The notes beneath the pieces were generated by a model. That model made no database searches. It had not been told where the DNA came from and saw only the letters and a program-made list of their open reading frames with translations. Positions 1-64,000 of a DNA stretch of 64,000 nucleotides are shown here, piece by piece. Origin of the DNA: an uncultured Bacteroidota bacterium. GTDB lineage: Bacteria > Bacteroidota > Bacteroidia > Bacteroidales > SZUA-534. The stretch is from positions 17,667 through 81,666 of the forward strand of contig CAMJCK010000008.1 in the NCBI GenBank assembly GCA_946404125.1, written 5' to 3'. Position numbers and translations under genes: made by a program. Positions within the stretch are counted from its first letter, which is position 1. The number at the start of each line of letters is the position of its first letter.

Positions 1-359
1 GCGCCTATGCCACTAATCCTGCAGGCACAGCCTACGGCGAGCAGTGCACATTCACCACACAAAGCGGACTGCCAACTGTTGTAACTGCCGCAGCCACAGC
101 GGTTACGGCCACCAGCGTAACCATTGGCGGTACAGTGATGGACGATGGCGGTTTTGCCGTTACAGCACGCGGCGTGTGCTACAGCACGCAGCCCAACCCC
201 ACGCTTGCCAACCCGCACACCACCGACGGCAGCGGCACTGGCACGTTCACAAGCCAACTTGCTGGTTTGCAAAGCGGTATTACATATTATGCTCGCGCTT
301 ACGCGACAAATGCCATTGGCACGGAGTATGGCGAGGAGGTTGTTTTTAGTACGAAGTGA
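1..359 (+). CDS. C-terminal fragment of a repeat-containing secreted/surface protein (Fn3-like ~80-aa tandem domain); 5' end lies outside the window
   Basis: Frame 3 is open from the window edge to TGA at 357-359. Two tandem copies of a domain ending AYATNxxGTxYGE...F(T/S)T are visible (AYATNPAGTAYGEQCTFTT, then YARAYATNAIGTEYGEEVVFSTK). Confidence 0.6.
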   Translation, partial: AYATNPAGTAYGEQCTFTTQSGLPTVVTAAATAVTATSVTIGGTVMDDGGFAVTARGVCYSTQPNPTLANPHTTDGSGTGTFTSQLAGLQSGITYYARAYATNAIGTEYGEEVVFSTK

Positions 360-380
360 TATATATAACAGGTATAGGTT

Positions 381-1268
381 ATGGATGAGCAAAGAAAAAA
401 TGAAATTCCTATTTCTTCTTTAGAAGAATTTATCAAGGCAATAAATGAAAATTGCATTAATAAAGAAGGATTATTCCTTGAATCAATGGATGATGTTTGG
501 TTTCGTGGAGAATCTAAAAAACATACTAAGGTTATACCATCATTGTTTAGGGATGATTTTAATGAGAATATACCTAAAGGCATTTCTGTAACAAAAGAAA
601 GCGATTTGATTGAAATGGCATTTCAATCTTTTCCTGAAGTGTTTTCAAAATGTAATAATGCCATAGAAAGATTAGTAACTATGCAGCATTATACCTTGCC
701 AACAAGACTTCTTGATGTTACAAAAAATCCTCTTGTTGCATTGTTTTTTGCTTGTTTCGGAAATGAAGGAGAAGATGGACGTGTACTTTTCACGAAACAC
801 AACAAATCAGAAGAAAGAGATTTGAACATTGTTGCTACAATAATAGAATGTTGGGGAAATAACAACTCAATTAGTATTGACGGAATATATGCGTTTTTAA
901 AGAGCAAAGATTTAGTTAATCAAAATGAAAATGATTTTAAATCGTATGTAACAAATATTGTTACATCACCACTTTTCTACTTGCCCAAATACAATAATCA
1001 AAGGATTATTAATCAGCGTGGAGCAGTTATTTGCGCACCATTGTTTGAATTTGATGCAGAAGGAAACTTATTTCACAAAAAAGCATTTGACCTTTTTGAC
1101 TTTTTTGACGAAAAGTATTTTGAAATAACAGGTGATAAAAAAAGAATTCTGCGAGAATTGGATAATTATGGGATAAACGAGGCATTTATTTACCCAGAAC
1201 CTGAACATCAAATGCAGTACATTAAGAACTATTTCACTCCCATAGAACAATGGAAACTTGGTGTGTAA
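381..1268 (+). CDS. FRG domain-containing protein
   Basis: The family's signature motifs are present: WFRGES, QHYTLPTRLLDVTKNPLVALFFA, and NQRIINQRGAVI. The gene is visibly AT-rich compared with the upstream gene. Confidence 0.75.
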   Translation: MDEQRKNEIPISSLEEFIKAINENCINKEGLFLESMDDVWFRGESKKHTKVIPSLFRDDFNENIPKGISVTKESDLIEMAFQSFPEVFSKCNNAIERLVTMQHYTLPTRLLDVTKNPLVALFFACFGNEGEDGRVLFTKHNKSEERDLNIVATIIECWGNNNSISIDGIYAFLKSKDLVNQNENDFKSYVTNIVTSPLFYLPKYNNQRIINQRGAVICAPLFEFDAEGNLFHKKAFDLFDFFDEKYFEITGDKKRILRELDNYGINEAFIYPEPEHQMQYIKNYFTPIEQWKLGV

Positions 1269-1284
1269 TATAAAATGTATTTCT

Positions 1285-4200
1285 ATGAAACGCCTATTTA
1301 TAACCCTCACATATATAGTGCTCGCCATAGCAAACGCTTTGGCCGCAGACAATTTTGATTTTTCAGCAGTTTGCAGTAGTGGACAAACTTTGTATTACAC
1401 AATTGTGGCGCCTAATACAGTGGAGATTACTTATCCAAATAAAAATGCTTCTTCTTGGGAATATAAATATAGCGGCTATTCCAAGCCAGATGGACATTTA
1501 ACAATTCCAGACACTATAATAAATAATGCAGTAAAATATACTGTCAAAAGTATAGGTATGGATGCGTTCCAAAGTTGCACAGATATAATATCGGTGAAGA
1601 TTCCGAATACAGTTACCGACATTGACTATGAAGCATTTGCTACTTGCGAAAATCTTAAATTAATAAGTATTCCTAAAACTGTTAATTTTATCAATTATCA
1701 AGCGTTTAATAACAATGATATAACCATTTATTGCGAACTTGCAAGTCAGCCTCAAAATTGGTTTACTAGTTATAATTCCTACGGTACATTGTATACGGAT
1801 TGGCATAGTAAGAAAGGAACTGTTGTTTGGGGAATTAAAGCATCAATTACAGATGATTTCGTGTTCTATGCCACTGATACTATTTCTCGGCAATGTGGTG
1901 TGTATAAATATGTTGGCAATGATACTGATGTTGAAATACCTTCGAAGGCTTATTTTGATGGGAATGAGTATGCGGTTACGAGCATTGGTTACGAAGTGTT
2001 TGATGATTACACAGACTTGTTATCTGTAACCATACCTGAATCTGTTAGAAGTATTGACGAAAGTGCATTTCGTGGTTGTACGGGTTTGACTTCTATAACC
2101 CTACCAGATTCTTTGGTTAGTATTGGATATTCAGCATTTTATGGTTGTACGGGGCTTACAACAATAGATATTCCTAATTCGGTTACTACTTTTGATGATT
2201 ATGCTTTTGCGGAATGCACAGGTTTGACATCGGTAACTCTTCCTGATTCAATAACAGAAATTAGTCGGTGTATGTTCGAGAATTGTGAAGGGTTAACATC
2301 TATGATAATTCCAAATACCGTAACAAAAATCAAAGAAGAAGCGTTTTCGGGGTGTTCTAATCTTAAATTGGTTATTATTCCGAAATCTGTTGCGGCTATA
2401 GAGCGAATTGCCTTCAATTCCAACAAAATAACGTTTTATTGTGAGCACGAGCCTACCCCCGATTATTGGGTGAGCAACTGGAATTGCGGTAAGGGTACAG
2501 TTTTTTGGAACGTAGAACTCAAAGGCGATTATATTTTCCGTGTAACAGACGCATCATCGCATCAGGCTGAAATTCTGAAATATATCGGCGCGGACAGTGT
2601 TTTGTCGATACCAGCAAGCGTAACGTTCGACGGCACAGCGCACACGGTTGCAACCATCAGTGAATCAGCGTTTAAAGGGTGCGAAAACCTGAAAGCGGTA
2701 ACCATCCCCGATGTGGTTGAGAACATTGGCGATAGTGCTTTCTACGGTTGCAACCATCTGCCGCAGATAGTAATTCCCAACTCGGTGGCCGCAATGGGAC
2801 AAGGTGCGTTTGGCGGTTGCAGCAGCCTCACCATCTACAGCAATGCCACAAGCAAACCAAAACAGTGGTCAACAGATTGGAATCCAGACGATTACCCTGT
2901 TGTTTGGGGAACAAAAATCGATGGTGATTTCTTCTATCAGATAACAAATGCCGCGCGGCGCGAGATTTCAATCGTGAAGTACGCAGGCAAAGATTCAGTT
3001 TTAGTAATTCCTTCAAAACCAATTATAAACAGCCTTGAATGCAGCATAACACGCATTGGCGATTATGCTTTTGCCGAATGCGACAGTTTGGTGCGAATCA
3101 CCATTCCAAACTCGGTGCAAAACATTGGTGATTATGTATTTGCGGGTTGTTCGCGGCTGTCGGAGGTTGTGATTGGTTCGGGTATTGCGAGCATCGGCGA
3201 GTCGGCTTTCAGCGAGTGCGGTGCTGTTAGTTCAATCAAAATCGGTAACGCAACGCCGCCAACTATTTCAGAATCAACGTTTGAGGATGTGGATAAGTGG
3301 ATTACGATTGATGTGCCGTGCACCAACATCGATGCGTACAAGGACAGTGATTATTGGAGCGATTTTGTGAATTACTACGAGCCGCCAGTGTACGCCGTCA
3401 CGGTGAAGGCGGAAAACAGCAAATGCGGCAATGTTACTATTACTCGGCAACCCACGTGCGACAATAATCAGGCGGTTTTCGAGGCCACAAGCAACACGGG
3501 TTTTGCGTTTGCCCATTGGAATGATGGTAACACCGAAAATCCGCGTACGGTGGCCGTGACAAAAGACACATCATTCACTGCGTTTTATTCAGCGGCTGAA
3601 GTCAGTGTTTCGATAACTACTGCTAATGCTGTGCAAGGTTCGGTGACAGAATTGTCGCGCATTCACTATTATTCTGATGAAATAACTGTTTCGGCCACAG
3701 CCAACTACGGCTACCATTTTACCCGTTGGAGCGATAGCGTAACCGCCAATCCTCGCACAATTGTTTTGCGTGGCGATACTGTCATTCAAGCGCAATTTGC
3801 TGCAAACCAATATGCTATAATGGTTGGTTGCAACAATGTGGTGTTGGGTTCGGTGAGCGGTGGCGGAACATTCGATTATCTTGCAACAGCCTCAATATCA
3901 GCCACTGCCAACCACGGATATGCTTTTAAGCAGTGGAACGATGGCAACTATGACAACCCGCGCCGCGTGACCATAACGCAAGACACGGCGTTCACGGCCG
4001 TTTTTGTACCTGATGAGGTTAATGTTGAGGTGGTTTCGGCCGATACTGTGCGCGGCAAGGTCTCCGCACTATCGGGAACGCATCATTATTACGATACGAT
4101 AACCGTCAGTGCCACAGCCAACTACGGCTACCATTTTACCCGTTGGAGCGATAGCGTAACCGCCAATCCTCGCACAATTGTTTTGCGTGGCGATACTGTC

Positions 4201-5697
4201 ATTCAAGCGCAATTTGCTGCAAACCAATATGCTATAATGGTTGGTTGCAACAATGTGGTGTTGGGTTCGGTGAGCGGTGGCGGAACATTCGATTATCTTG
4301 CAACAGCCTCAATATCAGCCACTGCCAACCACGGATATGCTTTTAAGCAGTGGAACGATGGCAACTATGACAACCCGCGCCGCGTGACCATAACGTGCGA
4401 CACTGCATTCACGGCCGTTTTTGTTCCAGATGAGGTTAATGTTGAGGTGAAATCGGCTGATACAGAACACGGTACGGTGACAGAGTTGTTGGGCGTTTAT
4501 CACTTCAACGAGAAGATAATTATTTCGGCCATTGCGGTGCCGCACTATCACTTTGTGGCCTGGAGCGACGGCAACCGCCAGAATCCGCGCGAGTTGCTGC
4601 TTCGTGGCGACACGGTGCTCACGGCCGCCTTCAGCATCGATACTTTCAGCGTTGCGGCCAAGTGCGATACGGCAATGGGCGTAGTGAGCGGCGCAGGGCT
4701 GTATAGTTACGGCTCGGCGGCCAAAGTTGAGGCCAAGCCTGCGGCGCACCACCACTTTGTGCGCTGGACAAACGGCGCCGTTCAGACAACGCAGGAGTTT
4801 GTGGTTGAGCACGATACGGCGTTTGAAGCAGTATTCGCTATCGACCGCCACTCGGTTGCGCTTGCCGCTTCCGATAGCCTTTGCGGCGCAGTGAGCGGAG
4901 CGGGCAGTTACGATTACGGCGCCAGTGTTCAGTTGCAGGCCACACCAGCCGCCAACTGCTATTTCACAGGCTGGAGCGATGGTATGACAACCAATCCGCG
5001 CACGCTCACCGTTGAGGGCGATACAACCATTGTGGCGGAGTTTGGTAAGTTGCAGACAGTCAATATTATGGTTGCGGCCAACGATACGCTTCGGGGCACG
5101 GTTGCGGGCACGGGCAGTTATGTTGTGGGCAACAACGCCACACTTTCGGCCACAGCCAGCGCCCACTACCTCTTTGAGCAGTGGTCCGATGGCCGCACCG
5201 ATAATCCGCGCACCGTCCGCGTCATAGCCGATGCCACCTACACGGCCGTCTTTGTGCCGATGCAGTACAACATTATTCTGTCGCAGAACAATGCCGATAT
5301 GGGAATGGTGTCGGGCAGCGGCGTTTACAGTTACGGCGAGCGCGTGAGTTGCCTTGCCAAGCCCTACCCAAACTACCATTTTGTGCAGTGGAGCAACGGC
5401 GAAACCGCCAACCCCTACGAGTTTGTGGTTGAGGAAGATAAGATGCTCACGGCCTATTTTGCCGCAGGAGCCGTCACCGCCATCGGCAATGAATCCGCCA
5501 CACAACCAACAATTTACGCCGTTGGCAACACCATTGTGGTTGAAAACGCCACAGATGAAATTCGCGTTTATGATGCAATGGGCAAATTGATTTGTAGGGA
5601 CGTGGCGTGCCGCGTCCGTGCGGAATTGCGCGTCAATGCCGCAGGTGTTTACATCGTGAAAACAGGCAATGTGGTGATGAGAGTGGTGGTGGAATGA
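1285..5697 (+). CDS. BspA-type leucine-rich-repeat surface protein with divergent InlB B-type repeats and a T9SS C-terminal sorting domain
   Basis: ATG at 1285 gives the signal peptide MKRLFITLTYIVLAIANALAA. Four LRR_5-like blocks follow (IP.SV..I...AF.GC..L). About ten copies of a ~70-aa repeat of the form GY.F..WSDG...NPR....D....A.F come next. The C-terminus (IRVYDAMGKL...GVYIVKTGNVVMRVVVE) matches the T9SS CTD pattern. Confidence 0.85.
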   Translation: MKRLFITLTYIVLAIANALAADNFDFSAVCSSGQTLYYTIVAPNTVEITYPNKNASSWEYKYSGYSKPDGHLTIPDTIINNAVKYTVKSIGMDAFQSCTDIISVKIPNTVTDIDYEAFATCENLKLISIPKTVNFINYQAFNNNDITIYCELASQPQNWFTSYNSYGTLYTDWHSKKGTVVWGIKASITDDFVFYATDTISRQCGVYKYVGNDTDVEIPSKAYFDGNEYAVTSIGYEVFDDYTDLLSVTIPESVRSIDESAFRGCTGLTSITLPDSLVSIGYSAFYGCTGLTTIDIPNSVTTFDDYAFAECTGLTSVTLPDSITEISRCMFENCEGLTSMIIPNTVTKIKEEAFSGCSNLKLVIIPKSVAAIERIAFNSNKITFYCEHEPTPDYWVSNWNCGKGTVFWNVELKGDYIFRVTDASSHQAEILKYIGADSVLSIPASVTFDGTAHTVATISESAFKGCENLKAVTIPDVVENIGDSAFYGCNHLPQIVIPNSVAAMGQGAFGGCSSLTIYSNATSKPKQWSTDWNPDDYPVVWGTKIDGDFFYQITNAARREISIVKYAGKDSVLVIPSKPIINSLECSITRIGDYAFAECDSLVRITIPNSVQNIGDYVFAGCSRLSEVVIGSGIASIGESAFSECGAVSSIKIGNATPPTISESTFEDVDKWITIDVPCTNIDAYKDSDYWSDFVNYYEPPVYAVTVKAENSKCGNVTITRQPTCDNNQAVFEATSNTGFAFAHWNDGNTENPRTVAVTKDTSFTAFYSAAEVSVSITTANAVQGSVTELSRIHYYSDEITVSATANYGYHFTRWSDSVTANPRTIVLRGDTVIQAQFAANQYAIMVGCNNVVLGSVSGGGTFDYLATASISATANHGYAFKQWNDGNYDNPRRVTITQDTAFTAVFVPDEVNVEVVSADTVRGKVSALSGTHHYYDTITVSATANYGYHFTRWSDSVTANPRTIVLRGDTVIQAQFAANQYAIMVGCNNVVLGSVSGGGTFDYLATASISATANHGYAFKQWNDGNYDNPRRVTITCDTAFTAVFVPDEVNVEVKSADTEHGTVTELLGVYHFNEKIIISAIAVPHYHFVAWSDGNRQNPRELLLRGDTVLTAAFSIDTFSVAAKCDTAMGVVSGAGLYSYGSAAKVEAKPAAHHHFVRWTNGAVQTTQEFVVEHDTAFEAVFAIDRHSVALAASDSLCGAVSGAGSYDYGASVQLQATPAANCYFTGWSDGMTTNPRTLTVEGDTTIVAEFGKLQTVNIMVAANDTLRGTVAGTGSYVVGNNATLSATASAHYLFEQWSDGRTDNPRTVRVIADATYTAVFVPMQYNIILSQNNADMGMVSGSGVYSYGERVSCLAKPYPNYHFVQWSNGETANPYEFVVEEDKMLTAYFAAGAVTAIGNESATQPTIYAVGNTIVVENATDEIRVYDAMGKLICRDVACRVRAELRVNAAGVYIVKTGNVVMRVVVE
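3694..4443 (+). repeat. 417-bp in-frame tandem duplication inside the LRR/InlB-B protein gene
   Basis: 3694-3978 and 4111-4395 read identically by eye over 285 bp. Similarity continues with scattered mismatches to about 4026 and 4443. The unit is 139 codons. Confidence 0.9.
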
Positions 5698-5747
5698 TAG
5701 ATATTATTCTGGTTAAATCGGACAAAATCGGTTAGAACATAAAAACG

Positions 5748-5783
5748 GTAGGGGGCGAATAATCATTCGCCCCTACGTGTTTT
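5748..5783 (+). terminator. Intrinsic terminator of the LRR/T9SS protein gene
   Basis: GTAGGGGGCGAAT-AATC-ATTCGCCCCTAC followed by GTGTTTT. Confidence 0.7.
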
Positions 5784-5915
5784 ATGCTACGCCCTTTCGG
5801 GCGGAAATTGTATGAAAATTTGGAATAAATTATTTAAAATCAATCATTTTCAATTTTGTATAATTTTCAAATCAGATTTTCTAAAAATTTCTCGCGAAGC
5901 GACAACCTAACCCCA

Positions 5916-5933
5916 TTATCCGCTAGCGGATAA
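5916..5933. promoter_or_regulatory. Perfect 18-bp palindrome TTATCCGCTAGCGGATAA (operator-like)
   Basis: Read directly from an otherwise AT-rich 320-bp intergenic region between convergent genes. Confidence 0.4.
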
Positions 5934-5964
5934 AATTCGGATTTGTTTGAATAGGTTTGGTTAG

Positions 5965-5996
5965 AAAAAAAGGCCGCAACCCATTCGGTTACAGCC
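5965..5996 (-). terminator. Intrinsic terminator of the coiled-coil lipoprotein gene
   Basis: On the minus strand, GGCUGUAACC-GAAUG-GGUUGCGGCC (with G-U wobbles) is followed by a U7 run. On the plus strand the same positions would be C-A mismatches. Confidence 0.7.
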
Positions 5997-6021
5997 TTTT
6001 TATGATTGATAATCTGGCAAA

Positions 6022-6894
6022 TCAGTTCACCACAATCACCAGATATTTCGAGCTGTTCCAGAACTTGTAGTAGTTGTTAACCACAAGGCTGTCAACAGGT
6101 TTCTGGCCGTAGATGGTGTATGAGTCGAGCGGATGGGCGGTTACCACCTTCGCTTTTTTGGCGCCGTTCAGGTTGAACGATGTTTGCTCGCGGATGTCGA
6201 TGCGGGTGAAAACGCTGTTGTCGAAGTCTTTACGCGCTTTTTTGCTGCCAACGGCAAAGTTGCCTTTCTTGTCGAGCACGCCTAATTCCTTCAGTTCTTT
6301 TTCCGAGCCGATGATGTAGTAGGCAGTGTTCAGCGCTTCGTCCTGGCCTTCGATGGTGGCGTTTTTCAGGTCCTCTTCGTTGCGGAGCGAGTCGAGCCGG
6401 TGTTGCAGGCTTCCGGCCAACGCGCTCAAGCCTTCAATTTTCAGGTTCGACGCTTGGAGTTCCTCTGTAAGATGAAGGATTTCAGCATCTTTCTCTTGAA
6501 TGCGCGATTCGAGAGAGGCAATCATCTGCTGCAGCTCGCTGTTCTTCACGTTGGCTTTTTTCAGTTTTGCCTGAAGGTTGTTGACTTGCTCGCGGTTTTG
6601 CTGCAGCATATTGTAAATCAGTTGAATATCCTCGTTGATTCTTTCCTCGCGGGTCTGGCGGGTTTCGGTGCCGGTGGCAGTCAGGGCAATAATATTCTCT
6701 TTGTCTTTGATTGCCTGCAAGTTATCCTCAATACTCGAGAATGTTCCCATAATGGCGTATATTGCCGAATCTTTCTGAACCACAATACGTTGAAGACTGT
6801 CGTTGCTGGTCATAAGTTCTTGCCGCGACGGGCCTTGTTGGCATTGGGTAAGCGTCAGTATGCCTAATGCCGCAATGAATGAAATTTTTCTCAT
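6022..6894 (-). CDS. Coiled-coil lipoprotein of unknown function
   Basis: Lipoprotein signal MRKISFIAALGILTLTQC. The central region is heptad-rich and Q/E/L-rich. The ORF is bounded by a strand-specific terminator. Confidence 0.6.
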   Translation of the reverse strand: MRKISFIAALGILTLTQCQQGPSRQELMTSNDSLQRIVVQKDSAIYAIMGTFSSIEDNLQAIKDKENIIALTATGTETRQTREERINEDIQLIYNMLQQNREQVNNLQAKLKKANVKNSELQQMIASLESRIQEKDAEILHLTEELQASNLKIEGLSALAGSLQHRLDSLRNEEDLKNATIEGQDEALNTAYYIIGSEKELKELGVLDKKGNFAVGSKKARKDFDNSVFTRIDIREQTSFNLNGAKKAKVVTAHPLDSYTIYGQKPVDSLVVNNYYKFWNSSKYLVIVVN

Positions 6895-6979
6895 TGTTTT
6901 AGATTTTTAGTTTATACAATGGCATAACGAATTTGAAGGTTCGTTATTGCTATATTTGCAATACAAAAATGCAAAATAG

Positions 6980-8008
6980 ATGGAATCATTGTTCGGAAAA
7001 ACTCTCGATGAACTAAAGCTGATTGTCAGCGAATTGGGGTTGCCGTCGTTCACGGCGAAACAGATTGCCGACTGGCTCTATAAAAAGGAAGTCAGCTCGA
7101 TTGACGAGTTTTCGAACCTGTCGAAGGTGGCGCGCCAGAAGTTGCAGGAGCGGTACGTTTTCGGCTTGACCGCACCAATAAAAATGCAGCAGAGCATTGA
7201 CGGCACCCGCAAATATCTGTTCCCCATTGGCGAGTCGAATTTCATTGAGACGGCGATGATTCCCGACGACGACCGCGTGACGGTTTGCGTGTCGTCGCAG
7301 GTGGGTTGCAAAATGAACTGCCGTTTCTGTATGACCGGCAAACAGGGTTTTCAGGCCAATCTTTCGGCAACCGATATTCTTAATCAACTGCGTAGCATTG
7401 AGGAGTTTAGCCGCATCACAAACATTGTGTTTATGGGTATGGGCGAGCCGATGGACAATCTCGACGAGGTTATGCGCGCCCTTGAGATTTTGACCGCCGA
7501 TTGGGGCTATGCGATGAGCCCGAAGCGCATCACTGTTTCCACCGTCGGCATTGTGCCCGGAATGAAGGAGTTTTTGGCCAATAGCAAGTGCCATCTGGCT
7601 GTGAGTCTGCACAATCCGCTTCCCGACCAGCGTGCCGAGATGATGCCCGTTCAGAAAAAATATCCCATTCAGGAAGTTCTTGATGCCATCCGCCGCCACG
7701 ATTTTGGCCTGCAGCGCCGTGTTTCGTTCGAGTACATAATGTTTGCCGGCCTTAACGATACGCCGCGCCACGTTTCGGCGCTGGCTGCTCTGCTCAAGGG
7801 CATCGACTGCCGCGTCAATCTGATACGCTTCCACTCAATCCCCGACAGCCCGTTCCAAGGCAGCGATGAGGCTACAATTCAGCAATTTAAAGACGCGCTC
7901 AACGCCCGCGGCGTGCTCACAACCGTCCGAGCGTCGCGTGGCGAGGACATTCAGGCGGCGTGCGGCCTGCTCTCGACAAAAGAGTTGGTGAAGCGGGGCG
8001 AAAATTAG
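6980..8008 (+). CDS. rlmN: 23S rRNA/tRNA (adenine-C2)-methyltransferase RlmN (radical SAM)
   Basis: Radical-SAM motif CKMNCRFCMTG, plus GMGEPMDN and the C-terminal QAACG motif. A TATATTTG -7 box lies at 6951-6958. Confidence 0.9.
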   Translation: MESLFGKTLDELKLIVSELGLPSFTAKQIADWLYKKEVSSIDEFSNLSKVARQKLQERYVFGLTAPIKMQQSIDGTRKYLFPIGESNFIETAMIPDDDRVTVCVSSQVGCKMNCRFCMTGKQGFQANLSATDILNQLRSIEEFSRITNIVFMGMGEPMDNLDEVMRALEILTADWGYAMSPKRITVSTVGIVPGMKEFLANSKCHLAVSLHNPLPDQRAEMMPVQKKYPIQEVLDAIRRHDFGLQRRVSFEYIMFAGLNDTPRHVSALAALLKGIDCRVNLIRFHSIPDSPFQGSDEATIQQFKDALNARGVLTTVRASRGEDIQAACGLLSTKELVKRGEN

Positions 8009-8012
8009 GCTG

Positions 8013-8507
8013 CTATTTCTGCACTAAAGCGCCTTCCAATCTTAACAGCGCAATTTTGTTTTCGATGCCGCCGCCGTAGCCGGTTAGCTTGTTGTTGGCT
8101 CCAATCACGCGATGACACGGAATAATAATGCAAATCGGGTTCCAACCCACAGCTCCGCCAACCGCTTGCGCCGACATCTTGGCAAGGCCGTTCCTTTCGG
8201 CTATCGATTTTGCTATCTCGCCGTATGTAAGCACTTTCCCGAAAGGGATATGGTTCAGAATCTCCAAAACATTTTTGCGGAACGGGGTGGCGTTGTCAAT
8301 CCTGAAATCAGGTGTGAAATCCGGTTCACGGCCCGAAAAATAGATGTCCAACCATCGGCTGACATCTTTAAAAATAGGCAGCGCTTTATTAGGCTTGGCC
8401 GCATTGCGCGATTTGGCAAAGTGCAAGCCAGTCAGCACTTTACCGTCCGAAGTCATCAGCAGGTTGTCGAATGCGGCAGGCGTGGTATAGACGGACGCGA
8501 AGGTCAT
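8013..8507 (-). CDS. ogt: Methylated-DNA--protein-cysteine methyltransferase
   Basis: Active-site motif IIIPCHRVIG and the downstream GYGGGIENKIALL are typical of the Ogt/Ada C-terminal domain. Confidence 0.88.
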   Translation of the reverse strand: MTFASVYTTPAAFDNLLMTSDGKVLTGLHFAKSRNAAKPNKALPIFKDVSRWLDIYFSGREPDFTPDFRIDNATPFRKNVLEILNHIPFGKVLTYGEIAKSIAERNGLAKMSAQAVGGAVGWNPICIIIPCHRVIGANNKLTGYGGGIENKIALLRLEGALVQK

Positions 8508-8821
8508 TTTTTCTTTTTCTTCACCTCGGGCAGCTCGTCGAACATTGCCGAAACCAACTCCGTCAGAAAGTCGCGGTTATCGACGTTGTCAACCAGAAGC
8601 ATCTCTTTCGCGCCCTCGTAGGGGAGTTGCAGCGGAGCGTCGGGCATTTTGGCCCGCGCCGATTCGACGGGCTTCACAAGAAATCGGTTGTCGTAGATGC
8701 CGCCGATGATTTTGTCGCGGTAATAGATGATGTACTCGCCCATCATTTGGCGGAAAGTAATGTCGTTCAGCCCCGAAAGCTGTTCGAGAATAAATTCAAG
8801 GTAGTTTTTACTCGACGGCAT
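8504..8821 (-). CDS. TfoX/Sxy N-terminal domain family protein
   Basis: The pattern LEFILEQLSGL..ITFRQMMGEYIIYYRDKIIGGIYDNRFLVKP resembles the TfoX N-terminal domain. A 4-nt ATGA overlap with ogt suggests translational coupling. Confidence 0.65.
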   Translation of the reverse strand: MPSSKNYLEFILEQLSGLNDITFRQMMGEYIIYYRDKIIGGIYDNRFLVKPVESARAKMPDAPLQLPYEGAKEMLLVDNVDNRDFLTELVSAMFDELPEVKKKKK

Positions 8822-8907
8822 TGCTTTTAGTTTTTTATGATTCGATGTTTTGAGTCTTTAATCTTTATCGTCTTGGTTTACAAGTTTTTATAGATAACGG
8901 TTTCGCA

Positions 8908-11340
8908 TCAGGCTGTTTTTGTGCGTTTGTAAACTCCCCAGCCGATGCTTCCAACCACAAACGTAAGCATCAGAATCAGGAACGTCATACTAATCTTGTC
9001 GCCCTTGTAGATGGAGTCGGGGCGGAACTCAAACCTGATTTGGTGCTCGCCGGCCGGAATGTTGAGCGCGCGCAGCACGTAGTTGGCGCGGAAAATCTCG
9101 GCAGGCTGTTCGTCGATGTAGGCTTTCCATCCATACGGGTAGTATATTTCCGAGAAAACAGCCGTTTTTGCCTCGTTTGAAACTGATTGATACTCAAGCT
9201 CGTCGGGTGCATAGCTCGTCAGGCGGATTGATGCGGCCGTGTCGGGCGTGGCGTTGAAGTTCTGCACCAGATTGCTGAATTTTGCATCGGTGACAATGGT
9301 TGCGGGCGATTGGATGTTGTTCAGCGCGTCGCACTCCTCGCGCGGTGTTGAGGCTACAATCAGCGAGTCGGCAAACCAGCAGTTGCCCCAGGCCTCGGGG
9401 TTCAGCATTGGAGTCGCACCATCGTTGGTTTGCTGAATTATATATTTGGTGTTCAGCATATTAAGCACGTTCATATGGCCGCGTGAGATGTGCTCCTCAA
9501 TCAAATCCTGATAGCGGCGCAGTTTGGCTGCGTGGTAGCCGCCAATCGATTTCAGGTAATACGATGTGCGGGCGTCGTTGAAGGTGTTTGTGGTGAGGTT
9601 CAGCACGCGGAAATCGGGGTCTGTATCTCGCAGAATCTGAGTCTCATAGTCGTATTGGTTGAAGTAGCTTTTGCGGTCTTTGTCGTTAACAAAATGGTCG
9701 TTGCCGAAATAGCGCTTGTTCACCGGCCAAAGGTCGATGAGAATCAGTGCGCCGAGAACCACAAGTGTGGCCGTGTTCTTGAGTTTGCCGGCCACAAACA
9801 GCCACAGTGTTGCGAATGCCGCTGCAACAAACAGCAGCGAGCGGAAGGCGTCTGATGTCAGCATTGAGGCTCGCTCGCTCACAATCAGCTTGTTAATCCA
9901 ATCGGGTAACTGTTTGAAAATCTGTGCGTCGTTGGCCGATGTGAAGCTGAACATTGAGCCGCCGAACAGCGCCAGCAGCAGGCAGATGCCGCCAGTTACG
10001 CCGCCCGATATGCACAAGGCCTTTGTAAGTTCCTTACGGTCAATCTTTTTATCGAAAATCTGCTGCAGGGCCATAAATCCGAGAATCGGCATCGTCACTT
10101 CGGCAATGACCAAAATCGATGACACGGCGCGGAACTTGTTATACATTGGGAAATAGTTGAAAAACAACGATGTAAGTCCTTCGAAATGACGGCCCCAGGC
10201 CAGCAGAATCGAGAAGACCGTGGCGGCCAGAAGCGCCCATTTGTAAGGGCTTTTCACGATTATCAGCCCCAGCAGGAACAGGAAGCAGACAATGGCTCCA
10301 ACATAGACGGGACCTTCGGTGAAGGGTTGGTCGCCCCAGTACATCGGCAGGCTTTGGCAGAACTGTTTTGCGTTGTTTTTTGGCACGCCCTGTTTCACCA
10401 TCTCGTTGTAAAGGTCTGATTTTGTGCCGACATTGTAGTGCGACGAGCCGCCGTTGAAATTCGGAACCAGCAGCGTCATTGTCTCGCCAATGCCGTAGCT
10501 CCAGCTTGTCGCGTAGTCGAAATCGAGGCCGGTCTGTGCCTTTCCGCCGCTTTCGTGCAGCTCCGAGTGGCCGCCGCGCATTGTTTCCTTCACGTAGTCG
10601 GCGTTCGATTTAACGTTGCTGTATCCCGTTCCGAGTCCGATGCCGAGCGACACGGCAAAAATGCCGACACCAATCAATAAATCTTTTATTCGATTGTTTT
10701 TCAGATGTATATACAATTCCGCCACACCAAAAACGGCTAGCATCATCATATAATAATAAGCCATCTGCGGGTGCAGAATCATTCCGAAAGCAGTGAAAAC
10801 CATTGTCAGACAGGCGCCTAACAGGTATCGTTTTTTGAAAATATAGACGAATCCGGCAATCACACACGCCATATAGCCGATGGCGTACACTTTGTTGATG
10901 TGCCCGGCCGCGATAATTATCAGAAAATAAGTGGATAGTGTTATCGCTATTGAACCGATTATCGACAGCCATTTGCTCACATCGAAGGCGCGCATCAGAA
11001 TGAAAAAGCCGAAAAGATAGGTGAGGAACCACGCCCAAACCGAGCCGAGGAAGAAGGTGTAAGCCTTGCGTAACTTGCTGATTGTCCTCGATGTAGGCGT
11101 TGAGAACCCGATTTGATAGGTTGGCATTCCGCCAAAGAGCGAGTTGGTCCAATACGATGTGTGGCCGGTGGCTTTCGCGAATTCGCTCACCTCGTGGCCG
11201 GCACAGGCGCCGCTTATCATATCAGTCTGCGACAGCACTTTGCCGTTGAGCGCGGGCCAGCAGTAGGCCATTGTCAGCGCAAAAAACACACCCAGAGCCA
11301 CAATGTATGGCGTAAACTTCTTAAAATCGATTCCCTTCAT
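8908..11340 (-). CDS. YfhO-family polytopic membrane protein (putative glycosyl-transfer related)
   Basis: About 810 aa with more than 10 hydrophobic segments and a large C-terminal extracytoplasmic domain, the layout typical of Bacteroidota YfhO. The start was chosen at MKGIDFKKF (ATG complement at 11338-11340) rather than the upstream ORF extension. Confidence 0.6.
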   Translation of the reverse strand: MKGIDFKKFTPYIVALGVFFALTMAYCWPALNGKVLSQTDMISGACAGHEVSEFAKATGHTSYWTNSLFGGMPTYQIGFSTPTSRTISKLRKAYTFFLGSVWAWFLTYLFGFFILMRAFDVSKWLSIIGSIAITLSTYFLIIIAAGHINKVYAIGYMACVIAGFVYIFKKRYLLGACLTMVFTAFGMILHPQMAYYYMMMLAVFGVAELYIHLKNNRIKDLLIGVGIFAVSLGIGLGTGYSNVKSNADYVKETMRGGHSELHESGGKAQTGLDFDYATSWSYGIGETMTLLVPNFNGGSSHYNVGTKSDLYNEMVKQGVPKNNAKQFCQSLPMYWGDQPFTEGPVYVGAIVCFLFLLGLIIVKSPYKWALLAATVFSILLAWGRHFEGLTSLFFNYFPMYNKFRAVSSILVIAEVTMPILGFMALQQIFDKKIDRKELTKALCISGGVTGGICLLLALFGGSMFSFTSANDAQIFKQLPDWINKLIVSERASMLTSDAFRSLLFVAAAFATLWLFVAGKLKNTATLVVLGALILIDLWPVNKRYFGNDHFVNDKDRKSYFNQYDYETQILRDTDPDFRVLNLTTNTFNDARTSYYLKSIGGYHAAKLRRYQDLIEEHISRGHMNVLNMLNTKYIIQQTNDGATPMLNPEAWGNCWFADSLIVASTPREECDALNNIQSPATIVTDAKFSNLVQNFNATPDTAASIRLTSYAPDELEYQSVSNEAKTAVFSEIYYPYGWKAYIDEQPAEIFRANYVLRALNIPAGEHQIRFEFRPDSIYKGDKISMTFLILMLTFVVGSIGWGVYKRTKTA

Positions 11341-11469
11341 AATTATTTGTGTTATTGATATTTGCAATATTTGATTCCGGCTGGCGGAATGTTGCGAAAG
11401 TAGGTAAAAAAACAATGTGAAAACTGCCGAACCTGATAATTGGCAATTGTTTGCGCAATCACCCGGCGA

Positions 11470-11943
11470 TTATGCCCGTTCCTCCAATTTGAACCGCAGC
11501 CGCCAGCGTTTTGTGTCAGCGTCCCAGTCGTGGCTGATGATTTTGAAGCGGCCGATTTCCGCCGTGTTGCCCACGTGCAGCCCGATGCAAAGGCACTCGT
11601 CGTAGTCGCCGACTTTCACCACACGCACCGTTTCCGACGCATCGTCGGGCAGGCGGCTCAGGTCGAAGCGCGATTGGGCTTCGGCCTGCGTAATGAACTC
11701 GGTTGTGACGTCCAGATGGCTGTCAATCACACGGTTGACTTCCGTTTCGAGTGCCGCCACTTCGCTGTCAGTCGGGCAGTGGTCGAGCCGGTAGTCGAGC
11801 TTGCTTTTTTTGCGCTCGATGTGCGCTTCAAACGCCCGCCCGCAGCCGAAAAGGTTAATCATTGCGCGGTTCACAATGTGTTCGGTGGTGTGCATCGGCG
11901 GAAACTCTTCCTTGTTGTGCGCGTTAAGGGTTATGTCGTTCAT
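11470..11943 (-). CDS. AlaX-like tRNA editing domain protein (tRNA_SAD, Ser/Gly-tRNA(Ala) deacylase type)
   Basis: The zinc-binding motifs HTTEH (HxxxH) and CIGLH (CxxxH) are spaced as in the alanyl/threonyl-tRNA synthetase second additional domain. Confidence 0.7.
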   Translation of the reverse strand: MNDITLNAHNKEEFPPMHTTEHIVNRAMINLFGCGRAFEAHIERKKSKLDYRLDHCPTDSEVAALETEVNRVIDSHLDVTTEFITQAEAQSRFDLSRLPDDASETVRVVKVGDYDECLCIGLHVGNTAEIGRFKIISHDWDADTKRWRLRFKLEERA

Positions 11944-11965
11944 ATTTAATTTGTTATGTCTTGTT

Positions 11966-13216
11966 TTACAATAAAATCCACTTCCAAACGGGGACCACAT
12001 CAATAGTCAATTCGCCAACGGTTATTTGTTCTTCGGTGTTTTTGGTGATAATCAGCGCTTTATTGAGTTTCTCGGTTTCGCTCAGTTTCACAAGAGCGTT
12101 CACTTCGCGCTTTCTTGTGGTCTCATCGTCAATGTCGTACGCCGCTTGAATGCCTAATTTCTCGTCGGGTACAAAAAAATCGACTTCGGAGTTTTGCTTG
12201 TAGTAGAAAAGGCCGTCGCCATATTTTTTGTGCAGAAAAACGGCGCAAATGTTTTCCAACAGCAGATTTTCGGAGTCCATCAAGAACAGATTCAGTATGC
12301 CGTTATCGATAAAGTAGTGTTTTTTAGTGGTTTGCCGGTCAACAAACTTGTCGGCGTGGTTCTCGATTGAAAAAATCAGACAAGAATCGTGAAGATATTG
12401 TATGAAATTGGAAACTGTTGACGCATTGATACTTATGCCGGTTGATTTGATAAGGTTCGCCAGCCGGTTGAACGATGTCGGTTGCATAACGCACGCCGCC
12501 AGCCTTTTGACGGCCATCCGTAGCGCATCTTCGCTGCGAATGCCGTTTCTGACAACAATATCGTTGAAAAATATTTTGTTGTAAATGCCTGTCAACCATT
12601 GCCTTTTGGCTTTTATACCTATTAGTTCCGGAAAACCGCCGAAGTAGAAATAATCTTCAAAAAGCCTTGCCACGTCGTTCTGCTTTTTCGAGAACTGCCA
12701 GTTCTTTTCAAGTTTGACATTTTTGGCAATCAGATATTCCTTGAATGAGAATGGGTAAACCATTATGTCCCAATATCTTCCGCCCAAAGTTGTTTGTATG
12801 TCGCGACTCAGCATTTTTGCATTGCTGCCGGTGATGTAAACCGTATATTTTTCGTTTGCAAGGCGGCGGGCGAAGTGTTCCCAACCTGTTATGTTTTGAA
12901 TTTCGTCGAGGAAAAGAATTGGTTCTAAGTCGGTTAACAGTCTGTGCGCCTGTAGAATAATGTCGAGTTCAGACGATTTTATTTCGTTTATGCGCTCATC
13001 GTCAAAATTGATATAAACAATTTGCTCTATGCTAACTCCTTCGCTGATAAGTTGTTGCGCACGTTGAATAAGCATATACGATTTCCCGGCCTGCCTCACG
13101 CCCACAAAAACATAGCACCCATTGTCTTCAATGGCCAAATTGCGCTTTATAAGCTCAACTGATAGTATATATTGTTGGTTTTCAACAATTACGTTCCTTA
13201 TCAATTCCTTATTCAT
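11966..13216 (-). CDS. AAA+ ATPase with C-terminal DUF4143-type domain (COG1373-like)
   Basis: Walker A GVRQAGKSYML and Walker B ILFLDEIQ. The length and C-terminal region are typical of the AAA_14/DUF4143 architecture. Start chosen at MNKELIRN (13214-13216). Confidence 0.75.
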   Translation of the reverse strand: MNKELIRNVIVENQQYILSVELIKRNLAIEDNGCYVFVGVRQAGKSYMLIQRAQQLISEGVSIEQIVYINFDDERINEIKSSELDIILQAHRLLTDLEPILFLDEIQNITGWEHFARRLANEKYTVYITGSNAKMLSRDIQTTLGGRYWDIMVYPFSFKEYLIAKNVKLEKNWQFSKKQNDVARLFEDYFYFGGFPELIGIKAKRQWLTGIYNKIFFNDIVVRNGIRSEDALRMAVKRLAACVMQPTSFNRLANLIKSTGISINASTVSNFIQYLHDSCLIFSIENHADKFVDRQTTKKHYFIDNGILNLFLMDSENLLLENICAVFLHKKYGDGLFYYKQNSEVDFFVPDEKLGIQAAYDIDDETTRKREVNALVKLSETEKLNKALIITKNTEEQITVGELTIDVVPVWKWILL

Positions 13217-13246
13217 ACAAGTTTGTTTTCCACAAAAATACAAAAG

Positions 13247-13330
13247 TTTCTTATATGCAAGATACTTTTGTTGCGATTTTATCTTGTATGTAAGATATTT
13301 TTGACATAGTTTTATCTTTTATGCAAGATA
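13247..13330. promoter_or_regulatory. Three phased operator-like palindromes TATCTT-N6-AAGATA at exactly 33-bp spacing
   Basis: Copies are TTTCTTatatgcAAGATA (13247-13264), TATCTTgtatgtAAGATA (13280-13297) and TATCTTttatgcAAGATA (13313-13330). They lie upstream of the minus-strand ATPase gene, whose -7 box is at 13233-13240. Confidence 0.6.
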
Positions 13331-13346
13331 TTAATTCAATCCTTCA

Positions 13347-13364
13347 TCCCGATAGCTATCGGGA
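13347..13364. repeat. REP-like 18-bp palindrome TCCCGATAGCTATCGGGA (copy 1)
   Basis: A perfect palindrome, bracketed by an 11-bp direct repeat ATTCAATCCTT (13334-13344 and 13373-13383). The right copy overlaps the MBL gene stop codon. Confidence 0.7.
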
Positions 13365-13370
13365 CTTCAA

Positions 13371-14135
13371 TCATTCAATCCTTATCTTCAGTCCATCGTA
13401 AGCAGGCAGAACATTGTCGGGCAGAATCTTTATAAGTTCGTCATACACAGGTATTTTGTGACTGATGTGCGTCAAGTAGGCGCGGCGCGGTTTGAGTTTG
13501 CCGATGATGTCGAGCGCTTCGCCAAGACTCAAGTGCGCGGGGTGCTGCTCAATACGCAAAGCATTGATAACCAGGGTGTCAAGACCTTGCAGTTTGGCCA
13601 TCTCGCTGTCGGCGATGGTTTTGGCGTCGGTGATGTAGGCGAACTGCCCGATGCGGAAGCCCGTGGTGGGCAGCGTGCCGTGCAGAACGTTTATCGGTGT
13701 AACCGTAATACCTTGAACATCAAACGGTTCGTTGCCAATCGGATGAAGTTCAATCTGCGGTGCGCCAGGGTAATGCGGCTCGCTGAAGGCGTAGGCGTAC
13801 TCGCGGCGGATGGTGTCGGTGACGCGCTGTTGGGCATAGAACGGAATGGCGCGGCGCATTATGTAATTGAAGGTTCGTATGTCGTCGATGCCAGCGGTGT
13901 GGTCTTTGTGCTCGTGGGTTATTAGCACGGCGTCAATCTGCGTAAAGCCTTCGCGCAGAGCCGATTGCCGCAGGTCGGGCCCAGGGTCGATGAGCAGATG
14001 GCGCCCTTCAGTTTCAATGTAAACCGAACTGCGCAGCCGCTTGTCTTTCGGGTTAACCGACTGACACACTGCACATTTACAGCCCACAATTGGTATCCCG
14101 TGCGACGCCCCCGTGCCTAAAAAAGTTACGTTCAT
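13371..14135 (-). CDS. MBL-fold metallo-hydrolase (PhnP-like)
   Basis: HEHKDHTAGIDD (HxHxDH) motif. An N-terminal Cys cluster CKCAVC is also typical of this subgroup. Confidence 0.8.
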   Translation of the reverse strand: MNVTFLGTGASHGIPIVGCKCAVCQSVNPKDKRLRSSVYIETEGRHLLIDPGPDLRQSALREGFTQIDAVLITHEHKDHTAGIDDIRTFNYIMRRAIPFYAQQRVTDTIRREYAYAFSEPHYPGAPQIELHPIGNEPFDVQGITVTPINVLHGTLPTTGFRIGQFAYITDAKTIADSEMAKLQGLDTLVINALRIEQHPAHLSLGEALDIIGKLKPRRAYLTHISHKIPVYDELIKILPDNVLPAYDGLKIRIE

Positions 14136-14231
14136 TTCAGTCTGAAATTGTGCGCTAATGTAGTTTCAATATTGCAAACGGCGGCTCGGGCGGCAAAAAG
14201 TTTTTCTCGCACGAGCGAAATCCGTTGCTAA

Positions 14232-15521
14232 TCAATTCTTCAGGCAGGCGAGCGGAACCACATACACGCCGTCGGCTCGGCGGTAGCCGTACATTCCGCC
14301 TGTCAGAATCAGAAGCAAGTCGGGCTCGTGTATCTTGTTCTGTTTCTCGGTTTTATTATGTTCCACAATCAGTCGTTTCAGTTCCAGCAGATGCTTTGCG
14401 GCCAGTTCAATCTCGCCACTTCCCAACTTGCACTCAATGAGCGCGTAACGGCCGTCGTTAAGATGCAGAACCACATCGGCTTCAAGGCCGTAGCGGTCGT
14501 GATAGTAGCCAACGTGCGTGTCGATGTCCGAAGTGTAGGCTTTCAGGTCGCGAATGCACAACTGCTCGAACATAAACCCGAACGTTTTGAGTTGCGTGGT
14601 GAACGAACTCGGCGTCATTTGCAGGGCCGCCACGGCGATGCTTGGGTCGCAGAAAGACCGCTTTGGTGTGTTGCGGATGGCATCTTTGCTGCGCACGGCG
14701 GGGCACCACGCGCCAATGTCCTGAATGATAAACAGTTTCTCGAATGCTTTGACATACGAAGTGAAGGTGTCCATTGAGCAGTCAATCTCTTCGGAAGCCG
14801 AAACATCGGCCAGCAAGGTTGTTTTCTTTGCCAGAGTTGAGATGTTGCGGGCATACGAGCGCAGAATCATCCGAGCCAGTTTCTCGTCGCGCGAGACACC
14901 GTCAACCCTGCTCACATCTTCTTTGCAGGCGGTGCGGAAATAGTTTTTCGCCACCATAAGTTTCGATTTGTCGTCGCGCAGCCGCAGTGACGCGGGCCAG
15001 CCGCCACGGCAGGTTATGAAGATAAGTTGGTCAATATCAACGTCGGAAACCGCTTCGATGTTCATTTGCGGATTGTCGAAAAGGTCTTTCAGACTGATTT
15101 CGCCATTCGACTCTTTCGATTCCCACAGGCTCATCGGCAGCATTTCCATCTGCGATATGCGTCCATTTCCAGAGTGCAGCGTCTGCGATTTGTCTACGGT
15201 GTTCGACCCAGTCAATATGAATTGGCCTTCCAGCCCGCGACTGTCAACCGTAGAGCGCACGGCGTCCCACAAGGCGGGAATGTCCTGCCATTCGTCAATC
15301 AGACGTGGCGTGGCGCCCCGTAGCAGAAGCGCGGGGTTGGTTGCGGCAGTGGCAATGTACTGCGCTCTCATTTCGGTGTCTTGCAATTTGATGACGCTTG
15401 CCGCGATGTGTTCGGCCGATGTGGTTTTTCCGCACCATTTCGGACCTTCAATCAGCACTGCACCAAAGGCGTTTAGTCGTTCTTGTATTTGGCTGTCGGC
15501 CATACGCTCTAGGTATTCCAT
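14232..15521 (-). CDS. AAA+ ATPase with C-terminal DUF4143-type domain (second paralogue)
   Basis: Walker A GPKWCGKTT and Walker B LIDEWQ. The architecture matches 11966-13216 but the sequence is divergent. Start at MEYLERM (15519-15521), with a TATATTTG box on the minus strand at 15546-15553. Confidence 0.75.
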   Translation of the reverse strand: MEYLERMADSQIQERLNAFGAVLIEGPKWCGKTTSAEHIAASVIKLQDTEMRAQYIATAATNPALLLRGATPRLIDEWQDIPALWDAVRSTVDSRGLEGQFILTGSNTVDKSQTLHSGNGRISQMEMLPMSLWESKESNGEISLKDLFDNPQMNIEAVSDVDIDQLIFITCRGGWPASLRLRDDKSKLMVAKNYFRTACKEDVSRVDGVSRDEKLARMILRSYARNISTLAKKTTLLADVSASEEIDCSMDTFTSYVKAFEKLFIIQDIGAWCPAVRSKDAIRNTPKRSFCDPSIAVAALQMTPSSFTTQLKTFGFMFEQLCIRDLKAYTSDIDTHVGYYHDRYGLEADVVLHLNDGRYALIECKLGSGEIELAAKHLLELKRLIVEHNKTEKQNKIHEPDLLLILTGGMYGYRRADGVYVVPLACLKN

Positions 15522-15580
15522 AATATTGTATTTATATTTAGGCTGCAAATATATGAATAATAATTTAATATCCCATTTTT

Positions 15581-15695
15581 ATTCGGTGTTTTCGTGGTAA
15601 TTCATTCGGTGTTTTCGCGGTAATTTGTTCGGTGTTTTTGTGGTAATTCATTCGTCGTTTTCGTGGTAATTCATTCGGTGTTTTTGTGATGAATT
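15581..15695. repeat. Five tandem copies of a 23-bp unit ATTCGGTGTTTTCGTGGTAATTC
   Basis: The units are 15581-15603, 15604-15626, 15627-15649, 15650-15672 and 15673-15695. Copies 2-4 differ from the first unit by 1-3 substitutions and the fifth is more degenerate. The array lies directly upstream of the -7 box of the minus-strand ATPase gene 14232-15521. Confidence 0.85.
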
Positions 15696-15820
15696 TGCCG
15701 ATGCCGAATGGTGTGATTAAAGTGGCTTTTTCCGCTGAAATAATTGCGCCATTGTACTCTCAAAATGCAATACGCGGTGCAAATCTGAAAACTTTTCTAT
15801 TTTAGCATTGAAATATTTGA

Positions 15821-15850
15821 AACAATGAAAGGCAATCTTTACCTGATACC
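15821..15850 (+). repeat. Left copy of a perfect 30-bp direct repeat AACAATGAAAGGCAATCTTTACCTGATACC
   Basis: Identical to 16969-16998. Here the embedded ATG opens only MKGNLYLIP followed by a stop. Confidence 0.9.
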
Positions 15851-15962
15851 ATAATTCTGTTCCCAATGCAATAATGGAAATATTGGTAAAATGATAGTAA
15901 TTTGGGCGATAATAACAAATGGACTTGGTCTGATTTAATAACAAATAAAATAGTAATAAAGT

Positions 15963-16823
15963 ATGCGGAATTTTATAGTACAAACGATTAGTACAGTTGC
16001 GGTTGCACTTACCGCAAATCTAACTATGGCACAAAACTCAACTGAAACATTTTCATTTAAAGAGTTTGCTGATTTGTTTAAAAATACAATAAGCCTTCCT
16101 AATAATTCGGAAGAATTATTAAATGTGGATTATTCAAAATGTCCTGTAATTGATTGCGAATTATACAATTTCATTGTTATAAAGAATCAAAAAGAAAGAG
16201 CCAAAAGAAGGACAATTAAAGGTGAGGATTTTAGAATTACAAAATATGGTCTTGCCGATTGTGAAGGTATGACAGTTAATGATGAATTGTTTTTTGAAAA
16301 GACATACGCTCTCGGTCAGATAGAAAACAAAAAATATAAAATCTTCATTGCACGAATAGAAAGCGTTATGAATACATTTATTGACTTATATGTATTTGAC
16401 ACGGAAGGAAGAATAATATCATTTCTTGATTTGTATGAGGATGAAAGATATATTAAGGGTGACAAAAGATTCGTTGATAGTGTATTCATAAAATCAAAAA
16501 TTACAGATAATGGGGGCATTAATTGTGAAGAAAACCGATACTCTGTGAATGTAAAAATTGATTATTATTTGCAAGATGATGGCATATTAAAAGAAATGGC
16601 TATAACTAAAATTGGGCAACATATGATTGTTGACAAAGACGGATATGTAAATGTAAGAGAGCGTCCCGATGGCAAATCAAAAATTTTATACACGATTGAA
16701 AGCGGTTCAATCATTAAATCACGTGCAGAAAATGGTTCTAAGTGGGAAGAAGTAATTAACGTTGAAGGGAGCGATAAAAAAGGCGGATATATTCATTCAA
16801 GTAGGCTTGCAAATTATTGGTAA
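15963..16823 (+). CDS. Secreted hypothetical protein with C-terminal bacterial SH3-like domain
   Basis: Signal peptide MRNFIVQTISTVAVALTANLTMAQ. The C-terminal GYVNVRERPDGKSKILYTIESGSII...WEEV....GGYIHSSRL resembles SH3_3/SH3b. The gene is strongly AT-rich and lies between 30-bp direct repeats. Confidence 0.6.
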   Translation: MRNFIVQTISTVAVALTANLTMAQNSTETFSFKEFADLFKNTISLPNNSEELLNVDYSKCPVIDCELYNFIVIKNQKERAKRRTIKGEDFRITKYGLADCEGMTVNDELFFEKTYALGQIENKKYKIFIARIESVMNTFIDLYVFDTEGRIISFLDLYEDERYIKGDKRFVDSVFIKSKITDNGGINCEENRYSVNVKIDYYLQDDGILKEMAITKIGQHMIVDKDGYVNVRERPDGKSKILYTIESGSIIKSRAENGSKWEEVINVEGSDKKGGYIHSSRLANYW

Positions 16824-16882
16824 AAATGGCCTAATCACATAAATGTTTTTTCCTTAGCAAAATAAATCTGTGTAATCAGTGT

Positions 16883-16900
16883 CCCCGATAACTATCGGGG
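16883..16900. repeat. REP-like palindrome CCCCGATAACTATCGGGG (copy 2) within a ~50-bp conserved element
   Basis: It shares flanks with copy 3: AATAAATCTGTGTAATCAGTGT on the left and CTGTGCGA on the right. Confidence 0.7.
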
Positions 16901-16968
16901 CTGTGCGAGAAAAACAGCATTCACCCCCCTTACAATAATTTGCTAACTTTGTCCGAAAGCAAATCAAC

Positions 16969-16998
16969 AACAATGAAAGGCAATCTTTACCTGATACC
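16969..16998 (+). repeat. Right copy of the perfect 30-bp direct repeat (contains the real start codon of the methyltransferase gene)
   Basis: Identical to 15821-15850 and 1148 bp downstream of it. The intervening DNA is AT-rich and carries the SH3-domain gene. Confidence 0.9.
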
Positions 16999-17677
16999 CA
17001 CAACGTTAGGCGAGCAGCAGCCAGCCGATGTCATTCCAGCCAAGGTGTTGGGCGTGGCGGCTCAGTTGCGCCATTTTGTGGTCGAGAACACGCGCACGGC
17101 CCGTCGTTTTCTGCGCGCCGTCGACCCCAGTTTCCCAATAGACGACTCTGATTTTGTGGAACTTAACGAGCATACCGACCTGACAACCATTGGGCAGTAT
17201 CTCGACGCCTGTGAACGCGGCGAGCACGTGGGGCTGATGTCGGAAGCGGGCGCACCAGCCGTTGCCGACCCAGGAAACGCGGTGGTGGCAATGGCTCACC
17301 GAAAGGGCATCCGCGTGGTGCCAATGTCGGGGCCGTCGTCGATAATTCTTGCAATGATGGCTTCGGGGCTCAACGGCCAGAATTTCGCTTTTAACGGCTA
17401 TCTGCCTGTCAAACAGCCCGAACGCATTCGCGCTATCCGCAACTACGAGAAACGCTCGCAAAACGAGCACCAGACGCAACTTTTTATCGAGGCGCCCTAC
17501 CGCAATATGGCTCTCTTTGAGGACTTTATGCAGAATCTGCACCCCGAGACGCGCCTGTGCATCGCCGCTGATTTGACGCTCGAAACAGAGTTTGTGCTCA
17601 CCCTTCGCATCGCCGAATGGCCAAAACATAAGCCCGATTTGCACAAACGTCCAGCAATTTTTGCTATATTAGCGTAG
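16973..17677 (+). CDS. SAM-dependent methyltransferase of the tetrapyrrole-methylase/RsmI-like family
   Basis: MKGNLYLIPTTLGE...VVENTRTARRFL and GLMSEAGAPAVADPG are typical of RsmI-like TP_methylase proteins. Start at ATG 16973; the listed ORF begins at an upstream TTG. Confidence 0.7.
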   Translation: MKGNLYLIPTTLGEQQPADVIPAKVLGVAAQLRHFVVENTRTARRFLRAVDPSFPIDDSDFVELNEHTDLTTIGQYLDACERGEHVGLMSEAGAPAVADPGNAVVAMAHRKGIRVVPMSGPSSIILAMMASGLNGQNFAFNGYLPVKQPERIRAIRNYEKRSQNEHQTQLFIEAPYRNMALFEDFMQNLHPETRLCIAADLTLETEFVLTLRIAEWPKHKPDLHKRPAIFAILA

Positions 17678-17809
17678 TTATTATTTAGGAGTTAGGAATT
17701 AGGAGTTAGAATTAGGCGCAGGGCAATAGAAGATGGTAAGGCTGTTGTTTGTTGTCCGATGTCTGAAGTCATAAAACAATAAATTTGTGTAAATCAGTGT
17801 TATCTGTGT

Positions 17810-17827
17810 TCCCGATAGTTATCGGGA
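17810..17827. repeat. REP-like palindrome TCCCGATAGTTATCGGGA (copy 3) within a ~55-bp conserved element
   Basis: The left flank is AATAAATTTGTGTAAATCAGTGT plus a 9-nt insertion. The right flank is CTGTGCGA. It lies 34 nt upstream of the add start codon. Confidence 0.7.
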
Positions 17828-17860
17828 CTGTGCGATAATCGATAATCAAAAATCAAAAAT

Positions 17861-18916
17861 ATGGAACTCACCCGCGAATTTGTCAAGAGCCTGCCAAAGG
17901 CCGAATTGCACTGCCACTTGGATGGCTCAATGCGCTTGTCGACTATTTTGGAACTTGCTAAAGAACAGAACGTTAAGTTGCCAACCGACGACCCTGCGAA
18001 ACTCGAGTCGATGCTCAAAGTGGGTATGGACTGCCCGAGTTTGGAAGTCTATCTGAAAGCGTTCGATATAACTTGCTCTGTGCTACAGACTTACGAGTCG
18101 CTTGTGCGCGCCACATACGAGTTGGCCGAGGACTGCGCCGCCGAAAATGTTTGGTATCTTGAGATTCGCTTTTCGCCTATCTTGCACGTTAACAAAGGTT
18201 TAAAACTAACAGAGGTGATTGACGCCGTGCTCGAGGGCAAGGCCCGTGCCGAGCGCGATTTCAATATCAAGGTGGGCATAATTGTCTGCGGACTGCGCCA
18301 CTCAACGCCCGAAACGTCGCTGCTGTTGGCCGAGTTGGCGGTGGCATACAAGAACCGCGGGGTGGTGGGCTACGATTTGGCGGGCGCCGAAGACGGTTTC
18401 CCCGCCAAGGACCACAAAGAGGCTTTCGACTTGATTATCAATAACAATATCAACACCACGGTGCACGCGGGCGAGGCTTACGGGCCCGAGTCAATCCACC
18501 AGGCGCTGCATATGGTGAGCGCCAACCGCATTGGCCACGGCACGCGTCTGCGCGAGGACGGCGACCTGCTCAACTATGTGAACGACCACCGCATTCCGCT
18601 CGAAATGTGCGTCACGTCGAACCTGCAGACCAAGGCCGTCGATAGCATTGAAAAACACCCAGTTAAGTTCTATTTCGATTTGGGAATCCGCGTCACCATC
18701 AACACCGATAACCGACTGATTTCCAACACAACTCTCACCGACGAGTATATGCTTGTGATTGAGAAGTTCGGATTCACGCCAAGCGAACTTAAATATCTGA
18801 TAATTAACGGATTCAAGTCGGCGTTCCTGCCTTTGAAAGAGAAGGTGGATTTGATTCAGAAAGTAACCGCTGTTCTTGAAGAAAAAGGGTTGATTATCCG
18901 CCGTGATTATATTTGA
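17861..18916 (+). CDS. add: Adenosine deaminase
   Basis: Metal and catalytic motifs LHCHLDGS, HAGE and TINTDN, in the order and spacing of the adenosine deaminase family. Confidence 0.88.
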   Translation: MELTREFVKSLPKAELHCHLDGSMRLSTILELAKEQNVKLPTDDPAKLESMLKVGMDCPSLEVYLKAFDITCSVLQTYESLVRATYELAEDCAAENVWYLEIRFSPILHVNKGLKLTEVIDAVLEGKARAERDFNIKVGIIVCGLRHSTPETSLLLAELAVAYKNRGVVGYDLAGAEDGFPAKDHKEAFDLIINNNINTTVHAGEAYGPESIHQALHMVSANRIGHGTRLREDGDLLNYVNDHRIPLEMCVTSNLQTKAVDSIEKHPVKFYFDLGIRVTINTDNRLISNTTLTDEYMLVIEKFGFTPSELKYLIINGFKSAFLPLKEKVDLIQKVTAVLEEKGLIIRRDYI

Positions 18917-18918
18917 TT

Positions 18919-20865
18919 ATGAATAAGTTACTTAAAATATTTGCAACCTTCGCACTGCTTTTTGCGGCCGTGGCGGCCAATGCCCAGCACGAGGCGCTGA
19001 CAACCACCAAGTCGAGCAAGGCGAAATCGTACTATTTCCGCGCAAAATCGTTTATGAATCAGCGTGATTTGGCCAATGCCGAAGTAGAGATTAACAAAGC
19101 CATCGATGCCGACCCGCGTTTCCTTGAAGCCTATCTGCTGAAGGCCGAAATGTGCAGTTACGGCGATTTCTGCGAGTGCATTGTTGACGCGCTGTTGGCC
19201 GCCCGCGCCATCGATTCCACCTTCGACACCTATCTCGACTACAATCTCGCCAACGCCCTTTACGACAATGGCCAGTACACCGAGTCAAAGCATTATTATT
19301 CAGTGTTTTTGACTAATCCGAAGGCAAACGCCAAATCGAAGGAATTGGCCGAACAATATATGGCTAAATGTCAGATTGCCATCGATTTAGTGAACAATCC
19401 AGTGCCGTTTGAGCCAAAGTCGCTCGGCGCTGACTTGGAACAGCCATACGAGCAGTATTGGCCGTCGCTTTCGCTTGATGGTAAGACGTTGGTTTTCACA
19501 ATGTTGCTGCCCGACAGTACTCGCTTTTTCCCCGATGGCTCGATTCTGATGCAGGAAGATTTCTATGTGACGCGCTTCATCGATGGTCAGTGGCAGCCTG
19601 CCGTGCCCATTGGTGCGCCAATCAACACCGTTGGCAACGAAGGCGCGCAACAGATTTCGGCCGATGGTAACACATTGGTTTTCACGGGTTGTAACCGCCG
19701 CGATGGTTTTGGCAAATGTGATATCTATTTTGCCAGGAAAAATGTTTACGGGCAGTGGGGCAGGCCCTATAATGCTGGAAATGTGGTGAATGGCAAGTCG
19801 GCCGACAAGCAGCCGTGCCTTTCGCCCGATGGTCGCTATCTCTACTTTGCGTCGGACCGCGCGGGCGGTTTGGGCAAGATGGACATTTGGGTTTCGGAAC
19901 TCGACGCCAACGGCCGTTGGGGTAAGCCGAAGAATTTGGGCGCGCCCATCAACACCCCAGGTGACGATATTTGCCCGTTCATTCATCCTGACAATCAGAC
20001 ACTTTACTTCAGTTCCGATGGTCATCCAGGGTTAGGCAAGAAAGATATTTTTATGTCGCGGCTCGACAGCGCAGGCCATTGGACAGACCCCGTCAACCTT
20101 GGCTATCCCATAAACTCGCACCGCGACGAGATTGGTCTTGTGGTTGATAATAAGGGCGTTACGGCCTATTTCTCGTCGAACATCAACAGCGACACCAAAA
20201 ATATCTACACATTTGAACTTCCCGAAGCCGTGCGGCCGACACCAGTGTCGTATGTCAGTGGTTTAGTGACAGATGCGCAGACAAACCTGCCGCTTAACGC
20301 GCGTGTGCAACTGCTCAATTTGCCCAAGGGCGACACGGTGATGTCAGTAACAACGGGTGCTGATGGCGGCGATTTTCTTGTCAGTCTGCCCATTGGCCGC
20401 CAATATGCGATGCTTGCCACCAGTCCAGGTTATCTGTTCAACTCGCAGCACTTCAATCTGACCGAAACTCATTCAGCCACAAAGCCTTACGTAGTCAATA
20501 TCAAACTTGAGAAACCGCAAGTTGGAGCGAACACCATCTTGCGCAACATCTTCTTCAAATTTGACTCGTATGAACTTATGCCACAGTCGTTTGTGGAGTT
20601 GAACCAGATGGCGGTGTTCATCAAAAACAGCGCGGGCGTGAAGTTCGAGATTGGCGGCCACACCGACAATGTTGGCAACGATGCTTATAATCAGCAACTT
20701 TCTGAAAAACGCGCCAAGTCGGTTTACGAATATCTGATTTCGCAAGGCGTTGGCCAGTCGCAGTTGTCGTTCAAAGGCTACGGCAAGCAGGTTCCAATTG
20801 GCGATAATTCAACCGCCGAAGGCCGCGAAACGAACCGCCGCACGGAGTTGAAGGTGGTGGAATAA
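18919..20865 (+). CDS. OmpA-family protein with TPR, PD40 (TolB-like) beta-propeller repeats and CarboxypepD_reg-like domain
   Basis: Signal peptide MNKLLKIFATFALLFAAVAANAQ. PD40-like motifs recur (S.DG..L.F.S.R..G.G..DI). The C-terminal OmpA motif is GHTDNVGNDAYNQQLSEKRA...TNRRTELKV. Confidence 0.85.
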   Translation: MNKLLKIFATFALLFAAVAANAQHEALTTTKSSKAKSYYFRAKSFMNQRDLANAEVEINKAIDADPRFLEAYLLKAEMCSYGDFCECIVDALLAARAIDSTFDTYLDYNLANALYDNGQYTESKHYYSVFLTNPKANAKSKELAEQYMAKCQIAIDLVNNPVPFEPKSLGADLEQPYEQYWPSLSLDGKTLVFTMLLPDSTRFFPDGSILMQEDFYVTRFIDGQWQPAVPIGAPINTVGNEGAQQISADGNTLVFTGCNRRDGFGKCDIYFARKNVYGQWGRPYNAGNVVNGKSADKQPCLSPDGRYLYFASDRAGGLGKMDIWVSELDANGRWGKPKNLGAPINTPGDDICPFIHPDNQTLYFSSDGHPGLGKKDIFMSRLDSAGHWTDPVNLGYPINSHRDEIGLVVDNKGVTAYFSSNINSDTKNIYTFELPEAVRPTPVSYVSGLVTDAQTNLPLNARVQLLNLPKGDTVMSVTTGADGGDFLVSLPIGRQYAMLATSPGYLFNSQHFNLTETHSATKPYVVNIKLEKPQVGANTILRNIFFKFDSYELMPQSFVELNQMAVFIKNSAGVKFEIGGHTDNVGNDAYNQQLSEKRAKSVYEYLISQGVGQSQLSFKGYGKQVPIGDNSTAEGRETNRRTELKVVE

Positions 20866-20962
20866 AATTTTACTGCATTTACAAAAAAATGCATTATATT
20901 TGTGTATTACTTTAAGAATGAGAGTATTTACTTAATGTTTAACTAAAAAAACAACTATTATG
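20839..20962 (+). repeat. Copy A of a ~125-bp duplicated junction (OmpA-gene 3' end, -7 box, 5' leader)
   Basis: It aligns with 21497-21626 at roughly four positions in five by eye. Compare CGCACGGAGTTGAAGGTGGTGGAATAAAA with CGTGCGGAGTTGAAGATGGTGGATAAAAA. Both contain ...TTTGTGTATT...AATGAGAG.ATTTAC..AATGTTTAACTAAAA... followed by ATG. Confidence 0.8.
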
Positions 20963-21451
20963 AACAGCGTAATTTCAAAAACCACAGTTCTCGTCGCACT
21001 TGCGACTGTCCTTTTTTCTTGCAAAAACGATGATTTAAAGGATGATTCATTAGAAATCGATGCAAATAAGGAATGTTCAATTATTGTTCCTGACGGTGCA
21101 CCAAGAATGTTTAACGATGAATACTTGCAAATCACAAAAGATGGGAACGAGTATTCGCTTTTTGCGACAACCAAAGGCTTCTATTGGAATGAAGTCATAT
21201 CTTTAATGGTGGATATCAATGGGTTGGACAAATACAGGCCTAACGAGAGAATTAAAATCAACAAGATTGATTTTGGAATGCCCGCATCATCAAATTCAAA
21301 CTATTTTACATCAAATTATAAAGGAAAGATTTATCTGCTGGAGTATTCCGAAAATGAGGCAAAATTGTATTTCGACAATCTGACATTTACTCTTCCCGAT
21401 GGAGCCTATGTTATGGACGGAAAACTCACATTTTCAATGAAAAATGAATGA
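20960..21451 (+). CDS. Hypothetical lipoprotein
   Basis: Lipobox-type signal MNSVISKTTVLVALATVLFSC. AT-rich. No family recognised. Confidence 0.55.
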   Translation: MNSVISKTTVLVALATVLFSCKNDDLKDDSLEIDANKECSIIVPDGAPRMFNDEYLQITKDGNEYSLFATTKGFYWNEVISLMVDINGLDKYRPNERIKINKIDFGMPASSNSNYFTSNYKGKIYLLEYSENEAKLYFDNLTFTLPDGAYVMDGKLTFSMKNE

Positions 21452-21496
21452 CATTGACGCTCATAGCAAGGTTTATTTCCGTTGATGCAACGTAAA

Positions 21497-21626
21497 CGTG
21501 CGGAGTTGAAGATGGTGGATAAAAAGTTTCAGACAACGACATTTAACAAAAAAATACGCTATGTTTGTGTATTGAATTAATAATGAGAGAATTTACCAAA
21601 TGTTTAACTAAAATGGCACGTTTATG
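21497..21626 (+). repeat. Copy B of the duplicated junction (relic of the OmpA-gene C-terminal codons plus promoter and leader), preceding the 414-aa lipoprotein gene
   Basis: See copy A. It contains a non-coding relic of the RTELKVVE-stop codons and a TATGTTTG -7 box at 21560-21567. Confidence 0.8.
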
Positions 21627-22868
21627 AAAAAGTATTTATTATCAATGATTTGTGCGGCAAGCGTAATGATGATTGCCGCTTGTGATGACGACAATTCCGG
21701 TAATGAGGATAATCCGGTAGCCGGTACCAACGGCAATTACTGTTGGAAGGTTACAACTACTGTTTTGGGCACTTTGCCGCAAGTTTCTTATATGTGGGAC
21801 ACGGAAGCAGAAGTTAAGTTGTATGTCGGCAGATTGCAACAGTCAGGACTTGATGTCAGCTACGAAAAATCGTCGGCAAAAGACTATAATGAGTGCTCGG
21901 AACTTGAAAATAACTCTGGTGACGAGAATCAAGGCAATATTGATGATTTCTTCAACACGACGAAAAAATATGAGCAGTCCGAGCCTGGCATCTATGTTAA
22001 TTCAGAAGGAGAACTTGTTGCCAAAGGCACCGATGGCAGTGTGTTTATGATTGACGACACATCGCAATTCCTTAGCACACTGGCAATGTACTGCGAACCG
22101 TTCTATCCGGCAGGCTTCCAGGCTTGGGATGGAAAATCGTCAATCTACTCTTTCTCAATGGATTATTATAACGATAATGATGGTAACGCGTTTACATCAC
22201 ATTACGAAGATACAATTGGAACGGTTGTAGTGGCTGAATATCCTGCATCAGGCCTTTATTCAATTGACGCTGTAAAACTAGAGTTTACGATGCCGTTTAT
22301 GTCGTTTGACGATTACAACAAGATAGCCGAGGCCGGTGATTTTGAAACTACCTATAAGACAATTGCCAAGATGTTGCAGAAGGCAGGCCCGATTGTGGTA
22401 CCGGCCGATATGATTCAGAAATACACCAAGTTCGACTGCCAATGGCTCAGCGACCGCTACCCGGCGGCTATGGAACAGGCTAAATATGTGATTCCGTACA
22501 CCGGCAGCGGCAATATCAAGTATATGCGTGTTGACCGTGAGTTTGAAGGAGGCAAAACATCTGATGGTTATGTATGGCTCTATCCTTGCGATGTCGACGA
22601 TGTTGTTGAGATAGAAGTCGTTATCGAAAATGTTTCGAAAGAAGATGCTGCGGCATACATTCAAAAGGTTAAGACCGAAGGTGTTTATTCGCAATTCAAT
22701 GAAAACAACGATATCTTTACCGCCAACAGCGACAATTATTACGACGAAGATGTTCACGGTCCCGCCCCCGAAGGCACCAAGGGTTTTGTTTTCCCGACGT
22801 ACTCCGTGTTATATGTTAATGGAAATCTGATAATTAAATACACGCTTTCTAAGGTGATGTATGTTTAA
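21624..22868 (+). CDS. Hypothetical lipoprotein
   Basis: Signal MKKYLLSMICAASVMMIAAC followed by the D/N-rich linker typical of surface-exposed Bacteroidota lipoproteins. No family recognised. Confidence 0.6.
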   Translation: MKKYLLSMICAASVMMIAACDDDNSGNEDNPVAGTNGNYCWKVTTTVLGTLPQVSYMWDTEAEVKLYVGRLQQSGLDVSYEKSSAKDYNECSELENNSGDENQGNIDDFFNTTKKYEQSEPGIYVNSEGELVAKGTDGSVFMIDDTSQFLSTLAMYCEPFYPAGFQAWDGKSSIYSFSMDYYNDNDGNAFTSHYEDTIGTVVVAEYPASGLYSIDAVKLEFTMPFMSFDDYNKIAEAGDFETTYKTIAKMLQKAGPIVVPADMIQKYTKFDCQWLSDRYPAAMEQAKYVIPYTGSGNIKYMRVDREFEGGKTSDGYVWLYPCDVDDVVEIEVVIENVSKEDAAAYIQKVKTEGVYSQFNENNDIFTANSDNYYDEDVHGPAPEGTKGFVFPTYSVLYVNGNLIIKYTLSKVMYV

Positions 22869-22891
22869 GCGGGTTCCGAGTTATCGAACCT

Positions 22892-22936
22892 AAACAAATG
22901 AGGCTGTCCTGGCGGGGCAGCCTCATTTGTTTTTAA
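22892..22936. terminator. Bidirectional terminator between convergent genes
   Basis: AAACAAATGAGGCTG-loop-CAGCCTCATTTGTTT, a 15-bp stem flanked by A and T runs. Confidence 0.75.
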
Positions 22937-22959
22937 ATATAGCTCAAATCAACAGATGA

Positions 22960-24516
22960 CTATTTGCTTGCGTTGTCTAAATTAATGACATATAGTTTGT
23001 TATCATTAATATAGTACAAGGTGTTTTTAATGAGGTATGAGTTATATTTATTTAGATTGGCGTATAACTCAGCGCATTTGTAGCCATCGGGGTTGATTAT
23101 AGAAGTTTTGTCTTGGCTGTTGAAAAATGATAACGTTGAACCATTTACACTGCTCACAAGCAAACTGTCATTACTAATTGTATCACAAATATTTAAATCG
23201 TTGTCGATTGATAATACAGTTCCACTTTTTGTGAAAATGAAATTCTTTGTAGTGTCAGAGGCTATAAGGTTTGTCACCGAATCATCCCCGCATTTGACAA
23301 ATACTTGGTTTCCGATAAAGAAACTCAAATCACCGAATTGCTGGGCAATGTATGGTTTGATTTTGTTTTCTCCAGTTGCGATAATGTATTTAGCGATTTT
23401 GTTTTTAAAAAGAAGATATGCGTAATCATCTTTAAGTTTAAAACCTAAAACCGGGTTGTCCTTTTCGTCAAATGTTACTTTATATATTTGTTGTCCAGTC
23501 TTTTTGTTGAATGCAGCGTAGAAAGGCTTTTTATATGAGACCTGCTGCGAGAAATTTTTTAGCGCTGAACCTTTGTTGATCATATAAACGTTGCTACTAT
23601 CTATCCATAGTACGGATTGTCCGGTAAACGATTCAAATTTCGTTTGCCAATGGATTCCCGCATTTGTTTTATCGATTTTTATAATTTCTTCTTTTGATGC
23701 GAAATAAATGTAGTTGCTGTCTATCAGAACGTTTGATGTCAAATCGCTTATAACGTTGTATCCGGTTGATATAACGAAAGTTCCGGTTAACAGCCCTAAA
23801 GCTACTCCGGCAGCATTTTTTGCCACGGTGCCACGATAATCATCCTCCCCGGTAACAGCGTTATAGAACCAGCCACCTCCGTTTTTAATATTGACGGAAT
23901 GTAGGCCTGCCGACACAATTATTACAGAGTCCTTATTGATGTAAAAAAAATCGTTCCAACCATATTCCCGATTTATGTCTCTTGTCCAAAGTGTGGCGCC
24001 ATTCAGCAAGTTTATTCCTTCTAACGTGTTTGATTGGCTGGCAGCCGAGTATGATTTGTATCCAACACCGATGTTGAGGTTTGGATTAACAAAATAAATG
24101 TCGTTTTTAAGGTCATATTTCGGATTGCCGGTATAGGGGTCAATGGCTTGGCGGACATCGCCTTTGGTTTGTACTAAAATGCCGTTAAAGTGTTGTATTT
24201 TAGTGTTTCTGTATTTTATTTCTCTGCTCCAAAGAATCGTGTCGCAGTTTGTGTTTACTTGCACGATTTTTCCTTTGTTCTGGTAGCGATTTCCTTTGAT
24301 GTCTCTCAGCTGTACAGTGAGCAAATTTGTAATCGTATCGAAATTCGTTTTGTAAATGTGGTTAGGGAAGATGTACTCTTGCCCGATTATGCCCGAATTA
24401 TCGACAAGATTTTTCCCGATAACAAATTCGTTTGTGTTTAACGGAATTTGATTTTGACTGAATGCAGTCGTAACCAAAAAAACTGGAACAAAAGTCAGTA
24501 AGTGTTTGTTTTTCAT
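22960..24516 (-). CDS. Secreted hypothetical protein, possibly PQQ-like beta-propeller
   Basis: Signal peptide MKNKHLLTFVPVFLVTTAFSQ. Strand-turn motifs recur with (I/L)W(S/T)R.. and IHWQTKF. The fold assignment is tentative. AT-rich. Lies 4 nt downstream of tcdA. Confidence 0.5.
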   Translation of the reverse strand: MKNKHLLTFVPVFLVTTAFSQNQIPLNTNEFVIGKNLVDNSGIIGQEYIFPNHIYKTNFDTITNLLTVQLRDIKGNRYQNKGKIVQVNTNCDTILWSREIKYRNTKIQHFNGILVQTKGDVRQAIDPYTGNPKYDLKNDIYFVNPNLNIGVGYKSYSAASQSNTLEGINLLNGATLWTRDINREYGWNDFFYINKDSVIIVSAGLHSVNIKNGGGWFYNAVTGEDDYRGTVAKNAAGVALGLLTGTFVISTGYNVISDLTSNVLIDSNYIYFASKEEIIKIDKTNAGIHWQTKFESFTGQSVLWIDSSNVYMINKGSALKNFSQQVSYKKPFYAAFNKKTGQQIYKVTFDEKDNPVLGFKLKDDYAYLLFKNKIAKYIIATGENKIKPYIAQQFGDLSFFIGNQVFVKCGDDSVTNLIASDTTKNFIFTKSGTVLSIDNDLNICDTISNDSLLVSSVNGSTLSFFNSQDKTSIINPDGYKCAELYANLNKYNSYLIKNTLYYINDNKLYVINLDNASK

Positions 24517-24520
24517 AATA

Positions 24521-25240
24521 TTATAATTTAATTAAGTCATTTATCACCTTTGATGCGCAATAAATACCGAACATTGCCGGCATATACGAAATGGTGCCGA
24601 CAGTCGATTTTTTGTTTTCCTCGTCGTCAACCTCAAGCACGGCGGCTTTGTCGGTCAGTTCCGAGGAGAAAACCACCGGTACGCCTCGGTCCACGCCTTT
24701 GCGGTGCAAGCGTTTGCGTATGGCTTTTGCCAGTTTGCAGTTGTAGGTTTTGCTGATGTCGGCAATGGCTATTTTTGATGGGTCGGTTTTGCCGCCGGCG
24801 CCCATACTGCTCACTATCTTCAGTTTACGGTTCAGACAGTGCAGAATCAGAAATAGTTTGGGTGATATGGTGTCGATGGCATCAACCACGTAATCATATT
24901 CGTTATCAAGCAGTTGCTCCATTCTCTCGTCTTTCACGAAATCGTTTATCACCGTCAGGTCGATGTCGGGGTTGATGTCGCGCAGGCGTGCGGCCATTAT
25001 CTCGGCTTTAGGCTTGCCTATGTTGCTGTGCAAAGCGGGCAGTTGGCGGTTTATATTGCTGACGCTCACCTTGTCGCCGTCAACAATGGTCATACGGCCG
25101 ACTCCGGTGCGGGCAATCATTTCGGCCGCATAGGCGCCCACACCGCCCAGTCCAACCACAAGCACGTGTTTGCCTCGCAGCCGTTCAAGTTTTTCGCTGC
25201 CGAATAATAGTTCGGTCCGTTCTAACCAATTGTCGCCCAT
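24521..25240 (-). CDS. tcdA: tRNA threonylcarbamoyladenosine dehydratase (ThiF/E1-like)
   Basis: VLVVGLGGVGAYAAEMIARTGVGRMTIVDGDKVSVSNINRQ is the canonical ThiF/TcdA nucleotide-binding region. The size (~240 aa) fits TcdA. Confidence 0.8.
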   Translation of the reverse strand: MGDNWLERTELLFGSEKLERLRGKHVLVVGLGGVGAYAAEMIARTGVGRMTIVDGDKVSVSNINRQLPALHSNIGKPKAEIMAARLRDINPDIDLTVINDFVKDERMEQLLDNEYDYVVDAIDTISPKLFLILHCLNRKLKIVSSMGAGGKTDPSKIAIADISKTYNCKLAKAIRKRLHRKGVDRGVPVVFSSELTDKAAVLEVDDEENKKSTVGTISYMPAMFGIYCASKVINDLIKL

Positions 25241-25884
25241 CTGTTGCCGAAAATGCGTGTTAAGTTATTGAAAATTATTTGTTTGAGTTCGTTTACGCTT
25301 GTGTTTTTCAACTCCGCCGCAAAGTTATAAATATCACTGATACTGATGTCTTTTGTGTCTGATTCAAGAAATATGCAATCGTTTGGAATGGATTTGAATG
25401 TTGTTTGCAATTTATTGTTTGATAGCAGATTATGCCCGAATGACAGCATTGCGCCGTGTTGTAAAAGCTGGTTGGCGGTTGTCGCATTGCCGTTGAATCC
25501 GTGAAAAATCATTTTCACCGACGATTCGTGCCGCAATATTTGCAAGAAATCGGAATAGGCTCTCACGCAATGGATTATCATTGGCAGGTGGTGGCGGTTT
25601 GCAATGTCGAGTTGCTGCTCTAGAACGCTCATTTGCAGACTGATATCGGTGCTGATGGCGCGGTCGAGGCCGGCCTCGCCAATGGCTGCCGCGTTGCCGT
25701 TTTGGCACAAGGTTTCTATCGCGGCAAGCGCTTGTTGATGGTCGCATCTGCCCACATTCCACGGGTGCAACCCAGCCGATGCAAACGTTGCACTGGGCGC
25801 CGAATCAAGGTTGTCGATGTTGACGAGTTCGATGCCTGTGCCGGTTACGGAGTGGGTGTGGATGTTGACAAACGGCGCGGCCAT
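25222..25884 (-). CDS. TatD-family metal-dependent hydrolase
   Basis: Motifs appear in the correct order: NIHTHS, GEAGLD, IIHCVRA, and ESDT near the C-terminus. The start overlaps the upstream thioesterase stop (ATGA). Confidence 0.75.
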   Translation of the reverse strand: MAAPFVNIHTHSVTGTGIELVNIDNLDSAPSATFASAGLHPWNVGRCDHQQALAAIETLCQNGNAAAIGEAGLDRAISTDISLQMSVLEQQLDIANRHHLPMIIHCVRAYSDFLQILRHESSVKMIFHGFNGNATTANQLLQHGAMLSFGHNLLSNNKLQTTFKSIPNDCIFLESDTKDISISDIYNFAAELKNTSVNELKQIIFNNLTRIFGNRWATIG

Positions 25885-26276
25885 CAGTCGAAATACTTGT
25901 CGAGTTCGGGTGCGCGCGAGAGTTTGCCGTCAACGGTTACCACAGTTGTGATGGTGGCGTCGGCGCAGACCTGGCGCTCGGGCAGGAGCAGTATCTTCTG
26001 GTGGAACAGCATTTTAAAGCCGTCGCGCTCGGCGGTTGTGGTCACAACAAACTCATCGCGGCTGCGCAGCGGGCGTTTGTAGCGTATGTCAACTCGGGCC
26101 ACAACCACGTAGATGTTCTTCTCGACGAGTTCGGCGAAGCTGATGCCACGTTCGATGCACATTTCGTGGCGCGCGTGTTCAAAATAGTGCTGGTAGTTCG
26201 CGTTGTTAACGATGCCTTCCATATCGCATTCGTAGTCGCGGACCTTCATTTTTAGCTCGTGAATGTCGTATGCCAT
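25884..26276 (-). CDS. Acyl-CoA thioesterase, 4HBT/YbgC-like hotdog fold
   Basis: VRDYECDMEGIVNNANYQHYFEHARHE is typical of the YbgC/4HBT family. Start chosen at MAYDIHEL (26274-26276). Confidence 0.72.
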   Translation of the reverse strand: MAYDIHELKMKVRDYECDMEGIVNNANYQHYFEHARHEMCIERGISFAELVEKNIYVVVARVDIRYKRPLRSRDEFVVTTTAERDGFKMLFHQKILLLPERQVCADATITTVVTVDGKLSRAPELDKYFD

Positions 26277-26466
26277 AATAGTTTTGATATTGTTTGCGCA
26301 AATAAACAACTTTTTTGCAGGAATTTGTGCGCAACGTTTGCAATAAAATTAATGATTGACAATCAGCCTTTTATTAATCCATATTATTGTTAAATAGACG
26401 TTATGCAAACGTTGTCATCAAATTGATTTTTAGTCACTTGTGTACAATGAGTGTATATTTGCATCG

Positions 26467-26569
26467 CAAAAGGGAACAAAACAACGGTTCTCTGGAGCAA
26501 AAGAGTTTAGTGGTTATTACGTGGTATTAGTTGTTAGCGAGTATGCTATTGGGCATCTCGCTTTTTTTT
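26467..26569 (+). ncRNA. Candidate ~100-nt small RNA (orphan promoter plus intrinsic terminator)
   Basis: A TATATTTG -7 box at 26454-26461 is followed about 75 nt later by the hairpin GCGAGTATGC-TATTGG-GCATCTCGC and a T8 run (26537-26569). There is no plus-strand ORF here, and both flanking genes are on the minus strand. Confidence 0.35.
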
Positions 26570-26614
26570 GTTTCAGATGTTTCGGTTTTTACTGACTGAC
26601 TTGTTGGCAGTCAG

Positions 26615-26986
26615 TTACTTATCAAAAAACATCATCTTGATTCCCACAGCAAAAAGCAGCACTGCAAAGCATTTTTTCACAATGTGTTCGGGCAGGCCGA
26701 TGGCGATTTTCGACGAAATGTAGCTGCCGAGCATAAAGGCGAACATTATTATAAGTGCGGCTTTCACATCAACAAAACCGGCCTTGTAGTAGTTGATTAC
26801 AGCGAAAATGCTGACCGGCGGGAGCATAACGGCGAGGCTTGTGGCCACCGATTGCTGTTGGGTGAATCCCAGCAGATAAACCATTGCCGGAACCATAATT
26901 ATTCCGCCTCCAATACCCAAAATTCCTGATACAACGCCAGTTACAATACCGACCAAAATCAGGGCAAAAAACATTCCAGTTGTCAT
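26615..26986 (-). CDS. Half-size TSUP (TauE/SafE) family membrane transporter
   Basis: GILGIGGGIIMVPAMVYLLG and four hydrophobic segments in ~123 aa, which is one repeat of the usual two-repeat TSUP fold. Start at MTTGMFF. Confidence 0.6.
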   Translation of the reverse strand: MTTGMFFALILVGIVTGVVSGILGIGGGIIMVPAMVYLLGFTQQQSVATSLAVMLPPVSIFAVINYYKAGFVDVKAALIIMFAFMLGSYISSKIAIGLPEHIVKKCFAVLLFAVGIKMMFFDK

Positions 26987-27086
26987 ATTATTAGTCTTTT
27001 TGTTTTGCAAATATACTTTTTTGCTTTTGATGTGGTGTCGCGCCATTTGCGGAGTTTTTTGCGCCAACTTTTTCTACTTTTGCATT

Positions 27087-27884
27087 ATGAAATCGAAAAA
27101 ATCGAAAATTACCACACGTTTGAAGGTGCAAATTGCGCTCATTGCGCTGATGATGCCTGTTGTGGGCGCGGTGTCGGGCTGGTACTACGCTTTTTTCATC
27201 GGCGAGTCCGACTATCCCTACGCCTACGCGATAGCCTGTTTGGGCGTCGGGTTGCTGCTCGATTTGGTCTGCTACAACGGTAGTGTTTTCAGTTTCGTTT
27301 GCTACAAACTGCCCATTCCGCTTGTGCTTGCGCTGACGTCGTATGCCATCGCCTCGTTTTTCGTATCGTGGCGGCTGGCTTTGTGCGCCGGAGTTGCAGG
27401 CGTTTTCATCGGTGTCGTTTTCGATTACGCGCTCATAATCGACAAGCCGTTCTATCTGGCGCGCAAACGAGTACTGATTATTGTTTATATGTTATTGTCT
27501 TTCATAATGTTAGGCGTGATGATGGGCGTGCCGGTGTCGAGTTTGGTATTGGGCATAATGGCAGGCAATTATTACTCGCTGCGTTATGAGGGCGCGGTTT
27601 TGAGCAAATCGCGTTTAAAGCAGAATCTGCTGATAATAAGCGGATTTGTGACGGTGGTTCTGTTCGTTTTCGAGTTGATTTTCGGCTGGCTCATCTGGCA
27701 GGATTCGCCCAACATCATTGCATATGTGTATCAGCTGACGGGTTTGCTGATTACCCGCCGAGGCTTGCTGGCGATGATTTTCGGTTTCGGAGCGTTAGCG
27801 GTTGTCATTCAATTCTTTATGACATACTACACAGGTAAGGTAATGCTCTCGTACCGCACCATCCGTTACCGCGAAGCTCATTAG
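27087..27884 (+). CDS. Polytopic membrane protein of unknown function
   Basis: About 8 hydrophobic segments. Start ATG 27087 lies directly after a TACTTTTG -7 box (27075-27082). No family recognised. Confidence 0.55.
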   Translation: MKSKKSKITTRLKVQIALIALMMPVVGAVSGWYYAFFIGESDYPYAYAIACLGVGLLLDLVCYNGSVFSFVCYKLPIPLVLALTSYAIASFFVSWRLALCAGVAGVFIGVVFDYALIIDKPFYLARKRVLIIVYMLLSFIMLGVMMGVPVSSLVLGIMAGNYYSLRYEGAVLSKSRLKQNLLIISGFVTVVLFVFELIFGWLIWQDSPNIIAYVYQLTGLLITRRGLLAMIFGFGALAVVIQFFMTYYTGKVMLSYRTIRYREAH

Positions 27885-28062
27885 CAAAAAAATCGCTCAA
27901 ACCGTCCATCCTTTTACAAATCGATATTAATCAACAAAATACGAGACGTTTATTCCCATTAATCCGATAATCGGCAAACGAAAATAAATTGTGAGTTAAA
28001 TCGGTCGGAACATTGTTAATTATATGGTGCGCCTTTTATCTTTGCGCCTAAATAAAAATAGT

Positions 28063-28785
28063 ATGTCAGCAAAACCGAAATCGACGAAAAAAAGACGCAT
28101 AGCCTGGCGGCGGGTGCTGCCCATCGTGCTTGTTCCGCTTTTGATTGTGCTGGCAATCAAGAAGTTGCCCGATGCCTTTCATCATCGCAAATCGATTGAC
28201 GAGGTGGCCGTGTCAGAGTTGTCAGCGAAAGAGGTGAGGGCTTTGCGCCGATACAATAACGAATATCACCTTGAGATTTCGCGCGCCAAGGGTCTCGAGC
28301 GTCCGTTCAAAAACCATAAGGAAATGCTCGACGACAAGTACGGCAACATTGTGCGTTACGGCTTGCGCGAGGTGCACGACTGCAAATATTACGAGGTGCC
28401 GGCCTACACTTATTCGATGCCATATTTGAAAAAAGAGGCCGTCGATTTTCTCGATGAAGTGGGCCGCCGCTTTTTTAAGGCTTTGAAAGATATTGACGTT
28501 CAAGAATATAGATTCCAACTATCATCGGCGTTGCGCACCGAGGCCGACCAGCACGGCTTGCGCAAAAACAACGTGAACGCCACTCAGAACAAGACTTCGC
28601 ACTATTTCGGCCTCTCGTTCGACATTGCCCAGACTTGTTTTTATCCAAAGGGTGAGAGCGAGCCGGTCTATTCATATCGTTTGCGAAACCTGTTGCTGCG
28701 TACGCTCATCGAGATGCAGGACGAGGGCCGCTGCTATGTGATTCTCGAAACGCAAACCAAATGCATACACGTTACCGTTCGCTAA
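28063..28785 (+). CDS. Membrane-anchored LAS/M15 (VanY)-like peptidase-fold protein (DUF5715-like)
   Basis: N-terminal basic segment plus TM (RRVLPIVLVPLLIVLAI). SHYFGLSFDI matches the SxHxxGxAxD zinc motif of M15 peptidases. A -7 box TATCTTTG lies at 28037-28044. Confidence 0.5.
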   Translation: MSAKPKSTKKRRIAWRRVLPIVLVPLLIVLAIKKLPDAFHHRKSIDEVAVSELSAKEVRALRRYNNEYHLEISRAKGLERPFKNHKEMLDDKYGNIVRYGLREVHDCKYYEVPAYTYSMPYLKKEAVDFLDEVGRRFFKALKDIDVQEYRFQLSSALRTEADQHGLRKNNVNATQNKTSHYFGLSFDIAQTCFYPKGESEPVYSYRLRNLLLRTLIEMQDEGRCYVILETQTKCIHVTVR

Positions 28786-28801
28786 TGTTTTGATTACCAA
28801 T

Positions 28802-30025
28802 ATGAAAAAAACGAAAGAAATAATCCTGATGAACGTGTCGGGTCCTGACAAACCAGGACAAACCGCCTCATTGACAAACATTTTGATGCAGTACGATGTC
28901 AACATTCTCGACATTGGCCAGTCGGTTATCCACGATGGTTTGAATCTTGGAATTATGTTCGAGGTGCCAGACGAGGCAGGGTCATCGCCGGTTCTGAAGG
29001 ATATTTTGTTCACGGCGTACGAGTTGGGCGTCGATGTGAAATTCACGGTCATTCCGGCCAAGCAATACACCGAGTGGGTGGCGCAACAGGGCAAAGCGCG
29101 CTACATTGTCACCATAATCTCGCACAGACTCAAGGCTGCGCATTTGGCCAAGGTTACGTCGGTCATTGCCGAACAGGGCCTCAACATCGATGCCATCAGC
29201 CGTCTGTCGGGCCGTCCGCCGATTGAGGACATTGAGCCGCAGTCGAAGGCCGTGGTCGAAATTTCGGTGCGCGGCAACCCCGTCGACTTGAAAAAGATGA
29301 AGTCCGATTTTATGCGCATTTCGGCCGACAGCAGCCTCGACATCGCTTTCCAGGAGGATAACGTGTTCCGCCGCAACCGCCGCCTGATTTGTTTCGATAT
29401 GGATTCGACGCTTATTCAGACCGAAGTTATCGATGAACTTGCGCGTCGCGCTGGAGTAGGCGAGCAGGTGAGCGCCATTACCGCTTCCGCGATGCGTGGC
29501 GAGATTGATTTCCGCCAGAGTTTCCTGAAGCGCATCTCGCTGCTCAAAGGACTGGACGAGAGTGTGATGAAAGAGATTGCCGAGAATCTGCCGATTACAG
29601 AGGGCGCCGAGCGTTTGTTCAAAACCTTGAAACGTTACGGTTACCGTACGGCTATTTTGTCGGGCGGCTTCACATATTTTGGTAACTATTTGAAAAACAA
29701 GCTCGATATTGACTATGTGTTTGCCAACGAGCTTGAGATTGTCAACGGCAAACTTACAGGTAACAATGTGGGCGATATTGTCGATGGCGCACGCAAGGCC
29801 GAGATTCTGAAACTGTTGGCCTTCAAAGAGGACATCCATCTTGAGCAGGTGATTGCCGTGGGCGATGGCGCCAACGACCTGCCGATGTTGCAACTGGCCG
29901 GTTTGGGTATTGCCTTCCACGCCAAGCCAAAGGTGAAAGAGTCGGCTATGCATTCAATTTCGGCCGGCGGTCTTGATTCAATTCTCTATTTCCTCGGCTT
30001 CCGCGACCGCGATATCAATCAATAA
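28802..30025 (+). CDS. serB: Phosphoserine phosphatase SerB with N-terminal ACT domains
   Basis: HAD motifs FDMDSTLI and GDGANDLPML. Two N-terminal ACT-like segments. Start at ATG 28802. Confidence 0.88.
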   Translation: MKKTKEIILMNVSGPDKPGQTASLTNILMQYDVNILDIGQSVIHDGLNLGIMFEVPDEAGSSPVLKDILFTAYELGVDVKFTVIPAKQYTEWVAQQGKARYIVTIISHRLKAAHLAKVTSVIAEQGLNIDAISRLSGRPPIEDIEPQSKAVVEISVRGNPVDLKKMKSDFMRISADSSLDIAFQEDNVFRRNRRLICFDMDSTLIQTEVIDELARRAGVGEQVSAITASAMRGEIDFRQSFLKRISLLKGLDESVMKEIAENLPITEGAERLFKTLKRYGYRTAILSGGFTYFGNYLKNKLDIDYVFANELEIVNGKLTGNNVGDIVDGARKAEILKLLAFKEDIHLEQVIAVGDGANDLPMLQLAGLGIAFHAKPKVKESAMHSISAGGLDSILYFLGFRDRDINQ

Positions 30026-30052
30026 ATATTGATGCAATTCAATGCAAATTTG

Positions 30053-30093
30053 CGCGGGCAGCGTTGTTTTTATGCAACACTGCCCGCTTTTTT
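30053..30093 (+). terminator. Intrinsic terminator after serB
   Basis: GCGGGCAGCGTTG-loop-CAACACTGCCCGC followed by T6. Confidence 0.75.
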
Positions 30094-30398
30094 GCATTAA
30101 AAAGTGACAAAAACGCGCGTTTTGCACAAAGTTGCGATGCAGTGCAAACGTTTTAGGTTGTCGGCTGAATCCTTTGCTATATCTTAATTTGACGATTTTT
30201 AACCCTCGAATTCAAAAATCTATGCATATCGTTTGCATTGATGTAAATATTAGTAAATCAATAAAATATAAAACTGATAAAATGCTACTCCGATTTTATG
30301 CAAACGTTGCATTAAATTTTGTCTGTACAATCGATAAAAAGTACAACATACTTTTGCGGTGTGAAAAGAGAATAAAAGAACATTTAAAAGACGAAAAG

Positions 30399-31064
30399 AT
30401 GAAACTTTTAAACATTAATGAAGATCGTTTGATGAAATCAGACTACTTCGCAGTTTTGGTTAGCTTGCTTACAGCAGCGTTGATTATGTTGCCATTGTTA
30501 ATGTCGGCAAAAAGCAAAAACAACGAAAGCGCGATTCCTGCAATGGTAAAAATTGAGGATACTCTTGGTTTCCGCTATGTGACTTGCACCCGCGCCGCCA
30601 TTATCTACAAATCGAGCGACGACAGCCGTTGCAATCTCAGCATCGAAACACTGAACGGTGACGTGCTTTACAGCGAAAACATCCGCAGCAAAGGCAAGAG
30701 CGCTCGCGTGTTCGATTTTATGAACCTTGAGGACGGCACTTACAAAGTCATTGCTAAGAAACGCGGTAACACTTTGGAGCGCGCATTCACAATCAAGGAC
30801 GGTGAGCTGATTTATGGCGGACACGTTACCATCGACCCGATTTTCAAAGTTGTCGGCACACGCGCAATCATCGAGCTGCTCAACGAGCAAGGCAAAGAGG
30901 TTGTTGTCAAGATTTTGGATTCGAAAGGCGAGGAGCTTTATTCAACTGTCGAGAAAAGACAAGTCAACAAGAACTTTGAGTTCGGCAAAGTTGCGTCAGG
31001 CGTTTACACCGTGCTGGTTGATGTAGAAGGTGACGACTACAAATTCGATTACAACAAGCAGTAA
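30399..31064 (+). CDS. Membrane-anchored hypothetical protein with two beta-sandwich-like repeats
   Basis: The N-terminal TM is YFAVLVSLLTAALIMLPLLM. Two similar segments end in G(T/V)Y(K/T)V. A TACTTTTG -7 box at 30349-30356 argues against the long upstream ORF extension. Confidence 0.5.
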   Translation: MKLLNINEDRLMKSDYFAVLVSLLTAALIMLPLLMSAKSKNNESAIPAMVKIEDTLGFRYVTCTRAAIIYKSSDDSRCNLSIETLNGDVLYSENIRSKGKSARVFDFMNLEDGTYKVIAKKRGNTLERAFTIKDGELIYGGHVTIDPIFKVVGTRAIIELLNEQGKEVVVKILDSKGEELYSTVEKRQVNKNFEFGKVASGVYTVLVDVEGDDYKFDYNKQ

Positions 31065-31125
31065 TCAACATTAAAACACAGAAAAACAGAGGCGAACCAT
31101 TGGGGTTCGCACTCTACAGAGAATG

Positions 31126-31153
31126 AGGATTCGATAGACGAAATCCTTTTTTT
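31126..31153 (+). terminator. Intrinsic terminator after 30399-31064
   Basis: AGGATT-loop-AATCCT followed by T7. The stem is short. Confidence 0.5.
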
Positions 31154-31312
31154 GTTTATAGGGGTGAGGTTTTGCAGATGTTGCCGCCATCTCATCATTG
31201 CTTTTCATCTTTACTTTACGAACACTAAACATTCCGCAACTTTTTCCCTCATAATACCTTTGTTTTCGTAGAACTCACCTATATTTGCACCATAATTCTA
31301 AATGAAAAAACA

Positions 31313-31738
31313 ATGAAGGAAATCTTATCAATCTCTGGATATTCAGGACTTTTCAAGCTGATTTCGAGCACAAAAAACGGAATCATTGTTGAAGACATTG
31401 AGACAAAAAAACGTCTGCCGGCCTACACCACTTCAAAGGTTAGCTCGCTGCGCGACATTGCCATTTTTAAAGAAGACGGTGAGGAAGTGTCGCTGATTGA
31501 AGTTTTGAAGAACATCAGCACCAAAGAGAGCGCAAAGGCCGCCATCGATCCGAAAAAGGCTGACAACGAGGCGCTCAAAGCATATTTTGCCGAAGTGTTG
31601 CCAAACTACGACCGCGAGCGCGTTTACGTTTCGCACATCAAGAAAGTGCTGACGTGGTACAACCAGTTGCAGCGTTGCAATATGCTCGACGTTCTCGACG
31701 AGAAGGACGAAGAGGCTGCAGCCGACGAGAAAGAATAA
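31313..31738 (+). CDS. Conserved Bacteroidota hypothetical protein (DUF5606-like)
   Basis: The N-terminus MKEILSISGYSGLFKLIS..KNGIIVE resembles the DUF5606 family from memory. A TATATTTG box lies at 31280-31287 and a terminator at 31759-31786. Confidence 0.55.
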   Translation: MKEILSISGYSGLFKLISSTKNGIIVEDIETKKRLPAYTTSKVSSLRDIAIFKEDGEEVSLIEVLKNISTKESAKAAIDPKKADNEALKAYFAEVLPNYDRERVYVSHIKKVLTWYNQLQRCNMLDVLDEKDEEAAADEKE

Positions 31739-31758
31739 ACAGACAATTTGTCAAATAG

Positions 31759-31786
31759 AAAGCCACTCTTTTGAGTGGCTTTTTTT
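31759..31786 (+). terminator. Intrinsic terminator after the DUF5606-like gene
   Basis: AAGCCACTC-TTTT-GAGTGGCTT followed by T6. Confidence 0.75.
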
Positions 31787-31807
31787 ATGCGCATTAGTAT
31801 AGTGCAA

Positions 31808-31838
31808 TAAAAAACGGGCTCTTTTCAGAACCCGTTTA
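31808..31838 (-). terminator. Intrinsic terminator after pnp
   Basis: On the minus strand, AACGGGUUC-UGAAAA-GAGCCCGUU is followed by a U run. Confidence 0.7.
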
Positions 31839-31861
31839 TCAAACTATATAACTCTTAAACC

Positions 31862-34126
31862 TTATTCTTGAGTTGGAGCTTCACCGCCTTCGTTGCGGTT
31901 TCCACGATGGAAATGTCCGCCGTGACGGTTGTCACGATGACGGTCGCCGCCTTCACGACGGTCGCCGCGCTCAGGACGCTCACCGCGCTCGGGGCGTTCG
32001 CGCTCAACATAGCCTTCCGGTTTTGGAATCAGCACTTTGTGCGACAAACGAAGTTTACCTGCCTTGTCAATCTCGAGCAGCTTGACCTCAATCTCATCAC
32101 CTTCCTTCAGACCGGCATCCTCAATCTTCTCAAGACGGCGCCATTCGATTTCCGAAATGTGCAGCAGACCTTCTTTGCCAGGCAGAATCTCAACAAATAC
32201 GCCGAACTGAACTACCGATTTGATTTTGCCTTTGTAAATCTCGCCTACTTCAGGAACAGCAACAATTCCCTTGATGCGTGCGATTGCTGCATCGATAGAA
32301 TCCTTGTTGGCTGCAACAACCTCAACCTTACCCTCGTTGTCAACCTCATCGATTGTAATGATAGTACCAGTTGAAGCTTGGATTTCCTGAATAATCTTTC
32401 CACCAGGGCCGATAACTGCTCCAATGCAATCTTTCGGAATCGACATTGTAACGATGCGCGGTGCGTGCGGTTTCAGGTCGGCGCGTGGCTCGGCGATTGT
32501 CTCCTGAATCTTGTCCAAGATATACATACGGCCCTCGTGAGCCTGTGCAAGTGCGTTTTCAAGAATCTCGTACGACAGACCGTCAACCTTGATATCCATC
32601 TGGCAAGCGGTCAAACCGTCGCGTGTACCGGTGGTCTTGAAGTCCATATCGCCAAGGTGGTCCTCATCACCAAGAATGTCGGACAGAACAGCGTAGTTGG
32701 TACCCTTGTTCTCCGAAATCAGACCCATTGCAATACCCGAAACTGGTTTCTTAATCTTAACGCCAGCGTCCATAAGTGCCAGAGTACCAGCGCAAACTGT
32801 TGCCATTGACGATGAACCGTTCGATTCAAGAATGTCAGAAACAACACGAACAACATACGGGTAGTCTGCCGGAACCATTTTCTTCAATGCGCGGCAGGCA
32901 AGGTTTCCGTGACCAATCTCGCGGCGGCCTACACCACGTTGTGCTTTTGCCTCGCCAGTCGAGAACGGCGGGAAGTTATAGTGGAGAAGGAATCTGTCGC
33001 GGCCTTGGATAAGAGCCTCATCGACAATCTTCTCGTCGAGTTTTGTTCCCAGAGTAACGGTGCAGAGCGATTGTGTCTCACCGCGGGTAAAGATTGATGA
33101 ACCGTGAGGACCAGGCAGGTAACCAACCTCCGACCAGATCGGGCGGATTTCGTTGGTTTTGCGGCCATCGAGACGTTTGCCTTCGTCCAAAACGGCGCGG
33201 CGCATAGCCTCTTTCTCTACATCGTGATAGTAACGGTCGATGAGAGCGCCTTTAGTTTCAAGCTCTTCTTCGGTGAACTGTGCCTTGAACTCGTCGCGGA
33301 TAGCGGTGAACATTGCCTCGCGGTGATGTTTGTCGGTGTCGGCGGCGGTTGCCTGAGCGTATGCTTTTGCGTAGCAGGCATCGTGAACCTGCTGGCGAAG
33401 CTCCTCGTCGTTCTCCTCGTGGCAATATTCGCGTTTAACGGTCTTGCCAGCGGCTTCCATCAGTTCAAGCTGAGCCTGGCATTGCGGTTTGATGGCCTCG
33501 TGAGCGGCTTTGATGGCCTCGAGCATATCGTGCTCGCTAACCTCGTTCATTTCGCCTTCAACCATCATTATGTTGTCGAGGGTTGCTGCTACAACCAACT
33601 CGATATCAGCGTTTTCTGCTTGCTCGAATGTCGGGTCGATGATGAACTCGCCATTCACGCGAGCCACGCGGACCTCTGAAATCGGGCCTTCGAACGGAAT
33701 GTCAGACACTGCCAGTGCGGCCGAAGCTGCAAGACCGGCGAAGTTGTCGGGCATATCGATGCCGTCCGATGAGTAAAGTGTTACGTTTACAAATGTTTCA
33801 GCGTGATAGTTCGACGGGAAGAGTGGGCGCAGGGCGCGGTCAATGAGTCGGGCAATCAGAATCTCGTAGTCCGATGCTTTGCCCTCGCGGCGTGTGAATC
33901 CGCCGGGGAAGCGGCCGTTCGATGCGAATTTCTCTTTGTACTCAACGGTCAGCGGCATAAAGTCGGTGCCGGGTACTGCATCTTGCGCCGAGCAAACTGT
34001 TGCAAGCAGCATTGTGCTGCCGCATTTTACCATAACGGCTCCGTCGGCCTGTTTGGCCAGCTTGCCGGTTTCAATTTCAATCACCCTACCGTCGGGCAAT
34101 TTGATTTCTTTCTTTACTATGTTCAT
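31862..34126 (-). CDS. pnp: Polyribonucleotide nucleotidyltransferase (PNPase)
   Basis: Full-length PNPase pattern: two RNase PH domains, KH ([11 protein letters not shown]), S1 ([20 protein letters not shown]), and an R/G/E-rich C-terminal tail. Confidence 0.95.
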
Positions 34127-34323
34127 AAAAGCTTCTTTTTGCGTCTGTCGGTTTCATCTTTCGTCCGGCAGACAAATTCATATTATTGTTTTAAACCGAA
34201 GTTTTCGATGGGTTATTGGACGTAAAATACGCCACTTATTTTACAAATGCAATGATTTACAAGATTTTGTGCATTAAAAACGCACTATACAATTTATTGC
34301 AAACCTTTGCACTTGTAATAAAC

Positions 34324-34350
34324 AAAAAAAGGCAACCGAAGTGCCTCTTT
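34324..34350 (-). terminator. Probable terminator/attenuator between rpsO and pnp
   Basis: On the minus strand, AGGCA-CUUCGG-UUGCCU is followed by U7. The stem is short. Confidence 0.5.
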
Positions 34351-34353
34351 TTG

Positions 34354-34623
34354 TTACTTCCTCAAGTTCAGAGCCTTAATTAGTTCACGATATTTTTCAA
34401 TATCCTGTTTTTTAAGGTATGCCAGCAAATTGCGACGTTTACCAACCATCTGAAGCAGTGAGCGTTGTGTGCCAACGTCTTTCTTGTTGTTCTTCATATG
34501 TTCAGTCAAGTGGTTGATTTTGTAGCTGAACATTGCAATCTGGCCTTCAGTCGAACCGGTGTCTTTTGCTGATTTTCCGTAAGTTGAGAAAAACTCTTGT
34601 TTTTTTTCTGCTGTTAGATACAT
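34354..34623 (-). CDS. rpsO: 30S ribosomal protein S15
   Basis: An 89-aa protein with TGSTEGQIA..S..I..L..H...NKKD..S.R.L..MV.KRR.LL.YL, the canonical S15 pattern. Confidence 0.95.
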   Translation of the reverse strand: MYLTAEKKQEFFSTYGKSAKDTGSTEGQIAMFSYKINHLTEHMKNNKKDVGTQRSLLQMVGKRRNLLAYLKKQDIEKYRELIKALNLRK

Positions 34624-34763
34624 ATCTATTTTTTTATAAATCTGTTAATATTTCCTTTCGAATTTCGAACCGCAAATATCGGTATTTTTTTGAATAATCA
34701 AACACCCTGTTGTTTAAATCGTCAAAAAACACCAAATCGATGATTGTTGATTTCAGAATGGGG

Positions 34764-35036
34764 CTATTTGTCGCCGTAATGGCCGTAGGCGGTGAGAACA
34801 TCAATGTGGATTTCAGTTTCAAAAATCCGATAAACAATGCGGTGTTTTTTGGTTATTTGCCGACTCCAGCGGTTTTCGGGTTTACCTTTAAGCGGTTCGG
34901 GGTGGCCAGTGCCTGTCTTGGGATGTAAAACAATCTCATTGAGCAACTTAACGGCCTTTTCAAAACTTTTGGGTTCATTCCTTTTCAGTTTTGCAAGGTC
35001 GGCTTCGGCTTCGGCAGAATATGAGATTGAGTACAT
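34764..35036 (-). CDS. Txe/YoeB-family type II toxin (mRNA interferase)
   Basis: HP.TGTGHPEPLKG.....WSR.I...HR.VY.......I.VL...GHY matches the YoeB/Txe catalytic core. Confidence 0.8.
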   Translation of the reverse strand: MYSISYSAEAEADLAKLKRNEPKSFEKAVKLLNEIVLHPKTGTGHPEPLKGKPENRWSRQITKKHRIVYRIFETEIHIDVLTAYGHYGDK

Positions 35037-35037
35037 A

Positions 35038-35286
35038 TCAAAGTGCGGCTAACCATTCGTTCATTTCTTTGGCATTGCTGAAACTACGGCATTGTCCATT
35101 GGCAATTTGTTTTTCGGCTTTGTCAACGCGCGCAAAAAAATCTTCGCGGCTCATTTCTGTCGGGTCAGCCGTTTTTTCGGCAGCCAGATTGCGCAAATAC
35201 TTTGCGGCACGGCGCATAAGTCCTTCGTCATCAGCAATAATGCTCATACTATGCCAGATTTCAGTGCTAAGTTGTGCTGTTGTCAT
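35038..35286 (-). CDS. Putative cognate antitoxin (not Phd/YefM-like)
   Basis: An 82-aa acidic, helical ORF ending 1 nt upstream of the toxin start. A TATTTTTG -7 box lies on the minus strand at 35303-35310. Start at MTTAQLST. Confidence 0.55.
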   Translation of the reverse strand: MTTAQLSTEIWHSMSIIADDEGLMRRAAKYLRNLAAEKTADPTEMSREDFFARVDKAEKQIANGQCRSFSNAKEMNEWLAAL

Positions 35287-35444
35287 ATTGTTGTGTTTCT
35301 TGCAAAAATACAAATGTTCATTGTGAAATGAAAATGATTTTTGCGGGCCAGAAAGCAATTCGTGCGCCATTATCCGTCGGGACGAGAAAAAACAGATTCA
35401 TCAATCCTTCAAAATTTCTACCTTGCACCCATAATATAATATGT

Positions 35445-35948
35445 ATGACTGACAAGCAGATTTCGATGATTGTCGCCATTGATGAGAACGGCGGCATCGG
35501 GCTTAAAAACAATCTTTTGGCTTACATTCCCGCCGATTTGAAGCGGTTTAAGGCCATCACCACCGGACACAATATTATAATGGGTAGCAACACGTGGCTG
35601 TCGTTGCCGCGCCGTCCGCTGCCTGAACGCCGCAACATTGTGATTACCAGCCGCACCGGTGCTGAATTTGAAGGTGCTGTGCTGGCCCGCTCAATCGACG
35701 AAGCAGTGGCCTTGCTGCCCGATGGCGAAGAGTCGTTTGTAATTGGTGGCGCAAGCATCTACAAGCAGATGTTCCCGCTGGCCACGAAACTTTATTTGAC
35801 ACTCATTCACAAAAAGTTTGAGGCCGACACATTTTTCCCCGAAATTGATTTCTCAAAATGGCGTGAGGTTGAGCGAACCGACATCGACAACGATGAGAAA
35901 ACCGATTTCAAGTACACTTATCTGACTATAGAAAAGAAAAATATGTGA
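35445..35948 (+). CDS. folA: Dihydrofolate reductase
   Basis: MIVAIDENGGIGLKNNL....P.DLKRFK..T.G..IIMGSNTW.SLP and VIGGASIY are canonical DHFR motifs. Start at ATG 35445. Confidence 0.88.
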   Translation: MTDKQISMIVAIDENGGIGLKNNLLAYIPADLKRFKAITTGHNIIMGSNTWLSLPRRPLPERRNIVITSRTGAEFEGAVLARSIDEAVALLPDGEESFVIGGASIYKQMFPLATKLYLTLIHKKFEADTFFPEIDFSKWREVERTDIDNDEKTDFKYTYLTIEKKNM

Positions 35949-36039
35949 ACTGAAAGCGTTGATGGCGACTAAAAATCAAAAAAACAATTGTCGCCACCAT
36001 ACCTATTTATTAGTAAATTGGCACATTAAAATTTGGCAT

Positions 36040-38271
36040 ATGGAAAAAAACAAAGGTTACAAGTGGAGCTTTGCCGGAGTGGGCGGAGTGACGCGTGTTA
36101 ATATTGTCAAAGGCGAAGATATTGCTCATTTGGGCGAACTCGACCAGAAACTTTGGACCGTTCTGAGTTGCCCCGTCAAAGGACTTGAGCTCGACGAGCG
36201 TACGTTGGCAATGATGGACTATGACAATGATGGTAAAATTCGCGTTCCGGAAGTTGTGGAAACAGCTGAATGGTTGACATCGGTACTGAAAACCAACAAT
36301 TTGCTATTTGCGCAGAAGGGCGAAATCCGATTGTCGGATATTGATGAAACTACCGACAACGGCAAGCGTGTTCTGGCGTCGGCCAAGCGGATTCTCAACA
36401 ATTTGGGCAAAGATGGCGATACGCTCACCATTGCCGACACCGCCGACAGTATGGCCATTTTTGCAAAAACAAAGTTCAATGGCGACGGTGTGATAACCGC
36501 CAACTCGACCGACGATGCAGATTTGAAATCGGTGATTGAGGCTTGCATCAAGACCGTCGGCTCGACTGCCGACCGCAGCGGCGATGCCGGTGTCACGGCT
36601 GAGCAGATTGAGGCTTTCTACACTGCTTGCGCCGACTACGATGTCTGGCAGAAAGCCGCCGTTTTGCCTTACGGCGACGGCACAGCAGCCGCACTTGCCG
36701 CCTGGCAGAGCATCAAACCGAAGGTGGACGACTATTTTCTGCGATGCAAACTGTCGGCGTTCGATTCGGGAGCAGAGGTGCCGCTAAACGTTGCGCAGAG
36801 CCAGTTTGAGGCCATCAGCGACAAGAACCTGACTGAGTGCGGCGATGAGATTGCCGAGTATCCGCTTTCAAAAATCGACACCAAAGGCAGGCTCACACTC
36901 AAAATTGAGGCCATCAATCCTGCTTGGCAGGCAGCTTTCGGCACACTCAAAAGCATAGTTTTCGATGCCGATTTCGCAAAGAAAGACGCCATCAGCGAGG
37001 CCGATTGGCAGAGTGTGGGACAGAAGCTGGCGCCGTTTGTGGCCTGGCTCGATAGCAAAAAAGGCGCCGATGTTGAGTCTTTGGGTGTTGAAATGATTGA
37101 TAAAATATTGAAAAACAATCGCAAGTCAGACCTTCTGGCGATTGTTGAGCAAGATAAGGCGCTTGAGAGCGAGGCCAACAGCATCAGCGAGGTTGACAAA
37201 CTGCTTCATCTTTGCCGCGATTTCTACACGCTGCTCAAAAACTTTGTCACCCTCACCGATTTCTACTCTAAAGACACTGGTGTGAAGGCCATTTTCCAGG
37301 CCGGAACGCTCTATATCGACCAGCGCAGCTGCGACCTTTGCATCAAAGTCAGCGATATGGACAAACACAACGCGATGGCAAGTTTCAGCGGTATGTTCCT
37401 GATTTACTGCGATTGCGTTTCGAAAACCAAAGGCACAACAATGAAGATTGTGGCCGTGATGACCAACGGAGAGGTGAACAACCTGACGGTGGGCAAAAAC
37501 GCTGTTTTCTACGACCGTAGCGGATTGGATTGGGACGCCACCGTGGTGAAAATCATCGAAAACCCGATAAGCATCCGCCAGGCTTTCTGGTCGCCCTACC
37601 GCCGTATGTCGGTTTGGGTTGAGAATATGATAAACAAGCGTGCAGCCGAGAAAGATGCGAAAATGATGGAGGAAACCACCGCCAAATTGGCCGCCAAAAC
37701 TGCCGCCGATGGCGAGAAGCCGGCCGTCACGCCACCGTTCGACATCGCAAAATTCGCCGGTATTTTTGCCGCCATCGGTATGGCTTTAGGTATGATTGGT
37801 ACCGCGCTTGTGAATGTGGCCGACGAGCTCAAAGGCCTCCATTGGTATCAGTATCTTGCTATTTTCCTGGGAATTATAGTCATTATTTCGGGCCCGTCGA
37901 TGATTATGGCCTGGCTCAAGCTTCGCAAGCGCAATCTGGCGCAGGTGCTCAACGCCAACGGCTGGGCGGTGAACGCCGACATTCTGGTGAACATCATCTT
38001 TGGCGCCACGCTGACCAAAATTGCCAAATATCCGAAGGTGCGACTGAAAGACCCGTTTGCCGAGAAAGGCGTTGTTTGGAAGCGAATCTTTTGGATAATC
38101 ATTCTGCTTGCCGCGATTTTTGCCGGGCTCTATTTCACCAACAAGCTGGAGTGTTTCGGTCTGCCGTATGGTAAAAAGGCTTGCGCCGAAAAGGTTGAAG
38201 CGTGCACAGAGGCGCCCGCACCGGCTGCTGCGGAAGTACCAGCTTGCGATGACAGCACAATTGCAGAGTAA
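36040..38271 (+). CDS. Large membrane protein of unknown function with a canonical EF-hand loop
   Basis: DYDNDGKIRVPE fits the DxDxDGxIxxxE calcium loop. A ~560-aa soluble region is followed by 3-4 C-terminal TM segments and a Cys/Ala/Pro-rich tail. No family recognised. Confidence 0.55.
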   Translation: MEKNKGYKWSFAGVGGVTRVNIVKGEDIAHLGELDQKLWTVLSCPVKGLELDERTLAMMDYDNDGKIRVPEVVETAEWLTSVLKTNNLLFAQKGEIRLSDIDETTDNGKRVLASAKRILNNLGKDGDTLTIADTADSMAIFAKTKFNGDGVITANSTDDADLKSVIEACIKTVGSTADRSGDAGVTAEQIEAFYTACADYDVWQKAAVLPYGDGTAAALAAWQSIKPKVDDYFLRCKLSAFDSGAEVPLNVAQSQFEAISDKNLTECGDEIAEYPLSKIDTKGRLTLKIEAINPAWQAAFGTLKSIVFDADFAKKDAISEADWQSVGQKLAPFVAWLDSKKGADVESLGVEMIDKILKNNRKSDLLAIVEQDKALESEANSISEVDKLLHLCRDFYTLLKNFVTLTDFYSKDTGVKAIFQAGTLYIDQRSCDLCIKVSDMDKHNAMASFSGMFLIYCDCVSKTKGTTMKIVAVMTNGEVNNLTVGKNAVFYDRSGLDWDATVVKIIENPISIRQAFWSPYRRMSVWVENMINKRAAEKDAKMMEETTAKLAAKTAADGEKPAVTPPFDIAKFAGIFAAIGMALGMIGTALVNVADELKGLHWYQYLAIFLGIIVIISGPSMIMAWLKLRKRNLAQVLNANGWAVNADILVNIIFGATLTKIAKYPKVRLKDPFAEKGVVWKRIFWIIILLAAIFAGLYFTNKLECFGLPYGKKACAEKVEACTEAPAPAAAEVPACDDSTIAE

Positions 38272-38379
38272 TCTGTCAATCGATTAATAATTCAAAAAGG
38301 CGATGCGTGAGTGTCGCTTTTTTTGTGCGTATCAGTTTCCGTTTTCCGTTTATCTTTGCGGCGCTTTAAAAACAGACCG

Positions 38380-38856
38380 ATGCAGCAGATTATTATCTAC
38401 ACCGATGGCGCCGCTTCAGGCAATCCCGGACCGGGAGGCTACGGCGTTGTGCTCACCTGCGGGCCGCACCGCAAGGAGCTTTCGGAGGGTTTCCGCCTGA
38501 CGACGAACAACCGGATGGAACTGCTGGCCGTCATCAAAGGTCTGGAGGCGCTGAAAACCGATGGCTGCGATGTGGTGATTTATTCCGACTCGCGCTATGT
38601 GGTTGACGCCGTTGAGAAGCACTGGCTCGAAGGCTGGATACAGAAAGGCTTCAAAGGCAAGAAAAACCCCGACCTCTGGATGCGCTTTTGGCGCGTTTAC
38701 AAGCAGCACAATGTGGTTTTCAGGTGGGTTAAGGGCCACGACGGCATTCCGCTCAACGAGCGCTGCGACCAGCTGGCAACCACAGCCGCCGCCGCGCCCA
38801 CGCTCATCGACGAAGGTTACATAAACCAACAGAACGACAATACTTTAAATTTATGA
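38380..38856 (+). CDS. rnhA: Ribonuclease HI
   Basis: IYTDGAASGNPGPGGYG, NNRMEL, YSDS.Y, WVKGH.G...NE.CD.LA carry the RNase H catalytic residues in order. A TATCTTTG box lies at 38351-38358. Confidence 0.88.
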   Translation: MQQIIIYTDGAASGNPGPGGYGVVLTCGPHRKELSEGFRLTTNNRMELLAVIKGLEALKTDGCDVVIYSDSRYVVDAVEKHWLEGWIQKGFKGKKNPDLWMRFWRVYKQHNVVFRWVKGHDGIPLNERCDQLATTAAAAPTLIDEGYINQQNDNTLNL

Positions 38857-39464
38857 TACGTCTTGCAATTCTGGCTTCGGGTTCAGGCTCGAACGCTGAA
38901 AACATAGTGAAATACTTCTCGCATTCCGATGCGGTTGAGGTTGCCGCAATAATCTCGAACAAAGCCGATGCCTACGTGCTGGAACGTGCTAAATATCTGC
39001 GTGTTCCGTCGTATGTGATGAGCCGCGCCGATATGGTTGGCACCGACAAACTGCTCAATCTGCTGCGCGAGTTGAAAACCGATTGGGTGATTCTGGCCGG
39101 ATTCCTGGTCCTGCTGCCCGAAAGCATTGTAAACGAGTACGATGGCAAGATTCTGAACATTCACCCGTCGCTGCTGCCGAAGTTTGGCGGCAAGGGAATG
39201 TACGGCGACAAGGTTCACGAGGCTGTGGTTGCGGCGCACGAGAAGGAGTCGGGTATTACCATCCATAAGATTGACGCCAACTACGACGAGGGTACAACCG
39301 TGTTTCAGGCAAAAATCAAGGTGGAACCTCTCGACAACGCCGAAAAAGTGGCTCAGAAAGTTCACGCTCTCGAATATAAATTCTATCCGAAAATTATTGA
39401 AGATATGGTACTTAACCGTGATTTTGAGCGCGTTGTGACAGTTGAGCCGATAGGCAAGGATTGA
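38853..39464 (+). CDS. purN: Phosphoribosylglycinamide formyltransferase
   Basis: ILASGSGSN, NIHPSLLPKFGG.GMYG..VHEAV, and SG.TIH are PurN motifs. There is an ATGA overlap with rnhA. Confidence 0.88.
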   Translation: MIRLAILASGSGSNAENIVKYFSHSDAVEVAAIISNKADAYVLERAKYLRVPSYVMSRADMVGTDKLLNLLRELKTDWVILAGFLVLLPESIVNEYDGKILNIHPSLLPKFGGKGMYGDKVHEAVVAAHEKESGITIHKIDANYDEGTTVFQAKIKVEPLDNAEKVAQKVHALEYKFYPKIIEDMVLNRDFERVVTVEPIGKD

Positions 39465-39516
39465 TTAATTGAATGCGTGAAGGATTGAATGTGACTAACA
39501 CCTAACACCTAAACCA

Positions 39517-39933
39517 ATGATAATCAAGATAAAAAATCTGGGCGATATTGAGTCTGCGGTGAAAGAATTTCTTGCAGCGGTAGGCGATAAGCGGCATTTT
39601 GCGTTCTACGGCCCGATGGGTGCCGGCAAGACAACATTCATCAAGGCCGTGTGCGAGCAACTTGGCACAACCGATACGGTTTCAAGTCCTTCGTTTGCAA
39701 TCATCAACGAGTACAACTCTGCCGCTGGGCGCATTTTCCATTTCGATTTTTACCGCATCAAGAATCTTGAAGAGGCCTTCAATCTTGGTTATGAGGACTA
39801 CTTCTTCGGCAACGACTATTGCTTTGTTGAATGGCCCGAAAAGGTTGAAGAGCTTATGCCGGAGCATTTTACAATCGTCAAAATAACTGTTGACGATAGC
39901 GACCAGCGCATTATAGAGATTGCCGGACTCTAA
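39517..39933 (+). CDS. tsaE: tRNA t6A37 biosynthesis ATPase TsaE
   Basis: The P-loop GPMGAGKTTF, SPSFAIINEY and HFDFYR are typical TsaE/YjeE motifs. Confidence 0.85.
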   Translation: MIIKIKNLGDIESAVKEFLAAVGDKRHFAFYGPMGAGKTTFIKAVCEQLGTTDTVSSPSFAIINEYNSAAGRIFHFDFYRIKNLEEAFNLGYEDYFFGNDYCFVEWPEKVEELMPEHFTIVKITVDDSDQRIIEIAGL

Positions 39934-39986
39934 CAATCAGTCATTTGTGATTTTCTACTGAGCAGTAATCGCCTTAGCGCTTATTG

Positions 39987-40520
39987 TCAGCTTTGGAGCA
40001 GTGTTGTTGAGAAATCTTCCTTTCCGCGTTCGGTGAGGAAATATTTAATGGCGTTCCAACCACGGCGGATAACCTTCAGCGGCGGACAGTCAATCGGGTT
40101 CTCGTCAAAGTGTATGCGGGTGATTTTCTGCAATTTAACCATCTCGGTCGGAATCGTGTGAAGCAGGCAGAAGCTTGCGTCGAAAGTTTGCAGATTGCTT
40201 AGCTGACCCATTTGTGAAGGCAGTTTCTGGATCGGATTGTAACTGACATCCAACGAATTGAGATTGTGCAGTTTACCAATGTTTTCAGGCAACTCGGTAA
40301 TGCCGTTGCGCATCAGGAAAAGTTCCTTCAGGTTGGTCATATTGGTAATCGACTCGGGCAGCTTCTTGATGTGGTTGAAACTAAGGTCAAGGCTCTCGAT
40401 GTCGGTTAGCTCGCCAATCTCTTCTGGGAGCGTGTCAATGTCTTTGTTAGATAGGTCAAGTTGTTTGCATTTGGCATTTTTAACTCTCTCAATCAAGCAT
40501 TTAATCTCGTATTCTTCCAT
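39987..40520 (-). CDS. Cytoplasmic leucine-rich repeat protein (canonical ~23-aa LRRs)
   Basis: About five repeats of L..L.L..N.I..LP..I..L. There is no signal peptide. Start at MEEYEIK (40518-40520). Confidence 0.7.
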   Translation of the reverse strand: MEEYEIKCLIERVKNAKCKQLDLSNKDIDTLPEEIGELTDIESLDLSFNHIKKLPESITNMTNLKELFLMRNGITELPENIGKLHNLNSLDVSYNPIQKLPSQMGQLSNLQTFDASFCLLHTIPTEMVKLQKITRIHFDENPIDCPPLKVIRRGWNAIKYFLTERGKEDFSTTLLQS

Positions 40521-40821
40521 AATACTTCGGTTTCTGAGTCGGTTGCAAAAGTACAAATTTGTTGCAGATGTTGTTTACATCGAATGCTGCATTTCGTCGA
40601 TTTTAATAAGATTTTTGTCATTTTTCCGATGCTTGGATTTTAGCAATATGCGTGCCGCAATTGATGCAAAAATCCATTTTTTGGCCACCGGCATAAGCAT
40701 AACGTGTTGATAACAATTCGTTGAGGTTTTGCGGTTGTGTGCGTTTTCTGCTATTTTTCGATTGTCGTAAATATAAATGGTGCGGCATTGCAATGTGCTG
40801 TGCCTTAAATGTTTGGTAAGT

Positions 40822-42033
40822 ATGAGTATTTCTGATTATGGATTCGGCAAGACGAATCTGCTACCGTGCGAGGAGACGCTTGAGATATCGCGCAAGCGCA
40901 AAAAAATGCGTATAGCTGTTGCAAAGGAATCTGCGCAAAACGAGAACCGTGTTGCGATGGCGCCGCACGCCGTTGGATTTTTGGTGGGGCTTGGGCACGA
41001 TGTTTATGTTGAATCAGGGGCAGGCGAGAAGGCTCATTTTGCCGACCAGAAATACGCCGAGCAGGGTGCCGTTATTGAGCCTTGCCGCAGCAATATCTAC
41101 TCTTGCGACGTGATTATGAAGGTGTTACCGCCAAACGAGGAGGAGTTGGCGATGATGAAAGGCCATCAGGTGCTTTTCAGCAGTTACGACATCTATTCGC
41201 AGACCAAACAGTACATTGAGAAACTTCAGGAGTTGAAAATCACTGCCATCGGGTTTGAATTTTTCAAGGACGCCACTTGCGAAGTTTATCCCATAGTGCA
41301 GAGTTTCAGTGAGATATCCGGCACAACATCAATGCTCATTGCCGCCGAATATTTGAGCGACGCGCACGGAGGCAAGGGCGAAATGCTGGGCGGCATCAGC
41401 GGCATCAGTCCGACCGATGTGGTTGTCTTGGGTGCCGGAACGGCCGCTGAGTGCGCCGCGCGTACGGCTCTCGGTCTTGGTGCTTCGGTCAAGGTTTTCG
41501 ACAAGTCAATCAATCGCTTGCGCGATCTTCAGCAACGTCTTGGAATGCACATATTTACATCAGTTTTGCAGCCGATGGTTCTGCTCAAGGCCATTCGTTC
41601 GGCCGATGTGGTTGTGGGTGCGCTCTACGAGAACAACTGCCGCCGCGATTTCATTGTGAGTGAGGATGCTGTGAGCCAGATGAAGAGCCACTCGGTGATT
41701 GTGGATTTGTGTATGACGCAGGGTGGATGCTTCGAAACATCGGAGCCCACATCGTTTGCCGAGCCGGTTTATGAAAAGCACGGAGTGATTCACTATTGCG
41801 TGCCGAACATTCCGTCAAGAGTTTCGCGCACAGCAACTTACGTACTTAGCAACATACTCGGTCAGGTGCTTATTGAACTTGGCGAGGCCGGTGGCATAAA
41901 TCAACTCATCAAGGACAATGCCGGAGTTAGGGCAGGAGCCTACGTTTACAACGGAATCTTGACTAACGAGCTGATAGGCAGTCGATTGGGAATGCAATCG
42001 CACGACATTAATCTGTTGTTGGCTGCGTTTTAA
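40822..42033 (+). CDS. Alanine dehydrogenase / PNT-alpha family NAD-binding protein
   Basis: RIAVAKES..NENRVAM.P and VVVLGAGTAAECAARTALGLGASVKVFD (Rossmann motif). The start is ambiguous: ATG 40822 was chosen, and ATG 40906 (MRIAV) is the alternative. Confidence 0.7.
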   Translation: MSISDYGFGKTNLLPCEETLEISRKRKKMRIAVAKESAQNENRVAMAPHAVGFLVGLGHDVYVESGAGEKAHFADQKYAEQGAVIEPCRSNIYSCDVIMKVLPPNEEELAMMKGHQVLFSSYDIYSQTKQYIEKLQELKITAIGFEFFKDATCEVYPIVQSFSEISGTTSMLIAAEYLSDAHGGKGEMLGGISGISPTDVVVLGAGTAAECAARTALGLGASVKVFDKSINRLRDLQQRLGMHIFTSVLQPMVLLKAIRSADVVVGALYENNCRRDFIVSEDAVSQMKSHSVIVDLCMTQGGCFETSEPTSFAEPVYEKHGVIHYCVPNIPSRVSRTATYVLSNILGQVLIELGEAGGINQLIKDNAGVRAGAYVYNGILTNELIGSRLGMQSHDINLLLAAF

Positions 42034-42161
42034 CGGTTAGGCAATAAGCCAAAAGGCAAAAGTGGCTTAAAATGTGGAATTTAGTGGGGGTTGTGCGGTG
42101 ATGATTCGCCGTGAGCGCATTACTCACTGAATTTTGCTATCAAAATTCTTCTTTAGCCACA

Positions 42162-42560
42162 TCAAATCAGGTGGTCGATTATCTCGAACAATTTGTTGAT
42201 ATTGACGGGTTTGCAAATGAATCCGTCGAAATGGGCTTTGGGGTAATCGTCTAAAATCAAGTCTTTTTCGTAGCAAGTTTGCGCCACCACCGGAAGTGCC
42301 GGCCTGATTTTTTTGATGGCTTCGGTGGCCTCGATGCCGTTGACATCTGGCATTCGGATGTCCATCAGTACCAGGTTGATGTTGGGGTTGCTGTTTACAA
42401 TGTCGATGGCGTTTTGGCCGTTGTTGGCGCGTATCAGAGTGACATTTGTTGACAGTAAGACGCGTTCAACGAACATATAGTTTACATCTTCATCCTCGGC
42501 AATCAGTATTGTTTTGCCGCGCCAGTTGTATTCTTTGTCTATTAGCATACTTTGACTCAT
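42162..42560 (-). CDS. Stand-alone response regulator receiver domain (CheY-like)
   Basis: ILIAEDEDVN, the phospho-acceptor context LVLMDIRMPDVNG, and a conserved T/K region. There is no output domain. Confidence 0.8.
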   Translation of the reverse strand: MSQSMLIDKEYNWRGKTILIAEDEDVNYMFVERVLLSTNVTLIRANNGQNAIDIVNSNPNINLVLMDIRMPDVNGIEATEAIKKIRPALPVVAQTCYEKDLILDDYPKAHFDGFICKPVNINKLFEIIDHLI

Positions 42561-42619
42561 AAAAAGCAAAGCAAATTAACAAATAATCATTTATGCTGAT
42601 GCTTTTTTTCTTGATTTTT

Positions 42620-43951
42620 TTAGTTGCCGCCGGTTGCTTTCGCTTTTTCGACCACACAGCGCATCATTTTTTGGAACTCGGACGAGCCGCGAAGTTCTAT
42701 TTTATCGGCCTTTGCAAGATTTCCTTTTACCGCGATGGTGATGGTTGCCCGGGCCTCGTCGGTGGTGATGGAGGTGGTCTTATGCACTTTCCCATCGGCA
42801 ACAATTTCAATGGCCGATGAGAGTTCGGGGCTCAGGCACTCGGCGCTGTTAGCGTAGAGCGTTATCTGGTTGTCGGCAGTGATTTTTGCCCAGACAATCT
42901 GCGGCACCACATCCCAACCTTTAAGCTGGCTGATGTGGGCGATCAGCTCGCGTGCACTCACAATGTGCTGTTTCACAGTTGGATGCCAATCGATGCCGAG
43001 GCCGTTTTCAGGGATGTTCTGCGGAGTCATCTCGAAAAAGCTTACGCGGCCTTTGTCACGGGCGTTGGCGCGGCGCACCACTTCGCAAATGCAGTGCCGG
43101 GCGGTGTCGAGGACAGGATCGTCGAGCATTGTGCCAAGCAGACACAGAATGTCAGGATTGGTGTAGTGCGACTGAATCTGCTCAATCAGCCGCAGATAGT
43201 TGCTGATGAACAGGGTGGTGTCGTAGCCTGGAGTGCTCATATCGTTGGTTCCCAGGTTGATGCAGACAAGGTCGGGTTGCTGGCGGAAGTCGTATTTCGG
43301 CTCGGCATCATAGAGGAACGTGCGGTCGTAGAAGTTGGTCATATTGTCGGGGTCGCCGCTCGAGGGTCCGGCGTAGTTGCGGTAGATGCCGATGCCCGAT
43401 TTGGCGGCCACAATGGTGCGCGCGTTCAGGCTGCGTGCTGCAATGGCGGCGTAGGTGAGGTAGTGGTTCTCGGTGGATGCGCCAAACCGCTCGCCGATGT
43501 GCCCTTCGTTGCCGTAGCCGCAGGTTATGGAGTTGCCCACAAACTCAATGGAGTGTTGACGCGGGTTCTGAATGTCGATGATGGTGCCGTCAGTGTTTAG
43601 CTCAAAGCCGATGAACGACGTTTTGCCGAACTGCTCCTCGGTGATGCGGACAATCTCGACATCGTGCACACCCTTGGTGGCGAACTGAGCAAGAGGGTAG
43701 GTGGCCTCGCCCTTCCGCGTCTTGATTTTGCCAGTATAAACATCATCGATGACAATCGCGAAATAGTTCTCGCCGCGATCGTCGTTGAGGATGACGCTTG
43801 CCGCCGATGCGTTGACGCTTGCCCTGATTGACACGCCTGAATATGAGAATGTTGGCGCTTCAGGTTGGCTGAAATCGATTCGTCCGCTGTACTCGATGGC
43901 CGGATTTGTGGCCAAGACAGTCAGCAGGGTGAGGAGTGATAGAATGCTCAT
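42620..43951 (-). CDS. SGNH/GDSL hydrolase, CE2-like carbohydrate esterase with N-terminal beta-sandwich and extra C-terminal domain
   Basis: Block I FVGNSITCGYG, block III INLGTNDMS, and block V DWHPTVKQH. Signal peptide MSILSLLTLLTVLA from ATG complement at 43949-43951. Confidence 0.75.
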   Translation of the reverse strand: MSILSLLTLLTVLATNPAIEYSGRIDFSQPEAPTFSYSGVSIRASVNASAASVILNDDRGENYFAIVIDDVYTGKIKTRKGEATYPLAQFATKGVHDVEIVRITEEQFGKTSFIGFELNTDGTIIDIQNPRQHSIEFVGNSITCGYGNEGHIGERFGASTENHYLTYAAIAARSLNARTIVAAKSGIGIYRNYAGPSSGDPDNMTNFYDRTFLYDAEPKYDFRQQPDLVCINLGTNDMSTPGYDTTLFISNYLRLIEQIQSHYTNPDILCLLGTMLDDPVLDTARHCICEVVRRANARDKGRVSFFEMTPQNIPENGLGIDWHPTVKQHIVSARELIAHISQLKGWDVVPQIVWAKITADNQITLYANSAECLSPELSSAIEIVADGKVHKTTSITTDEARATITIAVKGNLAKADKIELRGSSEFQKMMRCVVEKAKATGGN

Positions 43952-44065
43952 CGTTTTTGATTTTTTGTGTGGGCAAGATAGATTTTTTTTGGAAACAGAG
44001 TTTGGAATTGGTGAAAGGTGAAAAATTGAAAGTTGAAAGTTGAAAAGTGTAAGAATGGGGAATGT

Positions 44066-44144
44066 TATCATTAAGCTATCATTAAGGCATCATTAAGGGA
44101 ACATTAAGGAAACATATAGGGAAGATATAGGGAAAAATTTAAGC
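44066..44144. repeat. Seven ~11-bp phased repeats (TATCATTAAGG-type decaying to AAGATATAGGG)
   Basis: TATCATTAAGC TATCATTAAGG CATCATTAAGG GAACATTAAGG AAACATATAGGG AAGATATAGGG AAAAATTTAAGC. A (G/T)TGAAAG run lies at about 44021-44056. The array sits 130-210 bp upstream of the giant gene's -7 box. Confidence 0.8.
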
Positions 44145-44274
44145 GATAATTACGGTTTTGAGGGTGAGTACGGAGCGTATGAATTTTGCATAAAAAAATG
44201 AAAATGATGATTTTTTTTGCAAACAGCGGTGTTTTTTATTCAGCGAATTATTGCATACCTATAATAAAAAAGAA

Positions 44275-44282
44275 TATCTTTG
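44275..44282 (+). promoter_or_regulatory. Bacteroidota -7 box TATCTTTG for the giant gene
   Basis: It matches TAnnTTTG and lies 66 nt upstream of ATG 44348. Boxes of the same kind were read at 6951, 27075, 28037, 30349, 31280, 38351, 60881 and 63922 (plus strand), and at 13233, 15546 and 35303 (minus strand). Confidence 0.55.
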
Positions 44283-44347
44283 TAAGACTTTGAAAAAGTG
44301 GGTGTAGCGCCCCGTTATGATTAGTTAACTACTTCATACATAATACG

Positions 44348-47300
44348 ATGAAAAAACTATTTGCCAAGTTTTTCGCAGTTATGGCTATGGCCATAGGTAC
44401 TGCTGTGTCAGTTTTCGGACAAAACGGTTTCACTTATCAGGCGGTCATCCGCGACTCGGAGGGCGTGCTGGTCACCGGCAGGCAGGTTGAGGTCACGTTC
44501 AGCCTGAAGCACGACGGCACCGTCTACTACTCCGAGAAGCAGGAGGTGAGGACCAACGAGTACGGCAACATCCAGGTTGTCGTGGGCGAGGGAGAGAAGC
44601 TCGACGGCGACTTCGCCAGCGTGCCGTGGAGCACCTTCGACATCAAGATGGAGGTGTCCGTGGAGATTGACGGCAAGCACACAACCCTCGGCGAGGTACC
44701 GGTGCAGGGAGCGCCGTACGCGATGCACGCGCAGAAGGCCGGAGGCATCACGTCGAAGAATGCCAACACCAAGGACGGCGACGCTCTGTTCGCCGTTAAC
44801 GACGCCAGCGGCAACCCCGTGTTCGCCGTTTACGCCGACGGCATTGTGGTGTATGTTGACGACACCGAGACAGCCAAAGCCAAACGCAGCGGCTTTGTGG
44901 TTACCGGACGCTCGGCCACGAAGGGGGAGAGCACGACAGAATACTTCTCGGTAACAGCCGAGGGCACACAGATATACGTTGACGACGTGGCCGACAAGGC
45001 CAAGCGCAGCGGCTTCGTAGTCACGGGCCGCTCGGCCACCAAGGACGGCGACGCAGCCGACTACCTCAAGGTGGGCGGCGAGGGCACCACGATATTCATC
45101 GACGACGACTCGTCGAAAGCCAAACGCAGCGGCTTTGTGGTGACAGGCCGCTCGGCCACCAAGGACGGCGACGAGCCGCAGTACTTCACGGCCACAACAG
45201 AAGGAACGACAGTGTATGTTGACGACACCTCGGCCGACAAGGCCAAACGCAGCGGCTTCGTAGTGACGGGCCGCTCGGCCACCAAGGGCGGCGACGCCGA
45301 CGACTATATGTCAATCGACGGCAGCGGCACACAGGTGTACGTTGACGGACTGGACTCCGACAAGGCCAAGAGAAGCGGCTTTGTGGTTACAGGGCGCTCG
45401 GCTAGCAAGGCCGAGGAGGACACGCTGTTCGCCATCGAGGGCGGATACACCCGCGTGTACATCAACGACGAGGATGAGGACAAGGCCAAGAGGAGCGGAT
45501 TTGTTGTGACAGGCCGCACCGCCTCAAAAGACACCTCAGCCACCAATATCTTCAACGTGAGCGGTGACGGCAACTTGGATATTCTGACCAACGACTTCAC
45601 CGTGAACGACACGCCGGAGGAGACGGAGGAGACGGACACCGCGGCCGTGCAGCCGCAGCCCGGCGACACCACCGGGACACCAGCCCCGGCCCCGGTCATA
45701 CCGAAGCCGAAGAGCCTGTTCACCATCAGCAGCGGAAACGTTCAGGTGGGCACCGAGATGGTTATGATGGGCGACGTCGCCAAGACGATCGAGGCCGACA
45801 CCATCAGTGTTGACACCGTAGAGGCCGAGTTCCCGCAGATAGCGAAGATTGTTGACCGCGCCGACACCATCAGCTGCGCCCCGTACAAGCCGTTCATCTA
45901 TGGCAACGACAGCGACAGCGAGGGATACACCCTGCTTGGAATCTACATTAACGGATCGTTGGCGAAAATCACAGCCACCGACTCGCGCAAGAACAAAGTC
46001 ATACTCTTCGACGCCGACGGCAACGTGATAAAACGCCAGAGAAACGCCACCGTGGCAGTTCTTATGCCCGAGGGCGACACGCAGATATACATCAGGCCTC
46101 TGAAGGCGACAAGCCAGACCATCAGCTTCGGCCTGATGAAGAAGAACGCCGTCGAGCCGTACCAGTACGTCAAGGTTGAGGCCGAGATAGAGGCTTCGGC
46201 CGGAGTTCCGTACAAGGTTAGGACGAGCAGCAACTACGGCGGCCAGATTGTCATAGACGGCACCGTGGCCTACGGCGACCAGCCGACCTTCGAGCCTGTG
46301 CCGATGACCGGCTACAAGTTCGTTCGCTGGAGCGACGGAAGCACGAGGGCCAAACGCACCTTCACCATCCTCGACGACTTCGAGATATCGGCCGAGTTCG
46401 AGCGTATGAGCTACGTTGTCGCTGTTAAATCCGACAACGAGCTGTACGGAACGGTTACCGGCAGCGGCTCGGGCACCTACTGGCACGGCGACACGCTTAG
46501 AGTTGAGGCGGAGCCGGCTACGGGCTACTACTTCAGCAACTGGAGCGGCGCGGAGCTTGGCGACAGCCAGCAGAGCAGCAGCCTTGCGCTGGAGGTGACA
46601 TCGAAACTGAAGCTGATAGCGCACTTCGGCGTGAAGCAGTACACCATAACATTCGACACCGACGGCGGCAGCGAGATAGAGCCGGCCGTTGTGTACTACC
46701 AGGACAAGGTGACCGCGCCCGCCGAGCCGCAGAGAGAGGGCTACCGCTTCCTGGATTGGGAGCCGCGGCTTCCGAAAGAGATGCCTGCGGAGGACCTGAC
46801 CGTGAAGGCTACGTGGAGCGTCAAGCAGTACCTGATCACGTTCGACACCGACGGCGGCACCCCGGTTGACATTATAGACGCCAACTACGGCGAGGCCGTC
46901 ACAACCCCGGAGGCCCCGACCAGAGAGGGCCACACCTTCGCAGGCTGGAGCGACAGCATACCGGCCGTGATGCCGGCGCGCGACTTGAGAATCAAGGCGT
47001 TGTGGACTGTTAACCAGTACACCATCAAGTTCGATACCGACGGCGGCAGCAAGGTTGACAGCATAACAACGGACTACGGCACCAAGATTGCCGCACCTGA
47101 GAATCCGACCAAGGAGGGCTACACCTTTGCCGGTTGGAAGCCAGAGCTTCCGGCCACAATGCCTGCCGAGCTGACAGTCTGCACTGCACAGTGGAGCCTG
47201 AACGCACACAATATTATATATGTGGTTGACGACACCGTTTATGCCACCATCGACAGCGTGAACTACGGCGATGAGATTGAGCCGATAGACGCACCCGAAA

Positions 47301-50300
47301 GGACCGGCTACACCTTCAGCGGATGGAAGTTCAACGGCAAGGATGAGCTGCCGAAGACAATGCCCGACAGCGACATCACCATTACCGGCGGCTTCACGGT
47401 TAACCAGTACACCATCAAGTTCGAGACCGACGGCGGAAGCAAGGTTGACAGCATAACAATGGATTACGGAGCGAAGGTTACAGCACCTGAGAATCCGACC
47501 AAAGAGGGCTACACCTTTGCCGGTTGGAAGCCAGAGCTTCCGGCCACAATGCCTGCCGAGCTGACAGTCTGCACTGCACAGTGGAGCCTGAACGCACACA
47601 ATATTATATATGTGGTTGACGACACCGTTTATGCCACCATCGACAGCGTGAACTATGGCGATGATATTGAGCCGATTGACGCACCCGAAAGGACCGGCTA
47701 CGTGTTTAGCGGATGGCAGAATGTGCCTGCGACGATGCCCGACAGCACCGTCACCATCAGCGGATGGTTCACCGCGGGCTCTGTAACGCTCACGTTCACA
47801 GATGAGAACGGCGAGAACCCGATTGTGATTGCCGGCAACTACGGCGAGAAGGTTAAGATGCCGGAGAACCCGACCAAAGTGGGCTACACCTTCGCAGGCT
47901 GGACACCTGAGGTACCGGCCACAATGCCGGCCGAGGACGCCACCTTCAAGGCCACCTGGAGCGTTAACCAGTACACCATCAAGTTTGAGACCGACGGCGG
48001 AAGCAAGGTTGACAGCATAACAATGGACTACGGTGAGAAGATTGCCGCGCCGGAGAATCCGACCAAAGAGGGCTACACCTTCGCGGGATGGGATCCCGAG
48101 CTGCCCGAGACGATGCCTGTAAACGGAGCGACCTACACGGCGCAATGGACTGTGAACCAGTACACCATCAAGTTTGAGACCGACGGCGGAACCGAGGTTG
48201 ACAGCATAAAGATGAATTACGGCGCGTCGGTTACAGCACCTGAGAATCCGACCAAAGAGGGCTACACCTTTGCCGGTTGGAAGCCGGAGATACCGGCCAC
48301 AATGCCAGCCGAGCTGACAATCTGCACGGCACAATGGAGCCTGAACTCACACAATATTATATATATGGTTGAAGACACAGTCTATGCAACCATAAAGGAT
48401 GTGGCATACGGCACTGAGATTGAGCCTGTTACGATTGCCAGCAAGCCGGGCTACGACTTCAGCGGCTGGATGCTCAACGGCGAGGACGAGATGCCGAAGA
48501 CAATGCCCGACTGCACTGTTGTGCTCAGCGGCAAGTGGACGGCAAGCGACAAGACCGAGTACACGGTGATTGTCTATGTTCAGAACGCCGACAACAAGGA
48601 GTATGGCGAGCTGCCGGAAAGCAGCGAGACCTACTACGGCACCACCGGCACTATGACCAACTATGAGCCGGAGGAGCGCGAGGGCTTCGGGGCGGATGTT
48701 TCGCAGAAAGAAATCAGCGGCGACGGCTCGACGAAGATTTACGTCTACTACAACCGCATCAGCTATGAGATGAACTGGGGCGCCAACGGCGGCCAGTTTG
48801 AGGAAGGCACGACAATGGTGTTTGACACGCTCGCCTACGGAGCGAAGGTTGCAATGCCGAAGAGTCCGACCAGGGAGGGCTACACCTTCGCGGGCTGGAG
48901 CGACACACTGGCAACAATGCCGGCTTCGAACGTAACCGTCACGGCGAAGTGGGAAATCAACAAGCACACAATCACATACACAATTGACGGCGAAGTCTAT
49001 GTAACCGAAAAGAACGTGGTTTACGGAACTGAGATTAAGCCGTTTGATGGTCCCGAAAGGGAGGGCTACACCTTCATCGGATGGAAGTATGACGGCAAGG
49101 AGAAACTGCCGGAGACAATGCCCGACAGCGATGTCTTGTTCACCGGCACGTGGTCGGCAAACGACATCGTCTATGTTGTTGAGCACCTGCAGGCTGACCT
49201 GAGCGGCGAGTACACCATTCTGGCACAGCGCGATACGCTTACAGGCAAGGCAGGCGCCCAGACCGACGCCAAGGCTGAATCGTTCACCGGCTTCGAGGCC
49301 CAGACATTCAGCAACATTGAGATTGGAACCACCGACTTTGAGACAACGGTTGTCATCAACTACAAGCGCCTGAGCTACACACTGACTTGGGACGCCAACG
49401 GCGGAACCATCGACGGCAAGAGCGACAGCACCCAGACACTTCTGTTTGGGGCGCCGATAGTTGCTCCGACAGTTGAGCGCACAGGCTACGAGTGCAGCGG
49501 CTGGGCCGGTCTGGAAGTTGAGACTATGCCAGCCAAAAACCTCTCGGTTATGGCCTTGTGGGGCGCAGGCGAGGTTATCTACACCATTGAGCACAAAGGC
49601 GAGGGAGTAAACGGCGAATACACCATCATTGAGCAGAATACGAAAACCGGAACGACCGGCGAGCAGACAAAAGCCGCACCGAAAGAGTTCCCGGGCTTTA
49701 CCGCACCTGCAAGCATCGGCCAGCAGACAATCAAGGCCGACGGCTCGACAGTGGTTGAAATCCTCTACACCCGCAACAGCTATTACGTGATCTGGGACGC
49801 CAACGGCGGAACCATCGATGGCAAAGAGGCTGACACAGTGCCGGTTATATATGGTGCAACCATAAGCAAGCCTACCAATCTGGTACGCAAGGGCTACTCG
49901 TTCAGCAGCTGGACGCCGGAAGTTCCGGCCCAAATGCCGGCCAGGGACACCACCTTCAGCGCCAAGTGGGATACGCTGACCTACAGCATCACCTTCAAGG
50001 ATACCGCGGGCAGCACATTCGCGATGGCAAACCCGACGGCGTACACCGTCAACGACACAATCGTAATCGAGAATCCTGAGAAAGCAGGTTACACCTTCCA
50101 GGGCTGGACTGGCGGCAAGTGGACAACAGCCACCAAGGATATTGTTATCTTGAACGATACAGGCCGCATTGAGCTGAAAGCCAATTGGAACGCCGATGTA
50201 ACCTTATACAAGGTTCTGCACAAATATGAAAATCTTACCACAGGCTACACTGTTGAAACTGAGCGTCTTTCGGGCTTGACCGGCAGCACGACAACGGCTC

Positions 50301-53300
50301 AGCCGCAGCCGCGTACCGGATTCACGGCTCCCGAGTTTGCCAGCATTCAGCAGCAGACAATCCGCCCGGGCAGCGACACCACAACAATCGAAATCGTCTA
50401 CACCCGCAACAGCTACGACCTGACTTGGAAGGATGGCGATGAAACTATTGACACCGAGCACATTAGGTTTGAGGCCGTAGTGACAATGCACAGCTCGCTC
50501 ACCCTTGACGGTTACACTTTCAAAGGCTGGAGCGACACTCTGACCACAATGCCGGCCGCAAGCACCACACTGACAGCCGTTTGGGAAATCAACCAATACA
50601 CCATCGCATTCGAATCGAATGGTGGCAGCGCAGTTGACGCAATCACAGCCGATTACGATGCTGATGTTACTGCTCCGGCCAACCCGACACGTGAGGGCTA
50701 CACCTTCAAGGGTTGGGCAACCACGGCAACCGCAACGGCTGACGATGTTGTGACAATCGCAAGCAAAATGCCGGTTGGCGGCGCAACATACTACGCCGTT
50801 TGGGCAATCAACCAATACACCATCACCTATGATTTGGATGGTGGCACAGTTGCAACAGCCAACGCCGGGGACTACACCGTTGTAAGCGAGGATATTACCC
50901 TCAACAACCCGACCCGCACGGGCTACACCTTTGCAGGTTGGACCGGCACTGGTTTGAGCGAGGCGACAACAGAGGTTACCATTGCCAAAGGCTCAACTGG
51001 AAACCGCACATTCACAGCTACTTGGTCGCCAATATCGTACACTATAACCGTTACGGCCACCCCCGCTGAGGGCGGAACAGCAACAGGCGGCGGCTCTTAC
51101 GATTACGACGGAACAGCCACTCTTAAAGCCACTCCAGCTACTGGTTATGACTTTATCGGTTGGGACGACGGCGTTACAACCGAACAACGCACCGTTAACA
51201 TCACGGGAGCGGCAAGCTATGTTGCCAACTTCACCAAAAAGACCTTTACGGTAACAGCCTCGGCCAATGAGGCGGAAGGCTCGGTAACTATTTCAGGCAC
51301 GGCGGTTAACGGCAAATACGAGTACGGCTCAACCATTGCGATTACCGCCACACCGGCCACTGGTTATCACTTTGTGAACTGGAACGGCAAGGACGAACTG
51401 AAAGATGCGGAAACCAGTTTTACAGTCACGAAAGACAGCGCGCTCACGGCCAACTTTGCCATCGACCAATTTACCTTGACCTTCGGCTCGACCGACGAAA
51501 CACTGGGCACAGTTGCCGCAAAAGCCAACGGCAAAACCATTGCCAGCGGCAGCAAAGTTGACTACGGCACCGAGGTGACACTCACCGCCACACCGGTGGC
51601 GCACTATCACTTCCACGGCTGGAACGACGCCTACAGCTATAGCGAGCGTACAGTGACAGTGAGTGATGATGTTGAATATGTGGCAGCGTTCGCGCCCGAT
51701 ATTTACGACATAACTCTGGTTGCAAACAATGGCACTGACGACGAGCCTGACGAAATGAGTATTACTTACGGCACCGCCACAACTCTGAAACAGAACAATT
51801 TTGAAAGGCCGGGCTATACATTCGCAGGCTGGGCACTCGAGGAGGGTGGTGAACCTGTTTTTGCCGATAAGGCCAACCTCTATGAAAAAGACAATGCTGA
51901 CACCTGGATTCTCAGCAGTACCACATTCTACGCCAAGTGGACAGCCAACACCAACACTCCGTACTCGGTTGTGGTGTATAAGCAGAAAGTTGACGGCAGC
52001 GGCTACGATGCAGAAACTCTGCAGATGACCGGCACCACCGGCACCGAAGTCAATTACGAGGAGAAGTTTACCGGCTTCACGCTGAACCCGTCCGAGCCAG
52101 TGACCATCAGCGGTGACGGAGATACGCAACTTGAGGTTTACTACTTGCGCAACAGCTACAAACTGACCTGGGACGCCAACGGCGGCAAGTTTGAGAGTGG
52201 CAAGGCGGATTCGGTTGCTACCGTGGCTTATGGGGCTAATGTGGAGATGCCTAAGACGGCGCCCAAGAAGACGGGCTACACCTTCAAAGGCTGGAGCGAC
52301 ACTCTGACCACAATGCCGGCTGAGAACACAACCCTGACAGCCGTTTGGGCTATCAACAAGTACACAGTGATCACACCCGATGCCTACAACGGCACCGTTA
52401 CGGGCGCGGGAACATACGACTATGGCACCGAAGTGACCATTACGGCCACACCCGATGCACACTACCAGTTTGTGAGCTGGAACGGCAACATCGAGTTGGG
52501 TGGCCCAACAGCCAGCTTCACGGTGACGAAAGACACCACGCTGGAAGCCACCTTTGAGCCCATTATGTACGCGCTCAGCTGGGATGCCAACGGCGGCAGC
52601 GATTTGACCGGCTCGTACACCATCGGTAGGTTGCCATTCGGCGAGTCAATTAGCGCTCCCGACGCACCCACACGCGCGGGCTACCAGTTCCTTGGCTGGG
52701 CAACCACGGCTGATGCCACCGAAGCAGTGACCGTGGCCGCAACAATGCCCGATACCGATGTAACATATTATGCAGTATGGAAGCTGCTCACCACGCTTTA
52801 TGTGGCTCCGGAGGCTGGCTCGCCGGCACTCGGAACGGCCGATAAACCGTTTGGCTCGATTGCCGATGCTGCGGCGGCGATGAACAGCGACACCGCCAAC
52901 TACACCATCCGCATCAGCGGAAAGATTGCCGGCACACAGAAACTTGCCAACACATTGAACGGCCGGGCCAAGAGCATCACCCTCTGCGGCCTCACGGGCA
53001 ACACCGCCGACAGTCTCTATGGCAACAACGCGGGCACGGTGCTTATCGATAGCACAACAGTTCCGGTAACGGTTAAGAACCTGAAGATTTCGGGCGGAAA
53101 CGCCGTGAAAGGCGGCGGCATCATAGTGGCTTCAGGAGCCACAGTTACGCTTGAAAGCGGAGCTCTGATTGGCGGAACAGCCGGCACTGCAGCAGCAAGC
53201 AGCAACTCGGCTTGTGCAAACTATGCGCAGCAGGGGGGTGGCGTTTATAGCGAGGGAACGCTCATTCTGAAAAACGGATCTGCAGTAATTTATAATTATA

Positions 53301-56300
53301 GCGATAATGGAGGCGGAATCTTCAGTAGCGGAGGCTCGCTCACAATAGAGGATGGCGCGAAAGTCAACCTTAATGGTGGCGGCGGTATCGTATTAAACGG
53401 TTCTGCATTCGCAATGACCGGCGGCGAGGTATGCAATAATAACAGCAGCAATGGTGCTGGCGGAATCTATATTTTGGGCACCTGCCCCGATGTGATGACC
53501 ATAAGCGGCGGAACAATTTCCGGAAACTCGGTTGGTAGCGATGGCGGCAGCGGCGGAATTTATTATACTGGCGGCAAGACACTTTCCATCAGCGGCACTG
53601 CTGTAATCAGCGGCAACCATTCGGTTTACGAAGGTGGCGGCATAAGAAATTCCTCTGGTTTGCTTGCCCTGAGCGGTGGCACAATCAGCGGTAATTATAG
53701 TGAAATAGCAGGCCGGTCGGGCGGAGGAATTGCCGCTATAGGCAGTGGCTATATAACAATAAGCGATTCCGCTTACATCCCGTCGGGGGCAACAATAAAC
53801 GGAACGTTCAAGACCGGATTAGGTTGCAACGATGTCTTGCAAAACTGGGGTTCAATTACAGTTGTAGGGGCTATTACACCATCTGCGGCTTGTAGCAACG
53901 GCATTGTGGCAAACATCACTCCACGAAATTATGAAAATGGTAATCAGCTGCTTGCCCTTGCCGACACTGTCACCACAACCACCCTTGCGGCCGAGGTTGG
54001 CAAGTTCCGCGTTTCCGACACCGACACCACCGACCTGACAGTGTGGTACATTGACGCCGAAGGCAAGCTGCAGAAAGCAGAGTTCACCGGCACAAGCTAC
54101 AGCAAGACCGGCAGCACAGTACAGTTTGGCGACTGGCCGCAGACCATCAAGGCCGCCGATGTAACCGTGAACGAGCGCGTAGCCTTGCAGCGCGGCTACC
54201 TCACCTACTATCTTGGCAGCGATGGCGAGTGGTATGTGAAAGAGGCGGAAAACGCATTTAGTTCAGATAGTCATTACAAATACAGCAACGGAGTTCAGCC
54301 GGCACAGGGCGGTACACGTTACCAATACTTCAAGGTTGAGCCAATCAAGTGGGACATCCGCACAAACAACTACAGCGGAGCCAAGATGATGCTTGCGCAA
54401 CAGATGCTCACAGGCAACATTCCATACTACGTTCAAACTGAAAGCCGCACCATTGACGGCACCACGGTGAATGCCAACAACTACAAGTATTCAACCGTCC
54501 GCGCCTACCTGAACGGCAGCTACGAGGAGGGCGACACCCAGCCGCAGACCTACAACGGCCAGGGCTTCTTCCAGACAGCCTTCACACCCGCGTTGCAAGC
54601 CCAGATACTCACAACGAACGTTGACGACACATTGAGCGACAAGCTGTTCCTGCTCAACAACGACGAGGCATCGGGAGCAAAATCGACCACCGATTATGGA
54701 AAGGCTACAAATGTGTATATAAGTGCCAATTACAAACCAAATGGCAGTTGGATGCTACGCTCGCCATCGGGCACCACAAATATGTATATTGTTGACATAT
54801 CGCTTGTTGGCTGGGGCGATGGTCACACAAAAGCTGTCAACTCAACCCAATATGGCGTTGTTCCAGCCCTCTGTCTTGAGGCCGATTTTGAGGTGAATTT
54901 TGTCACCAACTGCGACACCGTTATTGCCAAGCAGATGGTTGAAAGGGGCGCTTGCGCGACAGAGCCTGCCATAACCCGCGAGGACTACACATTGCTCGGC
55001 TGGTACGGCGACGAAGCTTGCACTGAAGCATTCGACTTTGCCGGCGCAATAATTCGTGACACAACGCTTTACGCCAAGTGGAGACAGGATTTTGTAGAGG
55101 TTGGCGGAACCCACTTTGACAGCACAGCCGTTGAAGGCTCCAGCGTCTTCATCAGCGGCCGCGAGTTTGCCATTCAGAACCTTGTGGCAGGCACTCACGA
55201 GGTAACACAGACTGAATATGAGGCTGTTATGGGTGTAAACCCAAGCCATTTCAACGGCACGGAAGGTCTTGAGCCTTCTGTTGGCGAAATTCAGGCTTAT
55301 CGCCCGGTTGAGACTGTCAGCTGGTACGATGCCATTGTTTACTGCAACCGCCGTAGCCAAGCCGAAGGGCTTACTGCCTGCTACAAGATTAATGGTGACA
55401 CCGCCACAGCCAATTGGGGAGAAGTTCCGACTTCAAACAACGATACTTGGAACGCGGTAACCTGCGACTTTGAGGCCAACGGCTACCGCCTGCCCACCGA
55501 GGCTGAGTGGGAGTATCTGGCCCGCGGCGGCAATCTCACCAACAGCGGCCAGACCACTTACAGCGGAAGCAATTCGGCTGACAGTGTTGCTTGGTACACT
55601 GACAACAGCAGTAGCAAGACACACGAGGGTAGACTCAAGAAAGCCAACGCCTTAGGCATCTACGATATGAGCGGAAACGTTTATGAGTGGTGCTGGGATT
55701 GGTTCGGCAATATATCGAAGGATACGGCTGCCACAGGTGCATCGTATGGCACTTACCGCGTTACGCGTGGCGGTGCAAAACAAAATGAGGATGACCGTTG
55801 CGAAGTGTCGTTCCGCGACAATCTGTCGCCATTCAACAGTGGTGACTACCTCGGCCTCCGCGTGGTTCGCACCAATGTTTCGGCCACCACGCACACCGTT
55901 AGCATCAATGCTATGAACGGCTCAGCAATAGCCAGCCAGACAGTTTGGAAAGGCTACATCCTCTCGAAACCCGCCACACCAACCCGCGAGGGCTATGTAT
56001 TCCTTGGCTGGTACGGCACCGCGGATTACACTAAACCGTTCGATTTTGCCGGCGCAATCACTTCCGACACAACCATCTACGCCAAGTGGGGGCAATACTA
56101 CGCCAAAGTGGGCGGCACACTCTATTACGACAAGGAATCGACCATTTCAGCCATCAGTCAGATTTACAAAAATGATACTATAGAGCTCTACAGCGCGGTA
56201 ACAGCTGCCGATTTGGGCAAGGCAGATGAGCCGAACACCATCATCTATGCAATCAAATACATTCAAAGCCAAATTGGAGTAACTCTTGTGGTGCCAGAGG

Positions 56301-59281
56301 GAGCCAACATTGTGCTTGAGGGTGATGATTGCAAGGATATGTTCCAAAATTGCTCGAAACTTGTATCGGCCGATTTGCGGGGCTTCAATACTGAATATGT
56401 CGAGGATATGAGCTTTATGTTCGATGGTTGCCGGGCTCTTGCCACTCTCGATGTGAGCGGTTTCAACACAAGCAATGTGAGAACAATGTCTGATATGTTC
56501 GATGTTTGCGAAGCCATCACCAAGCTTGATTTGAGTAACTTCAACACAAGCAATGTGACCGATATGAACGATATGTTCAGGTATTGTTCGTCTCTCGAAG
56601 CTGTCGATTTGAGCAGTTTCAACACCGAGAAGGTTGAATTAATGAGTGCTATGTTCATCTGGTGCGAAAAACTTACCACGCTCGATTTGAGTAGCTTCAA
56701 CACCGCAAAAGTCTATAATTTAAGCGGTATGTTCACTGGTTGCACGGAACTCAAAACCATCTACGCCGCAAGCGAAGCCAATTGGGGTGTAAGCGACGAC
56801 CCGTATTTTGTGTCGGGTGATATGTTCAAAGATTGCTCGAAGCTAGTAGGCGGCAGCGGCACCACATTCAATAGCAGTGCCATTGATGCCACCCGCGCCC
56901 GCATTGACGGCGGTGAGGGTAATGAGGGTTACTTCACCATCAAGCCCATTAGCTACTACTACATCACCCCGGGTTTGGACGATTACACCGGCCATACCGG
57001 CCTCACAGCCGAGCAGGCTCTGCCAAATATCGATTCGGCACTTGCAAGAATAAGCGGTGAAGGTTCGGATGGCATCACATACTTTCTCAAAATTAGCGGT
57101 GGCCTCACTGGCCAACAATCCATTGGCGATACGCTCAACGGCAAGGCGAGGCGGATTGTGCTGGAGGGCGTTACAGGCAATACAGTCGACAGCCTCTATG
57201 GAAACAACGTCGGCATAGTGCTTACCGTTGCCACCTCTGTGCCAGTTGAAATTCGCAACTTAAAAATCACCGGCGGGAAGGCAGCAAAGGGCGCCGGTGT
57301 TTATGTTGATAATGCCAATGTAACTATCGGCGACGGAACGTTGATTGCCAATAATATAGCAGATGGAGACGGCGGTGGCGACGCTTTAGGCGGTGGTGTT
57401 TATGTTGGCAATGGTGGCTATGTTAGAATGACAGACGGCATAATCAGTGGTAATATAGCTGCCGGCACTGGTTTTGGTAGCAATTATGGCGCTGGTGTTT
57501 GTATTTACAGAGGTGGTACATTCACTATGGATGGAGGCGAGATAATCAACAATACATCTAAAGGAGGCATATATCTTGGGGGAAGCGGCGGCGGTGTTAT
57601 GGTTTTTCCAAGTGCAACGTTTAGTATGAATGCCGGAACAATTAGTGGCAATATAGTTGAAAATGGCAGGGACGAAGGCGGTTATGAAGGTAGTGGTAAA
57701 GGTGTTTTTGTGTTCGGTGCTCAAGCAGGAGAAGAGGGAGGCACCTTTATTATGGGCGGCAATGCACAGATAGCCAGTGATAACGATGTTTATCTGTGCG
57801 AAGGTACGGTTATCACCATTGCCAGCGTACTCGATAATATGTATGCGGGCACCATCACCCCGCAGAGTTACCCTGAGAGCTACACAACGGAGCTTCCGGT
57901 ATTTGCTTTTGCCGACGGCGTTGACGGCAAGCAGGGCGTCAAGTTCAAAGTGACACCCGAGCAGCGCGGTGGCAAAACATACTACTGGTACACCAATGGT
58001 GGAGGTAAGATTAGCAAAGACCAGTGCCGCATCAATGTGCCGAACGATGCCGCCCACCCGTATGTCCTCACTTACGACTCGGAATATAAAATTTCTTCCG
58101 ATGCTGCCGGTCACCCCGAGGTTTATATCGCTAAAGATGTTTCAGGCGTCACAACCTCACTCAGCTACTACGTAACATTGGATGGCTACAAGCGGGTTTC
58201 GCCACGATATCACAGTAGTTTTAGTATGTACAACTATAACTCTGGCGTAAAGTTCTACTATCATATCACGCTCGAGGGCGATAATTCCATCCAAAACAAC
58301 GACAGAGCACCCCTTTTCTATGGGGGAGCTGGCAATGCCGAACTGATATTCGATGCCACCTCAGCCACCGGTGGCACACTTTCGCTCTCAGTAACCGATG
58401 CCAGCAACAACGCTTTCTATCTTGAACCCGGATCGGGCACTATAAACTTCAAGGTTGCCGATGGCTGCACGTTCACCGGCACAGTTGGCGAAACAACCTA
58501 CAGCGATATTACCGAGTTCTTCAATGCTGCCAAAACAAACTCAAGCGCAAGCTTCACGGTTAAGCGCTGGGCCGTCAGCGAGAACGGCCACCAATATGTT
58601 GATTTAGGCCTTACAAGCGGCACCCTTTGGGCAACAACCAACGTGGGTGCAACAAATCCGCAGGATTACGGCGATTACATTGCTTGGAGCGAGACGGAGC
58701 CGCTCTACGCAACACTAGACCCGCTTACTTGGAGAGCAGACAAGGATACTTCGGGTTATTCGTGGGTAAACTTCACATTATCAGATGGAGATAGTGAAAA
58801 CTTTACCAAATATAATAGCACCGATGGCAAAACCATCCTCGACCCTGAAGATGATGCCGCCACCGTCAACTGGGGCAGCGGTTGGGCAACACCTACACCC
58901 GCCGAAGCTTGTGAACTTGAAAAAGAGTGCTATTGGGAGTGGACAACCAATTACAATGGTACGGGCGTTGCGGGTTACATTGTTTACAAATCAGTTGACA
59001 AGAGTAAGGACTATAATGAAATCAGCAACCAGAAAGTATCTTCGCGAAAACACGACTCTGGTCATACCTATTCACCATCAACCGACGCGCACATTTTCCT
59101 TCCAGCGGCGGGTCGTTTCACTTTCAAAACTGTGGTAGACCCATCCATCGGTTTCTTCATGACGGCTTCCCCGGGTGGTTCTGACGCACAACTTATGCAA
59201 GTTGGGTCAAGCTTAACTCAATATGGTTATGGCTATCCCCGCCGCACGGGTTTCTCGGTTCGTCCGGTGAAGAGGCCATAG
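44348..59281 (+). CDS. Giant mosaic cell-surface protein
   Basis: A single uninterrupted 14.9-kb ORF.
- Signal peptide MKKLFAKFFAVMAMAIGTAVSVFGQ.
- Conserved N-terminal module with six KAKRSGFVVTGR cores.
- Dozens of Listeria-Bacteroides (Flg_new) and InlB-B-type repeats, recognised by recurring GY.F.GW motifs.
- Two Gly-rich right-handed beta-helix-like regions (~52.8-53.9 kb and ~56.95-57.9 kb).
- DUF6273-like segment: EPIKWDI, DKLFLLNNDEA, WMLRSP, YGVVPALCL.
- FGE-sulfatase/SUMF1 motifs: RPVETVSWYDA, YRLPTEAEWEY, GNVYEWCWDW, RVTRGG.
- DUF285/BspA-type LRRs: FNTSNVTDMNDMF, about five copies.
- C-terminal FISUMP/DUF1566-like domain: GTLWATTNVGA, IFLPAAGR, GFSVRPV.
- A -7 box TATCTTTG lies at 44275-44282. 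Confidence 0.85.
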   Translation: MKKLFAKFFAVMAMAIGTAVSVFGQNGFTYQAVIRDSEGVLVTGRQVEVTFSLKHDGTVYYSEKQEVRTNEYGNIQVVVGEGEKLDGDFASVPWSTFDIKMEVSVEIDGKHTTLGEVPVQGAPYAMHAQKAGGITSKNANTKDGDALFAVNDASGNPVFAVYADGIVVYVDDTETAKAKRSGFVVTGRSATKGESTTEYFSVTAEGTQIYVDDVADKAKRSGFVVTGRSATKDGDAADYLKVGGEGTTIFIDDDSSKAKRSGFVVTGRSATKDGDEPQYFTATTEGTTVYVDDTSADKAKRSGFVVTGRSATKGGDADDYMSIDGSGTQVYVDGLDSDKAKRSGFVVTGRSASKAEEDTLFAIEGGYTRVYINDEDEDKAKRSGFVVTGRTASKDTSATNIFNVSGDGNLDILTNDFTVNDTPEETEETDTAAVQPQPGDTTGTPAPAPVIPKPKSLFTISSGNVQVGTEMVMMGDVAKTIEADTISVDTVEAEFPQIAKIVDRADTISCAPYKPFIYGNDSDSEGYTLLGIYINGSLAKITATDSRKNKVILFDADGNVIKRQRNATVAVLMPEGDTQIYIRPLKATSQTISFGLMKKNAVEPYQYVKVEAEIEASAGVPYKVRTSSNYGGQIVIDGTVAYGDQPTFEPVPMTGYKFVRWSDGSTRAKRTFTILDDFEISAEFERMSYVVAVKSDNELYGTVTGSGSGTYWHGDTLRVEAEPATGYYFSNWSGAELGDSQQSSSLALEVTSKLKLIAHFGVKQYTITFDTDGGSEIEPAVVYYQDKVTAPAEPQREGYRFLDWEPRLPKEMPAEDLTVKATWSVKQYLITFDTDGGTPVDIIDANYGEAVTTPEAPTREGHTFAGWSDSIPAVMPARDLRIKALWTVNQYTIKFDTDGGSKVDSITTDYGTKIAAPENPTKEGYTFAGWKPELPATMPAELTVCTAQWSLNAHNIIYVVDDTVYATIDSVNYGDEIEPIDAPERTGYTFSGWKFNGKDELPKTMPDSDITITGGFTVNQYTIKFETDGGSKVDSITMDYGAKVTAPENPTKEGYTFAGWKPELPATMPAELTVCTAQWSLNAHNIIYVVDDTVYATIDSVNYGDDIEPIDAPERTGYVFSGWQNVPATMPDSTVTISGWFTAGSVTLTFTDENGENPIVIAGNYGEKVKMPENPTKVGYTFAGWTPEVPATMPAEDATFKATWSVNQYTIKFETDGGSKVDSITMDYGEKIAAPENPTKEGYTFAGWDPELPETMPVNGATYTAQWTVNQYTIKFETDGGTEVDSIKMNYGASVTAPENPTKEGYTFAGWKPEIPATMPAELTICTAQWSLNSHNIIYMVEDTVYATIKDVAYGTEIEPVTIASKPGYDFSGWMLNGEDEMPKTMPDCTVVLSGKWTASDKTEYTVIVYVQNADNKEYGELPESSETYYGTTGTMTNYEPEEREGFGADVSQKEISGDGSTKIYVYYNRISYEMNWGANGGQFEEGTTMVFDTLAYGAKVAMPKSPTREGYTFAGWSDTLATMPASNVTVTAKWEINKHTITYTIDGEVYVTEKNVVYGTEIKPFDGPEREGYTFIGWKYDGKEKLPETMPDSDVLFTGTWSANDIVYVVEHLQADLSGEYTILAQRDTLTGKAGAQTDAKAESFTGFEAQTFSNIEIGTTDFETTVVINYKRLSYTLTWDANGGTIDGKSDSTQTLLFGAPIVAPTVERTGYECSGWAGLEVETMPAKNLSVMALWGAGEVIYTIEHKGEGVNGEYTIIEQNTKTGTTGEQTKAAPKEFPGFTAPASIGQQTIKADGSTVVEILYTRNSYYVIWDANGGTIDGKEADTVPVIYGATISKPTNLVRKGYSFSSWTPEVPAQMPARDTTFSAKWDTLTYSITFKDTAGSTFAMANPTAYTVNDTIVIENPEKAGYTFQGWTGGKWTTATKDIVILNDTGRIELKANWNADVTLYKVLHKYENLTTGYTVETERLSGLTGSTTTAQPQPRTGFTAPEFASIQQQTIRPGSDTTTIEIVYTRNSYDLTWKDGDETIDTEHIRFEAVVTMHSSLTLDGYTFKGWSDTLTTMPAASTTLTAVWEINQYTIAFESNGGSAVDAITADYDADVTAPANPTREGYTFKGWATTATATADDVVTIASKMPVGGATYYAVWAINQYTITYDLDGGTVATANAGDYTVVSEDITLNNPTRTGYTFAGWTGTGLSEATTEVTIAKGSTGNRTFTATWSPISYTITVTATPAEGGTATGGGSYDYDGTATLKATPATGYDFIGWDDGVTTEQRTVNITGAASYVANFTKKTFTVTASANEAEGSVTISGTAVNGKYEYGSTIAITATPATGYHFVNWNGKDELKDAETSFTVTKDSALTANFAIDQFTLTFGSTDETLGTVAAKANGKTIASGSKVDYGTEVTLTATPVAHYHFHGWNDAYSYSERTVTVSDDVEYVAAFAPDIYDITLVANNGTDDEPDEMSITYGTATTLKQNNFERPGYTFAGWALEEGGEPVFADKANLYEKDNADTWILSSTTFYAKWTANTNTPYSVVVYKQKVDGSGYDAETLQMTGTTGTEVNYEEKFTGFTLNPSEPVTISGDGDTQLEVYYLRNSYKLTWDANGGKFESGKADSVATVAYGANVEMPKTAPKKTGYTFKGWSDTLTTMPAENTTLTAVWAINKYTVITPDAYNGTVTGAGTYDYGTEVTITATPDAHYQFVSWNGNIELGGPTASFTVTKDTTLEATFEPIMYALSWDANGGSDLTGSYTIGRLPFGESISAPDAPTRAGYQFLGWATTADATEAVTVAATMPDTDVTYYAVWKLLTTLYVAPEAGSPALGTADKPFGSIADAAAAMNSDTANYTIRISGKIAGTQKLANTLNGRAKSITLCGLTGNTADSLYGNNAGTVLIDSTTVPVTVKNLKISGGNAVKGGGIIVASGATVTLESGALIGGTAGTAAASSNSACANYAQQGGGVYSEGTLILKNGSAVIYNYSDNGGGIFSSGGSLTIEDGAKVNLNGGGGIVLNGSAFAMTGGEVCNNNSSNGAGGIYILGTCPDVMTISGGTISGNSVGSDGGSGGIYYTGGKTLSISGTAVISGNHSVYEGGGIRNSSGLLALSGGTISGNYSEIAGRSGGGIAAIGSGYITISDSAYIPSGATINGTFKTGLGCNDVLQNWGSITVVGAITPSAACSNGIVANITPRNYENGNQLLALADTVTTTTLAAEVGKFRVSDTDTTDLTVWYIDAEGKLQKAEFTGTSYSKTGSTVQFGDWPQTIKAADVTVNERVALQRGYLTYYLGSDGEWYVKEAENAFSSDSHYKYSNGVQPAQGGTRYQYFKVEPIKWDIRTNNYSGAKMMLAQQMLTGNIPYYVQTESRTIDGTTVNANNYKYSTVRAYLNGSYEEGDTQPQTYNGQGFFQTAFTPALQAQILTTNVDDTLSDKLFLLNNDEASGAKSTTDYGKATNVYISANYKPNGSWMLRSPSGTTNMYIVDISLVGWGDGHTKAVNSTQYGVVPALCLEADFEVNFVTNCDTVIAKQMVERGACATEPAITREDYTLLGWYGDEACTEAFDFAGAIIRDTTLYAKWRQDFVEVGGTHFDSTAVEGSSVFISGREFAIQNLVAGTHEVTQTEYEAVMGVNPSHFNGTEGLEPSVGEIQAYRPVETVSWYDAIVYCNRRSQAEGLTACYKINGDTATANWGEVPTSNNDTWNAVTCDFEANGYRLPTEAEWEYLARGGNLTNSGQTTYSGSNSADSVAWYTDNSSSKTHEGRLKKANALGIYDMSGNVYEWCWDWFGNISKDTAATGASYGTYRVTRGGAKQNEDDRCEVSFRDNLSPFNSGDYLGLRVVRTNVSATTHTVSINAMNGSAIASQTVWKGYILSKPATPTREGYVFLGWYGTADYTKPFDFAGAITSDTTIYAKWGQYYAKVGGTLYYDKESTISAISQIYKNDTIELYSAVTAADLGKADEPNTIIYAIKYIQSQIGVTLVVPEGANIVLEGDDCKDMFQNCSKLVSADLRGFNTEYVEDMSFMFDGCRALATLDVSGFNTSNVRTMSDMFDVCEAITKLDLSNFNTSNVTDMNDMFRYCSSLEAVDLSSFNTEKVELMSAMFIWCEKLTTLDLSSFNTAKVYNLSGMFTGCTELKTIYAASEANWGVSDDPYFVSGDMFKDCSKLVGGSGTTFNSSAIDATRARIDGGEGNEGYFTIKPISYYYITPGLDDYTGHTGLTAEQALPNIDSALARISGEGSDGITYFLKISGGLTGQQSIGDTLNGKARRIVLEGVTGNTVDSLYGNNVGIVLTVATSVPVEIRNLKITGGKAAKGAGVYVDNANVTIGDGTLIANNIADGDGGGDALGGGVYVGNGGYVRMTDGIISGNIAAGTGFGSNYGAGVCIYRGGTFTMDGGEIINNTSKGGIYLGGSGGGVMVFPSATFSMNAGTISGNIVENGRDEGGYEGSGKGVFVFGAQAGEEGGTFIMGGNAQIASDNDVYLCEGTVITIASVLDNMYAGTITPQSYPESYTTELPVFAFADGVDGKQGVKFKVTPEQRGGKTYYWYTNGGGKISKDQCRINVPNDAAHPYVLTYDSEYKISSDAAGHPEVYIAKDVSGVTTSLSYYVTLDGYKRVSPRYHSSFSMYNYNSGVKFYYHITLEGDNSIQNNDRAPLFYGGAGNAELIFDATSATGGTLSLSVTDASNNAFYLEPGSGTINFKVADGCTFTGTVGETTYSDITEFFNAAKTNSSASFTVKRWAVSENGHQYVDLGLTSGTLWATTNVGATNPQDYGDYIAWSETEPLYATLDPLTWRADKDTSGYSWVNFTLSDGDSENFTKYNSTDGKTILDPEDDAATVNWGSGWATPTPAEACELEKECYWEWTTNYNGTGVAGYIVYKSVDKSKDYNEISNQKVSSRKHDSGHTYSPSTDAHIFLPAAGRFTFKTVVDPSIGFFMTASPGGSDAQLMQVGSSLTQYGYGYPRRTGFSVRPVKRP
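44876..45529 (+). repeat. Coding array of six ~40-aa repeats with the core KAKRSGFVVTGR(S/T)A(T/S)K (giant protein)
   Basis: The first 12 core residues are identical in all six copies, while codons differ (GTGGTT/GTAGTC/GTGGTG for VV; CGC/AGA/AGG for R). The spacers are variable. Confidence 0.9.
47009..47715 (+). repeat. 390-bp in-frame tandem repeat within the giant gene (two units, second truncated)
   Basis: The units start at 47009 and 47399. 47114-47265 and 47504-47655 read identically over 152 bp. More diverged copies of the same module start near 47958 and 48153. Confidence 0.85.
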
Positions 59282-59319
59282 TGCAGGCAGAAGTTTTGTT
59301 GCTTTGAAAAACGAAAATA

Positions 59320-59353
59320 GCCTCCGGGGTTGGTGCCTTGGGGGCTTTTTTTG
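59320..59353 (+). terminator. Intrinsic terminator of the giant gene
   Basis: AGCCTCCGGGG-TTGGTG-CCTTGGGGGCT (with wobbles) followed by T7. Confidence 0.65.
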
Positions 59354-59355
59354 TT

Positions 59356-59383
59356 GGGGGGGGGCGCGGGCGGGGCGCTAGGG
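59356..59383 (+). repeat. G9 homopolymer followed by GGG, GGGG, GGG tracts (G-quadruplex-capable)
   Basis: GGGGGGGGGCGCGGGCGGGGCGCTAGGG lies immediately after the giant gene's terminator. A second G-rich unit is at 59433-59465. The 17-mer TAGGG(C/T)GCAAGGCTGGG recurs at 59379 and 59448. Confidence 0.8.
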
Positions 59384-59470
59384 CGCAAGGCTGGGCGTTT
59401 TTTTTTGCAGGGCGGCTGGGGAGATCCTTCTGCGGGGCGGGTGGCGTTAGGGTGCAAGGCTGGGGCAGTT

Positions 59471-59496
59471 TTTGAATTGCGATGACGCAATTCAAA
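59471..59496. repeat. Perfect hairpin TTTGAATTGCG-ATGA-CGCAATTCAAA
   Basis: An 11-bp perfect stem with a 4-nt loop, upstream of the RayT-like gene's promoter. Confidence 0.8.
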
Positions 59497-59552
59497 GGGA
59501 CAATCAGAGGGGAAGTGGTTCATTTAGTTAGAAAAGTGCTACATTTGTAATG

Positions 59553-59608
59553 TTTGTCCGCGTCGTCGCGGACAAAGCCACGCGGACAAAGCCACGCGAA
59601 CGAAACCG
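59553..59608 (+). promoter_or_regulatory. Hairpin TTTGTCCGCG-TCGT-CGCGGACAAA overlapping a 14-bp tandem repeat (CGCGGACAAAGCCA twice plus a degenerate third copy), in the predicted 5' leader of the RayT-like gene
   Basis: A -7 box TACATTTG at 59540-59547 places the transcription start at about the hairpin foot. The tandem units are at 59567-59580, 59581-59594 and 59595-59608. Confidence 0.6.
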
Positions 59609-59650
59609 CGCTGGCAAAACACACTTTCACAAGCAAGAGGCATAGCAAAA

Positions 59651-60799
59651 ATGGCGGACAATACAGAACACAACAGACCTAAGTTTTGGAACCCCACCGA
59701 CACAAGCCGCCATCACCGAATGAACGACTGGGATTACTGCAACCGCGCCATTTACCATATTACGCTTGCCGTTGCCGGGCGGCGGCACTTGTTCGGCGAG
59801 TTGGTGGGCGACAGTGCCGATACTGCCCGGATAGAGCTCAATGAATTTGGGGTTCGGGTTTATCGGAAACTGTACGGCACACCGCAATTCTACGCGCCCA
59901 AAGGGTACTCTCTGCAACTCCTTGCCCTGAAAGTTATGCCCGACCATCTGCACTTTGTTATTTTCGCAAAGTCGCGGTTGCCCAAACCTATCGGGAACGT
60001 AGTTCGAGGTTTCAAGAGCGGTTGCTCCTCTCTTTTCAGGCGCACGTATGCCAAATGTGCCGAAAACGCCCAACAGCCAGAGCATACGCCGCCAGTGCTT
60101 GCCGGTTTTGTTCCGGTTTTTGAGGCGAATGGCGGTAGCATCTGGGAGAAGATACCGGCCGGCTATCACGAGCGCATTCTTTTCGGAAAAGGCCAGCTCC
60201 AAAATATGATAAACTACGTTCGCGACAACCCGCGCCGGCTGTGGCTGAAGAGGCATAATCCGGAGCTTTTCAGGCTGCACCGGCAGACCGAGGTGCGCGG
60301 ACTGACGTTCACCTCGCTGGGCAACCATTTCCTGCTCGACTGGCCGGTCAGGCAGTTGGTGGAGATGTCGCGCAGCGCCAGCGAGGAGCAGATTGAGGAG
60401 CGGCTGCAGGAGGTTTGGGCGGAGGCCCGCAGCGGGGCGGTGACCTACACGGCGGCCATCAGTCAGGGCGAGAAGCTGATTGCCTGCACCTTGCGCGAGC
60501 AGGGTTTTCCGCTGGTTATTCTTCTTTGCGATGGCTTCCCGGCCGCCGATTTGCCCGAGGCGCGCTATTTCAAGCCCGGCGGCCCATATTTTGAGGCTTG
60601 CGCCGATGGACGGTTGCTACTTTTGGAGCCGTCGGAGGCGGTGTTTCAGACGCCGGCCATTGTTGAGGCCACCAACCGCGCACTCCTTCAGAAATCGGAG
60701 GCCCGCCACACCAGTTATTCCGGGCTTGCCGGCGATTCGCAGCGCTACCGTTTTGTGGCGCTGAACCAGATTGGAAGATGGTTGGCAGAGGAGAGATGA
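59651..60799 (+). CDS. RayT/IS200-like HUH (Y1) transposase-fold protein fused to an unassigned ~170-aa C-terminal domain
   Basis: IYHITLAVAGRRHLF, MPDHLHFVI (the HUH motif), VVRGFKSG, and IWE...GYHERILF....L.NMINYVRDNP (catalytic Tyr context YxxxNP) follow the order of REP-associated tyrosine transposases. The C-terminal half has no transposase counterpart. Confidence 0.65.
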   Translation: MADNTEHNRPKFWNPTDTSRHHRMNDWDYCNRAIYHITLAVAGRRHLFGELVGDSADTARIELNEFGVRVYRKLYGTPQFYAPKGYSLQLLALKVMPDHLHFVIFAKSRLPKPIGNVVRGFKSGCSSLFRRTYAKCAENAQQPEHTPPVLAGFVPVFEANGGSIWEKIPAGYHERILFGKGQLQNMINYVRDNPRRLWLKRHNPELFRLHRQTEVRGLTFTSLGNHFLLDWPVRQLVEMSRSASEEQIEERLQEVWAEARSGAVTYTAAISQGEKLIACTLREQGFPLVILLCDGFPAADLPEARYFKPGGPYFEACADGRLLLLEPSEAVFQTPAIVEATNRALLQKSEARHTSYSGLAGDSQRYRFVALNQIGRWLAEER

Positions 60800-60925
60800 A
60801 AAGAAACATTGCACCCGCACTTATTTATTAATCTGTTGAAAACAAATTGCTAAATAATTTGCCATTCAATCAATAATGTATATATTTGCGTTTTGAAAAA
60901 TAAGATTAATTCAAAAATTAATTCT

Positions 60926-61411
60926 ATGAAAAGAAAATTAACCATTGCGGCTTTGCTGTTTGTTTCAGTACCCGCATTTTCTCAGTTCAAACAGAGCGAA
61001 GTTGTGGCTTCTGCTGGTGGATTTGAGGCCAATGCCAATTTTTCAATCAGCTACACCATTGGCGAACCTGTAGCCGGAACGCTAAAGGCTGGTGATTTGA
61101 TTGTTGTGCAAGGTTTCCAACAGGGTTATACTGTTAAGCAGGATGTTAGCGTTGCCGACGAGTGGGCCAACAACGTCACCATCTACCCGAACCCGGTTAG
61201 CAAAACACTGTATGTAGCTATGGATGAGGCTCCGGCAGGTGAGTGCACGGCGCGTCTTTTCGATATGACAGGCCGTTTGGTTGGCGAGAACAACTTCAAC
61301 GGCGATGTTCGTGTGTCGCTCGATGTTGAGGCTCTGCCGCAGGGAGCATACTTTGTGAAGATTTTTGTTGACGACCGTGCGGTAGTCAACCGTAAGATTA
61401 TGAAGTACTAA
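60926..61411 (+). CDS. Small secreted protein with T9SS C-terminal sorting domain
   Basis: Signal MKRKLTIAALLFVSVPAFSQ. The N-terminal motif is SAGG....SYTIGEPV......QGFQQ. The C-terminal TIYPNPVSKTLYV....GAYFVKIFVDDRAVVNRKIMKY matches the type A CTD. A TATATTTG box lies at 60881-60888. Confidence 0.8.
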   Translation: MKRKLTIAALLFVSVPAFSQFKQSEVVASAGGFEANANFSISYTIGEPVAGTLKAGDLIVVQGFQQGYTVKQDVSVADEWANNVTIYPNPVSKTLYVAMDEAPAGECTARLFDMTGRLVGENNFNGDVRVSLDVEALPQGAYFVKIFVDDRAVVNRKIMKY

Positions 61412-61505
61412 AGCCGGGAGGCCGCAAGCCGGGGCTTTTCTCACACGCTTGAGTATCACCGATTTGTGTGTCTTTGAATTCGACAATACATAAAAAATAA
61501 CTTAT

Positions 61506-63812
61506 ATGAAAAGAATTACTATCAGACTTATGGCAGCCATAGCGTTGTTGTTCACCACAGCAGCCGCAACAATGGCACAAGGCAGTTTCGCCTATCAGGC
61601 GGTTATCCGCACTGCCGACGGAAAAGTAGTCAGCAACCAGAAAGTTGGAATGCGATTCACTTTACTGAGCGACGGAACCTCATACTACAGCGAGGTTCAT
61701 ACCCCCACTACCAACGAGTTTGGCAACATCTCGGTAATGATTGGCAGTGGCACCAAAGAGAGCGGAGATTTTATGAATGTTCCTTGGAGCAAGATGAATC
61801 TGATGCTCAAGATTGAGGTTGATGCCAAAGGCGGAACCAACTATACCGAGTTGGGACAGACACAGCTGTTGTCGGTGCCATACGCAATGTATGCCCAGAC
61901 AGCCGGCAAGGTTGAGGCCACACAGAAGTCATCATCGGTTAACGAGCCTATTTTCGAGGTTAAGGACAAAGACGGCAACCTTGTATTTGCCGTGTACCCC
62001 GATGGAGTTAAGGTTTATGTTGACGACACCGATGTGACCAAGGCAAAACGCAGCGGCTTTGTTGTTACAGGCCGCTCGGCCACCAAAGACGGCGAGAGTG
62101 CCGACTATTTTGCAGTTAACGCCGAAGGTACTCAGGTGTTCATTGACGACACCGCAACCAGCAAGGCAAAACGCAGCGGTTTCGTAGTAACAGGCCGCTC
62201 GGCCACCAAAGGCGGTGAAAATGCCGACTATCTGGCAGTCAACGGCAATGGTACCCAGGTTTATGTTGACGACCCGGCAGAAGACAAGGCAAAACGCAGC
62301 GGTTTTGTAGTAACAGGCCGCTCAGCCACCAAAGATGCTAACGCCGACGTGCTCAAAATCGATGGCGCAGGCACTCAGGTCTTCATCGACGACAGCGTAA
62401 CCGGCAAGGCAAAACGCAGCGGCTTCGTAGTAACAGGCCGCTCGGCCACCAAAGATTCCGATGCAGCCGACTATCTGGCAATCAACGGCAACGGTACTCA
62501 GGTTTATGTTAATACCGATGTTACTGATGATAAGGCAAAACGCAGCGGTTTCGTAGTTACAGGCCGCTCAGCCACCAAAGACGAGGAACTCGACGTATTT
62601 GTAGTTGACGGTTTGGGCACTCAGGTATTCATCGATGAAACCGACGAGAGCAAGGCAAAACGCAGCGGTTTCGTAGTAACAGGCCGCTCGGCCACCAAAG
62701 ATTCGGACAGCGACTACTTCAAGGTTACCAGCGACGCAGTCAACGTAAGTATTTCATCGTTCAACGTATCCGACAAGACAACATCTGAGAGCGTGTTTGC
62801 CATCAAGCAAGGTAACGTGCAGGTTAACTCTGACTTGTTGATGACAGGTGAGGTTGGCAAGGTTGTTGACGCTGAGGCAATTAGCGACTCAATCTTCACC
62901 ATCAACCTTGTTGGCAACGAACAGGTTATTACAACTATTGATACGATTGACCCGGATGGCGCCTTGGTTGACGGTGAATATGGTATGTATGCCTTACTGC
63001 GTATCACCGATAACTCTTATGTTCCAGTTTATGAGTGGGATAGCTTGATGTTCGACGCAAGAGGTTATGCCACCACCAACAAGAAGAGCGCTGTTGTTTC
63101 TGTACGTACCACTTGGGATGGTTCCGTTGTTGTCAATCCGTTGCAGAAGGATATCAAGAACTTTACAGCTGTGTTCGGTCTGACTTGGACAAGGAGCCAG
63201 GATAATGTACAAGAGTCTTTTGTATTCAAGAAGGTTATGATTGTTTCTGAAAATCAGAGCCAGGGTCAAGGCCAGGGCGGTAATCAGTCTCAAGTACAAG
63301 GAGGATTCTACGGAGTTGAAAAGGGACATATGATTGTTAATACGTTTGAAAATGGCGAGACCCATCAATTTGATTACTACTTTCTTGACTACGGCAAAAA
63401 GGAATACTTCACTTACGAAAACGAAGATGGAAATACAATGATTTATTATACTGATTGGGAAGCAGAACCTTCTGATAATACTAAAGAATATATTTACCTT
63501 CCTGAAAATAAGGAGTGGGCATATTATACTATGGAAGCGGAACGTAGTGAACCATTTTATTATTTCGCTGGCGATGAGGATTACGCCGCAGATGGTGGTG
63601 AAATAAATGGTCTTCGAACAAAATTGTATACTGCTGATGGGCAGCAAGATTTTGATATAAAAATATATGTATATGAAGGCATTAGGGTTAGAACAGAATT
63701 TAATGACGAGGTAACCGAAAAAATTGAATCATTCGATTTCAATTCCGACGTACAGGATTTCTTCGAATGGGCAAAAGGCAAAGGTTACGATTTACCTGGA
63801 AAGCCTGAATAA
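61506..63812 (+). CDS. Paralogue of the N-terminal module of the giant protein (signal peptide, conserved domain, six KAKRSGFVVTGRSATK cores) with an unrelated AT-rich C-terminal domain
   Basis: Colinear similarity to residues 1-~615 of 44348-59281. Compare QAVIRTADGKVVSNQKV...SVPYAMYAQTAGK with QAVIRDSEGVLVTGRQV...GAPYAMHAQKAGG. Both have six identical 16-aa cores and a shared GNVQV...MMGDV/LMTGEV segment. Confidence 0.85.
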   Translation: MKRITIRLMAAIALLFTTAAATMAQGSFAYQAVIRTADGKVVSNQKVGMRFTLLSDGTSYYSEVHTPTTNEFGNISVMIGSGTKESGDFMNVPWSKMNLMLKIEVDAKGGTNYTELGQTQLLSVPYAMYAQTAGKVEATQKSSSVNEPIFEVKDKDGNLVFAVYPDGVKVYVDDTDVTKAKRSGFVVTGRSATKDGESADYFAVNAEGTQVFIDDTATSKAKRSGFVVTGRSATKGGENADYLAVNGNGTQVYVDDPAEDKAKRSGFVVTGRSATKDANADVLKIDGAGTQVFIDDSVTGKAKRSGFVVTGRSATKDSDAADYLAINGNGTQVYVNTDVTDDKAKRSGFVVTGRSATKDEELDVFVVDGLGTQVFIDETDESKAKRSGFVVTGRSATKDSDSDYFKVTSDAVNVSISSFNVSDKTTSESVFAIKQGNVQVNSDLLMTGEVGKVVDAEAISDSIFTINLVGNEQVITTIDTIDPDGALVDGEYGMYALLRITDNSYVPVYEWDSLMFDARGYATTNKKSAVVSVRTTWDGSVVVNPLQKDIKNFTAVFGLTWTRSQDNVQESFVFKKVMIVSENQSQGQGQGGNQSQVQGGFYGVEKGHMIVNTFENGETHQFDYYFLDYGKKEYFTYENEDGNTMIYYTDWEAEPSDNTKEYIYLPENKEWAYYTMEAERSEPFYYFAGDEDYAADGGEINGLRTKLYTADGQQDFDIKIYVYEGIRVRTEFNDEVTEKIESFDFNSDVQDFFEWAKGKGYDLPGKPE
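62040..62699 (+). repeat. Coding array of six ~40-aa repeats with invariant core KAKRSGFVVTGRSATK (768-aa paralogue)
   Basis: Same core, same copy number, and nearly the same position in the protein (first core at residue 179, against 177 in the giant protein). Confidence 0.9.
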
Positions 63813-63835
63813 TTATTGTTAACTTACAAATAAAG

Positions 63836-63862
63836 AGCCATCTGCTTGCAGGTGGCTTTTTT
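63836..63862 (+). terminator. Intrinsic terminator after the 768-aa paralogue
   Basis: AGCCATCTGC..GCAGGTGGCT followed by T6. Confidence 0.7.
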
Positions 63863-63949
63863 ATTTTGTGCTGATGGCAAATTGAATTGATGGCCGGTTG
63901 CTGATATTCAACTGAAAAAACTATTTTTGGCGTATAAAATCTGACAGAT

Positions 63950-64000
63950 ATGAAGACAATGCTTTTTCTTGGTGGCATAGGTGGCGGCGAAATTGTCATT
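63950..64000 (+). CDS. tatA: 5' fragment of a TatA/TatE-like twin-arginine translocase subunit (runs off the window)
   Basis: ATG 63950 opens MKTMLFLGGIGGGEIVI, the typical TatA N-terminal TM start. It is preceded by a TATTTTTG -7 box at 63922-63929. Only 17 codons are visible. Confidence 0.45.
   Translation, partial: MKTMLFLGGIGGGEIVI

Follow-up and report, generated by a model that had tools for sequence, protein, structure and literature searches.

A family of RayT-like Y1 HUH nucleases carrying a predicted DprA-like C-terminal domain in rumen and gut Bacteroidales

HUH/Y1 enzymes drive the single-strand transposition of IS200/IS605 elements, the spreading of REP sequences and DNA-protein tagging tools, while DprA is a dedicated loader of RecA onto incoming single strands. 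A gene from an uncultured Bacteroidota bacterium (GCA_946404125.1, contig CAMJCK010000008.1, positions 17,667-81,666 of the forward strand; this 64-kb stretch is the window referred to below) raises the question of what a nuclease of the first kind does with a domain that resembles the second, and whether such a gene is part of a mobile element or a resident of its chromosome. A sequence-only reading of the window had described the gene as a RayT-like nuclease fused to a DprA-type Rossmann fold and had suggested domestication. The ORF is as it was described, and the motifs that were quoted from it (PDHLH, NYVRDNP, VEMSRSAS, AISQGEK, PLVILLCDGFP and GRLLLLEP) all lie where they were placed. The ORF and the features of its N-terminal half are:

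59651..60799, + strand: complete ORF, 382 aa plus stop, encoding a two-domain protein (Y1 HUH and predicted DprA-like)
59738..60265, + strand: Y1 HUH nuclease domain, residues ~30-205, RayT-like (class 2, Y...NP type), from the AlphaFold2 model, Foldseek and weak Pfam and NCBIfam matches
59939..59953, + strand: HUH motif PDHLH, residues 97-101 (His99, His101), from conservation
60056..60130, + strand: short variable linker from the HUH core to the Tyr helix, residues ~136-160, from the alignment
60212..60232, + strand: catalytic Tyr motif NYVRDNP, residues 188-194 (Tyr189; Asn193 at Y+4), from conservation

The protein belongs to a large two-domain family of rumen and gut Bacteroidales whose architecture is fixed family-wide. 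Because both halves are conserved in full-length homologs that make up more than 2,000 protein clusters, we dismissed the idea that the ORF had arisen by chance or from faulty gene calling. The C-terminal domain was found in 494 representative clusters; in the best 150 of these it occupies the C-terminal position, in proteins mostly of 250-500 aa, and the HUH and Tyr motifs are present in every domain-bearing member that we inspected. One 171-aa gene (P0300) encodes the C-terminal domain without the nuclease part and was considered as a stand-alone form, a candidate that we dropped: its closest relatives carry both domains, and truncation is its probable origin. We found no description of the fusion family in the literature searched and no domain model for it, in agreement with the earlier impression that the architecture was undescribed, and PADLOC and PHROGs searches of the protein gave no useful match.

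The N-terminal half is a Y1 HUH nuclease fold in which the catalytic His-x-His and Tyr are conserved. The AlphaFold2 model has a pLDDT of ~90 across this domain and places the HUH motif in a strand (E99-106) and Tyr189 and Asn193 in a helix (H182-191). Foldseek matches 1-30 were all Y1 transposases with prob 1.0 (E values of 1e-5 to 8e-4 for the top 17, the best being 1.2e-5, and at most 1.5e-2 for the rest), and they include the TnpA proteins of ISDra2 (2xma), IS608 (2vjv) and IS200 (2f4f) as well as E. coli RayT (4er8). In an alignment of 63 sequences with a mean column identity of 19%, Tyr189 and Asn193 are invariant and His99 and His101 are at least 90% conserved. The Pfam model Y1_Tnp (PF01797) matched the window protein with an E value of 1.5e-4 and 22.3 bits, 0.7 below its gathering score of 23, and at E values up to 10 it matched 36 of the 63 diverse family members (best 3.2e-7). 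The best NCBIfam match was REP_Tyr_transpos (NF047646; E 5e-8, 32.9 bits against a cut-off of 80), and short Y1 proteins common in Bacteroidota match the N-terminal part with E values down to 2e-30. PDB sequence searches, run with the single sequence and with two profiles, returned weak Y1 matches and none for the C-terminal half. The linker that joins the HUH core to the Tyr helix grows in homologs to as much as ~100 aa, with GENAA/GVHG-type repeats; in one homolog (P0074) the insert is an in-frame 60-bp tandem repeat of three copies with 95% matches. Intragenic hairpins were looked for in the window gene and in P0074 and found in neither.

RAYT, or TnpA-REP, proteins form class 2 of the TnpA-Y1 superfamily, for which 12 subclasses have been published (Quentin et al. 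2018, PMC6006769). As in E. coli RAYT (YafM, 4er8), the Y1 HUH fold and HUH motif of the window protein are combined with a Tyr followed by Asn-Pro at +4/+5, and the two also have in common few divergent paralogs, chromosomal residence, a patchy distribution and gene-adjacent hairpins. Unlike RAYTs, which measure 150-240 aa, the window protein has ~380 aa, its NF047646 score is below threshold, and its gene has no linked dispersed REP or REPIN family. None of the 12 subclasses has its 180-aa DprA-like domain, and its motif set (DHLH / W[EQ] / Y[VI][RK]DNP) fits no subclass in the published table (PMC6006769). Subclasses 2.1.2, with a Bac_DnaA_C-like domain, and 2.3, with a long subclass-specific tail, resemble the window family in joining a Y1 core to a conserved C-terminal accessory, in lacking REP association and in their non-IS behaviour (Quentin et al. 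2018, PMC6006769); however, the accessory domain of the window family resembles DprA and not DnaA-C, its HUH and Tyr motifs are different, and the two subclasses are proteobacterial, whereas the window family is found in rumen and gut Bacteroidales. IS200/IS605 TnpA proteins give the N-terminal domain its strongest structural matches (E about 1e-5, prob 1.0), and it is predicted to share with them the HUH metal site, the Tyr chemistry and, by analogy, ssDNA hairpin substrates. Yet the window protein has Y...N (Y...NP in RayT) where the IS200 type has Y...Q, and it carries the extra C-terminal domain.

The region upstream of the gene contains two strong, conserved hairpins, 75-180 bp from the start codon, together with the following features:

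59374..59473, + strand: two G-rich direct repeats GGCG[C/T]TAGGG[C/T]GCAAGGCTGGG..TTTTT, copies at 59374-59404 and 59443-59473
59458..60185, + strand: exchangeable cassette of hairpin 1, promoter, hairpin 2, leader and codons 1 to ~178 (HUH core), from the comparison with G422
59471..59496, + strand: hairpin 1, TTTGAATTGCG-ATGA-CGCAATTCAAA, perfect 11-bp stem, ssDNA fold of -11.7 kcal/mol, z -8.1
59540..59547, + strand: TACATTTG, putative -7 promoter between the two hairpins, fits TAnnTTTG and is conserved in orthologs
59553..59576, + strand: hairpin 2, TTTGTCCGCG-TCGT-CGCGGACAAA, perfect 10-bp stem at the predicted transcript 5' end, fold of -16.7 kcal/mol, z -3.7
59567..59598, + strand: 14-bp tandem duplication CGCGGACAAAGCCA, 2.3 copies, which provides hairpin 2 with an alternative 3' arm

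The consensus matched by TACATTTG is that of the Bacteroidetes -7 promoter element. The two hairpins and the HUH module are linked in one exchangeable cassette. In a second genome of the genus (G422) the cassette region is unrelated in sequence although both flanks are nearly identical, such that the encoded protein is 38% identical to the window protein in its N part and 95% identical in its C part; hairpins and HUH core have been replaced together. Between paralogs, identities are likewise 32-42% for the N-terminal module and 44-95% for the C-terminal one. Hairpin 1 is conserved in orthologs with 72-78% protein identity while the remaining spacer diverges, and the stem core of hairpin 2 (GTCCGCG/CGCGG) is invariant in them; the CGCGGACAAAGCCA duplication is missing from these orthologs, and the perfect upstream hairpins are restricted to the ortholog group of the window gene. 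The genome holds three copies of hairpin 1 and two of hairpin 2. One of the former lies in a decayed copy of the gene (C27) and another at the promoter of an unrelated thioesterase gene (C26), where it is conserved in another MAG; hairpin 1 could therefore be an operator or other promoter element rather than a nuclease substrate.

Several lines of evidence bear on whether the gene and its hairpins form an insertion sequence or a REP system. No REP or REPIN array is linked to the window gene, and scans of public genomes and metagenomes for the hairpins as a dispersed family gave only the orthologous copy at the men locus. An abundant, dispersed palindrome of the genome, TCCCGATAGCTATCGGGA (core in 58 copies), does not come within 7 kb of any paralog. 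With the upstream hairpins not dispersed and this palindrome unlinked to the paralogs, identity as a REPtron was ruled out. The absence of obvious IS ends, noted by the sequence-only reading, is to be qualified: the left side has the two strong hairpins, and on the right side no hairpin was found at or beyond the 3' end of the gene, a weak 9-nt inverted repeat (60740-60763), within conserved coding sequence, being the sole candidate. The window has just one copy of the gene, as had been said, and elsewhere in the genome there are two divergent paralogs and a decayed copy; the three paralogs are 32-65% identical to one another, and no identical copies with terminal hairpins are among them.

These observations weigh on the view that the gene is an autonomous minimal transposon of IS200/IS605 type, in which ~200 bp of hairpin left end and the ORF would make rare moves through an ssDNA intermediate with the DprA-like domain as a transposition accessory, a view that we consider unlikely. 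The decayed C27 copy resembles an internally deleted element that has kept both its ends, as the hairpin region on the left (59445-59585) and the final 80 bp of the gene survive in it, with homology stopping at the stop codon; the second of the G-rich repeats abuts hairpin 1 and is the left edge of the unit common to both copies. The gene is also patchy within the genus (8 of 16 congeners), occurs in nine unrelated neighbourhoods with surroundings that vary with every subfamily, including a glycosyltransferase operon in which the next gene is only 17 bp away, and, when G000 is compared with G422, shows two breaks in synteny that coincide with the edges of hairpin 1. Against this, near-identical copies were found neither in the window genome nor in a complete Prevotella genome, which has two divergent copies; no right-end hairpin was found and there is no tnpB partner; and the Tyr motif is of the RayT and not the IS200 type. 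Moreover, orthologs at 72-78% identity are syntenic across related species, the glycosyltransferase-linked member is present in all 8 contigs listed of 21 with no empty site, and no clean empty site was found among congeners without the gene. In those congeners the genes upstream of the Por_Secre_tail gene are unrelated, and element boundaries are therefore not definable there. The suggested domestication is accordingly borne out in part: synteny and fixation speak for a resident gene, but the patchy distribution, the decayed second copy and the nine neighbourhoods show the unit to have been mobile in the evolutionary past, so that its status as a resident is relative.

What, then, is the C-terminal half? 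Its features are:

60257..60796, + strand: C-terminal domain, residues 203-382, a beta-hairpin, Rossmann-like core and helical tail predicted by AlphaFold2, Foldseek and hhalign
60368..60373, + strand: Ser240-Arg241, in the loop that follows the first core strand, aligned by hhalign to DprA motif 1
60458..60475, + strand: ISQGEK, loop and helix that follow the second core strand, with Glu274 invariant, aligned by hhalign to SG.A.GID
60743..60766, + strand: RYRFVALN helix, with Arg365 and Asn372 nearly invariant, aligned by hhalign to R-N-R-I-I-A of motif 2

The half has no match in Pfam, NCBIfam, PHROGs or PADLOC. A template-free AlphaFold2 model built on a deeper alignment reached a pLDDT of 93.8 and a pTM of 0.89, with a four-strand alpha/beta core at about residues 232-330. 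Alignment depth mattered: with a shallow alignment (30 sequences, at least 57% identity) the C-terminal pLDDT was 40-68 and the hhalign probability of a match to DprA was below 1%, and both model and hhalign signal improved only when the C9-type subfamily and distant representatives were added. The 13 best PDB neighbours found by Foldseek are exclusively of the DprA family (prob 0.80-1.0), among them ShosA (8zva), H. pylori DprA (4ljk, 4ljl, 4ljr and 5mll) and SpDprA (3uqz). Scores are modest (E 5e-3 to 0.2, TM 0.41-0.47), and the following matches have prob below 0.3. Aligned to a DprA profile with hhalign, the domain is colinear over 149 columns (score 31.6, P 6.6e-4, probability 27%); this score exceeds those of all 81 control profiles (reversed profile, 14.8; best of 40 column shuffles, 22.2; best of 40 block shuffles, 27.2). 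The alignment pairs MSR with G-T-R, VT.TAAIS.GEK with VSG.A.GID, PLVILL..GF with TiAVL..G, and GRLLLLEP with GalvSE.P, which are the segments that had been matched by eye.

In DprA, motif 1 (G-S/T/A-R) follows the first core strand and its Arg is key to ssDNA binding by the H. pylori protein, and motif 2 (F/L/Y-x-x-R-N/D) lies in the helix after the 'SE.P' strand (PMC3950713). ssDNA binding has been demonstrated experimentally for DprA (PMC3950713) and for ShosA, a DprA-like antitoxin and component of a defence system (PMC11961720). In the window family Ser240 and Arg241 are at least 90% conserved and align to G-T-R, the motif 1 Gly being replaced by Met, Cys or Ile; of motif 2 only Arg365 is kept and aligned, the aromatic/Leu and Asn/Asp positions being lost. 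The alignment thereby places the conserved Arg241 and Arg365 on the two ssDNA-binding arginines of DprA. Unlike DprA, whose Rossmann domain has nine strands, the window domain has a sheet of ~6, and the protein is fused to a nuclease and has no SAM or winged-helix domain. PF02481 gave no match to the window protein at E values up to 10 and matched none of the 63 family members; a six-frame search of the genome with it found a canonical DprA on C46 only.

The modelling and profile evidence supports a separate domain with a DprA-like fold and a remote relationship to DprA/Smf and ShosA, its sole consistent structural neighbours; it is neither an unrelated fold nor an extended RayT, and the sequence-only reading was right to set it outside that family. 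It would be functionally unrelated to DprA if convergence of fold had produced a generic small Rossmann-like dimeriser or a binder of a nucleotide ligand, as are other SLOG domains. The modest scores (Foldseek E values no lower than 5e-3, TM about 0.45), the incomplete signature motifs and the scatter of viral-library matches (SLOG/YspA, TIR, nucleoside deoxyribosyltransferase and DprA-like), together with a match of one family member to the SLOG family YAcAr (E 0.2), would be expected on such an account. We nevertheless regard it as rather improbable, given that the best PDB matches are to the DprA family only and that the colinear alignment beats every control and pairs both arginines; fusion to an ssDNA enzyme also makes ssDNA binding the simplest reading.

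The genomic context offers a further reading. The window gene is flanked by surface-protein genes and not by a defence island: its neighbours are paralogous surface-fibre genes that share a ~600-aa module, and its position between them is conserved. The paralog at C9 lies 28 bp downstream, on the same strand, of genes for McrB-like (EVE and AAA_5) and McrC (PF10117, E 5e-56) proteins, with a HIRAN gene beyond them; the P0074 homolog adjoins KAP NTPase, HNH and HTH genes, and another homolog (P0231) comes after a large helicase with a DUF559 domain. Elsewhere, the neighbours of C9-type orthologs are housekeeping genes; the proximity to McrBC is thus not conserved, and a conserved defence context was dropped as a candidate. 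An anti-phage or anti-plasmid nuclease, whose DprA-like domain would sense foreign ssDNA for the HUH domain to nick, is thus very unlikely, for although these neighbours and the place of ShosA, the best structural match, in a defence system speak for it, the window gene lies between surface-protein genes, PADLOC gave no match, and the remaining contexts are housekeeping too.

On balance, and with modest confidence, we favour a resident, low-copy RayT-like HUH/Tyr nuclease with a reduced DprA-like Rossmann domain as its permanent fusion partner. We infer that its likeliest function is that of a RayT-like hairpin nuclease with a DprA-like domain holding ssDNA. By analogy with IS608 and ISDra2 TnpA and with RayT, the N-terminal domain would recognise and cut or rejoin ssDNA at hairpins, for which the two hairpins upstream of its own gene are the leading candidates. 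The C-terminal domain would capture the single strand in the fashion of DprA, through the Ser-Arg loop and the Arg365 helix, and may also dimerise the enzyme or pass the strand to RecA. In such an enzyme DNA specificity would be set by the HUH module, which evolves faster and is exchangeable, and a generic interface to ssDNA or to a host factor would be provided by the C-terminal module, which is more conserved.

A bolder version of this function, in which the protein couples hairpin-directed strand cleavage to RecA-dependent homologous recombination, is in our view a long shot. The HUH domain would act at its cognate hairpin to release or mark a single strand, and RecA, loaded onto that strand by the DprA-like domain, would lead to cassette exchange at the gene's own locus and perhaps also to exchange between the flanking surface-fibre genes. 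Such coupling would fit the en-bloc swap of hairpins and HUH core, the synteny breaks at the hairpin edges and the position of the gene between genes that share the ~600-aa module.

If the favoured reading is correct, the permanent fusion would be a first hint of a RayT-type nuclease with its own module for ssDNA capture and possibly for recombinase recruitment, and it would offer a testable handle on the cellular role of domesticated Y1 nucleases, a question that dates from the description of RAYTs. Genes of the family are at present annotated as 'transposase', 'RayT' or 'hypothetical protein', labels that a domain model for the C-terminal domain would correct.

The open reading frame at 59651-60799 (+) encodes 382 aa, and every string quoted in the sequence-only reading is present in its translation. 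Its motifs include MSRSAS, AISQGEK, PLVILLCDGFP and GRLLLLEP in the C-terminal half, as well as two that were read from the sequence of the N-terminal half:

59939-59953, plus strand: PDHLH, the HUH motif (residues 97-101)
60212-60232, plus strand: NYVRDNP, the Tyr motif (residues 188-194)

Library scans gave weak matches to the N-terminal half: Pfam Y1_Tnp at E 1.5e-4 (22.3 bits, falling 0.7 bits short of the gathering score) and, over residues 86-196, NCBIfam REP_Tyr_transpos at E 5e-8 (32.9 bits; cut-off 80). Residues ~205-382 had no match in Pfam, NCBIfam, PADLOC or PHROGs. Comparing the halves separately by profile and structure, as had been proposed, placed the N-terminal half with Y1 transposases and DprA-family proteins at the top of the Foldseek list for the C-terminal half. 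In a template-free AlphaFold2 model, residues 30-170 had a pLDDT of about 90, and places 1-30 of a Foldseek search of the PDB were all Y1 transposases (prob 1.0, E down to 1.2e-5), including ISDra2, S. tokodaii, IS200, IS608 and E. coli RayT (4er8). Together with the conserved catalytic residues, these matches bear out the proposed RayT-like Y1/HUH fold. With Y-V-R-D-N-P, the Tyr motif follows the Y...NP pattern of class 2 (RayT-like), whereas IS200 has Y...Q (Quentin et al. 2018, PMC6006769). Elsewhere in Bacteroidota, matches stop at about profile position 175 and fall in ORFs of roughly 190-220 aa, indicating that the N-terminal half is related to the phylum's ordinary short RayT-like proteins. 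The source genome carries an ordinary short Y1-only RayT-like gene (C52:7475-8056; NHIH / WQ / YIEHNP) near subclass 2.6 of Quentin et al., with an inverted-repeat cluster (CACAACATTGTGT... / ...ACAATGTTGTGTG) just downstream.

A first AlphaFold2 model of the C-terminal half was unusable (pLDDT 40-68). A second, made from a 64-sequence alignment of non-redundant members of both family searches and headed by residues 203-382, reached a pLDDT of 93.8 and a pTM of 0.89, and comprises a beta-hairpin, a core of alternating strands and helices (strands at fragment positions 32-35, 62-65, 86-89 and 120-125) and a helical tail. In Foldseek against the PDB, the first 13 places were all DprA-family, led by ShosA 8zva (E 5e-3, prob 1.0), H. 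pylori DprA (4ljk/4ljl/4ljr/5mll) and S. pneumoniae DprA (3uqz); R. palustris DprA ranked 26, and matches outside the DprA family had prob < 0.3. The DprA-family scores are modest (no E < 1e-3, TM 0.41-0.47), and the likeness is therefore a core resemblance rather than a close match. A viral library gave weak matches only, among them SLOG/YspA, DprA-like, TIR and nucleoside deoxyribosyltransferase. At the profile level, hhalign to DprA with a shallow alignment gave no signal. With a diverse 63-sequence alignment as query and a profile built from Bacteroidota DprA proteins, it gave a colinear alignment of 149 columns (score 31.6, P 6.6e-4, probability 27%); control scores were 14.8 for the reversed profile and at most 22.2 and 27.2 for 40 column and 40 block shuffles, respectively. 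The same segments were paired as had been matched by eye (Y1-DprA-like family first, DprA second):

C/M-S-R with G-T-R (DprA motif 1)
V.VSp.IS.GEK with IVSG.A.GID
PLIvL..GF with TiAVL..G
GRLLlLaP with GalvSE
R..c.a with R-N-R-I-I-A (Arg of DprA motif 2)

The DprA domain is defined by G-S/T/A-R and F/L/Y-x-x-R-N/D, and its ssDNA binding requires both motif arginines (Wang et al., PMC3950713); ShosA also binds ssDNA (PMC11961720). The C-terminal domain has both arginines within otherwise incomplete motifs, and resembles DprA in fold and likely ligand but falls outside PF02481, whose HMM did not match it. From the model and the profile alignment, we read the C-terminal half as a probable reduced, highly divergent DprA-like (SLOG-type) Rossmann domain.

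This pairing of domains is widespread. A search of 5.8 billion proteins returned 2,119 clusters matching the protein at E <= 1e-3; among the 120 listed, members were 360-497 aa long, 50-97% identical to the query and mostly aligned over nearly the full length, and the few that are named carry the labels 'hypothetical protein', 'transposase' or 'RayT' and belong mainly to Prevotella and other Bacteroidales. Using a paralog of 40% identity as query, a second search gave a further 1,181 clusters, Paludibacteraceae included. The C-terminal 180 aa alone matched 494 representative clusters in an exhaustive HMMER search; in the best 150 of these the domain forms the C-terminal end of proteins of mostly 250-500 aa, and the HUH and Tyr motifs were found in every inspected member. 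The two-domain architecture is thus fixed across the family. More distant members match only query positions 1-128, which defines residues 203-330 as the conserved core of the C-terminal domain. In the 63-sequence alignment (19% mean column identity), Y189, N193, G224, E274 and C317 are invariant, and H99, H101, S240, R241, R365 and N372 are among the positions at least 90% conserved; such conservation across divergent sequences indicates selection on the catalytic residues and on specific residues of the C-terminal domain. Between the HUH and Tyr motifs, the window protein has a short linker, which in homologs is lengthened by in-frame tandem repeats. In the Prevotella sp. E15-22 homolog P0074 (L042:6401-6614), a 60-bp in-frame repeat (3 copies, 95% matches) makes up the long low-complexity insert, suggesting that linker length varies through replication slippage. 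A metagenomic protein of 1,082 aa (P0282) joins a Condensation domain and a phosphatidylserine decarboxylase domain to a complete Y1-DprA-like unit, which may reflect either a genuine fusion or faulty gene calling.

Upstream of the gene lie two perfect inverted repeats and a putative promoter element:

59471-59496: hairpin 1, perfect, 11-bp stem, -11.7 kcal/mol, z -8.1
59540-59547: Bacteroidetes-type -7 box TACATTTG, between the hairpins
59553-59576: hairpin 2, perfect, 10-bp stem, -16.7 kcal/mol, z -3.7

TAnnTTTG is the Bacteroidetes -7 promoter consensus, and the position of the box predicts a transcript whose 5' end carries hairpin 2. Orthologs keep both hairpins while the remaining spacer has diverged; no convincing hairpin was found within the coding sequence. 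Through a perfect 14-bp tandem duplication (59567-59598), which orthologs lack, hairpin 2 could pair with an alternative 3' arm (59580-59590), making two mutually exclusive stems possible.

Comparison with a same-genus genome, G422, revealed nearly identical flanks around a block, 59458-60185, that is exchanged for unrelated sequence; it includes both hairpins with the putative promoter between them, the leader and codons 1 to ~178. Compared with the window gene, the G422 ortholog (L062 = G422:C8:9500-14500, gene 2607-3719) is chimeric: identity is 95% from the GQLQNMINY motif on but only 38% ahead of it, and its upstream region differs and lacks both hairpins. Hairpins and HUH core thus act as a single cassette that can be exchanged, and the crossover falls immediately ahead of the Tyr helix. 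A decayed, internally deleted relic in the source genome (C27:10537-10786) retains three pieces: the hairpin-bearing region 59445-59585 (85% identical), a stretch of about 60 bp belonging to the Tyr-helix region, and the gene's final 80 bp; it has two in-frame TGA stops, and its homology ends at the stop codon. In G422 the flank of this relic is retained to 10 nt past hairpin 1, followed by a junction to a different locus, recF.

These observations fit, but do not prove, a role of the hairpins as cognate DNA of the HUH module; against such a role, other subfamilies lack perfect upstream hairpins. An operator suits hairpin 1 equally well: hairpin 1 with GGGACAA recurs in the promoter of a thioesterase gene unrelated to the window gene, and this placement is conserved in a second MAG. 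The divergent promoter region that holds this copy (C26:38319-38352) is flanked by an FKBP/SlyD-like gene on one side and, on the other, by the PaaI-type thioesterase gene, which adjoins a gene for a MenE-like ligase; there and in a Bacteroidales MAG and a metagenome contig (L064:7407-7430, L090:4602-4625) the hairpin is followed by GGGGACAA and a -7-like box. No further relevant hairpin copies were found in the public genomes and metagenomes scanned.

The sequence-only reading had noted a single copy in the window and suspected domestication. Across the genome (3.46 Mb, 99% complete) the count rises to three divergent paralogs (on C8, the window gene, C6 and C9; 32-42% identical in the N part, 44-67% in the C part) and the decayed copy on C27; the absence of an IS-like copy pattern stands. 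Two copies, again divergent, are present in a complete Prevotella genome. Orthologs with 78% and 72% identity occupy the same site, in the order giant surface-protein gene, window gene, Por_Secre_tail gene and ~770-aa paralog of the giant gene, and a member in another species was present in 8/8 contigs listed (21 read). Conversely, nine subfamily loci each have a different neighbourhood, mostly of housekeeping genes, and the C-terminal domain occurs in 8/16 species of the genus, in none of the other genera of the family and in 3/201 genomes sampled across the order. Taken together, distribution, loci and synteny indicate a unit that has repeatedly moved and been lost over evolutionary time, yet behaves as a resident gene within lineages, which is the pattern that Quentin et al. 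2018 (PMC6006769) describe for non-IS TnpA-Y1 subclasses. Weighed against this residence and the non-IS copy pattern, a rarely moving minimal transposon is an improbable account of the gene, and the window gene is neither a REPtron nor, probably, an ordinary insertion sequence. The proposed search for associated REP arrays found none linked to the gene: a dispersed perfect palindrome, TCCCGATAGCTATCGGGA, has 58 copies of its 12-nt core on many contigs, usually with short direct repeats on both sides (e.g. TTCAATCC/GAAGGATT), none less than 7 kb from any paralog genome-wide, and is a REP-like family without link to the Y1-DprA paralogs. One copy lies in the window:

13332-13379: TCCCGATAGCTATCGGGA copy, palindrome core 13350-13361

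Our data establish the folds and conserved catalytic residues of the protein, its fixed architecture, the non-IS copy pattern, the synteny and the cassette behaviour of the HUH module with its hairpins, and we lean slightly towards the Y1 HUH nuclease/DprA-like account of the gene as a whole. The N-terminal domain would carry out hairpin-directed cleavage and joining of ssDNA, and the C-terminal domain would capture ssDNA via Arg241 and Arg365 and may also dimerise or recruit RecA. Given the modest structural scores on one side and the retained arginines on the other, we consider a non-DprA-like role for the C-terminal domain unlikely. Least likely is a defence nuclease: in C9:18728-24447, McrC (PF10117) and a 923-aa McrB-like protein with an EVE domain are encoded 28 bp upstream of the 40%-identical paralog, all on one strand, and a HIRAN-domain gene lies just upstream, but the orthologs of this paralog lack McrBC neighbours, and a defence role, possible for some family members, is not indicated for the window gene.

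A full-text literature search, RAYT work on Bacteroidetes included, found no description of a Y1 HUH-DprA-like fusion, in keeping with the earlier remark that it was not known as a described architecture. Y1 subclasses with other C-terminal additions are known (a DnaA-C-like domain or, in subclass 2.3, a long tail; Quentin et al. 2018, PMC6006769), but none has the motifs, length or taxonomic range of the window protein. We rate the gene as a member of a Y1 HUH nuclease subclass whose DprA-like accessory domain has no Pfam or NCBIfam model.

Elsewhere in the source genome, CRISPR-like arrays with a 76-bp period stand at two contig starts, C17:34-1098 (15 copies) and C60:46-654 (9 copies), and their repeat contains AATTGCTTTCAAAATTGTAATTTTTCGG.
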